DNA from: a virus
IMG/VR virus record: IMGVR_UViG_3300045988_006413
Reading direction: 5' to 3' (one strand)
DNA: 40,798 nucleotides
The position numbers were made by a program, and so were the translations under genes. Below the pieces are notes generated by a model. That model did not search any database and had not been told where the DNA came from. It saw nothing but the letters and a program-made list of their open reading frames with translations. Shown piece after piece: positions 1-40,798 of the stretch. Positions within the stretch are counted from its first letter, which is position 1, and each line of letters begins with the position of its first letter.

Positions 1-54
1 CGATAGACCGTCCGCAGTAGGCACAGTGGCCGTCATACTTCGCATAGACCGCTT
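1..54. repeat. Terminal duplicate, copy 1 (identical to 40745..40798)
   Basis: cgatagaccgtccgcagtaggcacagtggccgtcatacttcgcatagaccgctt is read at both ends, 54/54 identical. Confidence 0.95.
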
Positions 55-79
55 CTCGCGTTTTCTTGCCGAAGCTCAT
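1..79 (-). CDS. HNH endonuclease, N-terminal codons (gene wraps the junction; continues in 40470..40798)
   Basis: Minus-strand ATG at 77..79 gives MSFGKKTREAVYAKYDGHCAYCGRSID. This reads through the duplicated 54-mer into ..IRDMQVDHFRP.. of ORF 40470..40733. ATGA overlap with the stop of 76..381. Confidence 0.8.
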   Translation of the reverse strand, partial: MSFGKKTREAVYAKYDGHCAYCGRSI

Positions 80-381
80 GCTCCGTCTCCTCCTTCAAAA
101 TACCGTGTCCGTTCTTCCTGCGTAGGCCAGTCTGGGGCGAGGCCACGCTTGCGGCGGTTCCGTTTCCATCCGCTGTAAATCTTCGCATCGCGCTCGTCGA
201 TGCTGTACCCAACGCCGCGTTCTGCCCGGTTGTGAACCAGAAGTGGTCGCGGGTAATTCGGATTTCGTGCCCTCAGAACCTCGTACTCGCCGACAGGTTC
301 TTCGATTTTCCAGCCGCTTTGCTTCAAGTATGCTCTGAGGTCGGACAGCATTCCGTGTCTGACCGTCAATCTGTTCTTCAT
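76..381 (-). CDS. Hypothetical protein, 101 aa
   Basis: ORF track entry, packed in the minus-strand operon. Its stop overlaps the HNH start (ATGA). Confidence 0.6.
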   Translation of the reverse strand: MKNRLTVRHGMLSDLRAYLKQSGWKIEEPVGEYEVLRARNPNYPRPLLVHNRAERGVGYSIDERDAKIYSGWKRNRRKRGLAPDWPTQEERTRYFEGGDGA

Positions 382-384
382 CTG

Positions 385-852
385 CTACTCCATTTCCCGC
401 AACGCCTTTTCAGCTTCTTCTCGCGTCAGGAATACGGTTTTGCCAAATCCATTTAGCGCTACGCCATACTTCCGCCCTCTGGCGCCTATTGGCTCAAGGC
501 CAACAAATCCGATCTCATTACCAAGGCCGATCTGCTTGATCTCGCACTCGCTTATATGCTTATCCGTGTCCAGCAGGGCAAACACCCGATGACCAACCTT
601 GCACGGCAGGATGATTGCGCGCCCCTCCTTATCGGCCACAGCCAGCTCCCGCAGGCGCATCAGCGTCATGCCGTCGCCCAGTCTCAAAATTGCGTGCAGA
701 TTTGCCGCATCCTCCGGGGATAGCTTGCTGTCCTCGTACTGTTTGAGTCGCTCCCAGACCTGTTTCTGGCTGCAAGCGGTATTCGGTGGGCACTTCACTT
801 CCTTGCACCGCGCAATATCGCAGAAGTTGCCCTCAAATGTCAGTCGTTCCAT
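385..852 (-). CDS. Hypothetical phage protein, 155 aa, Cys-rich N-terminus
   Basis: ORF track entry. N-terminal FCDIARCKEVKCPPNTAC. Start lies inside the stop region of the upstream micro-ORF. Confidence 0.6.
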   Translation of the reverse strand: MERLTFEGNFCDIARCKEVKCPPNTACSQKQVWERLKQYEDSKLSPEDAANLHAILRLGDGMTLMRLRELAVADKEGRAIILPCKVGHRVFALLDTDKHISECEIKQIGLGNEIGFVGLEPIGARGRKYGVALNGFGKTVFLTREEAEKALREME

Positions 853-983
853 CGCTCCACCTCCTCCTTCAACTCGTCATACAGTTCGCTGAACCGCTTG
901 TTCCACGTCCTTAGCCCGAAGAAACAGTACACGCCCAATACGATCCACAGCCAGCTGGCGAAGTTTTGCAACAGATTTTCCAT
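840..983 (-). CDS. Small membrane protein, 47 aa (below ORF-track cutoff)
   Basis: Read by hand: MENLLQNFASWLWIVLGVYCFFGLRTWNKRFSELYDELKEEVERWND. Strong SD (AAGGAGGTG). TGATG overlap with the upstream stop; its end overlaps the ATG of 385..852. Confidence 0.55.
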   Translation of the reverse strand: MENLLQNFASWLWIVLGVYCFFGLRTWNKRFSELYDELKEEVERWND

Positions 984-1486
984 CACTCCACCTCCTTCGG
1001 CGCTTCCGGCAGCGGCATCCAGTGGGTAACTGCGCAGTCTACCGGATTGTTGTATACATCATCGGGATTGAACTGCCGGTTTTCCCACCATCCCTCCGGG
1101 ATGTAGTAATCATCCGCCTCCTCGTCGTACAGGCCATAGCAGTAGATGTCGCTCCAGTTCCACGCACTGTCCCGCGTCAGCATCTTCCCATCCTCGTAGA
1201 TAGCCGGTATCACGAAAATGTATCCGTTTCGATTGCAAACTGCCAAAACATCCGTCTCGGGTTCCGGCAGCCGCTCCGCCACTGGAATCCACTGCTGCTT
1301 CTCTCGCAGTTCGGCAATCTCCTTCTGGTCGCGCTCGATCTGGTCGGCGGCGTGACGCAGAAGAAGATCGGTGCATGCTGGTTCGTACAGAGATGCAAAC
1401 ATGCATCCGGCACATCCGCTATTTCCAGTTGGCAAATCCGAACAGCTTCGCAGCGCCTTGACCAGTTCTTCCGGTTTCAAATTCAT
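983..1486 (-). CDS. DUF551-like phage protein
   Basis: Start taken at MNLKPEEL (SD GGGAGGA, ATGA overlap with the upstream stop). C-terminal WIPVAERLPE...THWMPLPEAP pattern is typical of DUF551. Confidence 0.6.
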   Translation of the reverse strand: MNLKPEELVKALRSCSDLPTGNSGCAGCMFASLYEPACTDLLLRHAADQIERDQKEIAELREKQQWIPVAERLPEPETDVLAVCNRNGYIFVIPAIYEDGKMLTRDSAWNWSDIYCYGLYDEEADDYYIPEGWWENRQFNPDDVYNNPVDCAVTHWMPLPEAPKEVE

Positions 1487-2364
1487 ATCAAATCCTCCCG
1501 AAATTCTTCTAATACTTCCTGCCCCGGAAGCACATCGTTCTCCATCCACATGTGGAACACATCCACTCCCGTCTGCCAGTTCCCGCCTTTTCCAGCGATC
1601 CGGCGGTTCTCCAGCATCCGATCGAACGCCCGGATATACGCCTGTTTATGCTTCGGCCATCTGGTGAAATCCTCCAGGCGTTTTCGTTTTGACGCCAGTG
1701 GACAGCCGATACACCCCACGCGGGATAGCCCGCAGCCATAAAGCGGATTCATGCAGATCTTTTCTTCCTCCACGTAATCCCATACGTCTTTGTCCTCCCA
1801 TCCGATGATTGGATTCACGATGCGCTTTCCTTTCATCTGGCAGTTTTCAAACTGCATCCGTCCCTCATCGTTGTCCTCCATCAGCATGAGTTTCTGCTTC
1901 GCGTTGTGTGCCTGCACTTCGATCAGCCCCCGCCCGTTCCTGCGCTTCGGGCTTTCCGCCCAGCGGACACCGGTTGCAATAAAGCGCCCCTTTCCACTGA
2001 CTTCTTTCAATTTCTCGCAGCAGTACCGCATGAGCCTCGTCGGAGGCATCATTTTTTTCGGTATTAAATTCCACATGGTAACGCGCTTCCCGTCCGGCTG
2101 GACGTGCGCATCGATAACGCACTTTACGCCCTTTTCCTCCATTCGGCGGAATGTGTCCCGCACATGGTAGACCGTTTCCGGCGCATCTGCCGTGGTTAGG
2201 GAGTGTAGGACTTCAAATGGAATACCGCTGTTTTCTGCCAGCCGGAGCAGCACGTCGCTATCCTTCCCACCGGAGTATGTAATTACCAGCGGCTGCTTGT
2301 AGAGCTTCAAACTCTGCGCCGATGCAAACCGCAGCGCCTCAAACGCGCTCTGTTCTAAATTCAT
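1483..2364 (-). CDS. Phosphoadenosine phosphosulfate (PAPS) reductase family / PP-loop ATPase-like protein
   Basis: PP-loop motif ITYSGGKDS near the N-terminus and a C-terminal Cys cluster (GCGLSRVGCIGCP). Start taken at MNLEQSAF with SD GAGGAA. Confidence 0.75.
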   Translation of the reverse strand: MNLEQSAFEALRFASAQSLKLYKQPLVITYSGGKDSDVLLRLAENSGIPFEVLHSLTTADAPETVYHVRDTFRRMEEKGVKCVIDAHVQPDGKRVTMWNLIPKKMMPPTRLMRYCCEKLKEVSGKGRFIATGVRWAESPKRRNGRGLIEVQAHNAKQKLMLMEDNDEGRMQFENCQMKGKRIVNPIIGWEDKDVWDYVEEEKICMNPLYGCGLSRVGCIGCPLASKRKRLEDFTRWPKHKQAYIRAFDRMLENRRIAGKGGNWQTGVDVFHMWMENDVLPGQEVLEEFREDLI

Positions 2365-3001
2365 TTTGTTCCTCGCAAATATCCACGATGTGCTCACAAA
2401 GTGCTGGAGGGATCACGGACCGCTCTTTGCTGCCCTTCAGCCCCTGCGTGCCGGTCTTCGCGCCTCTTGGGGCCGCAACGTGGCACGGGTCTCCATTGTG
2501 GCACATCGGCTTGAATTTGGGATTTGGATGGTTCGTCCAGATGTCGGTCGGCTTCATCCGAGTGTCGCCATACTGGCAGTATGTAACGGTGTAGCGCGGC
2601 AGATCTCGCATCCACGTCATCTTCCTCATGCCGCCGCGCGGGTTCTCGATGAACCAGTACCTCGGATGCAGCTCACGGATAAGCTCTAAAACGTGCTGAT
2701 CTACCTTGTCGCAGAATTTCGCGTACTCGCTCACCGCATCCAGATTCCCGGTCTCAGCATTTTTCCGCCGATGGTGAGATATAGCGGCTATTGAGAATGT
2801 TGTGCAGTCCGGACTGGCCCATATCACATCTGGATGGCCGAATTTCTCCAAGATGTCCTTTGCAGTCACAGTCAGGACATCAGCATATAGGTCGATATTC
2901 TCGAAATCCTTATCCCACTCTACCGAATAAATTTCGTGCCCACGCGCCCCAAATGCTTTTCCGATGCTGCGCGTCCCAGCAAATAATTCCAGTACTTTCA
3001 T
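2339..3001 (-). CDS. Compact DNA (cytosine-5) methyltransferase-like protein, 220 aa
   Basis: Motif I LELFAGTRS, motif IV ASPDCTTFS (Pro-Cys), motif VI FIENPRG, QYGDTRMKPT and a C-terminal ERSVIPPAL. Confidence 0.7.
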   Translation of the reverse strand: MKVLELFAGTRSIGKAFGARGHEIYSVEWDKDFENIDLYADVLTVTAKDILEKFGHPDVIWASPDCTTFSIAAISHHRRKNAETGNLDAVSEYAKFCDKVDQHVLELIRELHPRYWFIENPRGGMRKMTWMRDLPRYTVTYCQYGDTRMKPTDIWTNHPNPKFKPMCHNGDPCHVAAPRGAKTGTQGLKGSKERSVIPPALCEHIVDICEEQNEFRTERV

Positions 3002-3201
3002 TTCAGCAGCCCCATTCTTTTCAATCTCGCTACACTCCGTGACCGCTTTTCCGCGTCCGCAGTGTAGGCGTCGCGGCTCCGTTCAGCTTCTCTCGCCCGA
3101 TATTCCGCCTGTTTCGCTTCCTCGTATTCCAGATAAGGCGCACACTTGGTGTGGCATCCCACTGTCCGTCTCGGGCAGTCCCTCTCACACGGCGGCTTCA
3201 C
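2998..3201 (-). CDS. Cys-rich small protein, about 67 aa
   Basis: GTG start at 3199..3201 preceded by GGAGGA, with GTGA overlap with the ASCH gene stop. Sequence KPPCERDCPRRTVGCHTKC. The track ORF extends to 3258. Confidence 0.5.
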   Translation of the reverse strand: MKPPCERDCPRRTVGCHTKCAPYLEYEEAKQAEYRAREAERSRDAYTADAEKRSRSVARLKRMGLLK

Positions 3202-3875
3202 GGCAATTCCTCCACATAGCCCCAGCTCTGAGGCGGACGGCGAATTGTATTTCCACATTCCACGATGTTAATGCTTCCGTCGGGGTTGTAATCATATCTC
3301 TGGAACGAACACGCAATCCTGCGTGACGGGCACGTCCCATCATCGTTTTTATATCTGCAAGCAGCCGTAAACTCACTCAGCTCCTTCGGCTCATCGTAGA
3401 TCTTCAGGTCGGAGATATGCCAGCCAAACCCATACCGGTCTTTGAGGTAATCCTCAGCTTCGTCTTCAGTCAGGCAAGCCCTCTGAAAAAGTTCTTTCGC
3501 CGGTCGTATGCGGGCGTCTGCGTTCAGAATGTTATACCGCGGCATCTCCCCGCTGCCCATGTACCCGACTCTGGCGAGCGCATCAATGCGGTAGCAAACA
3601 AACTCGCCGATAACTTTTCCATTGCCGAGAAAATGACGCTCTTGGCACTCTCCCAAATTAGCGCATACAGCTACCAGCCCGTCATACTCTTTCCTCGCCT
3701 GATCGTTTAACACCCACAATCTATCAGGGTCTTGCCCGTTCCGCGTGCAGTAGATGTAGCACTTAAACGGCGTATCCATCTTCGGGCGCGTCTTGCGGAC
3801 CTCGATGGTCTTTTCGCCTAACACGATCTTCTCGCACCATTTTGGACGGATGCTGATAAGTACCGCTTTACTCAT
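3198..3875 (-). CDS. ASCH (PUA-like) domain protein
   Basis: N-terminal AVLISIRPKWCEKIVLGEKTIEVRK pattern is typical of ASCH domains. 225 aa. Confidence 0.6.
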   Translation of the reverse strand: MSKAVLISIRPKWCEKIVLGEKTIEVRKTRPKMDTPFKCYIYCTRNGQDPDRLWVLNDQARKEYDGLVAVCANLGECQERHFLGNGKVIGEFVCYRIDALARVGYMGSGEMPRYNILNADARIRPAKELFQRACLTEDEAEDYLKDRYGFGWHISDLKIYDEPKELSEFTAACRYKNDDGTCPSRRIACSFQRYDYNPDGSINIVECGNTIRRPPQSWGYVEELP

Positions 3876-4236
3876 CCGTGATCACCACTTTCATGTAATT
3901 TTCATCGTGGAAAAAGCTATGTTTCTCTCTGTAATGCCGCCGGTCATCGTTCCGGAGCAGCCAGCCTTTGAGCGCATCCACGGTCATTTTCTCAATCGCC
4001 GCATGGTTGTCTATGTCCATGCGGGTGTTGTGCCAGAAGGAAATCGATACCGGCTTTTCAAACAGCCGAACCGGAACGCCCTGTTGTCTCAGGCACAGCC
4101 GCACAAGCGCCTCAAGGTCTCTGGCGTCCGCCGCCCGGACGTGGTGGTTCTTCCCCGACCAGTATGCATTAAGGCCGTAACGCTTCGTCCATGCGCTCTT
4201 GCGGGCAGGATATGGCACAGTGAACTCAATCGTCAT
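3868..4236 (-). CDS. rusA: RusA-family Holliday junction resolvase
   Basis: Start at MTIEFTV with SD GAGGGA. Sequence RMDIDNHAAIEKMTVDALKGWLLRNDD matches the RusA DxDN...DD pattern. Confidence 0.7.
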   Translation of the reverse strand: MTIEFTVPYPARKSAWTKRYGLNAYWSGKNHHVRAADARDLEALVRLCLRQQGVPVRLFEKPVSISFWHNTRMDIDNHAAIEKMTVDALKGWLLRNDDRRHYREKHSFFHDENYMKVVITDE

Positions 4237-4387
4237 GGCGTTCCCTCGGCAGCTTGATCGTTTCCCCATCGGCCAGATCGTCTGAGCTGAGCTGATAGGA
4301 TGCAAGCTGCAATCCGCTTCCGGTGTGCTCCACGCCGCAGAAAAAAGCGCAAATCATACCGTCCGGCAAATCAAGCGTGATCTTCAT
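4226..4387 (-). CDS. Small hypothetical protein, 53 aa (below ORF-track cutoff)
   Basis: Read by hand: MKITLDLPDGMICAFFCGVEHTGSGLQLASYQLSSDDLADGETIKLPRERHDD. SD AAGGAGG 6 nt upstream. Fills the gap between 4371 and 4236. Confidence 0.6.
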   Translation of the reverse strand: MKITLDLPDGMICAFFCGVEHTGSGLQLASYQLSSDDLADGETIKLPRERHDD

Positions 4388-4841
4388 GTTCTTCCTCCTT
4401 CTGCACCCACAGGTGGCAGTTGTAGCGCTGCTCCTTGCCTTCCGGCCTGAACATGCAATAATCGTTCCCGCAGTTCTCGCAGCTCCGCTGCTTCATCCTG
4501 ACGATCTCATCGTAGAAGCACTTCGCGTCCGCGACCGCTTCCTCGTACCGCGCTTTGTAGTCCTTCGCCCTCGACACCAGCATCCCGCGCTCCTTTTTGA
4601 TCTCATCCAGCATATGGTTTAGCCGGAGGATTTCGCGGGCCTGTTCGTCGGCATGGATTTGAAGCTCATAGAGCTTCGAGGGATTTTCACAGTGCTTGCA
4701 GGCGATTGCCCGCGCCAGTTTTTCGAGAAGCATTTTCCGTTCCTTTCCCGCTGCATCTGCGCAGCGTTCCGCGCGGCTAAATAGCCGCAGTTCGTCATTT
4801 TCATTCTTTGATCCTGATCGGGAGCACCATTTTGATGTCAT
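4371..4841 (-). CDS. Hypothetical coiled-coil protein with CxxC pairs (start 4841 or 4733)
   Basis: ORF track entry. CKHCEN and CENCGNDYC motifs flank a charged helical stretch. The upstream part overlaps 4801..5352 by 41 nt, so the internal ATG at 4733 is an alternative start. Confidence 0.5.
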   Translation of the reverse strand: MTSKWCSRSGSKNENDELRLFSRAERCADAAGKERKMLLEKLARAIACKHCENPSKLYELQIHADEQAREILRLNHMLDEIKKERGMLVSRAKDYKARYEEAVADAKCFYDEIVRMKQRSCENCGNDYCMFRPEGKEQRYNCHLWVQKEEEHEDHA

Positions 4842-5352
4842 CCGTGTTCGTTCGGATAATTACGGGCGTTGTCGGCGTCCAGAACTCCAATACGATTGGA
4901 TTCTTGAACGTCTGACCGGCGCTGACCTTTGCGGCCTGAAGCGCATTTAACAGGTAATTCCCGTTGAACCCGATCCTGAACGTCGGTTCGTCCTTCGGGA
5001 TTACTTTCTGCCACTCAAATCTCTGTGAGACATCCGGCTGTTCGAAACCGAAAAGCGCCCCAGCGCAGCGGATCTGCACTTCATTTTCGACCTTCTCAAT
5101 CGTCGCGTACTGCTTCTTCGGCAAGCGGAATCCACCGCGAATGTATACCGTGAAGTTCTCATCACAGGAACCGATCACGGAGTGTTCTACACTCAGACGG
5201 TAGCCATCACAAGCATTTGCCGTCACCTTCAGCGTCGTGGCATCAAAGTCAAGCCGAACATAGCCATACTGCGTGCGTTCTCCGCTTCTGCAAAACTGCT
5301 TCGTCGCATCCATGATGCGGTTGAAATCATTTCCGAGAATTGTTGCTTTCAT
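4801..5352 (-). CDS. DNA polymerase III beta (DnaN) sliding-clamp-like protein, half length (183 aa)
   Basis: ANACDGYRLSVE resembles the DnaN ATDGHRLA motif. FEWQKVIPKD resembles the FPDY..VIP motif. IGFNGNYLLNALQA...PVIIR...VLPIRI resembles the DnaN C-terminal domain. Confidence 0.6.
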   Translation of the reverse strand: MKATILGNDFNRIMDATKQFCRSGERTQYGYVRLDFDATTLKVTANACDGYRLSVEHSVIGSCDENFTVYIRGGFRLPKKQYATIEKVENEVQIRCAGALFGFEQPDVSQRFEWQKVIPKDEPTFRIGFNGNYLLNALQAAKVSAGQTFKNPIVLEFWTPTTPVIIRTNTDDIKMVLPIRIKE

Positions 5353-5360
5353 ATTTCCTC

Positions 5361-5933
5361 CTATTCTTCAATCAACAGCCCCGAAGATTGTGGTTTGTCC
5401 ATTGCCAGCTGATCCGCAAACCCGGAAATGAACTGTCTTACGCTGCTCGGCAGCGCGGCATATTCTTTGTCGGATTGCTGGCGCACGTTGTAACTCCGCT
5501 GGAAATTTGACGCGATAACCGACGATACCGTATCGGCCTCCATCAGCGCCCATTCTCGGATCTGTTGCGGCGAACCGACCAGCCGTTGAATATTCTTAGG
5601 CAGCTTCTGAAATTCCTCCTGAGAGCCGTACACGCCGTTTCGGATCGCCTTTGCGACGAGGTTCCAAGCCTCCTGCGCCGTCATTTCGTTTGGCGTTCTC
5701 ATCTTGACGAGCTGTGCCTTGATCTCGCCGATGTTTGGCGGAAATGTATTTGTCCGGGAGGCCAGCATCGCCTTTACGGCGATTGCCACATCTCGCACAG
5801 GCTCATCCGCAAACATTTCCGTCCAGAGATCGATGATCCGCACAAGGTCAGCATCCGGCAATCCCCGGTAAAACTGCGGGTATGCCCCTTGCAGCACCGC
5901 AAGGATCTGTTTTGTTTCGTTTCGATTCATCAC
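5361..5933 (-). CDS. Replicative helicase loader/inhibitor-like protein (SPP1 G39P-like)
   Basis: N-terminal ETKQILAVLQGAYPQFY...DLWTEMFADEP pattern. Positioned right after the replisome organizer, with ATGA overlap. Confidence 0.55.
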   Translation of the reverse strand: MMNRNETKQILAVLQGAYPQFYRGLPDADLVRIIDLWTEMFADEPVRDVAIAVKAMLASRTNTFPPNIGEIKAQLVKMRTPNEMTAQEAWNLVAKAIRNGVYGSQEEFQKLPKNIQRLVGSPQQIREWALMEADTVSSVIASNFQRSYNVRQQSDKEYAALPSSVRQFISGFADQLAMDKPQSSGLLIEE

Positions 5934-6748
5934 AAGTCCTCCCGCAAAAACGGATTTCCAGCGTTCCCATTCTGCCTCTGTCCCCGGAAGCCGCCGCCCT
6001 TATCCTGTTCTCTGGATAACCAAGAGGAGATAAAGGCCATGATCCCGCGCCGCGTTTTTCTTTTCGTGGGGTTGGCATCACACCAACCCGCCATCTTCCG
6101 AAGTTCCTGCATTACATCCACGGCAGGGTAAAGTTCCGTCCACTTGATGAGGTTTTCATTTGTGACCTCAAAGTACGATTTGTCATTCAGGATAATGGAG
6201 ATCACGGGCGGCGTGGAGGCGGTTTCCGGCTCCGCGCCATCCTCTACTTTACTCTCCTTTACTCTACTCTCCTTTACTCTACTTTCCTCTACTTTACTTT
6301 GTTTCTGGATGTCAGCATTTTCAGAAAGAATGTTTACATTTCTTGCTTGAATGTCAGCATTGATGCAAATTTGGGCGACATTAACCAGAAGGATGTTGTA
6401 ATCGACTTCGAGAACCTTACGGCGGCTGACTGCCTCAAAGTACCGTTTTTGTATGCCTCTTGAGGTCAATACATGGTACTTATCATAGATCTCTTTGTCG
6501 AACATCCCTCGTCTGATAGCGGCCTCTACTATTTCGGAAACGACGCTCCCACCCGTCCCGACTTTGCGGGAGAACAAAAGCGCAACCTCCTCTGTCCATT
6601 CAATGTAATAACCCGCCTTGCCGTAGATCTCTTGCAGCAAGTGAACGATTACACCAAATCCTGTCAAGCCATATTCTGCCTCTATCAGTTCAAACTTCGC
6701 ATCAAGGTTGACATCAAGCGGAAAGAAATCAATTCCGCTTTTCGCCAT
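5930..6748 (-). CDS. Phage replisome organizer / DUF4373 (Lin1244-like) origin-binding protein
   Basis: N-terminal GIDFFPLDVNLD..ELIEAEYGLTGFGV pattern. Internal SKVEE/SRVKE x4 repeat. C-terminal DnaD-like region. Confidence 0.65.
   Translation of the reverse strand: MAKSGIDFFPLDVNLDAKFELIEAEYGLTGFGVIVHLLQEIYGKAGYYIEWTEEVALLFSRKVGTGGSVVSEIVEAAIRRGMFDKEIYDKYHVLTSRGIQKRYFEAVSRRKVLEVDYNILLVNVAQICINADIQARNVNILSENADIQKQSKVEESRVKESRVKESKVEDGAEPETASTPPVISIILNDKSYFEVTNENLIKWTELYPAVDVMQELRKMAGWCDANPTKRKTRRGIMAFISSWLSREQDKGGGFRGQRQNGNAGNPFLREDL
6243..6302. repeat. Four tandem 15-bp units inside the replisome-organizer gene (candidate origin iterons)
   Basis: tctactttactctcc / tttactctactctcc / tttactctactttcc / tctactttactttgt, read directly. 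Confidence 0.8.
6309..6361. repeat. Direct repeat atgtcagcatt (6309..6319 and 6351..6361) flanking palindrome aatgtttacatt
   Basis: Identical 11-mers 42 bp apart, next to the 15-bp tandem repeats. Confidence 0.75.
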
Positions 6749-6759
6749 ACCTCATCCCC

Positions 6760-7158
6760 CTAGAACGGAAGATCCGGGCCATCTCCTGTGATCTCGCTGA
6801 ATCCGCCCTGCGGCTCGGATGTCTCCGCCCTGTCCTTCTTGCCCTCGCCAAAGTAGATATGATCGGCAAGGATTTCCGCCGAGCGGCGCTTGTTGCCCTC
6901 CTTGTCCTCCCAGTTGCGGATCTGCAACCGTCCGGTCACAATGGCCGCGCTGCCCTTGAAGAAGTATGTAGCCACGGTGTCCGCGAACTTCCCGAAGATG
7001 ACGCAGTCGATAAAGTCCGTTTCTTTCTCGCCGCCCTGCGGCTTGTAGTCCCGGTCGCAGGCCAGCGTGAAGCTCGTCACTGTGGTTCCGCTCTGCGTGA
7101 CACGTTTCTCCGGATCTCTTGTCATCCGTCCGAAGATCGCAATTTGATTCAATGCCAT
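6760..7158 (-). CDS. ssb: Single-stranded DNA-binding protein
   Basis: OB-fold SSB pattern (IFGRMTRDPE..TSFTLA..FIDCVIFGKFA..TGRLQIRNWEDKEG) and an acidic C-terminal tail ending DLPF. Confidence 0.9.
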   Translation of the reverse strand: MALNQIAIFGRMTRDPEKRVTQSGTTVTSFTLACDRDYKPQGGEKETDFIDCVIFGKFADTVATYFFKGSAAIVTGRLQIRNWEDKEGNKRRSAEILADHIYFGEGKKDRAETSEPQGGFSEITGDGPDLPF

Positions 7159-7159
7159 T

Positions 7160-7468
7160 TCAAAATTCCTTTCTGTATATCAGATTCTTTTCATCCCATC
7201 CGGGATATTGGCTTCTCAGATAATTCGCCAGCACTTCTTTGAGCGCCGCACGGTCAGCGGACTGGTCAAACCGTTGGTGACAAGGGTCGCACAGCGTAAT
7301 GACGTTCTCAACGATTCCAAGACCGCCTTGCGCCCGTGAAATGTAATGGCACCACGGATTCCCCGGTCTCCCGCAGAGGACGCAGCGCCCGCCGTCGCGC
7401 TCCCACACGGCCTGTTTGGTCGCCGCCTTGATGCTAGTGGCCCTCGTCTGCCTGTGCAGCTCTCTCAC
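7160..7468 (-). CDS. HNH endonuclease
   Basis: CVLCGR...CHYISRAQGG...NVITLCDPCH, i.e. HNH with Cys4 zinc ligands. Confidence 0.8.
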   Translation of the reverse strand: MRELHRQTRATSIKAATKQAVWERDGGRCVLCGRPGNPWCHYISRAQGGLGIVENVITLCDPCHQRFDQSADRAALKEVLANYLRSQYPGWDEKNLIYRKEF

Positions 7469-8003
7469 CCCATTCCAGATTCATCCGCGCCAGCTCGTCC
7501 GGCGTCAGCGTCTCAATGCCCAAGTTCTGCGCTTCCTGCACAGTTCCTTCAATCAGGCGGGACATTTCCTTACTGTCCATCAAGTGGGTCTGTTTGAATA
7601 CGATGTAGCAGTTGAATGCCACGCCGCCCTCGGTTCGCGTGTCGAAGCACTTTACATAGCGGTAAATCCGGCTGACATCCACGGAGACTGGCAGCTTAAA
7701 GCCGACCTTCATGCCGTCGTCGTCCCGTTCTACGGTTCCGTACTCCGTGACGAGGTTCGTTTTTACCTCCTCGAACCCCATGTGCATCGCATCTGCAATT
7801 TTCCCGACAAGAAGATGAAAATAGGCATTGGCGTCAAGGCTGCGCTTCTTCCGAAACTCCTTGATCTCGGCAACGTACTTTTTGCCCGGTATCATGTGTT
7901 CCAAGAACATCTGCGCTTTATACGGCACATCCGCCTTGATCCGCAGCCACGTCCCGGCGGCGTCCATCGTCCAGTCCGCCGCAGAAAACGTCAGTTCCGT
8001 CAT
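7434..8003 (-). CDS. NinB/Orf-like recombination mediator (tentative)
   Basis: Start at MTELTF (ATGA overlap with the ERF stop). KKRSLDANAYFHLLVGKIA and C-terminal ARMNLEWGE resemble lambda NinB (RSLDQN...LEWKARWG). Sits between ERF and SSB. Confidence 0.4.
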   Translation of the reverse strand: MTELTFSAADWTMDAAGTWLRIKADVPYKAQMFLEHMIPGKKYVAEIKEFRKKRSLDANAYFHLLVGKIADAMHMGFEEVKTNLVTEYGTVERDDDGMKVGFKLPVSVDVSRIYRYVKCFDTRTEGGVAFNCYIVFKQTHLMDSKEMSRLIEGTVQEAQNLGIETLTPDELARMNLEWGERAAQADEGH

Positions 8004-8596
8004 GCCTGTACCGCCTTCATGTAGCAGTCCCAGCACATGCACTGTCCCTTCTTCTTTGTGGTCTGCTCCGCAATCGCTCTGGCGGAGTAGTTCTTCCCGT
8101 CAAAGGAGATCGGCACAACATCGTTGCCGCAGACGGAACACTTAAATGGTTTCGCCGTCTGCTTCGGCTCCTGCTTGGCTGTCTGCCGGGGAGCCTCGCG
8201 CCCTTGATACTCATCCGTGTCGGCGTCCTTCGTGTCATCAATGGCGAACAGTCCATTCAAAGCGTACTTTCTCGCGTAGCTGGACGCTGTGCCGGTGATT
8301 TGGCTCTCGTCCATGCCCTTCTTTGTCTCGGCTTCTCGGGCAAAAGCATGAGTAGAGATCGTCGCGCCCTCCGCATGGTCTGTCAGTGTCGCCGTGGCCT
8401 TGACGTAAACGCGATCCCCGATGCACAAAACGTCATCGTCCAGTGTCAGGCTACACATATTCGCCGCCAAGAGCGGCTTGACCGCTTCCAAAATATCCTC
8501 GCAGGAGCGGTAATTGTAGTTGCCGAAGTTATTGCGTTTCGACTTCGGCGCTTTCAGATCCAGCTGAATCGTTGTCAGTTTCTCTTGAATATTCAT
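8000..8596 (-). CDS. ERF-family single-strand annealing recombinase
   Basis: NFGNYNYRSCEDILEAVKPLL...GTASSYARKYALNGLFAIDD. C-terminal zinc-ribbon-like CSVCG...CWDC. Confidence 0.8.
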   Translation of the reverse strand: MNIQEKLTTIQLDLKAPKSKRNNFGNYNYRSCEDILEAVKPLLAANMCSLTLDDDVLCIGDRVYVKATATLTDHAEGATISTHAFAREAETKKGMDESQITGTASSYARKYALNGLFAIDDTKDADTDEYQGREAPRQTAKQEPKQTAKPFKCSVCGNDVVPISFDGKNYSARAIAEQTTKKKGQCMCWDCYMKAVQA

Positions 8597-8798
8597 TCAA
8601 ATCCTCCAATTCCAGACGGCAGTAGTAACCTCTGCCGTACTCGTTCAACAGATATTCCCCGGTCAATCTGCACTGTTTACGGGAGTAGGTCTCATAAAAA
8701 GGGCAGTATGCGCAGCAGATATGATCCTTTTCAAAGTAGATGCTGCACCGCACTTCAACCGGAGTGTAGACGTACTCATTCGATAACCCTTTTTTCAT
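8529..8798 (-). CDS. Cys-rich hypothetical protein, 89 aa
   Basis: Internal ATG of track ORF 8529..9149: MKKGLSNEYVYTPVEVRCSIYFEKDHICCAYCPFYE... The upstream part of that ORF overlaps better-supported genes. Confidence 0.45.
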   Translation of the reverse strand: MKKGLSNEYVYTPVEVRCSIYFEKDHICCAYCPFYETYSRKQCRLTGEYLLNEYGRGYYCRLELEDLNEYSRETDNDSAGSESAEVETQ

Positions 8799-9018
8799 AG
8801 CCAAGCTGCTCCATGATGAAGTCCATCCCGAGGTTTTCCACCAGAAATGCCATAACTTCGTTGGATGGATCGTATCTGTCCTTACGCTCCAGGCATTTGA
8901 AGCGCCCGCATGTACCTTCCCAGATCTTCTCGCCGGCATAGACCTCGTTCCCGAGCCGATCACAACCACGCGGCTCCTCTTGCTGCGGGTCTTTGGAATA
9001 ATCAATTTCCGGTAACAT
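8776..9018 (-). CDS. Hypothetical protein, 80 aa
   Basis: Start at MLPEIDYS with SD GGAGGA. Confidence 0.5.
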   Translation of the reverse strand: MLPEIDYSKDPQQEEPRGCDRLGNEVYAGEKIWEGTCGRFKCLERKDRYDPSNEVMAFLVENLGMDFIMEQLGYEKRVIE

Positions 9019-9229
9019 TCCTGTCCTCCAATCTGTACTTCGCAAATCTCACGACTTCGCCAAACCGGTTTTTCTTCTGCACGATCTCGCTCGTGATGGG
9101 CCAGCCCTCCGCCTTGAGATCCGCTACACGCGCTGCCAGCCGGAAGCATCCGTACTGGTCAAGCGCTTCAACTGGCGTGATGGAGCCGATGGTCTGAAGA
9201 TGAAACAGAATCTTATCGCACTGCGTCAC
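9002..9229 (-). CDS. Winged-helix DNA-binding protein (HTH_36/39-like)
   Basis: CDKILFHLQTIGSITPVEALDQYGCFRLAARVADLKAEGWPI pattern. GTG start at 9229 after GGAGGG (the track ATG is at 9244). Confidence 0.5.
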   Translation of the reverse strand: MTQCDKILFHLQTIGSITPVEALDQYGCFRLAARVADLKAEGWPITSEIVQKKNRFGEVVRFAKYRLEDRNVTGN

Positions 9230-9456
9230 TTGACATCCCTCCATCCAGCTGTTAAAATGTGACTAAAGACATATTCCCGATGGCTGATCGGTTTGTCTTC
9301 CTCTGGCTGCTCGCGTCTGTCCACGCGGGCAGCCTTTTTCTTTGCCCCTGAACGGCGGATATTGTCCCAGCTGCACAGCCATTCCCGCTGCCAGCTGGAC
9401 TTACAAATGCGCTCCTGGCAGATCTCTTCGCGTGGGCATCCCTCGCATAGCTTCAC
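9226..9456 (-). CDS. Cys-rich hypothetical protein, 76 aa
   Basis: GTG start with GTGA overlap with the upstream micro-ORF stop. Sequence KLCEGCPREEICQERIC. Confidence 0.45.
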   Translation of the reverse strand: MKLCEGCPREEICQERICKSSWQREWLCSWDNIRRSGAKKKAARVDRREQPEEDKPISHREYVFSHILTAGWRDVK

Positions 9457-9569
9457 AAAGATTTGTCATCCTCCGCGCCCCAGTAGTTTCTCTGCCTCTC
9501 TGCGGCTTCCTCCAGCGCTTTCCACGCCGCCTTGAGCCGGGAGACGATATAACAGATCCAGCCCATCAT
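9453..9569 (-). CDS. Micro-ORF, 38 aa (below ORF-track cutoff)
   Basis: Read by hand: MMGWICYIVSRLKAAWKALEEAAERQRNYWGAEDDKSL. ATGA overlap upstream and GTGA overlap downstream, fitting the coupling chain. Confidence 0.4.
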   Translation of the reverse strand: MMGWICYIVSRLKAAWKALEEAAERQRNYWGAEDDKSL

Positions 9570-9745
9570 GCCATCCCGTACCCCGTCAGCACCGCGGACA
9601 GCGTCGCGAGCAGCGCCGCTTCAAGCCGGAGGTCAAACACGCGCCAGTAGAAAAAAGCCGCCATCAAAAACAGACCGCCAAACACCAGCGCCGCCCGCTT
9701 CAACATCCGCCGCAACGCGGCGTACCATTCTCTCTTTGAGATCAT
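9566..9745 (-). CDS. Small membrane protein, 59 aa
   Basis: Start at MISKREW with SD AAGGAGGAAGG and ATGA overlap. Two hydrophobic segments. Confidence 0.55.
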   Translation of the reverse strand: MISKREWYAALRRMLKRAALVFGGLFLMAAFFYWRVFDLRLEAALLATLSAVLTGYGMA

Positions 9746-9963
9746 CTTCCTTCCTCCTTTTCCCCGAGAAACGCCAGAAACGGCTTTCTCGGTATTTTTA
9801 CGCGGCTCCCGATGCAGCACACCGGGAATCCAAGTCCGGCGGGGTTCTGCCGCGCCCGAAGCCGCAGCTCGTGGGGATTACACCCCAAAAACCACGAAGC
9901 CATCTCCGGCGTAATGATCGGCGCGTCCGATTGCTTTAGTTCTTCCAGCGTCATACGTTGCAT
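9742..9963 (-). CDS. Excisionase-family (HTH_17/MerR-like) DNA-binding protein; Xis or Cro-like early regulator
   Basis: ITPEMASWFLGCNPHELRLRAR...IGSRVKIPRKPFLAFL pattern. SD GGAGGAA. Second gene of the early leftward operon. Confidence 0.6.
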   Translation of the reverse strand: MQRMTLEELKQSDAPIITPEMASWFLGCNPHELRLRARQNPAGLGFPVCCIGSRVKIPRKPFLAFLGEKEEGR

Positions 9964-9965
9964 GC

Positions 9966-10106
9966 TTATTCCTCCTTCTTCGGCTGCGCTTCTTTTACAA
10001 GAAGCATCCCATATGCAATGTCGCTCAATCTCTGAATCTCCTCGGCGTCGAGTTTGTCAACGTCAACGCCGACGGTTTTTAGAACCTGCTTGGATTCCTC
10101 GGGCAT
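9966..10106 (-). CDS. Micro-ORF, 46 aa, first gene after the early promoter (below ORF-track cutoff)
   Basis: Translated codon by codon: MPEESKQVLKTVGVDVDKLDAEEIQRLSDIAYGMLLVKEAQPKKEE. SD GAGGTG 6 nt upstream. Its stop lies in the SD of the next gene. Confidence 0.5.
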   Translation of the reverse strand: MPEESKQVLKTVGVDVDKLDAEEIQRLSDIAYGMLLVKEAQPKKEE

Positions 10107-10127
10107 TTGATTCACCTCGCTTCCATA

Positions 10128-10143
10128 CGACATTTTTATGTCG
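10128..10143. promoter_or_regulatory. Inverted repeat cgacat-tttt-atgtcg in the early leader
   Basis: 6-4-6 palindrome between the early promoter -10 and the first RBS. Confidence 0.5.
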
Positions 10144-10148
10144 CTTGA

Positions 10149-10163
10149 TGTATTGTGACTACA
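10149..10163. promoter_or_regulatory. Operator-like site O3 (tgtattgtgactaca)
   Basis: 15-bp site with 2 mismatches to the perfect palindrome at 10222..10236. It abuts the -10 of the leftward promoter. Confidence 0.6.
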
Positions 10164-10191
10164 TTATAGACCCTTATTTTTGTTTTGTCAA
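10163..10191 (-). promoter_or_regulatory. Early (lytic, leftward) sigma-70-type promoter
   Basis: Minus strand reads TTGACA (10186..10191), a 17-nt spacer, then TATAAT (10163..10168). Both hexamers match consensus. Confidence 0.8.
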
Positions 10192-10195
10192 TACA
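10181..10195. promoter_or_regulatory. Operator-like site O2 (tgttttgtcaataca)
   Basis: One half-site mismatch to the O1 palindrome. Overlaps the -35 of the leftward promoter. Confidence 0.6.
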
Positions 10196-10221
10196 TTTTT
10201 GCGCTTTTGAATAAATATTTT

Positions 10222-10236
10222 TGTATTGACAATACA
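10222..10236. promoter_or_regulatory. Operator-like site O1 (tgtattg-a-caataca, perfect 7-1-7 palindrome)
   Basis: Perfect inverted repeat overlapping the -35 of the rightward repressor promoter. Confidence 0.65.
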
Positions 10237-10254
10237 TTTATATTGTGTATAATA
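10226..10254 (+). promoter_or_regulatory. Repressor (rightward) sigma-70-type promoter
   Basis: TTGACA (10226..10231), a 17-nt spacer ending in TGt (extended -10), then TATAAT (10249..10254). GGAGGTG RBS and ATG at 10274 follow. Confidence 0.8.
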
Positions 10255-10273
10255 GTTTTAGGAGGTGTCCTAA

Positions 10274-10645
10274 ATGACCATCAATGAACGCATAAAAGCC
10301 ATCCGAAAAAAAACCGGATTATCTCAGACTGATTTTGCAGAACGGCTTGGAACAACGCGGGGTGTAATCACAAACCTTGAAGGTGCAAAAACAGAACCGA
10401 ATGAGCCATTTTTACGGCTTATCTGTAAAGAGTTTAATGTCAACGAAACATGGCTTCGCACCGGAGAGGGTGAAATGATGAAGGAGTTGACGCAAAATCA
10501 GGAAATCGCAGAGTTCCTCGGGAAAGTTATGAACGACCCGGATGACGCGGCAAGGAAACGTTTTATATCAATCGTTAGCCAGCTCGGCGTTAAAGAATGG
10601 GAGATACTTGCCGAAATCGCAGAAAAATGGGCACAGGGGAAATAA
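10274..10645 (+). CDS. XRE-family HTH repressor (CI-like)
   Basis: N-terminal INERIKAIRKKTGLSQTDFAERLGTTRGVITNLEG is a classic HTH_3. Divergent from the early operon. Confidence 0.85.
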   Translation: MTINERIKAIRKKTGLSQTDFAERLGTTRGVITNLEGAKTEPNEPFLRLICKEFNVNETWLRTGEGEMMKELTQNQEIAEFLGKVMNDPDDAARKRFISIVSQLGVKEWEILAEIAEKWAQGK

Positions 10646-10658
10646 CCCCTGTGCCCAT
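10627..10658. terminator. Bidirectional intrinsic terminator hairpin
   Basis: 13-bp perfect stem atgggcacagggg / cccctgtgcccat with loop aaataa containing the repressor stop codon. U-rich tracts on both strands. Confidence 0.7.
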
Positions 10659-10670
10659 TTGCTATGTATG

Positions 10671-10781
10671 CTATTTGTTGACCATCGTTTTCAAAAACCG
10701 CCAGAGGAGGTCAAGTTCCTCATCCGTTGCGCACCGCATCAGGCGCGCGATCTCCTGTTCCAGCCATGTTCTATCATTCAT
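10671..10781 (-). CDS. 36-aa peptide with its own promoter
   Basis: MNDRTWLEQEIARLMRCATDEELDLLWRFLKTMVNK. SD AAGGAG 7 nt upstream. Near-consensus promoter upstream and a terminator downstream. Confidence 0.5.
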   Translation of the reverse strand: MNDRTWLEQEIARLMRCATDEELDLLWRFLKTMVNK

Positions 10782-10838
10782 TCCGTTGCTCCTTCGTCCT
10801 TCGTTCGTGTCGGCTGATTCGTGTGAGGCAGTGGCGTA

Positions 10839-10867
10839 ATTATAAAACATTCGTTCTATAATTTCAA
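10839..10867 (-). promoter_or_regulatory. Promoter for the 36-aa peptide gene
   Basis: Minus strand reads TTGAAA (10862..10867), a 17-nt spacer, then TATAAT (10839..10844). Confidence 0.65.
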
Positions 10868-10919
10868 GATGCATTTGTACTCTAAAACATTTTTCGGAAT
10901 ATAGCTGCACTTTTAACTG

Positions 10920-10948
10920 TTGATATTTTGCGGAAGCTATTATATATT
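10920..10948 (+). promoter_or_regulatory. Promoter for the Zn-ribbon membrane protein gene
   Basis: TTGATA (10920..10925), a 17-nt spacer, then TATATT (10943..10948). GGAGGGA RBS follows. Confidence 0.6.
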
Positions 10949-10981
10949 GGACATATAGATATTATTTTAGGAGGGAACAAA

Positions 10982-11455
10982 ATGATTTGTCCTCAATGCG
11001 GCAGCGAAAATGTAACAATCACCATGCACCAGATCGGCAGTGAAACAGAAAAATATGGCGTCGGATTTGACGGGCACATGAACAACCTCGCACGCGGAAT
11101 CGTCGCGGTCTGCACACTTGGCCTGTCGAACCTGTTCTGGCGCAAGCGTACCGGCAGCGAGCGGGCAGTCATGCGCACCAAGAAAATCTGCCTTTGCCAA
11201 AACTGCGGACATTCGTGGGAAATCCGGGAAAAAAGTGAAAGCACCCTCAGTGAAGAAGAAAAGCACAAAATCATCCGTAACGGTGTGATCTCGCTTGCTT
11301 TACTTATTGTCATTGCCGGTGTCGTTGTGCAGTGGATCGTCGGCGCGACAAACCTTCGGATTCTCTATGTCGCTTACGTCGCTGCTGTCATTGCCGGAGC
11401 TAAGCGCGTCTACGACGCAATCCGTGCCCTCAAAAATGATGGTTCCGGAGAATAA
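10982..11455 (+). CDS. Zinc-ribbon membrane protein, 157 aa (candidate superinfection-exclusion/accessory protein)
   Basis: Start at MICPQCGSENV with SD GGAGGGA. Second CxxC is CQNCGH. C-terminal hydrophobic helices (ISLALLIVIAGVVVQWIV...YVAYVAAVIAGA). Confidence 0.65.
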   Translation: MICPQCGSENVTITMHQIGSETEKYGVGFDGHMNNLARGIVAVCTLGLSNLFWRKRTGSERAVMRTKKICLCQNCGHSWEIREKSESTLSEEEKHKIIRNGVISLALLIVIAGVVVQWIVGATNLRILYVAYVAAVIAGAKRVYDAIRALKNDGSGE

Positions 11456-11517
11456 GAGACGCAGAAACGGTCGATTCATTTCGGTTGCTTTACTATCGAA
11501 AGGCTGTCATACTGGAA

Positions 11518-11691
11518 TTAGCTAAACATCGTCTGCTTTTTGCAGCCGTCGCCGGTTTCTGATAGACAACTAAACCACAGTTTCCCGCCTTTCACATACT
11601 CGATGGAAAAGGCTTCGACATTTCGGAACAGGCCACCATCAACGACGATGTTCACCTTTCCTTCCTCAATTCTGACATTGATGCTCTGCAT
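11518..11691 (-). CDS. Small hypothetical protein, 57 aa
   Basis: Internal ATG of track ORF 11518..12045 with strong SD GAAGGAGGA: MQSINVRIEEGKVNIVVDGG... No convincing promoter seen. Confidence 0.4.
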   Translation of the reverse strand: MQSINVRIEEGKVNIVVDGGLFRNVEAFSIEYVKGGKLWFSCLSETGDGCKKQTMFS

Positions 11692-11839
11692 AGCACATCC
11701 TCCTTCGTAATTCGGCGGTTGCCGTAATTCGACCGTACCACGACAGCCAGAAAAGAACAAACAAAATATCTGCAAGCTGCGAAATCCGACAAATATCTCT
11801 GCAAACTTTAGGGCAAATAATTGAAAGTGAAGTGGAAAC

Positions 11840-12238
11840 ATGGATTTTGAGAAGCTGATTGACCGATGTATACGCACAATCGATGATAGAAATCTAACAA
11901 ATCGAGATGTTGCGCGGCTTGCAGATATTTCCGAAGCTACCGTGTCGAGGGTGCTGGCGACCAGAGGGAGAAATGCGTCAATGTCAACGATCATCGCCAT
12001 TTGTGACGGATTGGGGATTGAGGAGGAAACCATCCAGTACGACATTTCACCAAATGATGTGACGTCGCTGGAACTCGTTTACTTGGAACGCATCGCGGAT
12101 TTGAAAATTGCAATCGAACAGAAAGATCGGTGGATACGGCGGGTGTTCATAATCTGTCTGTCGCTGATTGTATTCATTGTCATCGTACTGGCCGTTGATT
12201 TGCTTATCCCGACGGTCGGATGGTTTCGGGGGTGGTAG
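11840..12238 (+). CDS. Membrane-anchored HTH regulator (XRE-like HTH, coiled coil, C-terminal TM)
   Basis: NLTNRDVARLADISEATVSRVL HTH and a C-terminal RRVFIICLSLIVFIVIVLAVDLLIP helix. Confidence 0.65.
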   Translation: MDFEKLIDRCIRTIDDRNLTNRDVARLADISEATVSRVLATRGRNASMSTIIAICDGLGIEEETIQYDISPNDVTSLELVYLERIADLKIAIEQKDRWIRRVFIICLSLIVFIVIVLAVDLLIPTVGWFRGW

Positions 12239-12249
12239 TCATAGATTGT

Positions 12250-13374
12250 ATGAAATGCAAAAAGGAGATACCAGAGGGCGCGTCCTATTGCCCGTGGTGC
12301 GGAAAGAAACAGGTGCAGGGGCACCGTGGGAAATCGCGTGGAAATGGGCAGGGGTACGCCTATCAGCGGGGAAAAACATGGACGGCCCGCTGGACAGTCG
12401 CCTGCTACCTTGATGAAAACGAAAAGATGCACCAGAAAGTAAAAACGAAGGGCGGCTTCGCATCCAAGCGTGCCGCCCTACAATACGCCGCAAATCCACC
12501 GGAGAAAGAAAAATGCTCTCCAACGGTGCGGGAATATTACAAAACCTATCTGCGTGGGGATTATCAATCGCTGTCATCCAACCGCCAGATCGCCGCAGAC
12601 GCAGCATTTGAACGGTTAAAAGAGATTGCCGACTGTGAGATCGACGCGCTAACTATTCGGCAGCTGCAGGACGTCGTAGACCGCAACGCGAGCACATACT
12701 ATACACGACGTGATATGAAAACGGTGCTGTCACACTGCTACAACCTTGCAATCGCAGAAAAACAAACCACTGTGAACCTCTCAAAATATATCAAACTGCC
12801 AATGCTCGAGGAGAAAACACCGGAGCCGTTCACGGACGATGAAGTTCTGAAGCTATGGAAAACATATCCGCAGGATCATTTTATTGGGTTCATCCTCACG
12901 ATGATCTACACAGGCATGATGCCAGGAGAGCTTCAAAGTCTCAAAAAGGATATGATTGACTTCGAGAAAAATGAGATCGTCGGCGGCGGTATTAAAACGC
13001 AAAAGCGAAAAGATACGCCTATGGTATTCCCGGACTTCCTCGCGCCCGTCCTGAAGGAACTATGCGAGGAAAGCAACTCGCGCGTTGGGAAGGTTTGCTG
13101 CATCAACAAGGACACTTTCTATGCGCGGTACTATGAATGTCTCGAGCTTGCGGGTGTCCGGCGGCTCACTCCGTATTCGTGCAGACACACCACCGCAACC
13201 GCACTGGCCTCGAAAAATATTGATCCATTCACTATCAAGGAGGTCATGCGGCACAGCAAAATCACCACGACGCAGAAGTATGTTCATCCAAATATGCGAG
13301 GCATGGTCGATGCGGTCAACCAAATTCCATCTTCTGATGTTCAATCAGCGCCAGACCCGAAAGTAACTCCGTAA
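12250..13374 (+). CDS. int: Tyrosine site-specific integrase with N-terminal zinc ribbon
   Basis: MKCKKEIPEGASYCPWCG N-terminus. Catalytic-domain pattern ..TPYSCRHTTATALA...HSKITTTQKYVH (R, H-x-x-R, Y). Adjacent to the tRNA fragment. Confidence 0.85.
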   Translation: MKCKKEIPEGASYCPWCGKKQVQGHRGKSRGNGQGYAYQRGKTWTARWTVACYLDENEKMHQKVKTKGGFASKRAALQYAANPPEKEKCSPTVREYYKTYLRGDYQSLSSNRQIAADAAFERLKEIADCEIDALTIRQLQDVVDRNASTYYTRRDMKTVLSHCYNLAIAEKQTTVNLSKYIKLPMLEEKTPEPFTDDEVLKLWKTYPQDHFIGFILTMIYTGMMPGELQSLKKDMIDFEKNEIVGGGIKTQKRKDTPMVFPDFLAPVLKELCEESNSRVGKVCCINKDTFYARYYECLELAGVRRLTPYSCRHTTATALASKNIDPFTIKEVMRHSKITTTQKYVHPNMRGMVDAVNQIPSSDVQSAPDPKVTP

Positions 13375-13418
13375 GTAACAAAATCGAAAATGTGTAGTAT
13401 TTTCAAAGGTTCCAAATA

Positions 13419-13480
13419 CCCTGCTAAGGGAGTAGTCGTCTAAAAAGCGAGCGAGAGTTCGAATCTCTCCTTCCGCGCCA
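13419..13480 (+). other. 3' portion of a tRNA-Ser(GCT) gene (candidate attP core)
   Basis: Anticodon loop CTGCTAA with 3' stem GGGAG, a long variable arm, T arm GAGAG-TTCGAAT-CTCTC, acceptor 3' strand CTTCCGC, discriminator G and CCA. No matching 5' acceptor or D arm upstream. Confidence 0.75.
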
Positions 13481-13522
13481 AAGTACCCGAAAATAGCGTG
13501 TTTGCGCTGCTTTCGGGTACTT
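13481..13522 (+). terminator. Hairpin directly after the tRNA fragment
   Basis: 12-bp perfect stem aagtacccgaaa / tttcgggtactt followed by a T-rich tail. Confidence 0.65.
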
Positions 13523-13613
13523 TCTCTATTTATTTGTTCGGAATAGCGCTAAATGTCGAAATATGAAAAATACATCTACGGACAGCCAAAAACTAAAAAA
13601 TTGCAGTATATAA

Positions 13614-13630
13614 GTTACTTGGTAAGTAAC
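13614..13630 (-). terminator. Terminator after the cargo module
   Basis: gttactt-ggt-aagtaac hairpin. On the minus strand it is followed by TTATATACTGCAATTTTTTAGTTTTT. Confidence 0.6.
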
Positions 13631-13635
13631 ACATT

Positions 13636-13962
13636 TCAGACGTTCCGCACCTTCCGAAGCACTGAATCGTATGCACGGTGGTTGACAAGCGACAGGGTTT
13701 CCATAAGCTCATCAATGATCGGCCAGATTTGCGCCGGGTCTTTTCCCGCAATACTTCGCAAAAAAACGCTATCCCCATACTCGTTAATCGTTTCGGATGC
13801 GGGCGGCGTAGCGGAGTACCGGCGTTCAACCGGCGGCTCCGCCTTGTGCCCCATGCGGTCTTGAATGGTGTAAAGATTTGCGAGCTTGGCATAGTTCGGA
13901 TAACTGGATTCTTCATATTCCAGCCGCGCAATTTCCTTGCGGATTTCAAGCGCATCCAGCAT
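13636..13962 (-). CDS. Cargo gene H: hypothetical helical protein, 108 aa
   Basis: ORF track entry. SD AAGGGGGG. No recognisable motif. Confidence 0.6.
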   Translation of the reverse strand: MLDALEIRKEIARLEYEESSYPNYAKLANLYTIQDRMGHKAEPPVERRYSATPPASETINEYGDSVFLRSIAGKDPAQIWPIIDELMETLSLVNHRAYDSVLRKVRNV

Positions 13963-13975
13963 GGGAGTGCCCCCC

Positions 13976-14353
13976 TTATGCCCGATCGATCTGCTCCATG
14001 CAGTGACGGATAGCGTCGCGGGTTGCGTCGCTGTCCGCGTCGCGCATCATGTCCTCGAGCTGCTCATGCATTCGCTCGCGGGCGTCGGCACGACTATAAC
14101 GCCCCAGAGAATCCCGGCGGCGTCCACGGTAGGAGCTTCCGCGATTATACGTCCCTCGGATGTTTGCATCCCAATCGGCGTCCCGGCTATAACCGGATTC
14201 GTCGAGCATTTCAATTTTGTCGATGTTTTTGATCGTGTCGGTCAACTTGTGGACGATCTCGAGATCGCCAGCACCAAGCTCAGGCTTCCTTGCGATTTCC
14301 TCAAGCTCTCCGCAGAGCGTCGCCCGCAAGTCCTCCATAGCTCTCTTACTCAT
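13976..14353 (-). CDS. Cargo gene G: hypothetical charged protein, 125 aa
   Basis: Start at MSKRAMEDL with SD AAAGGAG. Arg/Ser/Tyr-rich middle (SYRGRRRDSLGRYSR) between helical ends. Confidence 0.6.
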   Translation of the reverse strand: MSKRAMEDLRATLCGELEEIARKPELGAGDLEIVHKLTDTIKNIDKIEMLDESGYSRDADWDANIRGTYNRGSSYRGRRRDSLGRYSRADARERMHEQLEDMMRDADSDATRDAIRHCMEQIDRA

Positions 14354-14366
14354 GTTCATGCTCCTT

Positions 14367-14789
14367 TCACGCCACGCGTTCGACAATCATATTGCTATTC
14401 GCAAAATTGATCGCCTGTGTGCTGATATTTTTTGCGGAAACCGTAAGGCAGCAGCCGCGCGGCACCTCTACAAATGCCGAAACAAAAATGTTGAAATAGT
14501 TCCCGACTGCAGCAGGCGTGACAACGGCGGTCGCGCCGGTAATCGGTTCACCATTGATCGTCAGCGCGGCAGAGATCGCTTCCACCGTGCCACCGGTCGG
14601 AATGGCAATGTTCGCGCCAAAGGCCACGCGGAATCGCGCCTTGCACTGGTTCGTAAGGCCGCGAAGCGTTACGATGCCCGCTCCGGCGCGATGGACGATG
14701 CACCCACCGCTCGCGGCGGGTGTTTCCGTCAACGGCACATTCTGGCCAGCCGCTACGGTCACGATGTTGGAATTGGTATATTCGGCCAT
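14367..14789 (-). CDS. Cargo gene F: beta-rich protein with C1q/TNF-like (BclA C-terminal-type) pattern, 140 aa
   Basis: ARFRVAFGANIAIPTGGTVEAISAALTINGEPITGATAVV...NIFVSAFVEVPRGCCLTVSAKN resembles jelly-roll BclA-C/C1q domains by eye. Confidence 0.55.
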   Translation of the reverse strand: MAEYTNSNIVTVAAGQNVPLTETPAASGGCIVHRAGAGIVTLRGLTNQCKARFRVAFGANIAIPTGGTVEAISAALTINGEPITGATAVVTPAAVGNYFNIFVSAFVEVPRGCCLTVSAKNISTQAINFANSNMIVERVA

Positions 14790-14811
14790 AAAATCAACCC
14801 TCTCTTTGATA

Positions 14812-14845
14812 GATATAAAATGCGGCGGAGCGATTGCCCCGCCGC
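14812..14845 (-). terminator. Hairpin plus U-tract between cargo genes E and F
   Basis: Minus strand reads GCGGCGG-ggcaatcgct-CCGCCGC then ATTTTAT. A second hairpin lies at 14875..14894 (ttttcgtga/tcacgaaaa). Confidence 0.5.
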
Positions 14846-14913
14846 TGCTGTGAGTATCGACACGGAGCCGATCATTTTCGTGAGGTCACGAAAAAGCTCA
14901 ATTTGTGGATTTG

Positions 14914-15675
14914 TTAGGCGCAGGCACCGCAGACATACTGCGAACCATTACACCCGGCGAACTGATACGGTGCGGGAACCGCAAACGACGGAACCGGACG
15001 CGGGTTGTAATAGGCGAACTGGCCGCTCATGTATGCCTTGAGTGCTTCACTCTGCGCAGACTGAGACGCCGCCAGCCGCAACCCCTGATTCTCGTTTTCG
15101 AGATCGCGCATCTTGCTCTGCGTCAGGAAGTCAAGAATGGCTCGGCTGTTGCTGTTCTGGTTGTCGATGATGTCCCGCGTGGCGTTCTGGACGGTGTTGC
15201 GCGTGTCGCACGCCTGCGAAGCCATGTCGTACCGCACCTGTGCGATTGCTTCCCGGTTCTCGCAGCAGCAGTTCTGAGACTGCATCTGCATCTGGAAAAG
15301 CTGCTGCATCAGCGCGGCTTGCTGGTTCGCGCGGGATAGCTCCGCCGTCTGGAATCCGCTGTTGACCGCCTGCGTGACGCCCGCAAATCCGTTCAGGACG
15401 CTGGTGTTCATCCCATAGAAGCCGTCGCACAGGCCGTTGTTGACGCCGTCAAGCTTGCGCTCAATATTGGCGAAATCGGATGCAAGGATGTATCCATCCG
15501 TCGCACCGCCGCCATTGTTGTTGCCCCAGCCATTGCCGCCCCAGCCGCAGAAGATCGCGAGGAACAGGATGATAAACCACCATCCGCCATCGCCGCCGAA
15601 GCCGCCCCAGCCGTTGCCGCCCATGCCAGTAGGTGCTACCGGCATAGTCATAGTCGTACCATCGGTAAGGCTCAT
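14914..15675 (-). CDS. Cargo gene E: Gly/Trp-rich single-pass membrane protein with Q-rich coiled coil and Cys motifs, 253 aa
   Basis: GGNGWGGFGGDGGWWFIILFLAIFCGWGGNGWGNNNGGG, then a Q-rich helix, NCCCENRE and C-terminal CNGSQYVCGACA. SD AAGGAG. Confidence 0.65.
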   Translation of the reverse strand: MSLTDGTTMTMPVAPTGMGGNGWGGFGGDGGWWFIILFLAIFCGWGGNGWGNNNGGGATDGYILASDFANIERKLDGVNNGLCDGFYGMNTSVLNGFAGVTQAVNSGFQTAELSRANQQAALMQQLFQMQMQSQNCCCENREAIAQVRYDMASQACDTRNTVQNATRDIIDNQNSNSRAILDFLTQSKMRDLENENQGLRLAASQSAQSEALKAYMSGQFAYYNPRPVPSFAVPAPYQFAGCNGSQYVCGACA

Positions 15676-15691
15676 TTTGTCGTACTCCTTG

Positions 15692-15727
15692 AAGAAAATA
15701 TATTATCAACCGTGGCCACGGATTGAT
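15692..15727 (-). terminator. Hairpin/attenuator between cargo genes D and E
   Basis: Minus strand reads ATCAATCCGTGGCCACGGTTGAT then AATATATTTTCTTC, immediately after the stop of D. Confidence 0.45.
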
Positions 15728-15954
15728 TATTGCAAAAGACCCTGAAACTGCCGCGCAACGGCCTGAAGCTGGTTTAACTGCTGCTGCGTGAGCTTGCCGG
15801 ATTGCATCATTTTTTCAACCTCGGCTTTCGGGTCACCATGAAAGTTTTGCTTGAATTGCTGGAATTGCTGCATCATTCTCTGAAACTGCCCCATCTGGCC
15901 GGGCATTTGCGGCGCTCTGCCGCCGCCAAGCGCGTTAAACAGTGGGTTCGGCAT
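15727..15954 (-). CDS. Cargo gene D: glutamine-rich small protein, 75 aa
   Basis: 18 of 75 residues are Q by my count (..QFQRMMQQFQQFKQNF..TQQQLNQLQ..). SD GGAGGAA. Confidence 0.6.
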   Translation of the reverse strand: MPNPLFNALGGGRAPQMPGQMGQFQRMMQQFQQFKQNFHGDPKAEVEKMMQSGKLTQQQLNQLQAVARQFQGLLQ

Positions 15955-16393
15955 TGTGGTGTTCCTCCTTCTTGTTCTCCGCGCCAGCAGCCGCCAGCGC
16001 GTTCACACGCGCTTCCATCGCTTCAAACTCTCTTCGGGTGACAAATTCCCCGCTGGCCGGTATGATCGGCTGTGCTGGTGTCCTCGCGCCCGTGCGCTCC
16101 GTGTAATCCAGAACCCTCATGGACGGAACGCCGGACGCGTCCACGCTCTTGATATAAATGCACGGGTTCTCGCTATCCCACAGTGGAACCGTGTTCCCAG
16201 CCGCAACGAGGTAGCTCTTTGCGCCCGCTTCACCCTGTACCCAAATCATGCTCTGGGCAGGCTGCGGCATTTGCGCCATAGGCTGGGGCGGCTGCTGCGG
16301 TTGATACTGTTGGCGAAGCTGCATGAGCTGGTCTTGCATCGGCGGCTGATAAAATGGTTGGTAGCTCATCGGCGGTTGGTACTGTCCATACAT
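15935..16393 (-). CDS. Cargo gene C: protein with Q/P-rich N-terminal region and a globular C-terminal part, 152 aa
   Basis: MYGQYQPPMSYQPFYQPPMQDQLMQLRQQYQPQQPPQPMAQMPQPAQ, then IWVQGEAGAKSYLVAAGNTVPLWD... Confidence 0.6.
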   Translation of the reverse strand: MYGQYQPPMSYQPFYQPPMQDQLMQLRQQYQPQQPPQPMAQMPQPAQSMIWVQGEAGAKSYLVAAGNTVPLWDSENPCIYIKSVDASGVPSMRVLDYTERTGARTPAQPIIPASGEFVTRREFEAMEARVNALAAAGAENKKEEHHNAEPTV

Positions 16394-16776
16394 TCAGATT
16401 CGTTCCTTTCCCAAAAATAAAGCGGTGTTTGGCTTCCGGAGTTCCATGTGTCAAACCAATCTCCATCCCTGACGCAGACCACATGGGTTGCAAGCGCAAG
16501 AATGTATGTACCGATCGGATGGTCACGCGCGAACTCCGCAACTGTGTATGTGTCCGGGTTGGAGCTTGGTACGCCATGCCGGGCATAGCCAAGCTGGTTC
16601 AGGTACGCTCCCCAGACAGCGTTTGCGGAGGGCATATCGCCAACCTCAAACCCATGAAGCGCAAGCGCAACATATACCTCATCCCACGATTTCCCGGTCG
16701 CCTTGCAGATCGCCCGAACAGGGCAATCCCCAACCTGACGCCGCGCGGGGTTTGGATTGTAAAAAGAAAAACCCAT
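16366..16776 (-). CDS. Cargo gene B: Cys-His-Asp (papain/transglutaminase-like) candidate enzyme, 136 aa
   Basis: GDCPVRAICKATG ... ALATHVVCVRDGDWFDTWNS. ATG at 16776 is preferred over the track GTG at 16785 because of SD spacing. Confidence 0.55.
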   Translation of the reverse strand: MGFSFYNPNPARRQVGDCPVRAICKATGKSWDEVYVALALHGFEVGDMPSANAVWGAYLNQLGYARHGVPSSNPDTYTVAEFARDHPIGTYILALATHVVCVRDGDWFDTWNSGSQTPLYFWERNESECMDSTNRR

Positions 16777-16812
16777 ACCGGACACCTCTCAACGTGTCCA
16801 GTATGGGTTATT

Positions 16813-16864
16813 TTTCGGGTTTATGTGCCGCGATTGTGCATCATTTTCGCCCGTTTCGGGTTTA
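16813..16864. repeat. 11-bp direct repeat tttcgggttta (16813..16823 and 16854..16864) upstream of cargo gene B
   Basis: Identical 11-mers 41 bp apart in the 76-nt A-B intergenic region. The hairpin ggacac/gtgtcc (16780..16799) overlaps the SD of B. Confidence 0.7.
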
Positions 16865-17110
16865 ACTATATAGTCGGCTAGATGTCTTTCTCATTCGGTC
16901 GAGAATTCCGGGGAGCCGCCGCTGCACGGTAGCTCGCCCAAGATACAACTCAGATGCAACGTCAATCTGAGGGCGCTTATCGATATAATAGAGCTGTGCA
17001 ATGCGCTCATTTTCCTGCCCGAGGTTTGCTTGGGAAATAACGGTCTCCATTTCTCCACGCATCAGGCCGGATAATTCAGGCGGTAGATTATACCGCGCCT
17101 GCGGCGACAT
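16862..17110 (-). CDS. Cargo gene A: sigma-70 region-4 / YlxM-like HTH protein, about 82 aa
   Basis: ENERIAQLYYIDKRPQIDVASELYLGRATVQRRLPGILDRM. ATG at 17110 (TTG at 17113) lies 4 nt after the endolysin stop, with SD AAGGGGTGA. Confidence 0.6.
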   Translation of the reverse strand: MSPQARYNLPPELSGLMRGEMETVISQANLGQENERIAQLYYIDKRPQIDVASELYLGRATVQRRLPGILDRMRKTSSRLYS

Positions 17111-17114
17111 CAAA

Positions 17115-17789
17115 TCACCCCTTCTTGGTCATCAACACCGGAACGTTCCCCTGATTGGAAACGGAAAGACCGAGCGCCCCGGCCACGTCGCGGATTTTCA
17201 CATAGTTGGTTCCGTTTTTTAGGATACGTTCAACCTCGACGGGTTTTCCGTCAACAATCATCTTGCACTTGCTTACCATTTCAATCCTCTCCTTTACCAT
17301 TTCCCGGAATTTCTTAATACCCTCCGGATCGTCCACCCAGTATTTCGGGCAGAGCTTCCCGGTCACGTCGTAGTGCCGGATGATATGATCGACCGGGATG
17401 TTATACTTCTCGCAGAGCCTTGCGGCGAGGTCTGCAGCATTGGCGATAGTCTTTGCCGTTGCCATGACATTCCCGTCGCGCTTCGCGTCGCACATCTCGA
17501 TCCCGATGGAATTGTAGTTCCGGCAGAATGGGTGTGTATAGTGATACGCGCCACAGTGGAAGGCTACATAGTCCTCCGGCACGGAGATCGTGATGGAATC
17601 ATCATCCACAAAAAAGTGGGCGCTTGCCACAGGATTGAGCGGCTTCTGGAAGTACTTGCCGTTGCTGGTGTCGGAATCCCCGTCGTTGGCCGTGTAGTGC
17701 ATGACAATCCACTCAACGTCCCCGCCGCGTTTCGTGCCGTAGTTGGCCCGATGGGCCAGCATCTTTTTAGTCGGTACCATCACTATCAC
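17115..17789 (-). CDS. Endolysin: N-acetylmuramoyl-L-alanine amidase (Amidase_2/PGRP) with C-terminal wall-binding-like domain
   Basis: WIVMHYTANDGD...HFFVDD...IGIEMC...HIIRHYDVTGKLCPK. C-terminal MIVDGKPVEVERILKNGTNYVKIRDVAGALG resembles a copper-amine-oxidase-N-like domain. Confidence 0.85.
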   Translation of the reverse strand: MIVMVPTKKMLAHRANYGTKRGGDVEWIVMHYTANDGDSDTSNGKYFQKPLNPVASAHFFVDDDSITISVPEDYVAFHCGAYHYTHPFCRNYNSIGIEMCDAKRDGNVMATAKTIANAADLAARLCEKYNIPVDHIIRHYDVTGKLCPKYWVDDPEGIKKFREMVKERIEMVSKCKMIVDGKPVEVERILKNGTNYVKIRDVAGALGLSVSNQGNVPVLMTKKG

Positions 17790-17988
17790 CCTTCGCGTCC
17801 ATCGCGTCCTGCGCCTTCTGGCTCTGCGTCCCGAAATAGAACGTGATGACCATCAGGAAGATCGTCAGGAAATCCTTGCCCGTGATGTCGCCCCGGAGCG
17901 CCAGCACCGTGAACACCACCGTCAGCAGCAGCGTCACCAGCGACTTCACGCTCAGCAGATTCGACAGCCTTTTCATAATTTTGTCCAT
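17767..17988 (-). CDS. Holin, 73 aa, two TM segments
   Basis: Start at MDKIMKRLS with SD GAAGGGAG. Sequence LVTLLLTVVFTVLAL...FLTIFLMVITFYFG with a charged C-terminus. Immediately upstream of the endolysin. Confidence 0.7.
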   Translation of the reverse strand: MDKIMKRLSNLLSVKSLVTLLLTVVFTVLALRGDITGKDFLTIFLMVITFYFGTQSQKAQDAMDAKGDSDGTD

Positions 17989-18005
17989 GTTATGTACTCC
18001 CTTCA

Positions 18006-18191
18006 TTATACTTTTTTCGTCGCTTTGTTCCAAATTTTCATAGCACCGCGTTTTGTGTATTTTGCCTCATGGTTTTTCGCGGCAATGTAGCCACAATGTG
18101 CGCATTGGTACACCAAGAGATCTTTATTGTCTCCGACATATTTCAGTTCTGGAAAATGCCCGCATAATGGGCACGCGTTCAGTTCGTTCAT
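18006..18191 (-). CDS. Lar-family-like zinc-ribbon protein, 61 aa
   Basis: LNACPLCGH...CAHCG...AMKIWNKA matches the Lar restriction-alleviation family layout (CPxCG ... CxxCG ... A..WN). Confidence 0.5.
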   Translation of the reverse strand: MNELNACPLCGHFPELKYVGDNKDLLVYQCAHCGYIAAKNHEAKYTKRGAMKIWNKATKKV

Positions 18192-18207
18192 ATCGTTTTT
18201 ACTCCTT

Positions 18208-18465
18208 TCAGTCTTTCAGCACGATTTCCAAAAAACGTGCCTTTTCCTCTGCCGTATATGTTTCCGGCAAACTCTCGATGTACTTGATTGCGTATTTACT
18301 TCTGTTCTCATTCTTTGCCTTCCAGAGGTAAAACATCCCAATCGCCGTTGCAAATCCGATGACTGCCAACGTGACCTCCACACTCAGCACACCGAGCACA
18401 TTCAGGATAATGCAAACGACGCTTGCCGCCGCGCTGCCAATCAGCAGCTTCTTCGACGTCTCCAT
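18208..18465 (-). CDS. Two-TM membrane protein, 85 aa (second holin or lysis accessory)
   Basis: Start at METSKKLL (TGATG overlap with the XhlA stop). Sequence LIGSAAASVVCIILNVLGVL...LAVIGFATAIGMFYLW. Confidence 0.55.
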   Translation of the reverse strand: METSKKLLIGSAAASVVCIILNVLGVLSVEVTLAVIGFATAIGMFYLWKAKNENRSKYAIKYIESLPETYTAEEKARFLEIVLKD

Positions 18466-18761
18466 CACACGATCCCCGCATGAGCCAGCGCGAAGCCGAC
18501 CAGCGCCCCAACAATGGCCGTCACGACCGCCTTGACCAGCGTCTCCCATTTCCCGCCCGGAATGGCCTTGAGGCTCTTCACGTCATCCTTGATCTCGCTG
18601 ACATTGGCCTCGATCGTCTCCTGCTTCGTCGCCAGCACCTCTACCGAGGTCGCCAGCTGATGCAGCGCCCGGTTGTCCTCCTCTAAATCATTGATGCGGT
18701 GCGTGTTGCTCTTGGATCGCTGGTCGATCTCCACGATCTTTGCCTGAATTCCATCATCCAT
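18465..18761 (-). CDS. xhlA: XhlA-family (hemolysin XhlA-like) lysis-associated protein
   Basis: N-terminal coiled coil (IDQRSKSNTHRINDLEEDNRALHQL) plus a C-terminal TM (AVVTAIVGALVGFALA). Confidence 0.6.
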   Translation of the reverse strand: MDDGIQAKIVEIDQRSKSNTHRINDLEEDNRALHQLATSVEVLATKQETIEANVSEIKDDVKSLKAIPGGKWETLVKAVVTAIVGALVGFALAHAGIV

Positions 18762-18772
18762 ATTCTTTCTCC

Positions 18773-19021
18773 TTATTTCGGTTTTCCCACAACGTACTCG
18801 ACAATGTAAGTTCCGGATACACGGCAGATTTTAACTCGATCTCCCGCACTGAATGTAACGGAAGTGTTGCATTTATAGTGCTTTGCGGTTGCCTCTGTCT
18901 GCCCGTCAAAGATCAGAGACAGTCCATCGGTATACTTTGCGCCAACGGTCGCAAGCATAAATTCAGGTTGTGGCTTCTGCGCCGTTTCGTCTGTATCAAA
19001 AAAACTCGTTACTCCGATCAT
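18773..19021 (-). CDS. Small tail/baseplate-associated protein, 82 aa
   Basis: Start at MIGVTSFF (ATGA overlap with the Tal stop). Last gene of the tail module. Confidence 0.5.
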   Translation of the reverse strand: MIGVTSFFDTDETAQKPQPEFMLATVGAKYTDGLSLIFDGQTEATAKHYKCNTSVTFSAGDRVKICRVSGTYIVEYVVGKPK

Positions 19022-20079
19022 GCAATCACCGCCCTCTTTGCCGTATGCTTCATCATGCTGCCTTCTTTCAGCTCGATGTACCATCCGGTTTCTTCATAGA
19101 TTCCGCCGAAGGTCGGATGATCGATTGCAATAACATCCCCGATACCGTGACCCGGCTCCGCCAACGACTGAAACGTGATCGTCTTCGTGCCGAGCATGGA
19201 TTGATTGCGGATGTTTTCGACATACGCCTGCAACGCAGATTGACTGGCGATATTATCAACCTTTACAACCTTTGTGATCTTCTGGCCACGCTTGAACGTG
19301 GAAATAGGACTCGATGGATTATCATTCTCTGCTCTGGCGACCATAGGCGCGTCTAAATCCGGGTTTGAGCAAATTGCAACAAACACATTCGGTGCATCAA
19401 AAAAGTCGTTCTCTTGGCTCGCTGACAGACCGACAGGAGCGCGAAAACGAATATCTGTCGTGCTGTACTGGTGATCAATATTCGACGCGCTCGGCGTCTC
19501 ATGCGGCGTCAGACGCGCCACACCGTTTGCATCAAACCAAAGGGGATCATAATTGATCTCATCAAGCAGAGCGTTACAGATTGTAAGATAGTCGGTTCCA
19601 ATTTGCCAGTCTTCCCGGTCGGTTTGTAGCGTCGCTTCAGATGGTGTCGCAATCACAAGAGAAATCCCAGCCTCCGTCAGCATTTGCCGGACGATAGTTA
19701 TGTACGACGAGCCAGCGGAAAAATGCTTGATGCTTTCCGTTTTGATCGTGGACAATTTCCAGCTCCGATCGTATGCTTCAATCGCCACCCAGCGCCCGTC
19801 TTCCTCGGTCGTTTCCTTGTACGTCGTGATGCGGAAAATTCCCAATGAGTTTTCCACGCCATTGATGGAAATTGTGGGTTGCAGCTCATCAGATAGATAG
19901 TTGATATTTGGATCGTAAAGAAATGTCCCCGCAAAACTCGATTTAATTTTTGCGTTTTTATCCGTATATACATTTGGAGCAGAATCGCGTTTCCAGCGGA
20001 GGGACGCATAATGCGCCCCATTCCGCAGAACATTCACGGCATAGCGAACATCACGAATCAATGTCAATCTCCTCCTCAT
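19018..20079 (-). CDS. Tail-associated (Tal / baseplate-hub-like) protein, short form (start 20079 or TTG at 20061)
   Basis: Follows Dit in canonical order; 353 aa. No enzymatic or receptor-binding extension recognisable. Confidence 0.55.
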   Translation of the reverse strand: MRRRLTLIRDVRYAVNVLRNGAHYASLRWKRDSAPNVYTDKNAKIKSSFAGTFLYDPNINYLSDELQPTISINGVENSLGIFRITTYKETTEEDGRWVAIEAYDRSWKLSTIKTESIKHFSAGSSYITIVRQMLTEAGISLVIATPSEATLQTDREDWQIGTDYLTICNALLDEINYDPLWFDANGVARLTPHETPSASNIDHQYSTTDIRFRAPVGLSASQENDFFDAPNVFVAICSNPDLDAPMVARAENDNPSSPISTFKRGQKITKVVKVDNIASQSALQAYVENIRNQSMLGTKTITFQSLAEPGHGIGDVIAIDHPTFGGIYEETGWYIELKEGSMMKHTAKRAVIA

Positions 20080-22354
20080 GGTCGATTTGCACGATCATAA
20101 ACGAATACGATTGCTTGTACTGGTTTACAGTCCCGGACACTTCGTTCAGATACCCAATGCAGCCGCCCAGCGCCACTGTTTTCAAGCAGACCAAATTGCC
20201 AACCATTCTCTCAAACTTCTCCGATTCGTTCTGGTCAAAGAAAACAACGTTCCCGTCGTAAGTGGTGGTTTTAGCAATTCCGCGTTCTACGATCGGATAA
20301 ACTGCCCCGGAAAGTTGGATTTCCGAAATAGCACGGCTCAGATTTCGTGCAAACGGCTGGCTGAGAAGGCCGCTATGCTTCAACGTAAGCCATTCCCCGG
20401 TTTCGAGGTCATACAAAACGTTGTACTTCGGATGGACTGTGTATTCTTCTTCATTGGACAGTCCGTAATTGTCGTTTTCAGCGAATCCACCTCTAATACG
20501 GTAACGCACAGTCCCTTTTGCGAGACTATCTACAAACAGAAGTTCTTCTGTTTTTGCGATTGCCACGCCGTCCCGCTCCACAATATAGAAATCGTATTTC
20601 CCGCTTGTGCTCCAAACAAGCGACACTTCGTTGTCGACGTTGGCGCGAAGCTGAATATTCTCGCCCGGAACATTCGTGACCGGCAATGCAGCTCTTCCCC
20701 AATCAGACCACAATCCATATTCGCTTTGAACTCGCACCCTGACAACGTGCATCCCATCAGAAAGGTACTTAGGCGACCTCCACTGCTTTGTGCTTCCGTA
20801 TTGCGTGCCACCAATCAACTCACCGTCAAGCTCGATTTGATACGCCTGCTGCTCGGTTGTTTGCCATGAGATAGACGGTCTTGGCGACAATCTCGTTGCA
20901 GTAACGCCGGGGGTCTCAGGCGCGACCACTGCAATGAACTCCGCGGAATCACTCCATGCGCCCGGTTTTCCGTCCGAGTTATACGTCCTAACTCTCCAGA
21001 AATTTGTCTTGGCGGTGAATGTACCATTCGGCACATCAAAAAATGTATCGCTACCAGTTACCGTGCCGAGAGCACCCCACGTTGCATGATCGGTAGACCG
21101 CTGCAATTCTGCCTTTGTTTGCGCTGTGCCAGTTGAGATAATGTGCGCCCACACGAACCGATTGACAACTGTACTGTCGACAATTACGCCTTTCGGACTA
21201 AGCGGAACGGCTGTTGAAAGTTCTTCAACAGTCGAAACCGTGACCCAATCTGAATCCGCCGTTTCCCCAGTTGTTGTGATCGCCGTAACTTTCCAATCGA
21301 TAGAATCGGCGGTGAATGTATTGGCCGGAATCGTTACATTTTGTTCGCCACCTGAGATCGCAATAGATTTTGTCGCCGTAGTTCCGGTAACTCGCCAGTA
21401 AACCGTTGCACGCGCCTGCTCCATTGTGATAGGGGTTTTTCCAGATCCATTAAACTGATTGATGCCCCATGTAAATACCGCTGACAGGCGTTTGGGGGTG
21501 TATGCGCCAGCACCCGGAGAAAGATTCGTTGCTTTGGGCGGCTGGACGATGGATTCATACCACGGAGAATAACCAGTGCTTCCGGCGTCCGTTTCAACCA
21601 CATAGCGCCATTCAATGGTTCCGATAGGAAAAGTATTGGCTGGGATTTTGGTTTTCCGGTTCAACGGATAGGAGCCTGTGGAGACGACAGTGTTGTATGA
21701 AGAATTTCCTTTTACGCGCCACTGGAACAGCGTTCGCTTCGCCTGCATGGTTGTAAGCGTGTCAGGCATTGACTGTGTCCATTCAAACTCTTGATCTGCC
21801 GCTGACGCAAAATAAGGTTTTGAGACACCGCCCACCGTCGGCGCGGCCGTTTCAGGTTCGTACTCTATTTCAAGATACGCTTTTGTCGCATATCTTGACG
21901 TTGCAACAACGAGATAACCAGCACCGCCATGCACAATAATGCCAGCAGTAATTATCTCTTTAAGCCACGGGAAATAATCTCGCGTCGACCCAAACACATA
22001 CTTCGGAACTTCCGTTTCCTGAACGTATGTGCTCGATGGCGTAAAGACGCTTCGCGTTGCAGGACGTTTGTTCCATGTGACAACATTTTCATCAAACGGA
22101 TTCTGCAAACCGCTAATATTCACGGTGTCATAGTGCGTGCCCCCCGTTCCATACGGGTCTCTAAATCCAGCAACATACACATAGGCCGTTACCACATTGA
22201 TTTTTTTATACTGAATATCCGTAGGAAACGGGAATTGCAGGAGCAGTTGCGTTTTATAGTTTATTTGAACCGTTTGGTCTGAATGGAGATTTTCATTCGG
22301 CCGGTCTTGGTCGAGCACCGCAGAGCCACTTGCATAAATGATCTTTTTCGCCAT
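20051..22354 (-). CDS. Enlarged distal tail protein (Sipho_tail-like C-terminus) with N-terminal DNRLRE-like module and FN3-like repeats, 767 aa
   Basis: Directly after the tape measure. Recurring ..IPANTF..I.W.V.. repeat units. C-terminal YDLETGEWLTLKHS...FMIVQID resembles Dit. Confidence 0.6.
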   Translation of the reverse strand: MAKKIIYASGSAVLDQDRPNENLHSDQTVQINYKTQLLLQFPFPTDIQYKKINVVTAYVYVAGFRDPYGTGGTHYDTVNISGLQNPFDENVVTWNKRPATRSVFTPSSTYVQETEVPKYVFGSTRDYFPWLKEIITAGIIVHGGAGYLVVATSRYATKAYLEIEYEPETAAPTVGGVSKPYFASAADQEFEWTQSMPDTLTTMQAKRTLFQWRVKGNSSYNTVVSTGSYPLNRKTKIPANTFPIGTIEWRYVVETDAGSTGYSPWYESIVQPPKATNLSPGAGAYTPKRLSAVFTWGINQFNGSGKTPITMEQARATVYWRVTGTTATKSIAISGGEQNVTIPANTFTADSIDWKVTAITTTGETADSDWVTVSTVEELSTAVPLSPKGVIVDSTVVNRFVWAHIISTGTAQTKAELQRSTDHATWGALGTVTGSDTFFDVPNGTFTAKTNFWRVRTYNSDGKPGAWSDSAEFIAVVAPETPGVTATRLSPRPSISWQTTEQQAYQIELDGELIGGTQYGSTKQWRSPKYLSDGMHVVRVRVQSEYGLWSDWGRAALPVTNVPGENIQLRANVDNEVSLVWSTSGKYDFYIVERDGVAIAKTEELLFVDSLAKGTVRYRIRGGFAENDNYGLSNEEEYTVHPKYNVLYDLETGEWLTLKHSGLLSQPFARNLSRAISEIQLSGAVYPIVERGIAKTTTYDGNVVFFDQNESEKFERMVGNLVCLKTVALGGCIGYLNEVSGTVNQYKQSYSFMIVQIDHEEEIDIDS

Positions 22355-23655
22355 TATTTCACCCCCATTCTATCCGTTCTTCTCTGATTTTGCGCGATAT
22401 TTACAACATCATTGAACTGCTGGACGTTGTCCGCTGGGATTGTGATGTTGTAATTATTCGTCGTGGAATTGCTCGCCGAGTAAGGCACATACTTCCCGGT
22501 TCCAGCCTCAATATAACCACCCGTTCCAGTCCATCCGCCTGCGGATTCACTATAAGACGTGCTCTTGAGCGTATCTCCATAGACAACCTTCTGATAGGTA
22601 GATAACTGGCCCTTCGAAACATTCATACCGAGTGCCGTGCCGATCCGGTTAAAATCCCATGTAAAAATACCGGCTACGACGTTCGCAGCATCAGCAATTA
22701 ACGCGAGCACTTTTGCAACAGGATCAAGAGCAACCTTCAATGCCGGGAGGAAAGTCACGATCAGATCTGCGAGCGGGTCGAGCAATCCAACTGCAATTTC
22801 GAGGATCGATCCGATTGCCTCAATGAGGCCAGAATCGTCAAGGGCCTTTGAGACTTTATCGATAAACTGCATGCCTGCATCCATAACCTTTATGAATGTT
22901 GGGGTCAGTTTATCGAGGAAATTGTTTTTCAGTTCTTGGAACTTCTCGCCGAGTTTCGCGGTCGATTCCTGCAGCTTCACCTGATTTTCGCGTGATTTGA
23001 TTACCTGCTCGTTATTTTTGTAGAAAGAATCCGCCGCATCGGAATATGTACCAGACAGGGTATTCATGATCAGGCTGTTCCGCTCCGCCTCGCCGGAGCA
23101 GTTCGCAAGTGATTCATTAAAATCATCCTCGGAAATACCGGCCCAGTTCAGCGCATCCGCCAGAACGCCCGTAACCTGTCCAACCTTTGCCGTCTCGTTT
23201 GCGGCCTCAATAAGTCCGTTGATGGGCAGCGAATCACCGAACGTGCCGTTTACACCAGCGGCGATATTCGTCCACGTTGCGAAATCTTCTTGGTTGCGTG
23301 CCAGTTTCGCCATGAGCTGCGCTGTTTCTGTGGCGGTATCCGTGTCACCTAGGATTTTGTAAAGGCCAGTGTAAGCCTCCTGTGCCGTCTCAGCACTATA
23401 TCCGGCGGTTTCAAACGCAGTATTTAGTTTGCCCTGCGCCACGATGTACTCGCTAGTGCTCTCAATCACTTTCCCGATTGCATCAACAACCTTCGTGATT
23501 GCTGTTTGCGCTACCGCAAAACTTTTCGCAGTCATTTTTGACGCTTTCTCGACGTTGTTCTTCCATGATGTTGTTTTCTTCTTCGCGGAATCCATTCCAT
23601 CATCCACGCCGGATGAATCGGCTGTGATCTTCACCACAATATCCAGTAAATTCAT
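22354..23655 (-). CDS. Tape measure protein, 433 aa
   Basis: Start at MNLLDIV (ATGA overlap with the chaperone-T stop). Long helical Ala/Leu-rich sequence with a hydrophobic central block. Position after G/GT. Confidence 0.8.
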   Translation of the reverse strand: MNLLDIVVKITADSSGVDDGMDSAKKKTTSWKNNVEKASKMTAKSFAVAQTAITKVVDAIGKVIESTSEYIVAQGKLNTAFETAGYSAETAQEAYTGLYKILGDTDTATETAQLMAKLARNQEDFATWTNIAAGVNGTFGDSLPINGLIEAANETAKVGQVTGVLADALNWAGISEDDFNESLANCSGEAERNSLIMNTLSGTYSDAADSFYKNNEQVIKSRENQVKLQESTAKLGEKFQELKNNFLDKLTPTFIKVMDAGMQFIDKVSKALDDSGLIEAIGSILEIAVGLLDPLADLIVTFLPALKVALDPVAKVLALIADAANVVAGIFTWDFNRIGTALGMNVSKGQLSTYQKVVYGDTLKSTSYSESAGGWTGTGGYIEAGTGKYVPYSASNSTTNNYNITIPADNVQQFNDVVNIAQNQRRTDRMGVK

Positions 23656-23951
23656 TCTTCCACCACCAATCCACACCGCCGCACAATATCAGCTGTAATT
23701 TCCTCGCAAGAGCGCGTGTCTTCTTTCTTCGGCCGCAATATTTCATCAAGATCCGACTGCATATACCGTCCGCCCACAAGTTTTGCAGTGTTCTCTGTTA
23801 AAACTCTGGCACAGCGCGACATATAATCATCAAACAACCACTTTTCCCTCCGCTGCCGAATCAAAACGGGCAGGAGCCGAATGAGTGCGGGCGCTGAAAT
23901 TTTCGGCGCATCCAGAAGGGAGAGTGTTACTCTTTCCCCTCCGATACGCAC
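23652..23951 (-). CDS. Tail assembly chaperone T extension (expressed as G-T via -1 frameshift)
   Basis: The ORF is open in the -1 frame from the slippery heptamer at 23957..23963 and overlaps the 3' end of 23927..24289. Confidence 0.75.
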   Translation of the reverse strand: MRIGGERVTLSLLDAPKISAPALIRLLPVLIRQRREKWLFDDYMSRCARVLTENTAKLVGGRYMQSDLDEILRPKKEDTRSCEEITADIVRRCGLVVEE

Positions 23952-24289
23952 GATGAGAAAAAATCAATGAGTTCCTTGTCCTGCGCGATCTCCCGGATTT
24001 GCCGCAGCGTCTCCACGATCTTCTGCTCCCGGATGTCATCGACATTTTTTTCGTTCAAAACTGCAAGGATGCCGAACACGTCTTCTCTATGGTTTTTCAG
24101 AAGCATCGGCACCCACTGGCTGACGCGATTTGCCGCCATTGCATATTTCTCTGCAACGGTTTTCGCTTCCTTTGTGTTGAGTTTCAGGGATGTGATGACA
24201 TCCTCGTCGCTCGTGATATTGAGCAGGAAAACGGAAATCTCGCACAGCACATCCGCCGCGCGATCCGTACTCAGTTCAGAAAGTTTCAT
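23927..24289 (-). CDS. Tail assembly chaperone G
   Basis: 120-aa acidic protein between the major tail protein and tape measure, with a frameshift site near its 3' end. Confidence 0.8.
   Translation of the reverse strand: MKLSELSTDRAADVLCEISVFLLNITSDEDVITSLKLNTKEAKTVAEKYAMAANRVSQWVPMLLKNHREDVFGILAVLNEKNVDDIREQKIVETLRQIREIAQDKELIDFFSSCVSEGKE
23957..23963 (-). promoter_or_regulatory. -1 programmed frameshift slippery heptamer T_TTT_TTC
   Basis: In the G frame GAT TTT TTC. After a -1 slip, reading continues CTC ATC GTG CGT ATC GGA... which is the T ORF frame. Confidence 0.75.
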
Positions 24290-24298
24290 GTTTCCTCC

Positions 24299-24889
24299 TT
24301 ATGCGTCCGCCTCGCCAGCTTTGATGTAGATTTCATACGGAACTCTGGTCTGCTCCGCCATTGCGAAGTGTGCCGTGTACTCAAACGCAAACTGGCCCTT
24401 TTTCTTGTCGCTGGTTTTCATCTGGAATCCGCCGGTAGAGAGTGCGTTCATCATGTGGATTGCGATGAAGCCGCCCTTCTGCTCGCCGTTTTTGTCAGAA
24501 TAGTCACCAACGATCCAAAGATCATCGAAATCAGAATCGGCCAAATCAAGGCGCGGAACGATCTTCGTAGAATCCTGTGCGTCAATGTCCGCCGTAGCAA
24601 TCAGAGACTTCGCAACGGCGGTGGACATGGTGACAAACGCGCCGCTGGCCTTCGCCTCAATGGATTCCTGACGCTTCAGTTCCTTCATATTCTTGGGGCA
24701 GTTGTCAACGTCATCACCATAATCGGAAAACGTCGGCGTAGCGGTGAACGTGACACCTCCGGTTGTCGCGCCGAGCTGGTCAGCGGCTTTGAACGTGCCA
24801 GAAGCCGGGGTGAAATCTTTCAGAATGATGCCCGCATTGATCTGTAGCTGTTTGAAAGTATCGGCGGGGATCTTCGTAAACTTTGCCAT
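24299..24889 (-). CDS. Major tail protein
   Basis: 196 aa, placed immediately upstream of the G/GT chaperones. Beta-rich sequence. Confidence 0.75.
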   Translation of the reverse strand: MAKFTKIPADTFKQLQINAGIILKDFTPASGTFKAADQLGATTGGVTFTATPTFSDYGDDVDNCPKNMKELKRQESIEAKASGAFVTMSTAVAKSLIATADIDAQDSTKIVPRLDLADSDFDDLWIVGDYSDKNGEQKGGFIAIHMMNALSTGGFQMKTSDKKKGQFAFEYTAHFAMAEQTRVPYEIYIKAGEADA

Positions 24890-24904
24890 ATAAAATCAGT
24901 CCTT

Positions 24905-25273
24905 TCAGTTGGGTGTGATAAATTCGGCGGTGATATTGAGATACCGCCGTTTAATATTTGGTTCAGTATCATCTTTGATCGCCTGACACCACGGCGTGCC
25001 GCGTTTCAGCCAAATTGCTCCCTCGTCGCAGGAAACAAAAACGCCTCCCATCCCGATAGCATCCGCGATCTCCTGCGCCTTTGCGTTCGGGGTCGCCTCA
25101 CTCTCGGTGTAGTACCAGAGATTCACAGTGATAGCAGCTTCTCCGCTGTCCCACGCCCCGAGAATGAGATCATAGGTCAACCACGGAAAAACGGCGTCCC
25201 CCGGCACGGAGGACGCCGGATAGGCGGGGAGAAACTGGCCGAACCATGCGTGTAATGCTTTATCTTTCGTCAT
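24905..25273 (-). CDS. Tail completion / tail terminator-like protein
   Basis: Position between the head-tail joining genes and the major tail protein; 122 aa. Confidence 0.4.
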   Translation of the reverse strand: MTKDKALHAWFGQFLPAYPASSVPGDAVFPWLTYDLILGAWDSGEAAITVNLWYYTESEATPNAKAQEIADAIGMGGVFVSCDEGAIWLKRGTPWCQAIKDDTEPNIKRRYLNITAEFITPN

Positions 25274-25620
25274 GCCGGTAACTCTTTCCTTTCCGCCGTA
25301 AAATATTTCAGGGCGAAACTCGCGGATCGCGGCGCTTGCTTTTCCTCCGGGTTTGACGTCACTCTGTACGTCGTGCCAGTTTCTGTGTCCCGGAAATAGT
25401 CGCCGTACTCAATCGGCACAGCCTTGTCAACGAGCGCCGAGTAGACGCTTGTAACGCCCTCTTTCTCCGCACGGCGAGCTTCCATCGACGTGTCCAGCGC
25501 TTGATAGTTCGAAAACGCCGCGCCCTCCGTCCATGTGGTAACATATCCACCAGCACCGTCCGGCTCCCTGTGTTTCTCCATGAGCACGCAAGGGCGGGCG
25601 AAGTCATTCAAAAGGCTCAT
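25270..25620 (-). CDS. Head-tail joining (head closure) protein
   Basis: Start at MSLLNDF (ATGA overlap, SD GGAGGAA). Sequence ..REPDGAGGYVTTWTEG.. is typical of head-tail joining proteins. Confidence 0.5.
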   Translation of the reverse strand: MSLLNDFARPCVLMEKHREPDGAGGYVTTWTEGAAFSNYQALDTSMEARRAEKEGVTSVYSALVDKAVPIEYGDYFRDTETGTTYRVTSNPEEKQAPRSASFALKYFTAERKELPA

Positions 25621-26030
25621 AATTTCCTCCACTGATTCAATCTGCTGCGGAATGCGCTCTGCCACGTCACTGCGCCGCCAGTTTTCTCATCCGTCGCCCG
25701 TGAGTAAGAATACCCGCCGAACGATTCCGAGCTATACGGTGACGCTGCTGTGTCGCCGTTCTTGTCCTGCCATGCCTCGATTTCTGCGTCAAGGGCCAAG
25801 ACGGACGGCGGTATTGCAAGTGCCCACACAGCGCCGTCAAACGCCTCGTCCGTTAGCCCATAGGCTGGGTATTGATGCACACCGTCGTTGAACGTCGAGC
25901 CAAGAATCCTAAAATACTGTCCTTCCCGAAGAAAAGGAAGCGCAATACTGCCATTTTCTACGGTGAAGGTTCCGGCATACCGTTCACGGTCAAACCAATT
26001 CCTCAAATGTCCGCATAATTCTGTCAGCAT
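25617..26030 (-). CDS. Head-tail connector/adaptor-like protein
   Basis: First gene after the capsid gene; 137 aa. Assigned by position only. Confidence 0.4.
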   Translation of the reverse strand: MLTELCGHLRNWFDRERYAGTFTVENGSIALPFLREGQYFRILGSTFNDGVHQYPAYGLTDEAFDGAVWALAIPPSVLALDAEIEAWQDKNGDTAASPYSSESFGGYSYSRATDEKTGGAVTWQSAFRSRLNQWRKL

Positions 26031-26045
26031 TGCGCCCCTCCTAAA

Positions 26046-27185
26046 TTACTTTACGGTAACGGTTGCGTTGCCGGATTTAAGCGCGTGGAAGTTGCCATCG
26101 CACTCAACAACAGTGACCTTGTGGCCGCTCGTGATGGTGAGATCAGACTTGCCATCCCAGTCATTCCAGCTCTGCACGTTCTCTCCGTATACAACGATGG
26201 GAGCCGTGGTTTCCGCCGACTTATACTTGTACTTGTTGCCCTTGGCGGCCTTCGCCGGGGAGACCGTCAGCTTTGTGTCGCCGGTAGCGGTGCCAGCTGC
26301 GGACGTCACGGTCAGCGCGCCAAGTGTACCGTTGTCGATCGAGCCGACAACAACACCATCAAGGCGCTCTGCAAACAGCACCATACCATTGACTACCGTG
26401 TCAGAGGCGGTCATGTTGGTATAGTCCGGCTGTTCATGGATACCGATATATCCGGTAGCGTCGGAAGTAAACGCAAACGCTTCGTTGAGGTCGGCGCCAT
26501 TGACCGGGATGTAGTAGAGGACGATGTTGTCCTTGGCGGTGGCGTAAATCTTGCCCTTCGGGACGCTGGAATTGAGAATCACCGTGCCGAGGCCGAGGAA
26601 GTTCTCGACGTAGGTCATGCCGAACGCGGTCTGAAGCGTGATGTTCGCGCTCGCCAGATAGTCTGCGACATCCAGCGGATTGAGGAAGTAGACCGCGCCG
26701 ATCTCGTCGTCCTCAAAGAGCACCTGAAGGTTGCCCCACGCCTGCGCAAGCACGCTCTGGAAGTCCTTACCGGACACAGCGCCGGAGCCGGTCGCGAGGA
26801 AATCGAAAAAGCTCTTACGGATGCTGCGCTGCACATCGCGGAGCATTTCGGTAGTAGTCATTTCGACCGCCTGATCGTAACCGCGATCGGTGATTGCCTC
26901 GGCGGACGTGGCCTTGCGCCACTTTTTGAGGGTGATCTCAGCATAGTTCACAGGATCGTCTTTGTAATGAGACAGCGGGATGGTCTCGCCCTCACCGACA
27001 TCGCCGCTCTGCAAAGTACCGCTGGCCTTGTAGGCTTTGAGCACGGTACCAGCCTGCTTCGGAATCTTTCTGGTCACGCCGAGCGCCTCGACGAGCTTCT
27101 TGATGGAATAGCCGAACTGATCGACAAACTCCATTTCGCGCTCACGCGCAAGATCATTTTTCTTGATAAGGTTAGTTTCAGCCAT
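26046..27185 (-). CDS. Major capsid protein with C-terminal Ig-like domain
   Basis: 379 aa, directly after the scaffold gene. C-terminal LGALTVTSAAGTATGDTKLTVSPA...VTVVECDGNFHALKSGNATVTV resembles a Big_2-type domain. Confidence 0.8.
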   Translation of the reverse strand: MAETNLIKKNDLAREREMEFVDQFGYSIKKLVEALGVTRKIPKQAGTVLKAYKASGTLQSGDVGEGETIPLSHYKDDPVNYAEITLKKWRKATSAEAITDRGYDQAVEMTTTEMLRDVQRSIRKSFFDFLATGSGAVSGKDFQSVLAQAWGNLQVLFEDDEIGAVYFLNPLDVADYLASANITLQTAFGMTYVENFLGLGTVILNSSVPKGKIYATAKDNIVLYYIPVNGADLNEAFAFTSDATGYIGIHEQPDYTNMTASDTVVNGMVLFAERLDGVVVGSIDNGTLGALTVTSAAGTATGDTKLTVSPAKAAKGNKYKYKSAETTAPIVVYGENVQSWNDWDGKSDLTITSGHKVTVVECDGNFHALKSGNATVTVK

Positions 27186-27197
27186 ATACAGTCTCCT

Positions 27198-27782
27198 TTA
27201 CTGTTCGTTTTGCAGGAGCTTGAGACGTGCCTCTCTGCGGGCCTCTCTGTCCGGCAGCGCCGCGATTTCCGCTCTGGTCATCGTCTCGCCTCCAACGTTA
27301 TTGGGCGGGTTCTTTGTGTCCGCGCCTTTTTGATCAGTTTTTACAATAAAATCGGCCCATTCTTTCTCGATGGACGATTTCAGCGTATCAGCGCCTTTGA
27401 TTTTCCCGTCTTCCAGTTCGACCGTGTCCAGATCAGTCACTCGCATAACCGCGTCGAGACGTTTGTCGCTGATACCGGCAGCCTTCAAAAGTTCACGATA
27501 CGCGGATTCCTTCGCGCTTCTCGTTTCCTTTTTCGTCTGCTCTTCCTTGTACTCGTCAAATTCCCTTTTGACTTTGTCGTGCTTGTCCTTCCAGCCGTCA
27601 TCACCTTTGGCTTTCAGGTCTTCCAGCTCCTTCTGCACGCCGGGGAGCTTTTCGGCGTCCGCCTTGTACTTCGACAGCTCGCCTTTCAGGCCATCGACTG
27701 TGTCGGAGTGTGCCTCAATGATGGTGTCCATCTGTTCCTCCGTCAGCCCCATGCCTTTAAGGAGTTTTCGGGTAAGTGCCAT
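27198..27782 (-). CDS. Scaffolding protein (Phage_GP20-like)
   Basis: Highly charged helical 194-aa protein (..ELSKYKADAEKLPGVQKELEDLKAKG..) upstream of the capsid gene. Confidence 0.75.
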   Translation of the reverse strand: MALTRKLLKGMGLTEEQMDTIIEAHSDTVDGLKGELSKYKADAEKLPGVQKELEDLKAKGDDGWKDKHDKVKREFDEYKEEQTKKETRSAKESAYRELLKAAGISDKRLDAVMRVTDLDTVELEDGKIKGADTLKSSIEKEWADFIVKTDQKGADTKNPPNNVGGETMTRAEIAALPDREARREARLKLLQNEQ

Positions 27783-27883
27783 TGTTCAGTCTCCTTTTCT
27801 TCGGTGCCGGTTCCTCGGCACGACTGTTGTATAAAACCGCAGTGCTTCGCGGTGTTTACCGGTTGCTCCTATAATTTTAAGGC

Positions 27884-27922
27884 AAAAAAAGTCCGCAACG
27901 CCCACAATAGTGGGTGTGCGGA
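27884..27922 (-). terminator. Intrinsic terminator-like hairpin upstream of the scaffold gene, containing a shared 16-nt motif
   Basis: Minus strand reads TCCGCACACCCAC-TATT-GTGGGCGTTGCGGA followed by CTTTTTTT. Motif gcccacaatagtgggt (27900..27915) recurs at 37502..37517. Confidence 0.65.
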
Positions 27923-27936
27923 AACTTTTTCTGCTA

Positions 27937-28350
27937 TTACGCATTTTCAAGCGCATTTTTAATGATTTCCCTATACTCATCCGCGTGGTCATTCAGTGCA
28001 GGCTTCAGAAACGGTTGTGCTTTATTGCCGCGCGTATAATGCCAATTTCCTTTTGCATCCTGATACACCCACGGTGTTTGCCTGCCTCCATCATAATAGA
28101 TGCCCGTTCCAAGTTCAACGTAAGCGCCATATTCAAGCGGTGTTCCGACGTGAACAGCCTTTTCAGATGGGTACACCTGATGCGTTATGCTGTTGCGGAG
28201 CGCACCAGTATCAACTGGGCAGAGCATCGCGGCGTATGATTCGCACTGAATCCCGCACGTTTCAAGTGCGCGGAGCAGAGCTTCTGAAATTTCCTGTCGA
28301 ACTTCTTCGCTATGATCATCGATTTCGATTTGCAGACTGTCCGCTTCCAT
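27937..28350 (-). CDS. HK97 gp10-family protein
   Basis: CPVDTGALRNSITHQV...EYGAYVELGTG...AQPFLKPAL. Confidence 0.65.
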   Translation of the reverse strand: MEADSLQIEIDDHSEEVRQEISEALLRALETCGIQCESYAAMLCPVDTGALRNSITHQVYPSEKAVHVGTPLEYGAYVELGTGIYYDGGRQTPWVYQDAKGNWHYTRGNKAQPFLKPALNDHADEYREIIKNALENA

Positions 28351-29317
28351 TTTTCTTCATCCGCTCCCATTCCTTGTATGTGATATTATCCACGACGACA
28401 TTTCGACCATTTTCGTCACGGATGCGACGTTTTGCGCGGAACTCTACGCCGTTCACAAGCTGGATCATACGGCAACGGCAATTATAAACCTCTGCAGGCT
28501 TTCCGCGCGGGTCACCGGGGAAGCGACAACCATTTGAAAAAACATCATCATAGTCAACCGTCTCTCCGTCGAGATGCGCATGCGAACTGCGCGTTCTTCC
28601 GTCAAGCGTGGCGACCCACTGCTTCTTTATTTCGATCCCCATTTTGTGTGCGGCCTCGCACGCATCCTGACGCCCCGCATTCTGCGCACCAGTTACAGCT
28701 GTTCTTGCCGTTCTGATCGCAGATTCTCTATCCATTGTATAGATTCTGGATTGGAGATCGTCCGCGATCCCGCCGATGCTCTTTCCTTGCAGGATGGAAC
28801 TTGTCACGCTGGCCGTGATCTGCCTGCGCCCATACGCAAGATCAATGCCGCGCTTTACGGCCCGTTTTGGTGGGTAGTATGGCATAAGTTCTGGATTCTC
28901 GATAAGGAGCCGACGCACCGTGGCTTCATTCCACAAGGTAAAATCCACGTCCGCGCCTGTCTGCTCGATCTGATACGCCGAATAATTCCGGTTCAGAGAA
29001 TAGATGCCCGGTGTCGCATCGTTGACATACGCAACTGCGATCTCATGTGCTTTCGTAATTCTCTCGGCACATTTATCGCGAAGCACCGAAAATCGTTTTC
29101 CGCGCCCTATTTGCGCCAGCCTCCATTGTGTGTATTCCTGCTGCGTAACCTCCCCAGCCTCAACACGTTTTTTCTCTGCTTCGTCCCGCAGACGGAATTG
29201 TTCGAAATATTCCTTGATGGTTTTATCAAGCTCGCGCTGTGCGGCACGGTAAGCAGATGAAATTTTTTTTTCGAGCTTCTGAAGCTCTTTGTCCGTCATT
29301 TTATGCCCGTAGTCCAC
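28316..29317 (-). CDS. Minor head protein, SPP1 gp7 / Mu F-like head morphogenesis protein
   Basis: ..ATLDGRTRSSHAHLDGETVDYDDVFSNGCRFPGDPRGKPAEVYNCRCRMI.. is the MuF signature. GTG start after GGAGG. Confidence 0.8.
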   Translation of the reverse strand: MDYGHKMTDKELQKLEKKISSAYRAAQRELDKTIKEYFEQFRLRDEAEKKRVEAGEVTQQEYTQWRLAQIGRGKRFSVLRDKCAERITKAHEIAVAYVNDATPGIYSLNRNYSAYQIEQTGADVDFTLWNEATVRRLLIENPELMPYYPPKRAVKRGIDLAYGRRQITASVTSSILQGKSIGGIADDLQSRIYTMDRESAIRTARTAVTGAQNAGRQDACEAAHKMGIEIKKQWVATLDGRTRSSHAHLDGETVDYDDVFSNGCRFPGDPRGKPAEVYNCRCRMIQLVNGVEFRAKRRIRDENGRNVVVDNITYKEWERMKKNGSGQSANRNR

Positions 29318-29332
29318 CGCACGCCTCCGTTA

Positions 29333-29770
29333 TTACACTTCCGTAAAGTACAATCCCACCAGCTCATGAGGCAGGAACTGAAGCGTCACCATGCCGCCCG
29401 GCTGCTCGCCCGTCCGTTCGCAGCGGTAGAGCTTTCCGTCCTCCGGGTCTGTGTAGTAAAGTCCGTAGGTGTACTCCATGCCCTTTGCGGCGGGGATGGG
29501 GTCGTCCTGTGTGCCCGCGTGGGTCTCGTCGATGACGGTAAACAGCACCGGGACTTTGTCCGGCTCCCAGCCCTCCTGTGTCGTGTGGGCCTGTGTCACG
29601 CGATAGAGCCTGTCTGCATAGACCATCCGGTCGTTGACCTCCACGGACATTCCTGCCGCCCAGCGGTCATACAGCTCCTTTGCCTTCACGGCGTCCGCAT
29701 CCGTCAGACTGGCTGAAGCCTTGACGATGTAGGGCCGTAGTGCTCTGGCCCGTTCTGTATAGCTCATCAT
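29333..29770 (-). CDS. Fibre-block gene: CBM5/12-like carbohydrate-binding-motif protein, 145 aa
   Basis: Start MMSYTE (ATGA overlap, SD GGGGAGG). WAAGMSVEVNDRMVYADRLYRVTQAHTTQEGWEPDKVPVLF resembles CBM5/12 repeats. Confidence 0.45.
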   Translation of the reverse strand: MMSYTERARALRPYIVKASASLTDADAVKAKELYDRWAAGMSVEVNDRMVYADRLYRVTQAHTTQEGWEPDKVPVLFTVIDETHAGTQDDPIPAAKGMEYTYGLYYTDPEDGKLYRCERTGEQPGGMVTLQFLPHELVGLYFTEV

Positions 29771-30162
29771 TCCGCCTCCCCAAGTAAAATTTTCGCCGCC
29801 AGTTCCGCGTCGGCTTTCTCCGCTCGTAGCGTTTCCGTCTCTGTCGGCTTGCCCATCATGCACGTCACTGTTCCATCACGGTTGTCCGTGATGCTCCCGG
29901 CCACGCAGTAATCCGAGTTGTCAAAGGTCTGCGTCTCGGTCTTCGTTTCGCCCGTAGGCTGGCCCTTGTCATCAAAAACCGGATAGGTGTTGACCTGCTT
30001 GATACTCCACGCGAGGCCGTCTACAAACAGCCCCACAGCCTGATCGTGCGTCATTTCCAGCGTGATAGACTTCGTATCACGCCTGTCCCATTTTGGATTC
30101 TGCAATACCCCACTGATCTCAGCAGGGTATTCCACTTCATGAATAATAACGGATGTACTCAT
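29767..30162 (-). CDS. Fibre-block gene: hypothetical protein, 131 aa
   Basis: ORF track entry, tightly coupled to its neighbours. Confidence 0.55.
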   Translation of the reverse strand: MSTSVIIHEVEYPAEISGVLQNPKWDRRDTKSITLEMTHDQAVGLFVDGLAWSIKQVNTYPVFDDKGQPTGETKTETQTFDNSDYCVAGSITDNRDGTVTCMMGKPTETETLRAEKADAELAAKILLGEAE

Positions 30163-30183
30163 TTGTTCATCTCCTTCAATTTA

Positions 30184-30984
30184 TTACGCTATGATCGTTC
30201 CGTCGTCAGAAACCAGCGTATCAGACGGAAGAATGAATACCGGACGGATGCCACAGTTGATGGATGGGTCGAGGGTGCTGTTATCGCCAGGGATGGTGAC
30301 GTACCACACGTAGTTGATGAAGTTGTTGTTTGGCGAGCGGAGCCACCAGTAGATAGCCGAGCCTCCCATGTACGCAATACGCTTGGAGTTGCCACCCCAG
30401 CCTGCGGCGAAGTAGTCCAGCTTTGCTCCGTCCACCGGGAAGCCTTCGTTGTCGCTGGTCGTCCAGCCTACTTCGTAGCCAGACAGCAGGAAGATCTTCG
30501 CGGACAGGCCGTTCGCACCAGACGCAACCGCAGAACCGCCAGTGCCGTTGACATACGGAATCTTGACCTGCTTGATTGCGTTTTGGATGTTCGAGTCGAA
30601 CATCGCAAGGAAGGTGCTGTTGAGGTACGAATGGATGGTGCTGTTTGCGTAGTCGTTGACATTCGAGCTGTTCCACTGGCGCGTCTCATAGACGTCCTTC
30701 ATCAACAGCCAAGTGCCATTGCAGCTATCATCATACAAAGCACTACTGCTCGGAATCCCCTGATTGACCACGATCCAATCCCGCATCGTGCCGTTGACGG
30801 CGATTTTTACCGTGTTGCCAACTGGAATCTCAGATAGCGGTGTCCCGCTTTCCAGCGAGATATCATACCCTGTCCCTCCAATCAGCGTCCGCCCCTTCTT
30901 GATAGCATAGGCCGTGCCGCCAATGAGCGTTTTCCCGCCCTTGAGGTCATAGCCTGTTCCGTTGATTTCTGCCTTTTGACCCAT
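30184..30984 (-). CDS. Fibre-block gene: repeat-containing fibre/receptor-binding-like protein with DUF6273-like C-terminal domain, 266 aa
   Basis: N-terminal GTGYDLKGGKTLIGGTAYAIKKGRTLIGGTGYDI repeats. C-terminal ..IFLLSGYEVG...YWWLRSP...GIRPVFILP pattern. Confidence 0.55.
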   Translation of the reverse strand: MGQKAEINGTGYDLKGGKTLIGGTAYAIKKGRTLIGGTGYDISLESGTPLSEIPVGNTVKIAVNGTMRDWIVVNQGIPSSSALYDDSCNGTWLLMKDVYETRQWNSSNVNDYANSTIHSYLNSTFLAMFDSNIQNAIKQVKIPYVNGTGGSAVASGANGLSAKIFLLSGYEVGWTTSDNEGFPVDGAKLDYFAAGWGGNSKRIAYMGGSAIYWWLRSPNNNFINYVWYVTIPGDNSTLDPSINCGIRPVFILPSDTLVSDDGTIIA

Positions 30985-30996
30985 ATCCTCACCGCC

Positions 30997-31374
30997 TTAA
31001 CCATATTGCCACGCAATACAGCCGTTGACACTCGGCGTTGTCTCGCTCGAAAACAGAGCCTCACCCCGCGCCATATACGTCGTGTACTTCGTGTCCGACG
31101 CATTGACATTCGTTGTCCGGTTCAAACGGCTGTTGATCGATACGTTGTCCACATTGCCAAGACCAACATCTGACTTTGTCACCGTCTGCTTCGGATGAAC
31201 ATGGTCACCTCGGGCATAAGCCGCAGAGGTACCAGCCGAAGCCGTACCAGGTGCCTTCGGGGTGGTGTTGGAGGGTTGCGGTTTACTGCTCCATGCGGCC
31301 TTGTTGTTCTGGACGTCAGACACCGCCTGATCGATCTCTGCGCCGGTGTGCGCACTGTTGTACTGGTCTGCCAT
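30997..31374 (-). CDS. Fibre-block gene: tail-fibre N-terminal-type protein, 125 aa
   Basis: YNSAHTGAEIDQAV, GTSAAYARGDHVHP and SDVGLGNVDN are motifs recurrent in phage fibre proteins. Confidence 0.55.
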   Translation of the reverse strand: MADQYNSAHTGAEIDQAVSDVQNNKAAWSSKPQPSNTTPKAPGTASAGTSAAYARGDHVHPKQTVTKSDVGLGNVDNVSINSRLNRTTNVNASDTKYTTYMARGEALFSSETTPSVNGCIAWQYG

Positions 31375-31378
31375 AAAA

Positions 31379-31756
31379 TCACTCCTTCATGCAGAGAAAT
31401 TCCTTGCCGTCTGCCGTCAGCATGGTCTTGGTCGTGCCGGACGGCACAAAACCATAGTTATCATTCCAGCTTCCGTCCGCGCCCTGTGCGTAGAGGGAGA
31501 TTCGATATTCTCCGTCACCGCTCAAGAGAAAATCGTCGTAGACCTCAAAGGTTCGCTCCGTCCCCGCCGGGGTCTGGGAAAAGGACGCAATGAGCGCCCC
31601 TTTCCCTCGCCCCCAGTCCTCGCCGGTTTTCGTCGCGCGGCATTCAAAGGCCGTGTAGGCGATGTCCGACGAGAACTTGACGGTGATGGAATCGAAACCG
31701 GAGACTGCCGAAATCTTATTCCCCGTGATGGTGAACGTCAGTCCCGGCGCGGCCAT
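31379..31756 (-). CDS. Fibre-block gene: Ig-like domain protein, 125 aa (paralogous to the second domain of 31756..32418)
   Basis: ISAVSGFDSITVKFSSDIAYTAFECRAT parallels ISKVSGFDTCAFSFTCDVDFEEYTVRVV in the neighbouring gene. TAATG stop-start overlap. Confidence 0.6.
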   Translation of the reverse strand: MAAPGLTFTITGNKISAVSGFDSITVKFSSDIAYTAFECRATKTGEDWGRGKGALIASFSQTPAGTERTFEVYDDFLLSGDGEYRISLYAQGADGSWNDNYGFVPSGTTKTMLTADGKEFLCMKE

Positions 31757-32418
31757 TATGCCACGCTCCAAGTCCCGGCGGCGTTCTTGACAAAGACCTT
31801 GATGATCTTTGTGCCGTCGCCGGAGGATGCCGTCGCAAGGTCGACGCCCTTGATGGTGACATCAATCGCCGTGGCCTTCTTGTAGCCGCCAGCCGTGCCG
31901 CTGGTGTTGCTGGAACCGCCAGTGGTCGGGATCTGCGTACCGGCGTCGTGGAGGCTGCTGGTGCTCGGCACAACACGCACCGTGTATTCCTCGAAGTCCA
32001 CGTCGCAGGTGAAGGAGAACGCGCAGGTGTCGAAGCCGGAGACTTTGGAGATCCTGGTCTTGTCGGGGCCAGTGATCGTTATCACCGGAACTGCCGTGTT
32101 GACCGTGATAGACGCTGTGACCGCAGCCGTTTCGTTTCCGACGTCATCCCGCACCTTGATATGCACGGTTTTCAGGCCATCGCCTTCCGTCAGGACGATA
32201 GACTTGCTGGCCGCGAAGGTTTCCCACGATGCGTCCTCTTCCGTTGCTGCCGCCTTGATGCCCCAGAGCTTCATCTGGTAGCCGGTCTTGGTTTCATCCG
32301 TCAACGTGATCGTTGCGGTGACGGTGTTGCTGGTTGCATACGTCGCACCGCTGTTGAGCTTTAAGGCAAGCCCAGCCGGTGCCAGCGTATCAAGAATTAG
32401 ATTGAAAAAACTTGCCAT
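31756..32418 (-). CDS. Fibre-block gene: two-domain Ig-like/FN3-like protein, 220 aa
   Basis: Two beta-rich modules, each ending in a ..V.V.D..GN.. or ..IKVFVKNAAG.. pattern. Confidence 0.6.
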   Translation of the reverse strand: MASFFNLILDTLAPAGLALKLNSGATYATSNTVTATITLTDETKTGYQMKLWGIKAAATEEDASWETFAASKSIVLTEGDGLKTVHIKVRDDVGNETAAVTASITVNTAVPVITITGPDKTRISKVSGFDTCAFSFTCDVDFEEYTVRVVPSTSSLHDAGTQIPTTGGSSNTSGTAGGYKKATAIDVTIKGVDLATASSGDGTKIIKVFVKNAAGTWSVA

Positions 32419-32421
32419 AGG

Positions 32422-32565
32422 TTATGCCCCTTTCTTTTCGTTCAGTTCGATGTATAAATATCCGCCCGGGCGGGTATAGATGGGTTCTTCGCCGATGCAG
32501 GCATTCTTGATGCCCATCTCACCGACAAACAACTCCTTTAGCTGTTCTTCTCCGACTGTGATCAT
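32422..32565 (-). CDS. Micro-ORF, 47 aa (below ORF-track cutoff)
   Basis: Read by hand: MITVGEEQLKELFVGEMGIKNACIGEEPIYTRPGGYLYIELNEKKGA. Fills the 32419..32569 gap. Confidence 0.5.
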   Translation of the reverse strand: MITVGEEQLKELFVGEMGIKNACIGEEPIYTRPGGYLYIELNEKKGA

Positions 32566-32569
32566 TCCG

Positions 32570-32755
32570 TCACCCCCGAATCAGATACAGTGTCTTTGCA
32601 TCCTTGACGGCCAGTGCGTCATATTCTGCCCGGTCGAGGACTACAATGGTGTTGATCTGCGCGGATGAGACGTTGCCGCCGCCTGATACCGGAACCGTTT
32701 TAGCCTGTTCGACTTTTAACCTTACCGGTTCACCTTTCACTTTCAGTCGGATCAT
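32570..32755 (-). CDS. Small fibre-associated protein, 61 aa
   Basis: C-terminal LDRAEYDALAVKDAKTLYLI is a motif common in phage fibre proteins. ATGA overlap. Confidence 0.5.
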   Translation of the reverse strand: MIRLKVKGEPVRLKVEQAKTVPVSGGGNVSSAQINTIVVLDRAEYDALAVKDAKTLYLIRG

Positions 32756-33072
32756 TGGTACCCCTCCGTTTTCAGGAGGTCTTCCACGTCAACCTCAAGT
32801 TTTTCTGAATAGTCCGGTGTGCCATTTTCCCTTGTAAATGCGAATTGTACCATGCACGGCGGAGATTTCAGGCCATTCACAATTTTCTTTGGTGTCAGCT
32901 GCATTGCATCCTCAAACGGGATGCGGACAACCATCGTTTTTTCGTCAACAATTTCAGGGGTGTACTGGAAAAACTTATTCGCCTGACGGACGTAGAACTC
33001 TGGTTTCGAAATCGTTGTGAGATCGACACCATCGACAGTCACGGCCAAATCATTCCTGATCTTGGATTTCAT
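32752..33072 (-). CDS. Hypothetical beta-rich protein, 106 aa
   Basis: Start at MKSKIRND with SD GGAGGTG. Overlaps the portal 3' end by 23 nt. Confidence 0.55.
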   Translation of the reverse strand: MKSKIRNDLAVTVDGVDLTTISKPEFYVRQANKFFQYTPEIVDEKTMVVRIPFEDAMQLTPKKIVNGLKSPPCMVQFAFTRENGTPDYSEKLEVDVEDLLKTEGYQ

Positions 33073-34420
33073 CGTTGCCACCTCCGTCGTCAAAGTCTTC
33101 TCTGGAAATATCCGCGTTTTCTCTTCGCTGCATGATCTGCTCAACCTCCTCCGGCGTCAACCACGGCAGCTTGTTCAGAATGGTTTCATCATCCAGATAT
33201 GCCGCCGCCATGAGAACCATCTGTGTTTCCTCGAGCTGGTTAACGATCTTCGACCGGACGAAGGACGGCTCATCATCAATTCCGACGATCTCAAAGAGTA
33301 GGTGCAGGAAATCCCGCACACAATATTCAAACTGATCAACCTTGTTGTCCATCGGCTGATATGCCGCGCGAATCTCCGTCGCTGTTTTTTGTCCGCCCTG
33401 AAGCGATTTCACATCGAGCATTTGCGCATCGCGGTATAGATCGTCACTTAGGCGATTCAAAAGTGATTCTCGCGCGTCGACCGGAACTGTCAGCGTGTGG
33501 GCGTCAACCTTTGCCCCATCTTCATCGACCATCGCAACGCCGAGCTTGCGCATGGAATCCTTAAACTTCGCCATATCGATTTCATCCATGCCGCCAGCAT
33601 TGGAGATCGTCCAATAAATAATAGACGCTTCATCCACGGTGTTTGCAAATCCGGAAGAAATGAGATCATAACAGTCAATTTTCTCCCGCATGCCGACAAG
33701 CTCAGACTGTTTCGCGCGATTCGCATACATCGGGATGACCGGGAATCCGGGATAGTTCCGGTATTCCATAATCTCCGTCCCATCGACCACCGAGGACGCC
33801 ACAACCGCCACATAGCCGCGCTTCGGCTTGAGCACTTCCATCTGCTTCCCCTTCCGGCGGATGTACTGCGTGAATCCATCGACTTCAAAAAGCGTCGCAC
33901 GGAGCGGTTTATCACTGGACACCTGCCACCATCGGATTCCCGCGCGTAAAGCGCCGGTTTCCTCGTCGAGCAGCGGCACAAACTCGAGCGCTGTAAACGT
34001 TTCAAGGTGGTCGAGATTCCAAAATCCATAGGCAACGCCACCGACGATGGAATCATGTCCGATGTCCTGAAGTCGATTGTCAAACGTTGGCCCGAGCCGT
34101 TCCTTGTGGCTTGCATCTTTCAGCGTTACTCCATTCCCGAGCAAATATTGCGTCTCCTGCGTGGCAAACGCCGAAAAGAAATTGCTGCGGAGCTTATAGT
34201 TTGCGGAATAATTGTCCGGTATCGCCTGCCCGGACAGCGTATAAAGGAGCTTCTGATAGTTCATGATTGTCACGTTTCTGTGCTCATCATATTCCCGAGC
34301 TGTCAGTGCCGTCTTATACAAGTCCGTTGCTTTGTACGAATCAATCGCCGATATCACAAAATCCATCCGCGCCTGTTCGCCCTTTTCGGCGATCTCTAAA
34401 AAATCCTGATATGTTTTCAT
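33050..34420 (-). CDS. Portal protein (SPP1 Gp6-like)
   Basis: 456 aa immediately after TerL, with a portal-typical acidic C-terminus. N-terminal MKTYQDFLEIAEKG...IMNYQKLLYT pattern. Confidence 0.8.
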   Translation of the reverse strand: MKTYQDFLEIAEKGEQARMDFVISAIDSYKATDLYKTALTAREYDEHRNVTIMNYQKLLYTLSGQAIPDNYSANYKLRSNFFSAFATQETQYLLGNGVTLKDASHKERLGPTFDNRLQDIGHDSIVGGVAYGFWNLDHLETFTALEFVPLLDEETGALRAGIRWWQVSSDKPLRATLFEVDGFTQYIRRKGKQMEVLKPKRGYVAVVASSVVDGTEIMEYRNYPGFPVIPMYANRAKQSELVGMREKIDCYDLISSGFANTVDEASIIYWTISNAGGMDEIDMAKFKDSMRKLGVAMVDEDGAKVDAHTLTVPVDARESLLNRLSDDLYRDAQMLDVKSLQGGQKTATEIRAAYQPMDNKVDQFEYCVRDFLHLLFEIVGIDDEPSFVRSKIVNQLEETQMVLMAAAYLDDETILNKLPWLTPEEVEQIMQRRENADISREDFDDGGGNDEIQDQE

Positions 34421-34428
34421 TTCTCACC

Positions 34429-35697
34429 TCATAACGCTAAATCCGGAATCCATTCATGCGGCTTAAACGCCCGCCGCAGAACCGTCATGGCAAAATAGCG
34501 TGTTTCGTCCATCGCGTGGTCGTTCTCTTTGACGGGTTTGTCGTTGTCCTGCTTCTCGTCCCAGCGGTATAGGCCGAACTCTCGGATTGTAGCGGCGCAC
34601 CGACGATGGATTATGATTTTCCCGTTAAGCAGATAATCAGCCACACAGCGGATTCCGTTTGCAACATCGTTGTTCGCTTGCCGCACCTTGAACCCGCTGC
34701 GCCGCCGTAGCGCCTCGATAAACGACGCCGCAGACGGGTCAACAATAACCGCAGAAATGGCGCGTGCGCCCGCCAGCGCCGCCACCATATCACAATATTC
34801 CTCGTCCGTTTTCTGCTTCTTCAGCTCGCGCCCGTTGTAATAGACCTCATTCACACGGACGGCACGACCATTCCCAACACGCCACAGGCCAGCAGAAAAG
34901 GGATTCATGGTGCCATAGTCGATGGAGATGTACCACTCGCCGCTGTCCGGTTCCTCGTCCGTGATACACTGCTCTCCGAACATGGGATAGATCAAACCCT
35001 CCGCAATGCACCGCTCACCGAGGATGTCCCGGCGATACCAAATACTGCCCGTGTCATACTGCGCTTCAATTTCCGCCAACCGCTGCGGCGTGATCGTCGC
35101 ATTGTCCCGGATGGTGAAATGCTGGTAGTTGTACCGCGCGCCCATGCTCTCTGGGAATTTATCGATGTAGTGCTCATATATCCAGTGGCCGGGTGCCGAT
35201 GGGTTCAAATCCCAGAACACCCGCCGAACCCGCGCCGCGAGCTGCCGGTTGAACGCTTCCTTGATTGTATCCTCATGGTGAAGGTTGATCTCGGTTGCAA
35301 TCCACATCCCATAGGAGTTGCCGCGAATCTTCTTGAAGCTGTCCGCTTTCGCACCGCCCGCGAATATCACGACGTAATCCCGCTTATGTGAGCGGATAAC
35401 CAGTGCTTCATTGCCCTTATACTTCGTCCACCGGCAGCGGCCACGGAAAAGATACTCCAATCCGTAGCCGTTCGCGTCCCCGATGTTCAGTTTCGCGTTT
35501 GCCGCTGTGGAACCTGTCGCAAGGTGGATGCGGTCAGGCGTCCCTTTCTCGATCAAATAGGCAAATGCCGCAATGTTGTCGATGGTCTTACCGGCCCGGA
35601 CGGCGCCCTCCGCTACGGAAATCGTCGCCCGCGTCGCCGCCGCGATATATGCCTTATGCTTCTCGCCGAACGCCGGATGAAGCGTCTGCGTAATCAT
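34429..35697 (-). CDS. terL: Terminase large subunit (PBSX/SPP1-like, headful type)
   Basis: Start at MITQTL (ATGA overlap with the TerS stop). Walker A VAEGAVRAGKT and a C-terminal nuclease region. Confidence 0.85.
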   Translation of the reverse strand: MITQTLHPAFGEKHKAYIAAATRATISVAEGAVRAGKTIDNIAAFAYLIEKGTPDRIHLATGSTAANAKLNIGDANGYGLEYLFRGRCRWTKYKGNEALVIRSHKRDYVVIFAGGAKADSFKKIRGNSYGMWIATEINLHHEDTIKEAFNRQLAARVRRVFWDLNPSAPGHWIYEHYIDKFPESMGARYNYQHFTIRDNATITPQRLAEIEAQYDTGSIWYRRDILGERCIAEGLIYPMFGEQCITDEEPDSGEWYISIDYGTMNPFSAGLWRVGNGRAVRVNEVYYNGRELKKQKTDEEYCDMVAALAGARAISAVIVDPSAASFIEALRRRSGFKVRQANNDVANGIRCVADYLLNGKIIIHRRCAATIREFGLYRWDEKQDNDKPVKENDHAMDETRYFAMTVLRRAFKPHEWIPDLAL

Positions 35698-36032
35698 TTG
35701 ATGCCCGCCTCCGCCAAATACGCGGCAGTGTCCTCCATATCGACCGATTCCTCCGGGTTGTCCTTCTGGCCTAGATACTGCTTCCCGAGCCAGATTGCCA
35801 TGTTTGCATTTTTCTCCGCCAGTCTCCACTGGCTTCTTCTGAGCGATATTTTCCCGGCTCCACGCTTTTGTTTGAAAACTTCGTAAAAACCAGCACCATA
35901 GGTACGTTTGCACCATGCCTCAAGCGTTTTATCTGCTACACCGAACCAGCCGCAGATTTCCTCAAGCGTGCATTGCAGGCCGCATAGATTCTCGAACTGC
36001 TTTTGATCTATCTCCTTTTTCGGCCTTGCCAT
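35694..36032 (-). CDS. terS: Terminase small subunit
   Basis: 112 aa with N-terminal HTH-like QFENLCGLQCTLEEICGWFGV and RRSQWRLAEKNANMAIWLGKQYLGQ. Strong SD AAAGGAGGG. Coupled to TerL. Confidence 0.7.
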   Translation of the reverse strand: MARPKKEIDQKQFENLCGLQCTLEEICGWFGVADKTLEAWCKRTYGAGFYEVFKQKRGAGKISLRRSQWRLAEKNANMAIWLGKQYLGQKDNPEESVDMEDTAAYLAEAGIK

Positions 36033-36138
36033 ATACGCCCTCCTTTCTTCGCTGGCGTTTGATGAATTTCTCCATATCCCGCTTTAAGTACGGGCTGTTT
36101 GTCTTATCAATGATCGCCTGCGCTTCTTCAATCGTCAT
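35962..36138 (-). CDS. Possible 58-aa ORF bridging the methyltransferase and TerS genes
   Basis: MTIEEAQAIIDKTNSPYLKRDMEKFIKRQRRKEG... covers the 36033..36127 gap. It overlaps TerS by 71 nt and has a weak SD. Confidence 0.3.
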   Translation of the reverse strand: MTIEEAQAIIDKTNSPYLKRDMEKFIKRQRRKEGVYGKAEKGDRSKAVRESMRPAMHA

Positions 36139-36805
36139 GGAGCAATACCGCCTTTTCTCCTGTGAATTTCTCCCACCGATCAATAATGACATCGGCATAC
36201 TTCGGATCAAACTCCATGCAATATGCGTGTCTCCCGTTCTGCTCTGCTGCCATGATCGTTGTGCCAGAACCAGCAAACAGGTCAAGAACATTCTCGCCCG
36301 GTTTACTCGAGCACTGCATCTGATAGTCAAACAGCTTAATCGGTTTCATGGTCGGATGCTCTGCCGATCTCACCGGCTTATCAAAATTGAGAACAGTGGT
36401 CTGCTTTCGGTTTTTGAAGAAGTAATGCTTATGGCCTTCCGTCCATCCATACAAGCACGGCTCGTGCTCGTCTTCTTCAATCTCGCTCTCGCCATAGAGA
36501 CAAGGTTCATGCTTCCATTGGTAATCCTGCCGCCCCATGACCATGCTGTTTTTTACCCAAATCAAGCACTGCCTTACTCGGAGCATTGCGTCTCTGCACG
36601 CCCCACGGAAGTTATACCCTTCGCTATCGGCGTGCCAGATGTAGAACGGAGCACCCGGCTTCATTACCATTGCCGCATTTGAGAATGCATCTGTGAGGAA
36701 CCGTCTAAAAGCTGAATCCTCCATGTTATCGTTTATAATCTTGCCAGCGGTTCCCTTGTAGTCCACATTGTAGGGAGGGTCAGTGAGCAGCAAGTCCATC
36801 TGCAC
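36128..36805 (-). CDS. N6-adenine/N4-cytosine DNA methyltransferase domain (DPPY type), 3' part of a split ParB-methyltransferase gene
   Basis: LLLTDPPYNVDY catalytic motif near the N-terminus and LDLFAGSGTT SAM-binding motif near the C-terminus. In the -1 frame relative to 36733..37320. Confidence 0.8.
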   Translation of the reverse strand: MQMDLLLTDPPYNVDYKGTAGKIINDNMEDSAFRRFLTDAFSNAAMVMKPGAPFYIWHADSEGYNFRGACRDAMLRVRQCLIWVKNSMVMGRQDYQWKHEPCLYGESEIEEDEHEPCLYGWTEGHKHYFFKNRKQTTVLNFDKPVRSAEHPTMKPIKLFDYQMQCSSKPGENVLDLFAGSGTTIMAAEQNGRHAYCMEFDPKYADVIIDRWEKFTGEKAVLLHDD

Positions 36806-37320
36806 CCCCCTACGAGCTTTTGTACGTCCGTCAAGGACGTACTATCTCCGCACATCAAGCGATGGTTCCCGAGTTGGTACACATCACCAATCTTGCTTTT
36901 TGGCTCCGCAGGAAGAACAGGATTATAGTCATCCTCAATAACAGAGTGGTTTAGCTCGTCGCGAAGTCCCCAGTCAAAGTCAAAAGCCGACAGGTCAAGT
37001 CCAGACAGCTCCTCGGCCAGCAAATCAAAATCCCAATCGCTCTCGTTGCTCTTGTTGTCCACCAGCCGGAGGGCGTTCACTTGTTCCGGCGTCAAATCGT
37101 CCATACTGACACACGGCGCCTCGTCCATGCCGAGCTTCTTTGCAGCCAGCGCGCGGCAGTGGCCGATGATAATCACATCGTCGCGGTCTACCACAATCGG
37201 CTGCACAAATCCATACTGCCGGATGCTCTCTGCCACATTAGCGATTTGCTTTTCGTCGTGCTTTTTCGCGTTCCCCGGATATGGGGTGAGTTCAGATAAT
37301 TTCCTGTTTTGTACGTTCAT
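36733..37320 (-). CDS. ParB N-terminal (ParB/Srx) domain protein, 5' part of a split ParB-methyltransferase gene
   Basis: Start at MNVQNRKLSELTPYPGNAKKH with SD GGAAGGAG. Sequence ..IVVDRDDVIIIGHCRALAAKKLG.. The last 19 codons (CRWTCCSLTL...) look out of frame. Confidence 0.75.
   Translation of the reverse strand: MNVQNRKLSELTPYPGNAKKHDEKQIANVAESIRQYGFVQPIVVDRDDVIIIGHCRALAAKKLGMDEAPCVSMDDLTPEQVNALRLVDNKSNESDWDFDLLAEELSGLDLSAFDFDWGLRDELNHSVIEDDYNPVLPAEPKSKIGDVYQLGNHRLMCGDSTSLTDVQKLVGGCRWTCCSLTLPTMWTTREPLARL
36805..36810 (-). other. G6 homopolymer at the ParB/methyltransferase frame junction
   Basis: Minus strand reads GTA GGG GGG TGC AGA TGG. One extra G, or a -1 slip, gives ..LVGGVQMDLLLTDPPY.. 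in one frame. Confidence 0.85.
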
Positions 37321-37442
37321 TGTTTCTCCTTCCTCTTCCTTCTCCTTGGAGCTACCCGCCAAACTCCAAATATCCCGCATAAAGCACACCAAATACAAAA
37401 AGGAGGTTCCGCAGATTCCGCTGCGTAGCCGGTGAAGGAAGA

Positions 37443-37473
37443 AACCGTAGGGGGTCGGCAAGCCCCTACGGTT
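37443..37473 (-). terminator. Strong intrinsic terminator between the early-right genes and the late operon
   Basis: 11-bp perfect stem AACCGTAGGGG / CCCCTACGGTT with an 8-9 nt loop, followed on the minus strand by TCTTCCTT. Confidence 0.7.
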
Positions 37474-37495
37474 ACATTATCGCATATATTCTTCT

Positions 37496-37517
37496 CAAAA
37501 TGCCCACAATAGTGGGT
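37496..37517 (-). terminator. Short hairpin containing the shared 16-nt motif, directly after the XRE gene stop
   Basis: Minus strand reads CCCAC-TATT-GTGGG then CATTTTG. Motif gcccacaatagtgggt at 37502..37517. Confidence 0.5.
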
Positions 37518-37744
37518 TAAAGGAAATTTTGCCGCCCCAAAAGGTAGTCCGTTGACACTTCGAAGAAATCCGCGATCTGCGCGAGGGATGAGGCTGTCGG
37601 TTCGCGGTCTCCGCGTTCGTACTGGCTTATGACGTTTTTGGACATCCCGCAGCACTCGCTTAGTACCTTTCGTGAGATTCGGCGTCTCTCCCGAAGCCTT
37701 TTAAGCCTCGCAGGGAATACCGTGTTAATTTGTTGCTGCTCCAT
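37517..37744 (-). CDS. Small XRE-family HTH protein, 75 aa (Aca-like position)
   Basis: Start at MEQQQINT with SD GGAGGAAG. Sequence RLKRLRERRRISRKVLSECCGMSKNVISQYERG. Confidence 0.75.
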   Translation of the reverse strand: MEQQQINTVFPARLKRLRERRRISRKVLSECCGMSKNVISQYERGDREPTASSLAQIADFFEVSTDYLLGRQNFL

Positions 37745-37883
37745 CGACTTCCTCCACATCATCATCAAGCGAATCAAGCATTCGTTGTGCTCTTATGTGC
37801 AGGCCCTTTGCCTTGATGTAAACCGCGATCCCCAGCGCAGCCCACTCAATCAACACCAAGATATTTAGAATATCGATAATCAA
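37725..37883 (-). CDS. Small membrane protein, 52 aa (TTG start)
   Basis: TTG after GGAGGAG (7-nt spacer), with TTGA overlap with the upstream stop. Sequence IIDILNILVLIEWAALGIAVYI. The track ORF extends to 37919. Confidence 0.45.
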   Translation of the reverse strand: MIIDILNILVLIEWAALGIAVYIKAKGLHIRAQRMLDSLDDDVEEVDGAATN

Positions 37884-38011
37884 GTTATCTCTCCTCCGCT
37901 CTTCAAACATTCCTCGCATGGCAGCGGCCCGTTCTCATCCGAATCCAGAAACCGTTCATAGAGATCGCACCACCACGCGATGCAGAATTCACAGCTATTA
38001 CAGTTCTTCAT
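37880..38011 (-). CDS. Cys-rich micro-ORF, 43 aa (below ORF-track cutoff)
   Basis: Translated codon by codon: MKNCNSCEFCIAWWCDLYERFLDSDENGPLPCEECLKSGGEIT. Weak SD. Confidence 0.4.
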   Translation of the reverse strand: MKNCNSCEFCIAWWCDLYERFLDSDENGPLPCEECLKSGGEIT

Positions 38012-38258
38012 CGCCGTCACCATCTAATATTTCTTTGATTTTCTCTGCGTTGCCCTTGATAATGTCCATAACAATATCGCTTTGGATATGGTTGGCAAAC
38101 ACAGCTTTACAACTGGGCCCTGCGTTATAATACGTGGTAAAGGTTGTACCATCCGCCGCCATTGCAACGGCGCAAAGTGACGTAGGATGTATTTCCGGCA
38201 GTGTGCCCAGCGCTTCTTCCAGCCATGCGGAATATTCCTGCTTTGTAATATCTTCCAT
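37998..38258 (-). CDS. Hypothetical acidic protein, 86 aa
   Basis: ORF track entry. Its start overlaps the dUTPase stop by one base. Confidence 0.55.
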   Translation of the reverse strand: MEDITKQEYSAWLEEALGTLPEIHPTSLCAVAMAADGTTFTTYYNAGPSCKAVFANHIQSDIVMDIIKGNAEKIKEILDGDGDEEL

Positions 38259-38668
38259 TATCTCCCCGTGCTCCCGAACCCGCCGGTTCCTCTCTCGGTG
38301 TCTTCCAGAGAATCCACCACTTCCAACTCCGGCAGCAGACAGGGCAGGATCACAAGCTGAGAGATCTTATCGCCCTTCCGCACTCTATATGGCTTGTCCG
38401 AGTGGTTGTAGAGCTTGACCATGATGCTCCCTGTGTAACCAACGTCGATCACGCCCTCGCTGGTAATTCCGTACTTGACGTTCAGGCCGCTCTTGCTCTT
38501 GAGAAAACCGACCGTGTTTTTTGGAAGCTGGATATGTACCCCTGTATCAAACAATTCGCTGCTTATTGGGTAGATATAAACATCATCCGCCGAATAGAGG
38601 TCAAGACCCGCGTCGAACTCATGCGCCCGTGTCGGCATGATTGCCCACGGTTCCAAAACAATTTTCAT
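38258..38668 (-). CDS. dut: dUTP diphosphatase
   Basis: AHEFDAGLDLYS, GFLKSKSGL, GVIDVGYTG and C-terminal RGTGGFGSTG motifs. Confidence 0.9.
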   Translation of the reverse strand: MKIVLEPWAIMPTRAHEFDAGLDLYSADDVYIYPISSELFDTGVHIQLPKNTVGFLKSKSGLNVKYGITSEGVIDVGYTGSIMVKLYNHSDKPYRVRKGDKISQLVILPCLLPELEVVDSLEDTERGTGGFGSTGR

Positions 38669-39008
38669 AGCAGTTTTTCAATTCCTTTCTGACCGTATAG
38701 AGCGTCGTCTCCAGCTCCTTTACCTTCTCTTTCCAATTTCTATAATCTTCGATTTCCACTTCGGAGGTCGTCAATGGCATCGCGCACTTGTTGCACTTGT
38801 AATAGTGCCGCTGGATGACGACTTCTTCCCTCACTTTACACCTTGACGTTTGGTAGAATACCCCGCCACATTTGCAACAGATCATTTTTTTCTCCTTTTC
38901 ACTCGCCACTTTTACAGCCATAAAAAGCCGCACATATGCTTCTCTCCGCTCGTCCGTATTGATCGGAAGATACGGAGCCGTCAGCTTCCATGCCTCCATG
39001 TACGTCAT
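38619..39008 (-). CDS. Hypothetical zinc-ribbon/coiled-coil protein, 129 aa
   Basis: Start at MTYMEAWK (SD AGGAGGG, ATGA overlap). CCKCGG...CNKC. Overlaps the dut start by 50 nt. Confidence 0.5.
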   Translation of the reverse strand: MTYMEAWKLTAPYLPINTDERREAYVRLFMAVKVASEKEKKMICCKCGGVFYQTSRCKVREEVVIQRHYYKCNKCAMPLTTSEVEIEDYRNWKEKVKELETTLYTVRKELKNCYENCFGTVGNHADTGA

Positions 39009-39526
39009 CCCTGTCCCTCCTTGCACGGCTCCATTTCCGGGCACTCGTCCATAAACGCGCACGGTGGAGCCATCAGGCCGCGAAATTCCGGGCAATGATC
39101 GAGCACAAGCGTCCGCATCCTCTTGGCAATCTCCTGTGTTGCCGGGTCTGCCTTGCGGCACAGGCGTTTGTTGGCGACCGTCAACAGTTCTTCCGCGTTC
39201 ATGTACCAGATCATATCCACCGGCGCGTCCTGCCGCGCTGCGTTCCTGTCATAGTCGCTCTGGCGGTCGTTACGCTGGCTTTTGATGAACGGGACGGAAT
39301 GGACGTGCCGCGCAAGGTGTGTGCTGACGTAATACGGCACGTTGTGTAGATAAAACGCGAAGTTCAGCGTCCGGATTGGACTGTGCTTCGCCCGGAGCAT
39401 CTTGTGCTTCCATTCCATGTCCGGTGCTTTTCCCGAGTGCTTCCCAATCGTGACCAGCGCGCAGCTCTTGGCAAACATCCAATCTTCTTCCCCCGGCCAC
39501 TTCAAAAGTGTGATTTCAGTGTTCAT
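39005..39526 (-). CDS. ThyX-like (flavin-dependent thymidylate synthase fold) protein, divergent and short (173 aa)
   Basis: KHSPIRTLNFAFYLHNVPYYVSTHLARHVHSVPFIKSQRN parallels ThyX HETPFEH..F.F...P.FV..Q..RHR..S...SQRY. IWYMNAEELL parallels FWTVNARSLM. RHR is replaced by RHV. Confidence 0.5.
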   Translation of the reverse strand: MNTEITLLKWPGEEDWMFAKSCALVTIGKHSGKAPDMEWKHKMLRAKHSPIRTLNFAFYLHNVPYYVSTHLARHVHSVPFIKSQRNDRQSDYDRNAARQDAPVDMIWYMNAEELLTVANKRLCRKADPATQEIAKRMRTLVLDHCPEFRGLMAPPCAFMDECPEMEPCKEGQG

Positions 39527-39654
39527 TGTTCCTCCTCACAGCTCGGTGTCATCAGCCGCTCCCGGTTCTCGCAAATCAGCTTCTCCGCTTCCCGCAGAGT
39601 TGCAAAAGGATGAATCGATCTGCAAATGCTTCTCAGGATATATTCGTCAGCCAT
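39523..39654 (-). CDS. Micro-ORF, 43-44 aa (below ORF-track cutoff)
   Basis: M(M)ADEYILRSICRSIHPFATLREAEKLICENRERLMTPSCEEEQ. SD AGGAGGG. ATGA overlap with the next start. Confidence 0.45.
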   Translation of the reverse strand: MADEYILRSICRSIHPFATLREAEKLICENRERLMTPSCEEEQ

Positions 39655-39910
39655 CATTTACCCTCCTGTTCCATGCCTCTGCGGCTTGCTCTTCGGTGTC
39701 GTAGATATACACGCCACCGACTATGCCGCCGTCTACCTCGTATCTCGCAATCGGGCATTGTTGGTTTTCTTCGTGGGTATGCCTGATCATAAAGCCCACC
39801 CCGCTATAAGGTTTCAGCGCATAGTCCTCATTGTGGAGATTCCCTTCATCATCACACAGGACGATCTTGGCCAAGCCACCGCAGAACGGGCACGGGCGCA
39901 ATTTATCCAT
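39647..39910 (-). CDS. Lar-family restriction-alleviation-like zinc-ribbon protein, 87 aa
   Basis: Start at MDKLRPCPFCGG with SD GGAGGTG. C-terminal EEQAAEAWNRR. Confidence 0.6.
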   Translation of the reverse strand: MDKLRPCPFCGGLAKIVLCDDEGNLHNEDYALKPYSGVGFMIRHTHEENQQCPIARYEVDGGIVGGVYIYDTEEQAAEAWNRRVNDG

Positions 39911-40127
39911 TCCGCACCTCCACATTTGCGTTTTCCAGCAGATCATCCAGACAGGACTCGTCGCTGCACCCGATAAACGTCCCGTCCTCGTCGTAGTACT
40001 GATAGGCCGTATATGGGCGGGCCTCGATCCCGGCGTATTTTCGAAGCAGGGCGTGTCCGTCCTCGATGTCAAACGAGCACGCTTCTTCGAGTTCATCCAT
40101 CTGCGCCTGAGTTATGTATTTAGCCAT
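39903..40127 (-). CDS. Hypothetical acidic protein, 74 aa
   Basis: ORF track entry, in the operon. Confidence 0.5.
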   Translation of the reverse strand: MAKYITQAQMDELEEACSFDIEDGHALLRKYAGIEARPYTAYQYYDEDGTFIGCSDESCLDDLLENANVEVRNG

Positions 40128-40130
40128 CCT

Positions 40131-40298
40131 TCATACTCTCCTTTTCTTTCGACACTCCGGGCAAAACCACCCGCATTTTCCGACGCTCCATCCGTAGCTT
40201 CTCGCAATCGAAACGGCGGAAGAATACGAAACTGTGTGGTTTACCCAGTTATATGTGGCTCCGCACGAGTCGCAAGAAAAGTAAACGTTATACGCCAT
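40131..40298 (-). CDS. Zinc-ribbon micro-ORF, 55 aa (below ORF-track cutoff)
   Basis: MAYNVYFSCDSCGATYNWVNHTVSYSSAVSIARSYGWSVGKCGWFCPECRKKRRV. CxxC ... CxxC plus a basic tail. Confidence 0.5.
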   Translation of the reverse strand: MAYNVYFSCDSCGATYNWVNHTVSYSSAVSIARSYGWSVGKCGWFCPECRKKRRV

Positions 40299-40473
40299 CC
40301 TTCTTGCCCTCCTCCGTCGGTTTTATCCATTCGCGAATACGCTTCCCGCATGAGCAGCAAAGCTCGATTTCTCCCGTTGGATCGCGATAGGCGCCCCTTA
40401 CGTTTACATACGTTGCCGAACTCGTGGGGTTTATCTCCGCCCCGCATCGGTCGCAGATTCTTTTTACCATCAT
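40288..40473 (-). CDS. Zinc-ribbon protein, 61 aa
   Basis: CDRCGAE...CCSCGKR. ATGA overlap with the HNH stop. Confidence 0.55.
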   Translation of the reverse strand: MMVKRICDRCGAEINPTSSATYVNVRGAYRDPTGEIELCCSCGKRIREWIKPTEEGKKDGV

Positions 40474-40798
40474 TTTCCCTCCATTTCTTCAAAGTAGAAC
40501 TTGATCGGCTTTTCGTTTTCAATGACATTCCCGTAAACCACGCCCACCTTGTAGATGTAGTTCTCGCGGAGCTTGCGCGGAATCTCCGCAATATACCGCC
40601 GGAATGTTTCCAGAGAATTTGCCCGCTTGTAGTGGTTGCACATCCGGCATGCTGGCATGAGGTTCGAGAGATCATCGCTTCCTGCATCCTCATCGTCCCA
40701 CGCTCGCAGCGGCCGGAAGTGGTCAACCTGCATGTCTCGGATGTCGATAGACCGTCCGCAGTAGGCACAGTGGCCGTCATACTTCGCATAGACCGCTT
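40470..40798 (-). CDS. HNH endonuclease, C-terminal part (N-terminus is at 1..79 across the circular junction)
   Basis: ..DMQVDHFRPLRAW...NLMPACRMCNHYKRANS.. The reading frame stays open to the window end and continues into 55..79. Confidence 0.8.
   Translation of the reverse strand, partial: AVYAKYDGHCAYCGRSIDIRDMQVDHFRPLRAWDDEDAGSDDLSNLMPACRMCNHYKRANSLETFRRYIAEIPRKLRENYIYKVGVVYGNVIENEKPIKFYFEEMEGK
40745..40798. repeat. Terminal duplicate, copy 2 (identical to 1..54)
   Basis: Same 54-mer as at 1..54. It lies inside the HNH ORF. Confidence 0.95.

What the first reader, a model, noticed from the sequence alone, without database searches (positions are those of the whole stretch)
13636..17113. 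Eight-gene cargo module of unknown function between the lysis cassette and attP
This is the classic moron or lysogenic-conversion slot of temperate Firmicutes phages: downstream of the endolysin and upstream of the attachment site. It holds eight same-strand genes, none of which I can match to a standard phage function.
- A (16862..17110): a sigma-70 region-4/YlxM-like HTH whose start is coupled to the endolysin stop.
- B (16366..16776): a Cys-His-Asp pattern (GDCPVRA ... THVV ... DTWNS).
- C (15935..16393): about 45 N-terminal residues made almost only of Q/P/M/Y.
- D (15727..15954): 18 Q in 75 aa.
- E (14914..15675): GW-rich glycine tracts around one hydrophobic helix, a Q-rich coiled coil, CCC and a C-terminal CNGSQYVCGAC.
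- F (14367..14789): a C1q/BclA-C-like beta pattern.
- G and H: charged helical proteins.

A dedicated DNA-binding protein, a putative enzyme, several low-complexity assembly-prone proteins and a jelly-roll-like protein together look like a self-contained system. It could build a surface, envelope or spore-associated structure, or be an uncharacterised conversion or defence function. It does not look like a set of random morons.
Basis: partly seen in the sequence, partly recalled or inferred. Interest (0 to 1): 0.72.

Follow-up and report, generated by a model that had tools for sequence, protein, structure and literature searches.

The report
Conserved unknown-function gut-phage gene module
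The eight genes are real and travel together as one separately regulated block, but the block also occurs in lytic phages and partly in crAss-like and Bacteroides phages, so it looks like an uncharacterised phage function rather than lysogen "cargo".

Summary
All eight minus-strand ORFs exist at the stated coordinates, between an Amidase_2 endolysin and a tRNA-derived attP next to a tyrosine integrase. F is predicted with confidence as a TNF/C1q jelly-roll closest to the exosporium proteins ExsFA/BxpB and the BclA C-terminal domain. B is a minimal papain-like Cys-His-Asp enzyme. E is a bitopic membrane protein with a Cys-rich helical domain.

B-C-D-E-F-G(-H) is collinear in more than 100 phage and prophage loci, down to 33-37% identity for E. 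It is retained where tail, lysin and integrase genes show no detectable similarity. A small HTH gene, phased direct repeats, a terminator hairpin and a -10-like box precede it.

The moron, lysogenic-conversion and spore readings do not hold up. The full block is in the cultured Butyrivibrio phage Ceridwen, which has no integrase near the block and has only been seen growing lytically. In some phages the block sits inside or before the lysis cassette. E plus a DUF7841 protein occur in crAss-like and Bacteroides phages, where E carries recoded TAG codons.

My best guess, at moderate confidence, is a late, envelope-directed accessory assembly of the lytic cycle. No database assigns a function to any of B-H.

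The parts
16862..17113 (-). A: 82-83 aa helix-turn-helix protein resembling sigma-70 region 4. It is the last gene of the lysis operon, and its start abuts the endolysin stop.
   Evidence: ORF. Weak hits to Sigma70_r4 (0.04), TIGR02937 (3e-4), phage_rinA (0.02) and phrog_36 'transcriptional regulator' (1.8e-4). By hhalign it is homologous to the HTH (A') that precedes variant modules (94%).
16824..16843 (-). Two GCACA direct repeats (TGATGCACAATCGCGGCACA) between A and the hairpin. They are a candidate binding site for A.
   Evidence: The same repeat type follows A-type HTH genes in relatives and in Ceridwen. A'-type loci carry TGACAG repeats instead, also with 11-nt phasing.
16770..16809 (-). 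A 16-bp perfect hairpin followed by a U run. It contains B's ribosome-binding site and ATG, so it could act as a terminator/attenuator and as a translation block.
   Evidence: flags it as terminator-like. Folding gives MFE -38.3 kcal/mol for the 116-nt region, z = -5.2. Thirteen sequence variants in relatives all fold at -26 to -31 kcal/mol, with an A-U to G-C swap at the stem base.
16366..16776 (-). B: 136 aa minimal papain-like Cys-His-Asp enzyme, either a peptidase/isopeptidase or transglutaminase-like.
   Evidence: phrog_3754 at 2e-30. Invariant N7, N9, D17, C18, H98, D109 and W111. AF2 pLDDT 90, with Cys18 at the N-terminus of a helix and His98/Asp109 on adjacent strands. The only Foldseek hits are weak and mostly papain-fold proteases: Josephin-2 (E 0.05, TM 0.43), TssM, USP5, Lpro, UfSP2 and M48.
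15935..16393 (-). C: 152 aa. It has a Q/P/Y/M-rich low-complexity N-terminus, a small beta-rich domain, and a C-terminal amphipathic helix with a K/E tail. It overlaps the end of B.
   Evidence: phrog_21718 at 2e-34. Alignment. Universal partner of E: iterated HMM hits in 132 loci, and C~C' by hhalign at 100%. No PDB or Pfam hit.
15727..15954 (-). D: 75 aa Q/M-rich helical protein.
   Evidence: phrog_22984 at 3e-21. Collinear in 73/80 loci. Replaced by a non-homologous D' in variant modules.
14914..15675 (-). E: 253 aa bitopic membrane protein. It has a conserved N-tail, one short hydrophobic helix flanked by G/W/N, an N/Q/S/T-rich helical domain with an invariant CCC and further Cys residues, a Pro-rich RPxPxPAY stretch, and a Cys-rich C-terminus. 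It is the universal core of the module.
   Evidence: phrog_16490 at 7e-45. Alignment. The family has 1515 clusters at 50% identity, all about 190-300 aa, with no fusions among the best 150. Homologues occur in crAss-like cr52_1 gp23 and in Bacteroides phage C3_41T2LP (hhalign 99.8% and 99.3%). No PDB sequence hit.
14822..14845 (-). GC-rich hairpin with a T-rich tail in the 124-nt E-F spacer.
   Evidence: The E/F junction varies in length and is an insertion hot spot in relatives.
14367..14789 (-). F: 140 aa stand-alone TNF/C1q-type jelly-roll with no signal peptide. It is the most conserved protein of the block.
   Evidence: phrog_20016 at 1e-56. The family has 7831 clusters at 90% identity. 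AF2 pLDDT 89, pTM 0.84. Foldseek PDB top hits are ExsFA/BxpB (TM 0.75-0.79, E 1e-7), the BclA and F-BclA C-terminal domains, then TNF-family ligands. BFVD top hits are small uncharacterised proteins from gut phages (TM up to 0.89).
13976..14359 (-). G: about 125-127 aa charged helical protein with a central R/S/Y/D-rich segment (SYRGRRRDSLGRYSR).
   Evidence: phrog_28802 at 2e-10. Alignment. No PDB or Pfam hit. Variant modules carry an R/D/Y-rich DUF7841 protein in its place.
13636..13962 (-). H: 108 aa helical protein with a conserved YGDSxF...W..DELM motif. It is the last gene of the block.
   Evidence: Present in 53/80 viral loci and in Ceridwen. No family hit in any library.
13369..13477 (+). 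tRNA-like remnant, the attP core. It bounds the block on the integrase side.
   Evidence: Rfam tRNA 28.4 bits, E 0.007. A T-arm and a CCA-type 3' end are visible. The integrase ends at 13374.

Best explanation
A-H is one functional, co-inherited accessory operon that belongs to the phage's own late (lytic-cycle) programme. It is not host-benefiting cargo.

Shown:
- The block is a conserved unit.
- Its core is the membrane protein E plus C.
- It is bounded by hairpins and preceded by a dedicated HTH gene with phased repeats.
- F has a TNF/C1q/ExsFA-like fold, a fold that is trimeric in the matched structures.
- B is papain-like.

Inferred mechanism:
1. A is made as the last product of the lysis operon. 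It binds the direct repeats and turns on, or lets RNA polymerase read through the hairpin into, B-H.
2. E inserts into the cytoplasmic membrane, N-terminus in and C-terminus out. It displays an elongated helical ectodomain, probably a trimeric coiled coil, that ends in a Pro-rich, Cys-rich tip.
3. F, and in variant modules another Cys-rich beta protein, forms a trimeric knob that partners with E, possibly through the vicinal cysteines.
4. B processes or cross-links the Q-rich proteins C and D.
5. G and H, or the DUF7841 proteins, act as acidic helper or chaperone-like factors.
6. The assembly acts on the host envelope at or just after lysis: timing or completion of envelope disruption, egress, or protection of progeny from debris.
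For: Co-inheritance:
- Collinearity in 73/80 IMG/VR loci and about 36/52 genome loci, down to 37% identity for E.
- The same order in Dulem virus 33 and in the cultured phage Ceridwen.
- B-G stay at 40-80% identity where tail, lysin and integrase genes give no hit.

Link to the late/lysis programme:
- The block directly follows the endolysin in most loci.
- It lies between XhlA and the endolysin in L108 and after holin plus peptidase in bajarodcaudo virus 5.
- It follows the receptor-binding protein in Dulem virus 36.
- It sits next to a LysB/FtsL-like gene in crAss cr52_1.
- A's start abuts the endolysin stop.
- crAss E homologues contain in-frame TAG codons. In crAss-like phages such recoding is confined to late structural and lysis genes (10.1101/2021.08.26.457843).

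Not lysogeny- or spore-specific:
- Ceridwen has no integrase annotated in the 16.5 kb around the block, and its authors found no excisionase and saw lytic growth only.
- E and DUF7841 occur in crAss-like and Bacteroides phages.

Regulation:
- HTH-type-specific repeats, then a hairpin, then a TRTG-n-GAnAAT box, conserved across divergent loci.
- Terminator-like hairpins are enriched upstream of B: 31/87 loci against 15/336 random windows.
- The window hairpin is very stable and conserved.

Structure:
- F model and fold matches.
- B model and invariant triad.
- E's hydrophobic segment is conserved in sequence between Firmicutes and Bacteroides phages.
Against: - There is no expression, proteomic or genetic data for any member. 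Timing and localisation are inferred.
- The phage already has a complete canonical lysis set: XhlA-like, holin-like and amidase.
- The block is insulated from the lysis operon by a terminator and carries a -35-independent, sigmaA-like -10 box. That would also allow expression from a prophage.
- In Bacteroides phage C3_41T2LP the E cluster follows recombination genes, not lysis genes.
- F has no signal peptide. An E-ectodomain/F complex could therefore form only after membrane permeabilisation.
- The E-F interaction, E's trimeric state and E's topology were not modelled.
- No component resembles any known lysis protein.
Confidence: 0.4

Rival explanations
1. Prophage-expressed moron operon. B-H would be transcribed from its own sigmaA-type promoter in the lysogen. 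It would place a membrane-anchored fibre/knob on the cell envelope, giving superinfection exclusion, receptor masking or altered surface properties.
For: - The block sits at the attP-proximal end of the late region.
- It is flanked by terminator-like hairpins and, in relatives, has an extended -10-like box that needs no -35.
- E is a bitopic membrane protein like many Sie proteins.
- The block recombines independently of neighbouring modules.
Against: - The block is conserved intact in Ceridwen, which has no integrase near it and is known only from lytic growth.
- Its core is in crAss-like and Bacteroides phages, with late-type TAG recoding.
- In L108 and Dulem virus 36 it lies inside or before the lysis genes.
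- Six to eight genes are far more than any known exclusion function needs.
- There are no PADLOC hits.
- True morons with strong TTGACA-N17-TATAAT promoters are inserted between A and B in some relatives, and they look quite different.
Confidence: 0.2
2. Virion-associated accessory fibre. E would be a trimeric coiled-coil shaft and F its TNF-like knob, like a split version of the Sf6 tail-needle-with-knob, PRD1 P5 or BclA. The fibre would be cross-linked through cysteines and would decorate the particle for adhesion or membrane penetration. B, C, D, G and H would be maturation or chaperone factors.
For: - F's fold matches fibre or spike knobs such as BclA, the phi812 spike knob and tail-fibre tips.
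- E homologues in crAss-like genomes were annotated by their depositors as 'spike protein/glycoprotein' or 'outer capsid protein/viral fiber'.
- E and F have the N/Q/S/T/A-rich, low-charge composition typical of fibres.
- F is the most conserved protein of the block.
- The cluster follows the receptor-binding protein in Dulem virus 36.
- A neighbour in the Bacteroides cluster hits phrog_473 'virion structural protein' at 1.4e-8.
- Acidic helper proteins commonly accompany fibre genes (general knowledge).
Against: - E carries a highly conserved, strongly hydrophobic membrane-type segment.
- In most loci the block is separated from the structural genes by the whole lysis cassette and a terminator.
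- It has its own regulator.
- Tail modules upstream look complete.
- No virion proteomics exist for any carrier.
Confidence: 0.2
3. Counter-defence or host-takeover module. B would be a deconjugating or processing peptidase, for example against ubiquitin-like or other protein-modification defences. The other proteins would be decoys or membrane-directed inhibitors of host systems.
For: - In Tsamsa-like Bacillus phages the B family occurs alone, next to a Ser/Thr kinase and an Ocr-like anti-restriction gene. It also occurs in GBK2 and in Lak megaphages.
- B's only structural neighbours include deubiquitinase-type papain folds.
- A PolyVal metallopeptidase ends the Bacteroides cluster.
- UBA-like small ORFs ('X') precede B in many loci. 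The UBA resemblance rests on my reading of the motif only.
Against: - The structural similarity is not significant (best E 0.05, TM 0.43).
- B is absent from the variant and Bacteroides modules, so it is not the core.
- The late, lysis-adjacent position is atypical for takeover genes.
- No hit to any known anti-defence family was obtained.
Confidence: 0.1
4. Spore- or exosporium-directed module. F (ExsFA/BclA-like), the Cys-rich E, the Q-rich C and D, and a transglutaminase-like B would modify the spore surface of a lysogen.
For: - F's best structural matches are the exosporium proteins ExsFA/BxpB and BclA.
- Cys-rich and Q-rich low-complexity proteins and a Cys-His-Asp enzyme recall coat/exosporium assembly. 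This is an analogy from memory.
Against: - The complete block is in a phage of non-sporulating Butyrivibrio fibrisolvens.
- The core is in Bacteroides and crAss-like phages.
- Hosts in the genome scan include non-sporulating Subdoligranulum.
- F lacks the N-terminal exosporium-targeting region and any collagen-like repeats.
- No conserved sporulation-sigma promoter was seen (by inspection).
Confidence: 0.03

Closest known systems
ExsFA/BxpB and the BclA C-terminal domain (Bacillus exosporium; TNF/C1q-like jelly-roll trimers)
   Same: F's predicted fold matches ExsFA/BxpB with TM 0.75-0.79 and E about 1e-7 (BclA C-terminal domain TM 0.64-0.69, E about 1e-6). The proteins are of similar size, 135-150 aa.
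   Different: - Sequence identity is only about 10-15%.
- Pfam, NCBIfam and PDB sequence searches give no hit.
- F has no collagen-like region and no N-terminal exosporium-targeting segment.
- F is encoded in phages whose hosts include non-sporeformers.
Viral fibre-plus-knob attachment proteins (Sf6 tail needle with TNF-like knob, PRD1 P5, adenovirus fibre, reovirus sigma1)
   Same: An elongated helical protein (E) sits next to a TNF-like knob protein (F). Depositors labelled E homologues 'viral fiber/spike'.
   Different: - Shaft and knob would be separate polypeptides.
- E has a conserved membrane-spanning segment and a Cys-rich tail.
- The genes lie outside the structural module and have their own regulator.
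- Virion association is untested.
Phage morons / lysogenic-conversion cassettes (Hendrix-type autonomous transcription units next to attP)
   Same: The position next to attP in temperate members, flanking terminator-like hairpins, and a promoter-like box of its own.
   Different: - It is a 6-8 gene co-evolving block, not a single variable gene.
- It is kept in phages without an integrase nearby and in crAss-like phages.
- It is more conserved than the core genes around it.
Lambda-type late switch (regulator gene, then promoter, then promoter-proximal terminator, then late genes)
   Same: In the window the layout is a small DNA-binding protein gene, then phased repeats, then a -10-like box, then a strong hairpin with a U run at the very 5' end of the operon.
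   Different: - A is an 82-aa sigma-region-4-like HTH, unrelated to Q proteins.
- In most relatives the hairpin precedes the -10 box, so it reads more simply as a terminator followed by a promoter.
- No functional data exist.
Clan CA (papain-like) cysteine peptidases, deubiquitinases and transglutaminases
   Same: B has an invariant Cys at the N-terminus of a helix, His and Asp on adjacent strands, and an upstream invariant Asn that could form the oxyanion hole. The best fold neighbours include several such enzymes.
   Different: - B is only about 127-136 aa.
- No family-level sequence hit was found.
- Foldseek E values are 0.05 or worse.
- Activity and substrate are unknown.

Membership tests
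TNF/C1q-like jelly-roll superfamily (F) | Compact 10-strand beta-sandwich with TNF/C1q topology | tested here: met
   AF2 model with pLDDT 89 and pTM 0.84, ten strands. Foldseek probability 1.00 and TM 0.65-0.79 to ExsFA, BxpB, BclA C-terminal domain, EDA and 4-1BBL.
TNF/C1q-like jelly-roll superfamily (F) | Homotrimeric assembly | not tested
   No multimer prediction was available. Trimerisation is inferred from the fold class.
BclA / ExsFA exosporium proteins (F) | N-terminal exosporium-targeting segment and (for BclA) collagen-like GXX repeats; detectable sequence-family membership | tested here: not met
   F starts directly with the beta domain and has no repeats. Pfam, NCBIfam and PDB profile searches give no hit.
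BclA / ExsFA exosporium proteins (F) | Occurrence in spore-forming hosts with sporulation-specific expression | tested here: not met
   F is in the Butyrivibrio phage Ceridwen. Expression itself is not testable with these tools.
Papain-like (clan CA) cysteine hydrolase (B) | Catalytic Cys at the N-terminus of a helix, with His and Asp/Asn on the following beta strands, all invariant | tested here: met
   C18 opens helix 18-27. H98 lies at strand 99-103 and D109 at the end of strand 106-109. All three are invariant in 70 homologues.
Papain-like (clan CA) cysteine hydrolase (B) | Significant fold or sequence similarity to a known member | tested here: inconclusive
   Best Foldseek hit is Josephin-2, E 0.05 and TM 0.43. 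Several other weak hits are also papain-fold proteases. No Pfam, NCBIfam or PDB sequence hit.
Moron (autonomous transcription unit in a prophage) | Own promoter and terminator flanking the inserted genes | tested here: met
   Hairpins lie upstream of B and downstream of H. A conserved terminator plus TRTG-n-GAnAAT box is present in relatives. These are consensus-level matches only.
Moron (autonomous transcription unit in a prophage) | Present or absent between genes that are adjacent in closely related phages; dispensable cargo | tested here: not met
   No module-less close relative was seen among the loci examined, and I did not search for one specifically. The block persists where neighbouring genes are replaced, and also in phages without a nearby integrase and in crAss-like phages.
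Moron (autonomous transcription unit in a prophage) | Expression from the repressed prophage | not testable with these tools
   Needs lysogen transcriptomics.
Sigma-70 region 4 / RinA-type phage regulator (A) | Family-level HMM match above the curated threshold | tested here: inconclusive
   Sigma70_r4 scores 13.9 bits against a cutoff of 24.1. TIGR02937 scores 20.3 against 42.9. phage_rinA scores 15 against 31.9. phrog_36 gives 1.8e-4.
Known anti-phage defence systems | Match to any PADLOC model | tested here: not met
   No hit for A-H at E <= 1.
Holin / spanin / known lysis proteins (E) | Sequence-family match to a holin, antiholin, spanin or XhlA family | tested here: not met
   E hits only PHROGs of unknown function and no relevant Pfam or NCBIfam family above threshold (only a sub-threshold HAP1_N hit, E 0.019). 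Canonical holin-like and XhlA-like genes lie upstream.

The most novel reading that the evidence does not exclude
The E-centred module would be a previously unrecognised, widely distributed late function of gut phages. It comprises an HTH regulator, a bitopic Cys-rich coiled-coil membrane protein, a small Cys-bearing beta-sandwich 'knob', an R/D/Y-rich helper, and optionally a peptidase. It is shared across phages of Clostridia and Bacteroidota (including crAss-like phages), and possibly a virus attributed to methanogenic archaea. It would build a membrane-anchored, spike-like assembly that acts in a new way on the host envelope or on released progeny. That would be a new class of phage egress or post-lysis machinery, not a lysogenic-conversion trait.
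Probability: 0.3. Interest if true: 0.85.

Novelty: categorically new. Interest (0 to 1): 0.64.

Why it matters
- **Prevalence.** The exact E protein of this window is indexed in 575 assembly blocks. The E family has about 1500 clusters at 50% identity, and the F family about 7800 clusters at 90% identity.
- **No assigned function.** Every member is annotated 'unknown function', and none of my literature searches turned up a description of the module.
- **Breadth.** A conserved, separately regulated multi-gene unit that crosses the Firmicutes/Bacteroidota phage divide points to a general step in gut-phage biology that current models of the lytic cycle leave out.
- **Testability.** Two cultured systems carry it, Butyrivibrio virus Ceridwen on B. 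fibrisolvens DSM 3071 and Bacteroides phage C3_41T2LP on B. uniformis. The question can therefore be tested directly.
- **Annotation.** The result argues against labelling post-lysin genes in temperate phages as morons by default.

Tried and rejected
**Searches that gave nothing useful**
- Pfam, NCBIfam and PADLOC scans of A-H, and of the Ceridwen, L065 and L108 versions. Only weak HTH hits for A, and DUF7841 for the variant G'.
- PDB profile searches for B, C, E, F, G and H. No meaningful hits.
- Rfam on 13.3-18.2 kb. Only the tRNA remnant.
- Literature searches for DUF7841, phage exosporium genes and crAss annotations. No description of the module.

**Ideas tested and dropped**
- F/F', G/G', D/D' and G/H homology by hhalign: not detectable. 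The two partner sets are therefore treated as non-homologous replacements.
- A sigmaE/sigmaK-type promoter upstream of B: only a weak match by eye, and its -35-like part is not conserved across relatives while the -10-like part lies inside the conserved hairpin.
- A as the phage's general late activator. The only other GCACA-N5-GCACA site (37786-37800) lies inside a small ORF. With 2 sites found against 0.25 expected, it is not convincing.

**Wasted or misspent calls**
- One fold_alignment call used wrong coordinates and is void. It was replaced.

**Limits**
- Structures of C, D, E, G and H were not predicted. The cap was two jobs.

Full report
**1.

Eight minus-strand ORFs occupy 13636-17113:

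| Gene | Coordinates | Size |
|---|---|---|
| A | 16862-17110/17113 | 82-83 aa |
| B | 16366-16776 | 136 aa |
| C | 15935-16393 | 152 aa |
| D | 15727-15954 | 75 aa |
| E | 14914-15675 | 253 aa |
| F | 14367-14789 | 140 aa |
| G | 13976-14359 | about 125-127 aa |
| H | 13636-13962 | 108 aa |

Independent gene calls on metagenomic contigs that carry the identical E protein give the same set.

- Upstream are tail genes, an XhlA-like 'hemolysin', a holin-like protein and an Amidase_2 endolysin.
- Downstream, on the other strand, is a tyrosine integrase.
- Between the integrase and H lies a tRNA-like remnant at 13369-13477(+). Rfam scores it as tRNA at 28.4 bits, and the T-arm and 3' end are visible. 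This is the attP.

**2. What the individual proteins are**

No curated library assigns a function to B-H. Pfam, NCBIfam and PADLOC are empty apart from weak sigma-70 region 4 / ECF / RinA-type hits for A. PHROGs places B, C, D, E, F and G in six families, all labelled 'unknown function'. Profile searches against PDB sequences found nothing for B, C, E, F, G or H.

Two structure predictions were informative.
- **F.** The model (pLDDT 89, pTM 0.84) is a TNF/C1q-type jelly-roll. Its best PDB matches are the Bacillus exosporium proteins ExsFA/BxpB (TM 0.75-0.79, E about 1e-7), then the BclA and F-BclA C-terminal domains, then TNF ligands. In the viral library its closest matches are small, unnamed stand-alone proteins from gut phages (TM up to 0.89).
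- **B.** The model (pLDDT 90) has the invariant Cys18 at the N-terminus of a helix and the invariant His98 and Asp109 on neighbouring strands. The only fold neighbours are weak, but many share one kind of fold: Josephin-2, TssM, USP5, FMDV Lpro, UfSP2 and M48 (best E 0.05). I read B as a minimal, divergent papain-like hydrolase or transglutaminase-type enzyme. Its chemistry is unproven.

The other proteins, read from sequence and alignments:
- **E** has a conserved N-tail and one short, very hydrophobic helix embedded in G/W/N-rich sequence. A long N/Q/S/T/A-rich helical region follows, with an invariant CCC and further invariant Cys residues. It ends in an RPxPxPAY stretch and a Cys-rich tail.
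- **C** has a Q/P/Y/M-rich N-terminus, a small beta domain, and a helix with a K/E tail.
- **D** is a Q/M-rich helical peptide.
- **G and H** are charged helical proteins. G has an R/S/Y/D-rich centre.

**3. The genes form one co-inherited unit**

An IMG/VR scan with E returned at least 587 related stretches. In the best 80, B-C-D-E is collinear in 73 and F-G follows in 70, with E identity from 61 to 100%. Most exceptions are contig ends.

A scan of one genome per species gave 52 loci, mostly in Oscillospiraceae, Ruminococcaceae, Lachnospiraceae and other Clostridia, many of them MAG contigs. HMMs built from the first set find the same order in about 36 of these, down to 37% identity for E. 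Dulem virus 33 has the same order at 42% identity for E.

The block outlasts its neighbours. In many loci B-G are 40-80% identical to the window while the tail, lysin and integrase genes give no hit at all.

**4. It has its own regulatory architecture**

In the window, A's start abuts the endolysin stop. After A come, in order:
1. two GCACA repeats (16824-16843);
2. a CCCGAAAAAT box;
3. a perfect 16-bp hairpin (16770-16809) that contains B's ribosome-binding site and ATG, followed by a U run.

The hairpin region is far more stable than shuffled controls (z = -5.2). Thirteen sequence variants in relatives keep the stem, including an A-U to G-C swap.

A common layout recurs across divergent loci, in both HTH types and in Ceridwen:
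1. the HTH gene;
2. two or three direct repeats with 11-nt phasing;
3. a GC-rich hairpin with a T run;
4. a TRTG-n-GAnAAT box (typically TATGCGAnAAT);
5. the ribosome-binding site and ATG of the first module gene.

The repeats differ with the HTH type: GCACA-type after A, and TGACAG-type after the related but distinct A' (hhalign 94%). That covariation suggests A and A' bind these repeats; no binding data exist.

Terminator-like hairpins occur within 400 nt upstream of B in 31/87 distinct loci, against 15/336 random windows. The block is therefore a separate transcription unit with a dedicated DNA-binding protein. Whether A activates, antiterminates or represses is inference.

**5. The evidence against the 'lysogenic-conversion cargo' reading**

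- **A cultured phage known only from lytic growth has the whole block.** Butyrivibrio virus Ceridwen infects B. fibrisolvens DSM 3071. It carries, in order: lysin, a small TM protein, an A-like HTH, X, B, C, D, E, F, an HNH insert, G and H. No integrase is annotated in the 16.5 kb around the block, its authors found no excisionase, and only lytic growth was observed (PMC7372960). Butyrivibrio does not sporulate (established knowledge).
- **The position relative to the lysin is not fixed.**
  - In a Lachnospiraceae contig (L108) the order is XhlA, A', C, D', E, a small TM protein, F', HNH, a G-like protein, two small genes, then the endolysin.
  - In Dulem virus 36 the annotation shows a 136-aa ORF, a 74-aa ORF, the E homologue and a 127-aa ORF directly after the receptor-binding protein. 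HMMs assign D' and F' in this locus.
  - In bajarodcaudo virus 5 the cluster follows a holin and a peptidase, and is followed by replication genes.
- **There are two partner sets.** One is {B, D, F, G, H}. The other is {D', a Cys-rich 129-145 aa beta-rich protein F', and an R/D/Y-rich DUF7841 protein G'}. C, E and the HTH are common to both.
- **The E family and DUF7841 reach beyond Firmicutes phages.**
  - In crAss-like cr52_1 (Suoliviridae), gp22 is DUF7841-like. gp23 is a full-length E homologue with the same G/W-flanked helix, the CCC motif, the LSASQQAQ...RPCPVPAY stretch and a CGCGY end (hhalign 99.8%).
  - The cultured Bacteroides uniformis phage C3_41T2LP has a small HTH, an HNH gene, E (hhalign 99.3%), a beta-rich protein with a CC motif, a coiled-coil protein, an R/D/Y-rich peptide, a protein that looks DUF7841-like by eye (it matches only phrog_38431, unknown function), and a PolyVal metallopeptidase.
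  - A virus attributed to Methanomassiliicoccales also carries a phrog_16490 protein.
  - The crAss E genes contain in-frame TAG codons. In crAss-like phages such recoding marks late structural and lysis genes (10.1101/2021.08.26.457843).
- **B occurs alone in unrelated phages.** It is found in Tsamsa-like Bacillus phages next to a Ser/Thr kinase and an Ocr-like gene, in Geobacillus GBK2, and in Lak megaphages. B is an accessory part, not the core.

**6. Most likely mechanism**

The following are shown:
- a conserved, separately bounded operon;
- a dedicated HTH with cognate-looking repeats;
- a universally conserved bitopic membrane protein E whose hydrophobic segment is conserved in sequence even between Firmicutes and Bacteroides phages;
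- a TNF-like protein F under strong constraint, about 80% identical where E is about 62-70%;
- a papain-like enzyme B.

The rest of the model is inferred. Each point below adds the evidence or caveat for a step of that model.

- **A as the switch.** A, the last product of the lysis operon, would switch on B-H.
- **E's topology.** E would sit in the cytoplasmic membrane with its N-terminus inside. In the Bacteroides versions the positive charges lie on the N-side, and the ectodomain composition is fibre-like. It would display a helical, probably trimeric, stalk with a Pro- and Cys-rich tip.
- **The knob.** F, or F' in variant modules, would form a trimeric knob that joins E. F, F', the Bacteroides beta-rich protein and E all carry vicinal Cys motifs.
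- **B's substrates.** B would process or cross-link the Q-rich, K-tailed C and D.
- **Helpers.** G and H, or DUF7841 proteins, would act as helpers.
- **Site and timing.** The recurrent linkage to lysis genes and the late-type recoding point to a site of action at the envelope, at or just after lysis. I put this at about 0.4.

The main weaknesses are these:
- No expression or proteomic data exist.
- A complete canonical lysis set is already present.
- The promoter-like box is of a type that could fire in a lysogen.
- F has no signal peptide.
- In C3_41T2LP the cluster is not next to lysis genes.

**7. Rivals**

| Rival | Confidence | Main point for | Main point against |
|---|---|---|---|
| Prophage-expressed surface or exclusion operon | about 0.2 | Fits the attP-proximal position and insulation | Does not fit the lytic-phage and crAss distribution |
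| Virion-associated fibre with knob | about 0.2 | Fits F's fold, depositor labels on E homologues, composition, and a phrog_473 'virion structural protein' hit on a neighbour in the Bacteroides cluster | Conflicts with the conserved membrane segment, the location beyond the lysis cassette, and the dedicated regulator |
| Counter-defence | about 0.1 | B's contexts elsewhere | B is not core |
| Spore or exosporium role | about 0.03 | F's fold matches | Host range |

**8. Comparison with known systems, and novelty**

F is a structural member of the TNF/C1q superfamily, but it fails the defining features of BclA and ExsFA: no targeting region, no collagen repeats, no sequence-family match, and a non-sporulating host. 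B meets the catalytic-geometry criterion for papain-like enzymes, but fold and sequence similarity are not significant. The block meets the 'own promoter and terminator' criterion of a moron. It does not meet the 'dispensable, variably present cargo' criterion on the data in hand.

No known lysis, defence, secretion or structural system has this composition. I did not find the module described in any paper I could search. I therefore class it as an uncharacterised, apparently new kind of phage module. Its existence and breadth are well supported; its function is open.

**9. Verdict**

It is a system, but not lysogen cargo and not spore-related.
- Interest is 0.64. The module is very widespread, crosses phyla, has a distinctive regulatory layout, and can be tested in two cultured phage-host pairs.

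Noticed in passing
window 13369-13477 (+): tRNA-like remnant (Rfam tRNA 28.4 bits, just under the gathering score of 29), with a canonical T-arm and a ...GCGCCA 3' end, directly after the integrase stop. This is the attP core, and it implies integration into a host tRNA gene. ARAGORN finds no complete tRNA in the window.
   Followed up: partly
window 17767-18761 (-): The lysis cassette upstream of the block comprises an XhlA-like 'hemolysin' (18465-18761; phrog_937 at 4e-14), a 113-aa ORF with no family hit (18208-18549), and an 88-aa protein that I read as a two-TM holin (17767-18033; phrog_13256, unknown function) overlapping the endolysin start.
   Followed up: partly
L011, L013, L015, L018, L020, L075, L092, L099 (region between A and B): In these relatives, 1-2 kb of extra genes sit between A and B. 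They are preceded by a terminator and a near-consensus TTGACA-N17-TATAAT promoter. These look like genuine morons inserted into the module, and their promoters differ clearly from the module's own TATGCGAnAAT box.
   Followed up: no
L081 8280-8831; L134 8449-9309; L108 11807-12637; L140 5006-5626: HNH/homing-type endonuclease genes are inserted at different junctions of the module: D/E in Dulem virus 33, F/G in Ceridwen, after F' in L108, and HTH/E in the Bacteroides phage. The gene junctions appear to be insertion hot spots.
   Followed up: no
L137 3576-4499 (crAss-like cr52_1 gp23): The crAss E homologue has two in-frame TAG codons inside Q-rich sequence. They align with Gln-rich positions of the Firmicutes proteins, consistent with TAG-to-Gln recoding of a late gene.
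   Followed up: partly
L136 4971-5366 (Bacillus phage Izhevsk) and Lak megaphages: B-family 'putative peptidase' genes stand alone in Tsamsa-like Bacillus phages, next to a Ser/Thr kinase and an Ocr-like anti-restriction gene. They are also present in the roughly 540-kb Lak phages of Prevotella. This may be an independent early or anti-defence use of the same small papain-like enzyme.
   Followed up: partly
many loci, e.g. L027, L029, L037, L081, L110, L126, L134 5878-6081: A 40-70 aa ORF ('X', e.g. MYERLLACGFTEQMAMDIL...) with a UBA-like three-helix pattern overlaps the start of B in many relatives. It is absent from the window. No family hit was found.
   Followed up: no
window 14914-15675 (E): The exact 253-aa E protein is indexed in 575 blocks of the public assembly collection, mostly on 20-50 kb contigs. 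This phage lineage is very common in gut metagenomes.
   Followed up: no
window 36128-39526 (-): By eye, the early/late boundary region appears to hold a DNA methyltransferase (36128-36805), a ParB-like N-terminal domain protein (36733-37461), a dUTPase-like protein (38258-38668) and a ThyX-like protein (39005-39526). None was checked with tools.
   Followed up: no
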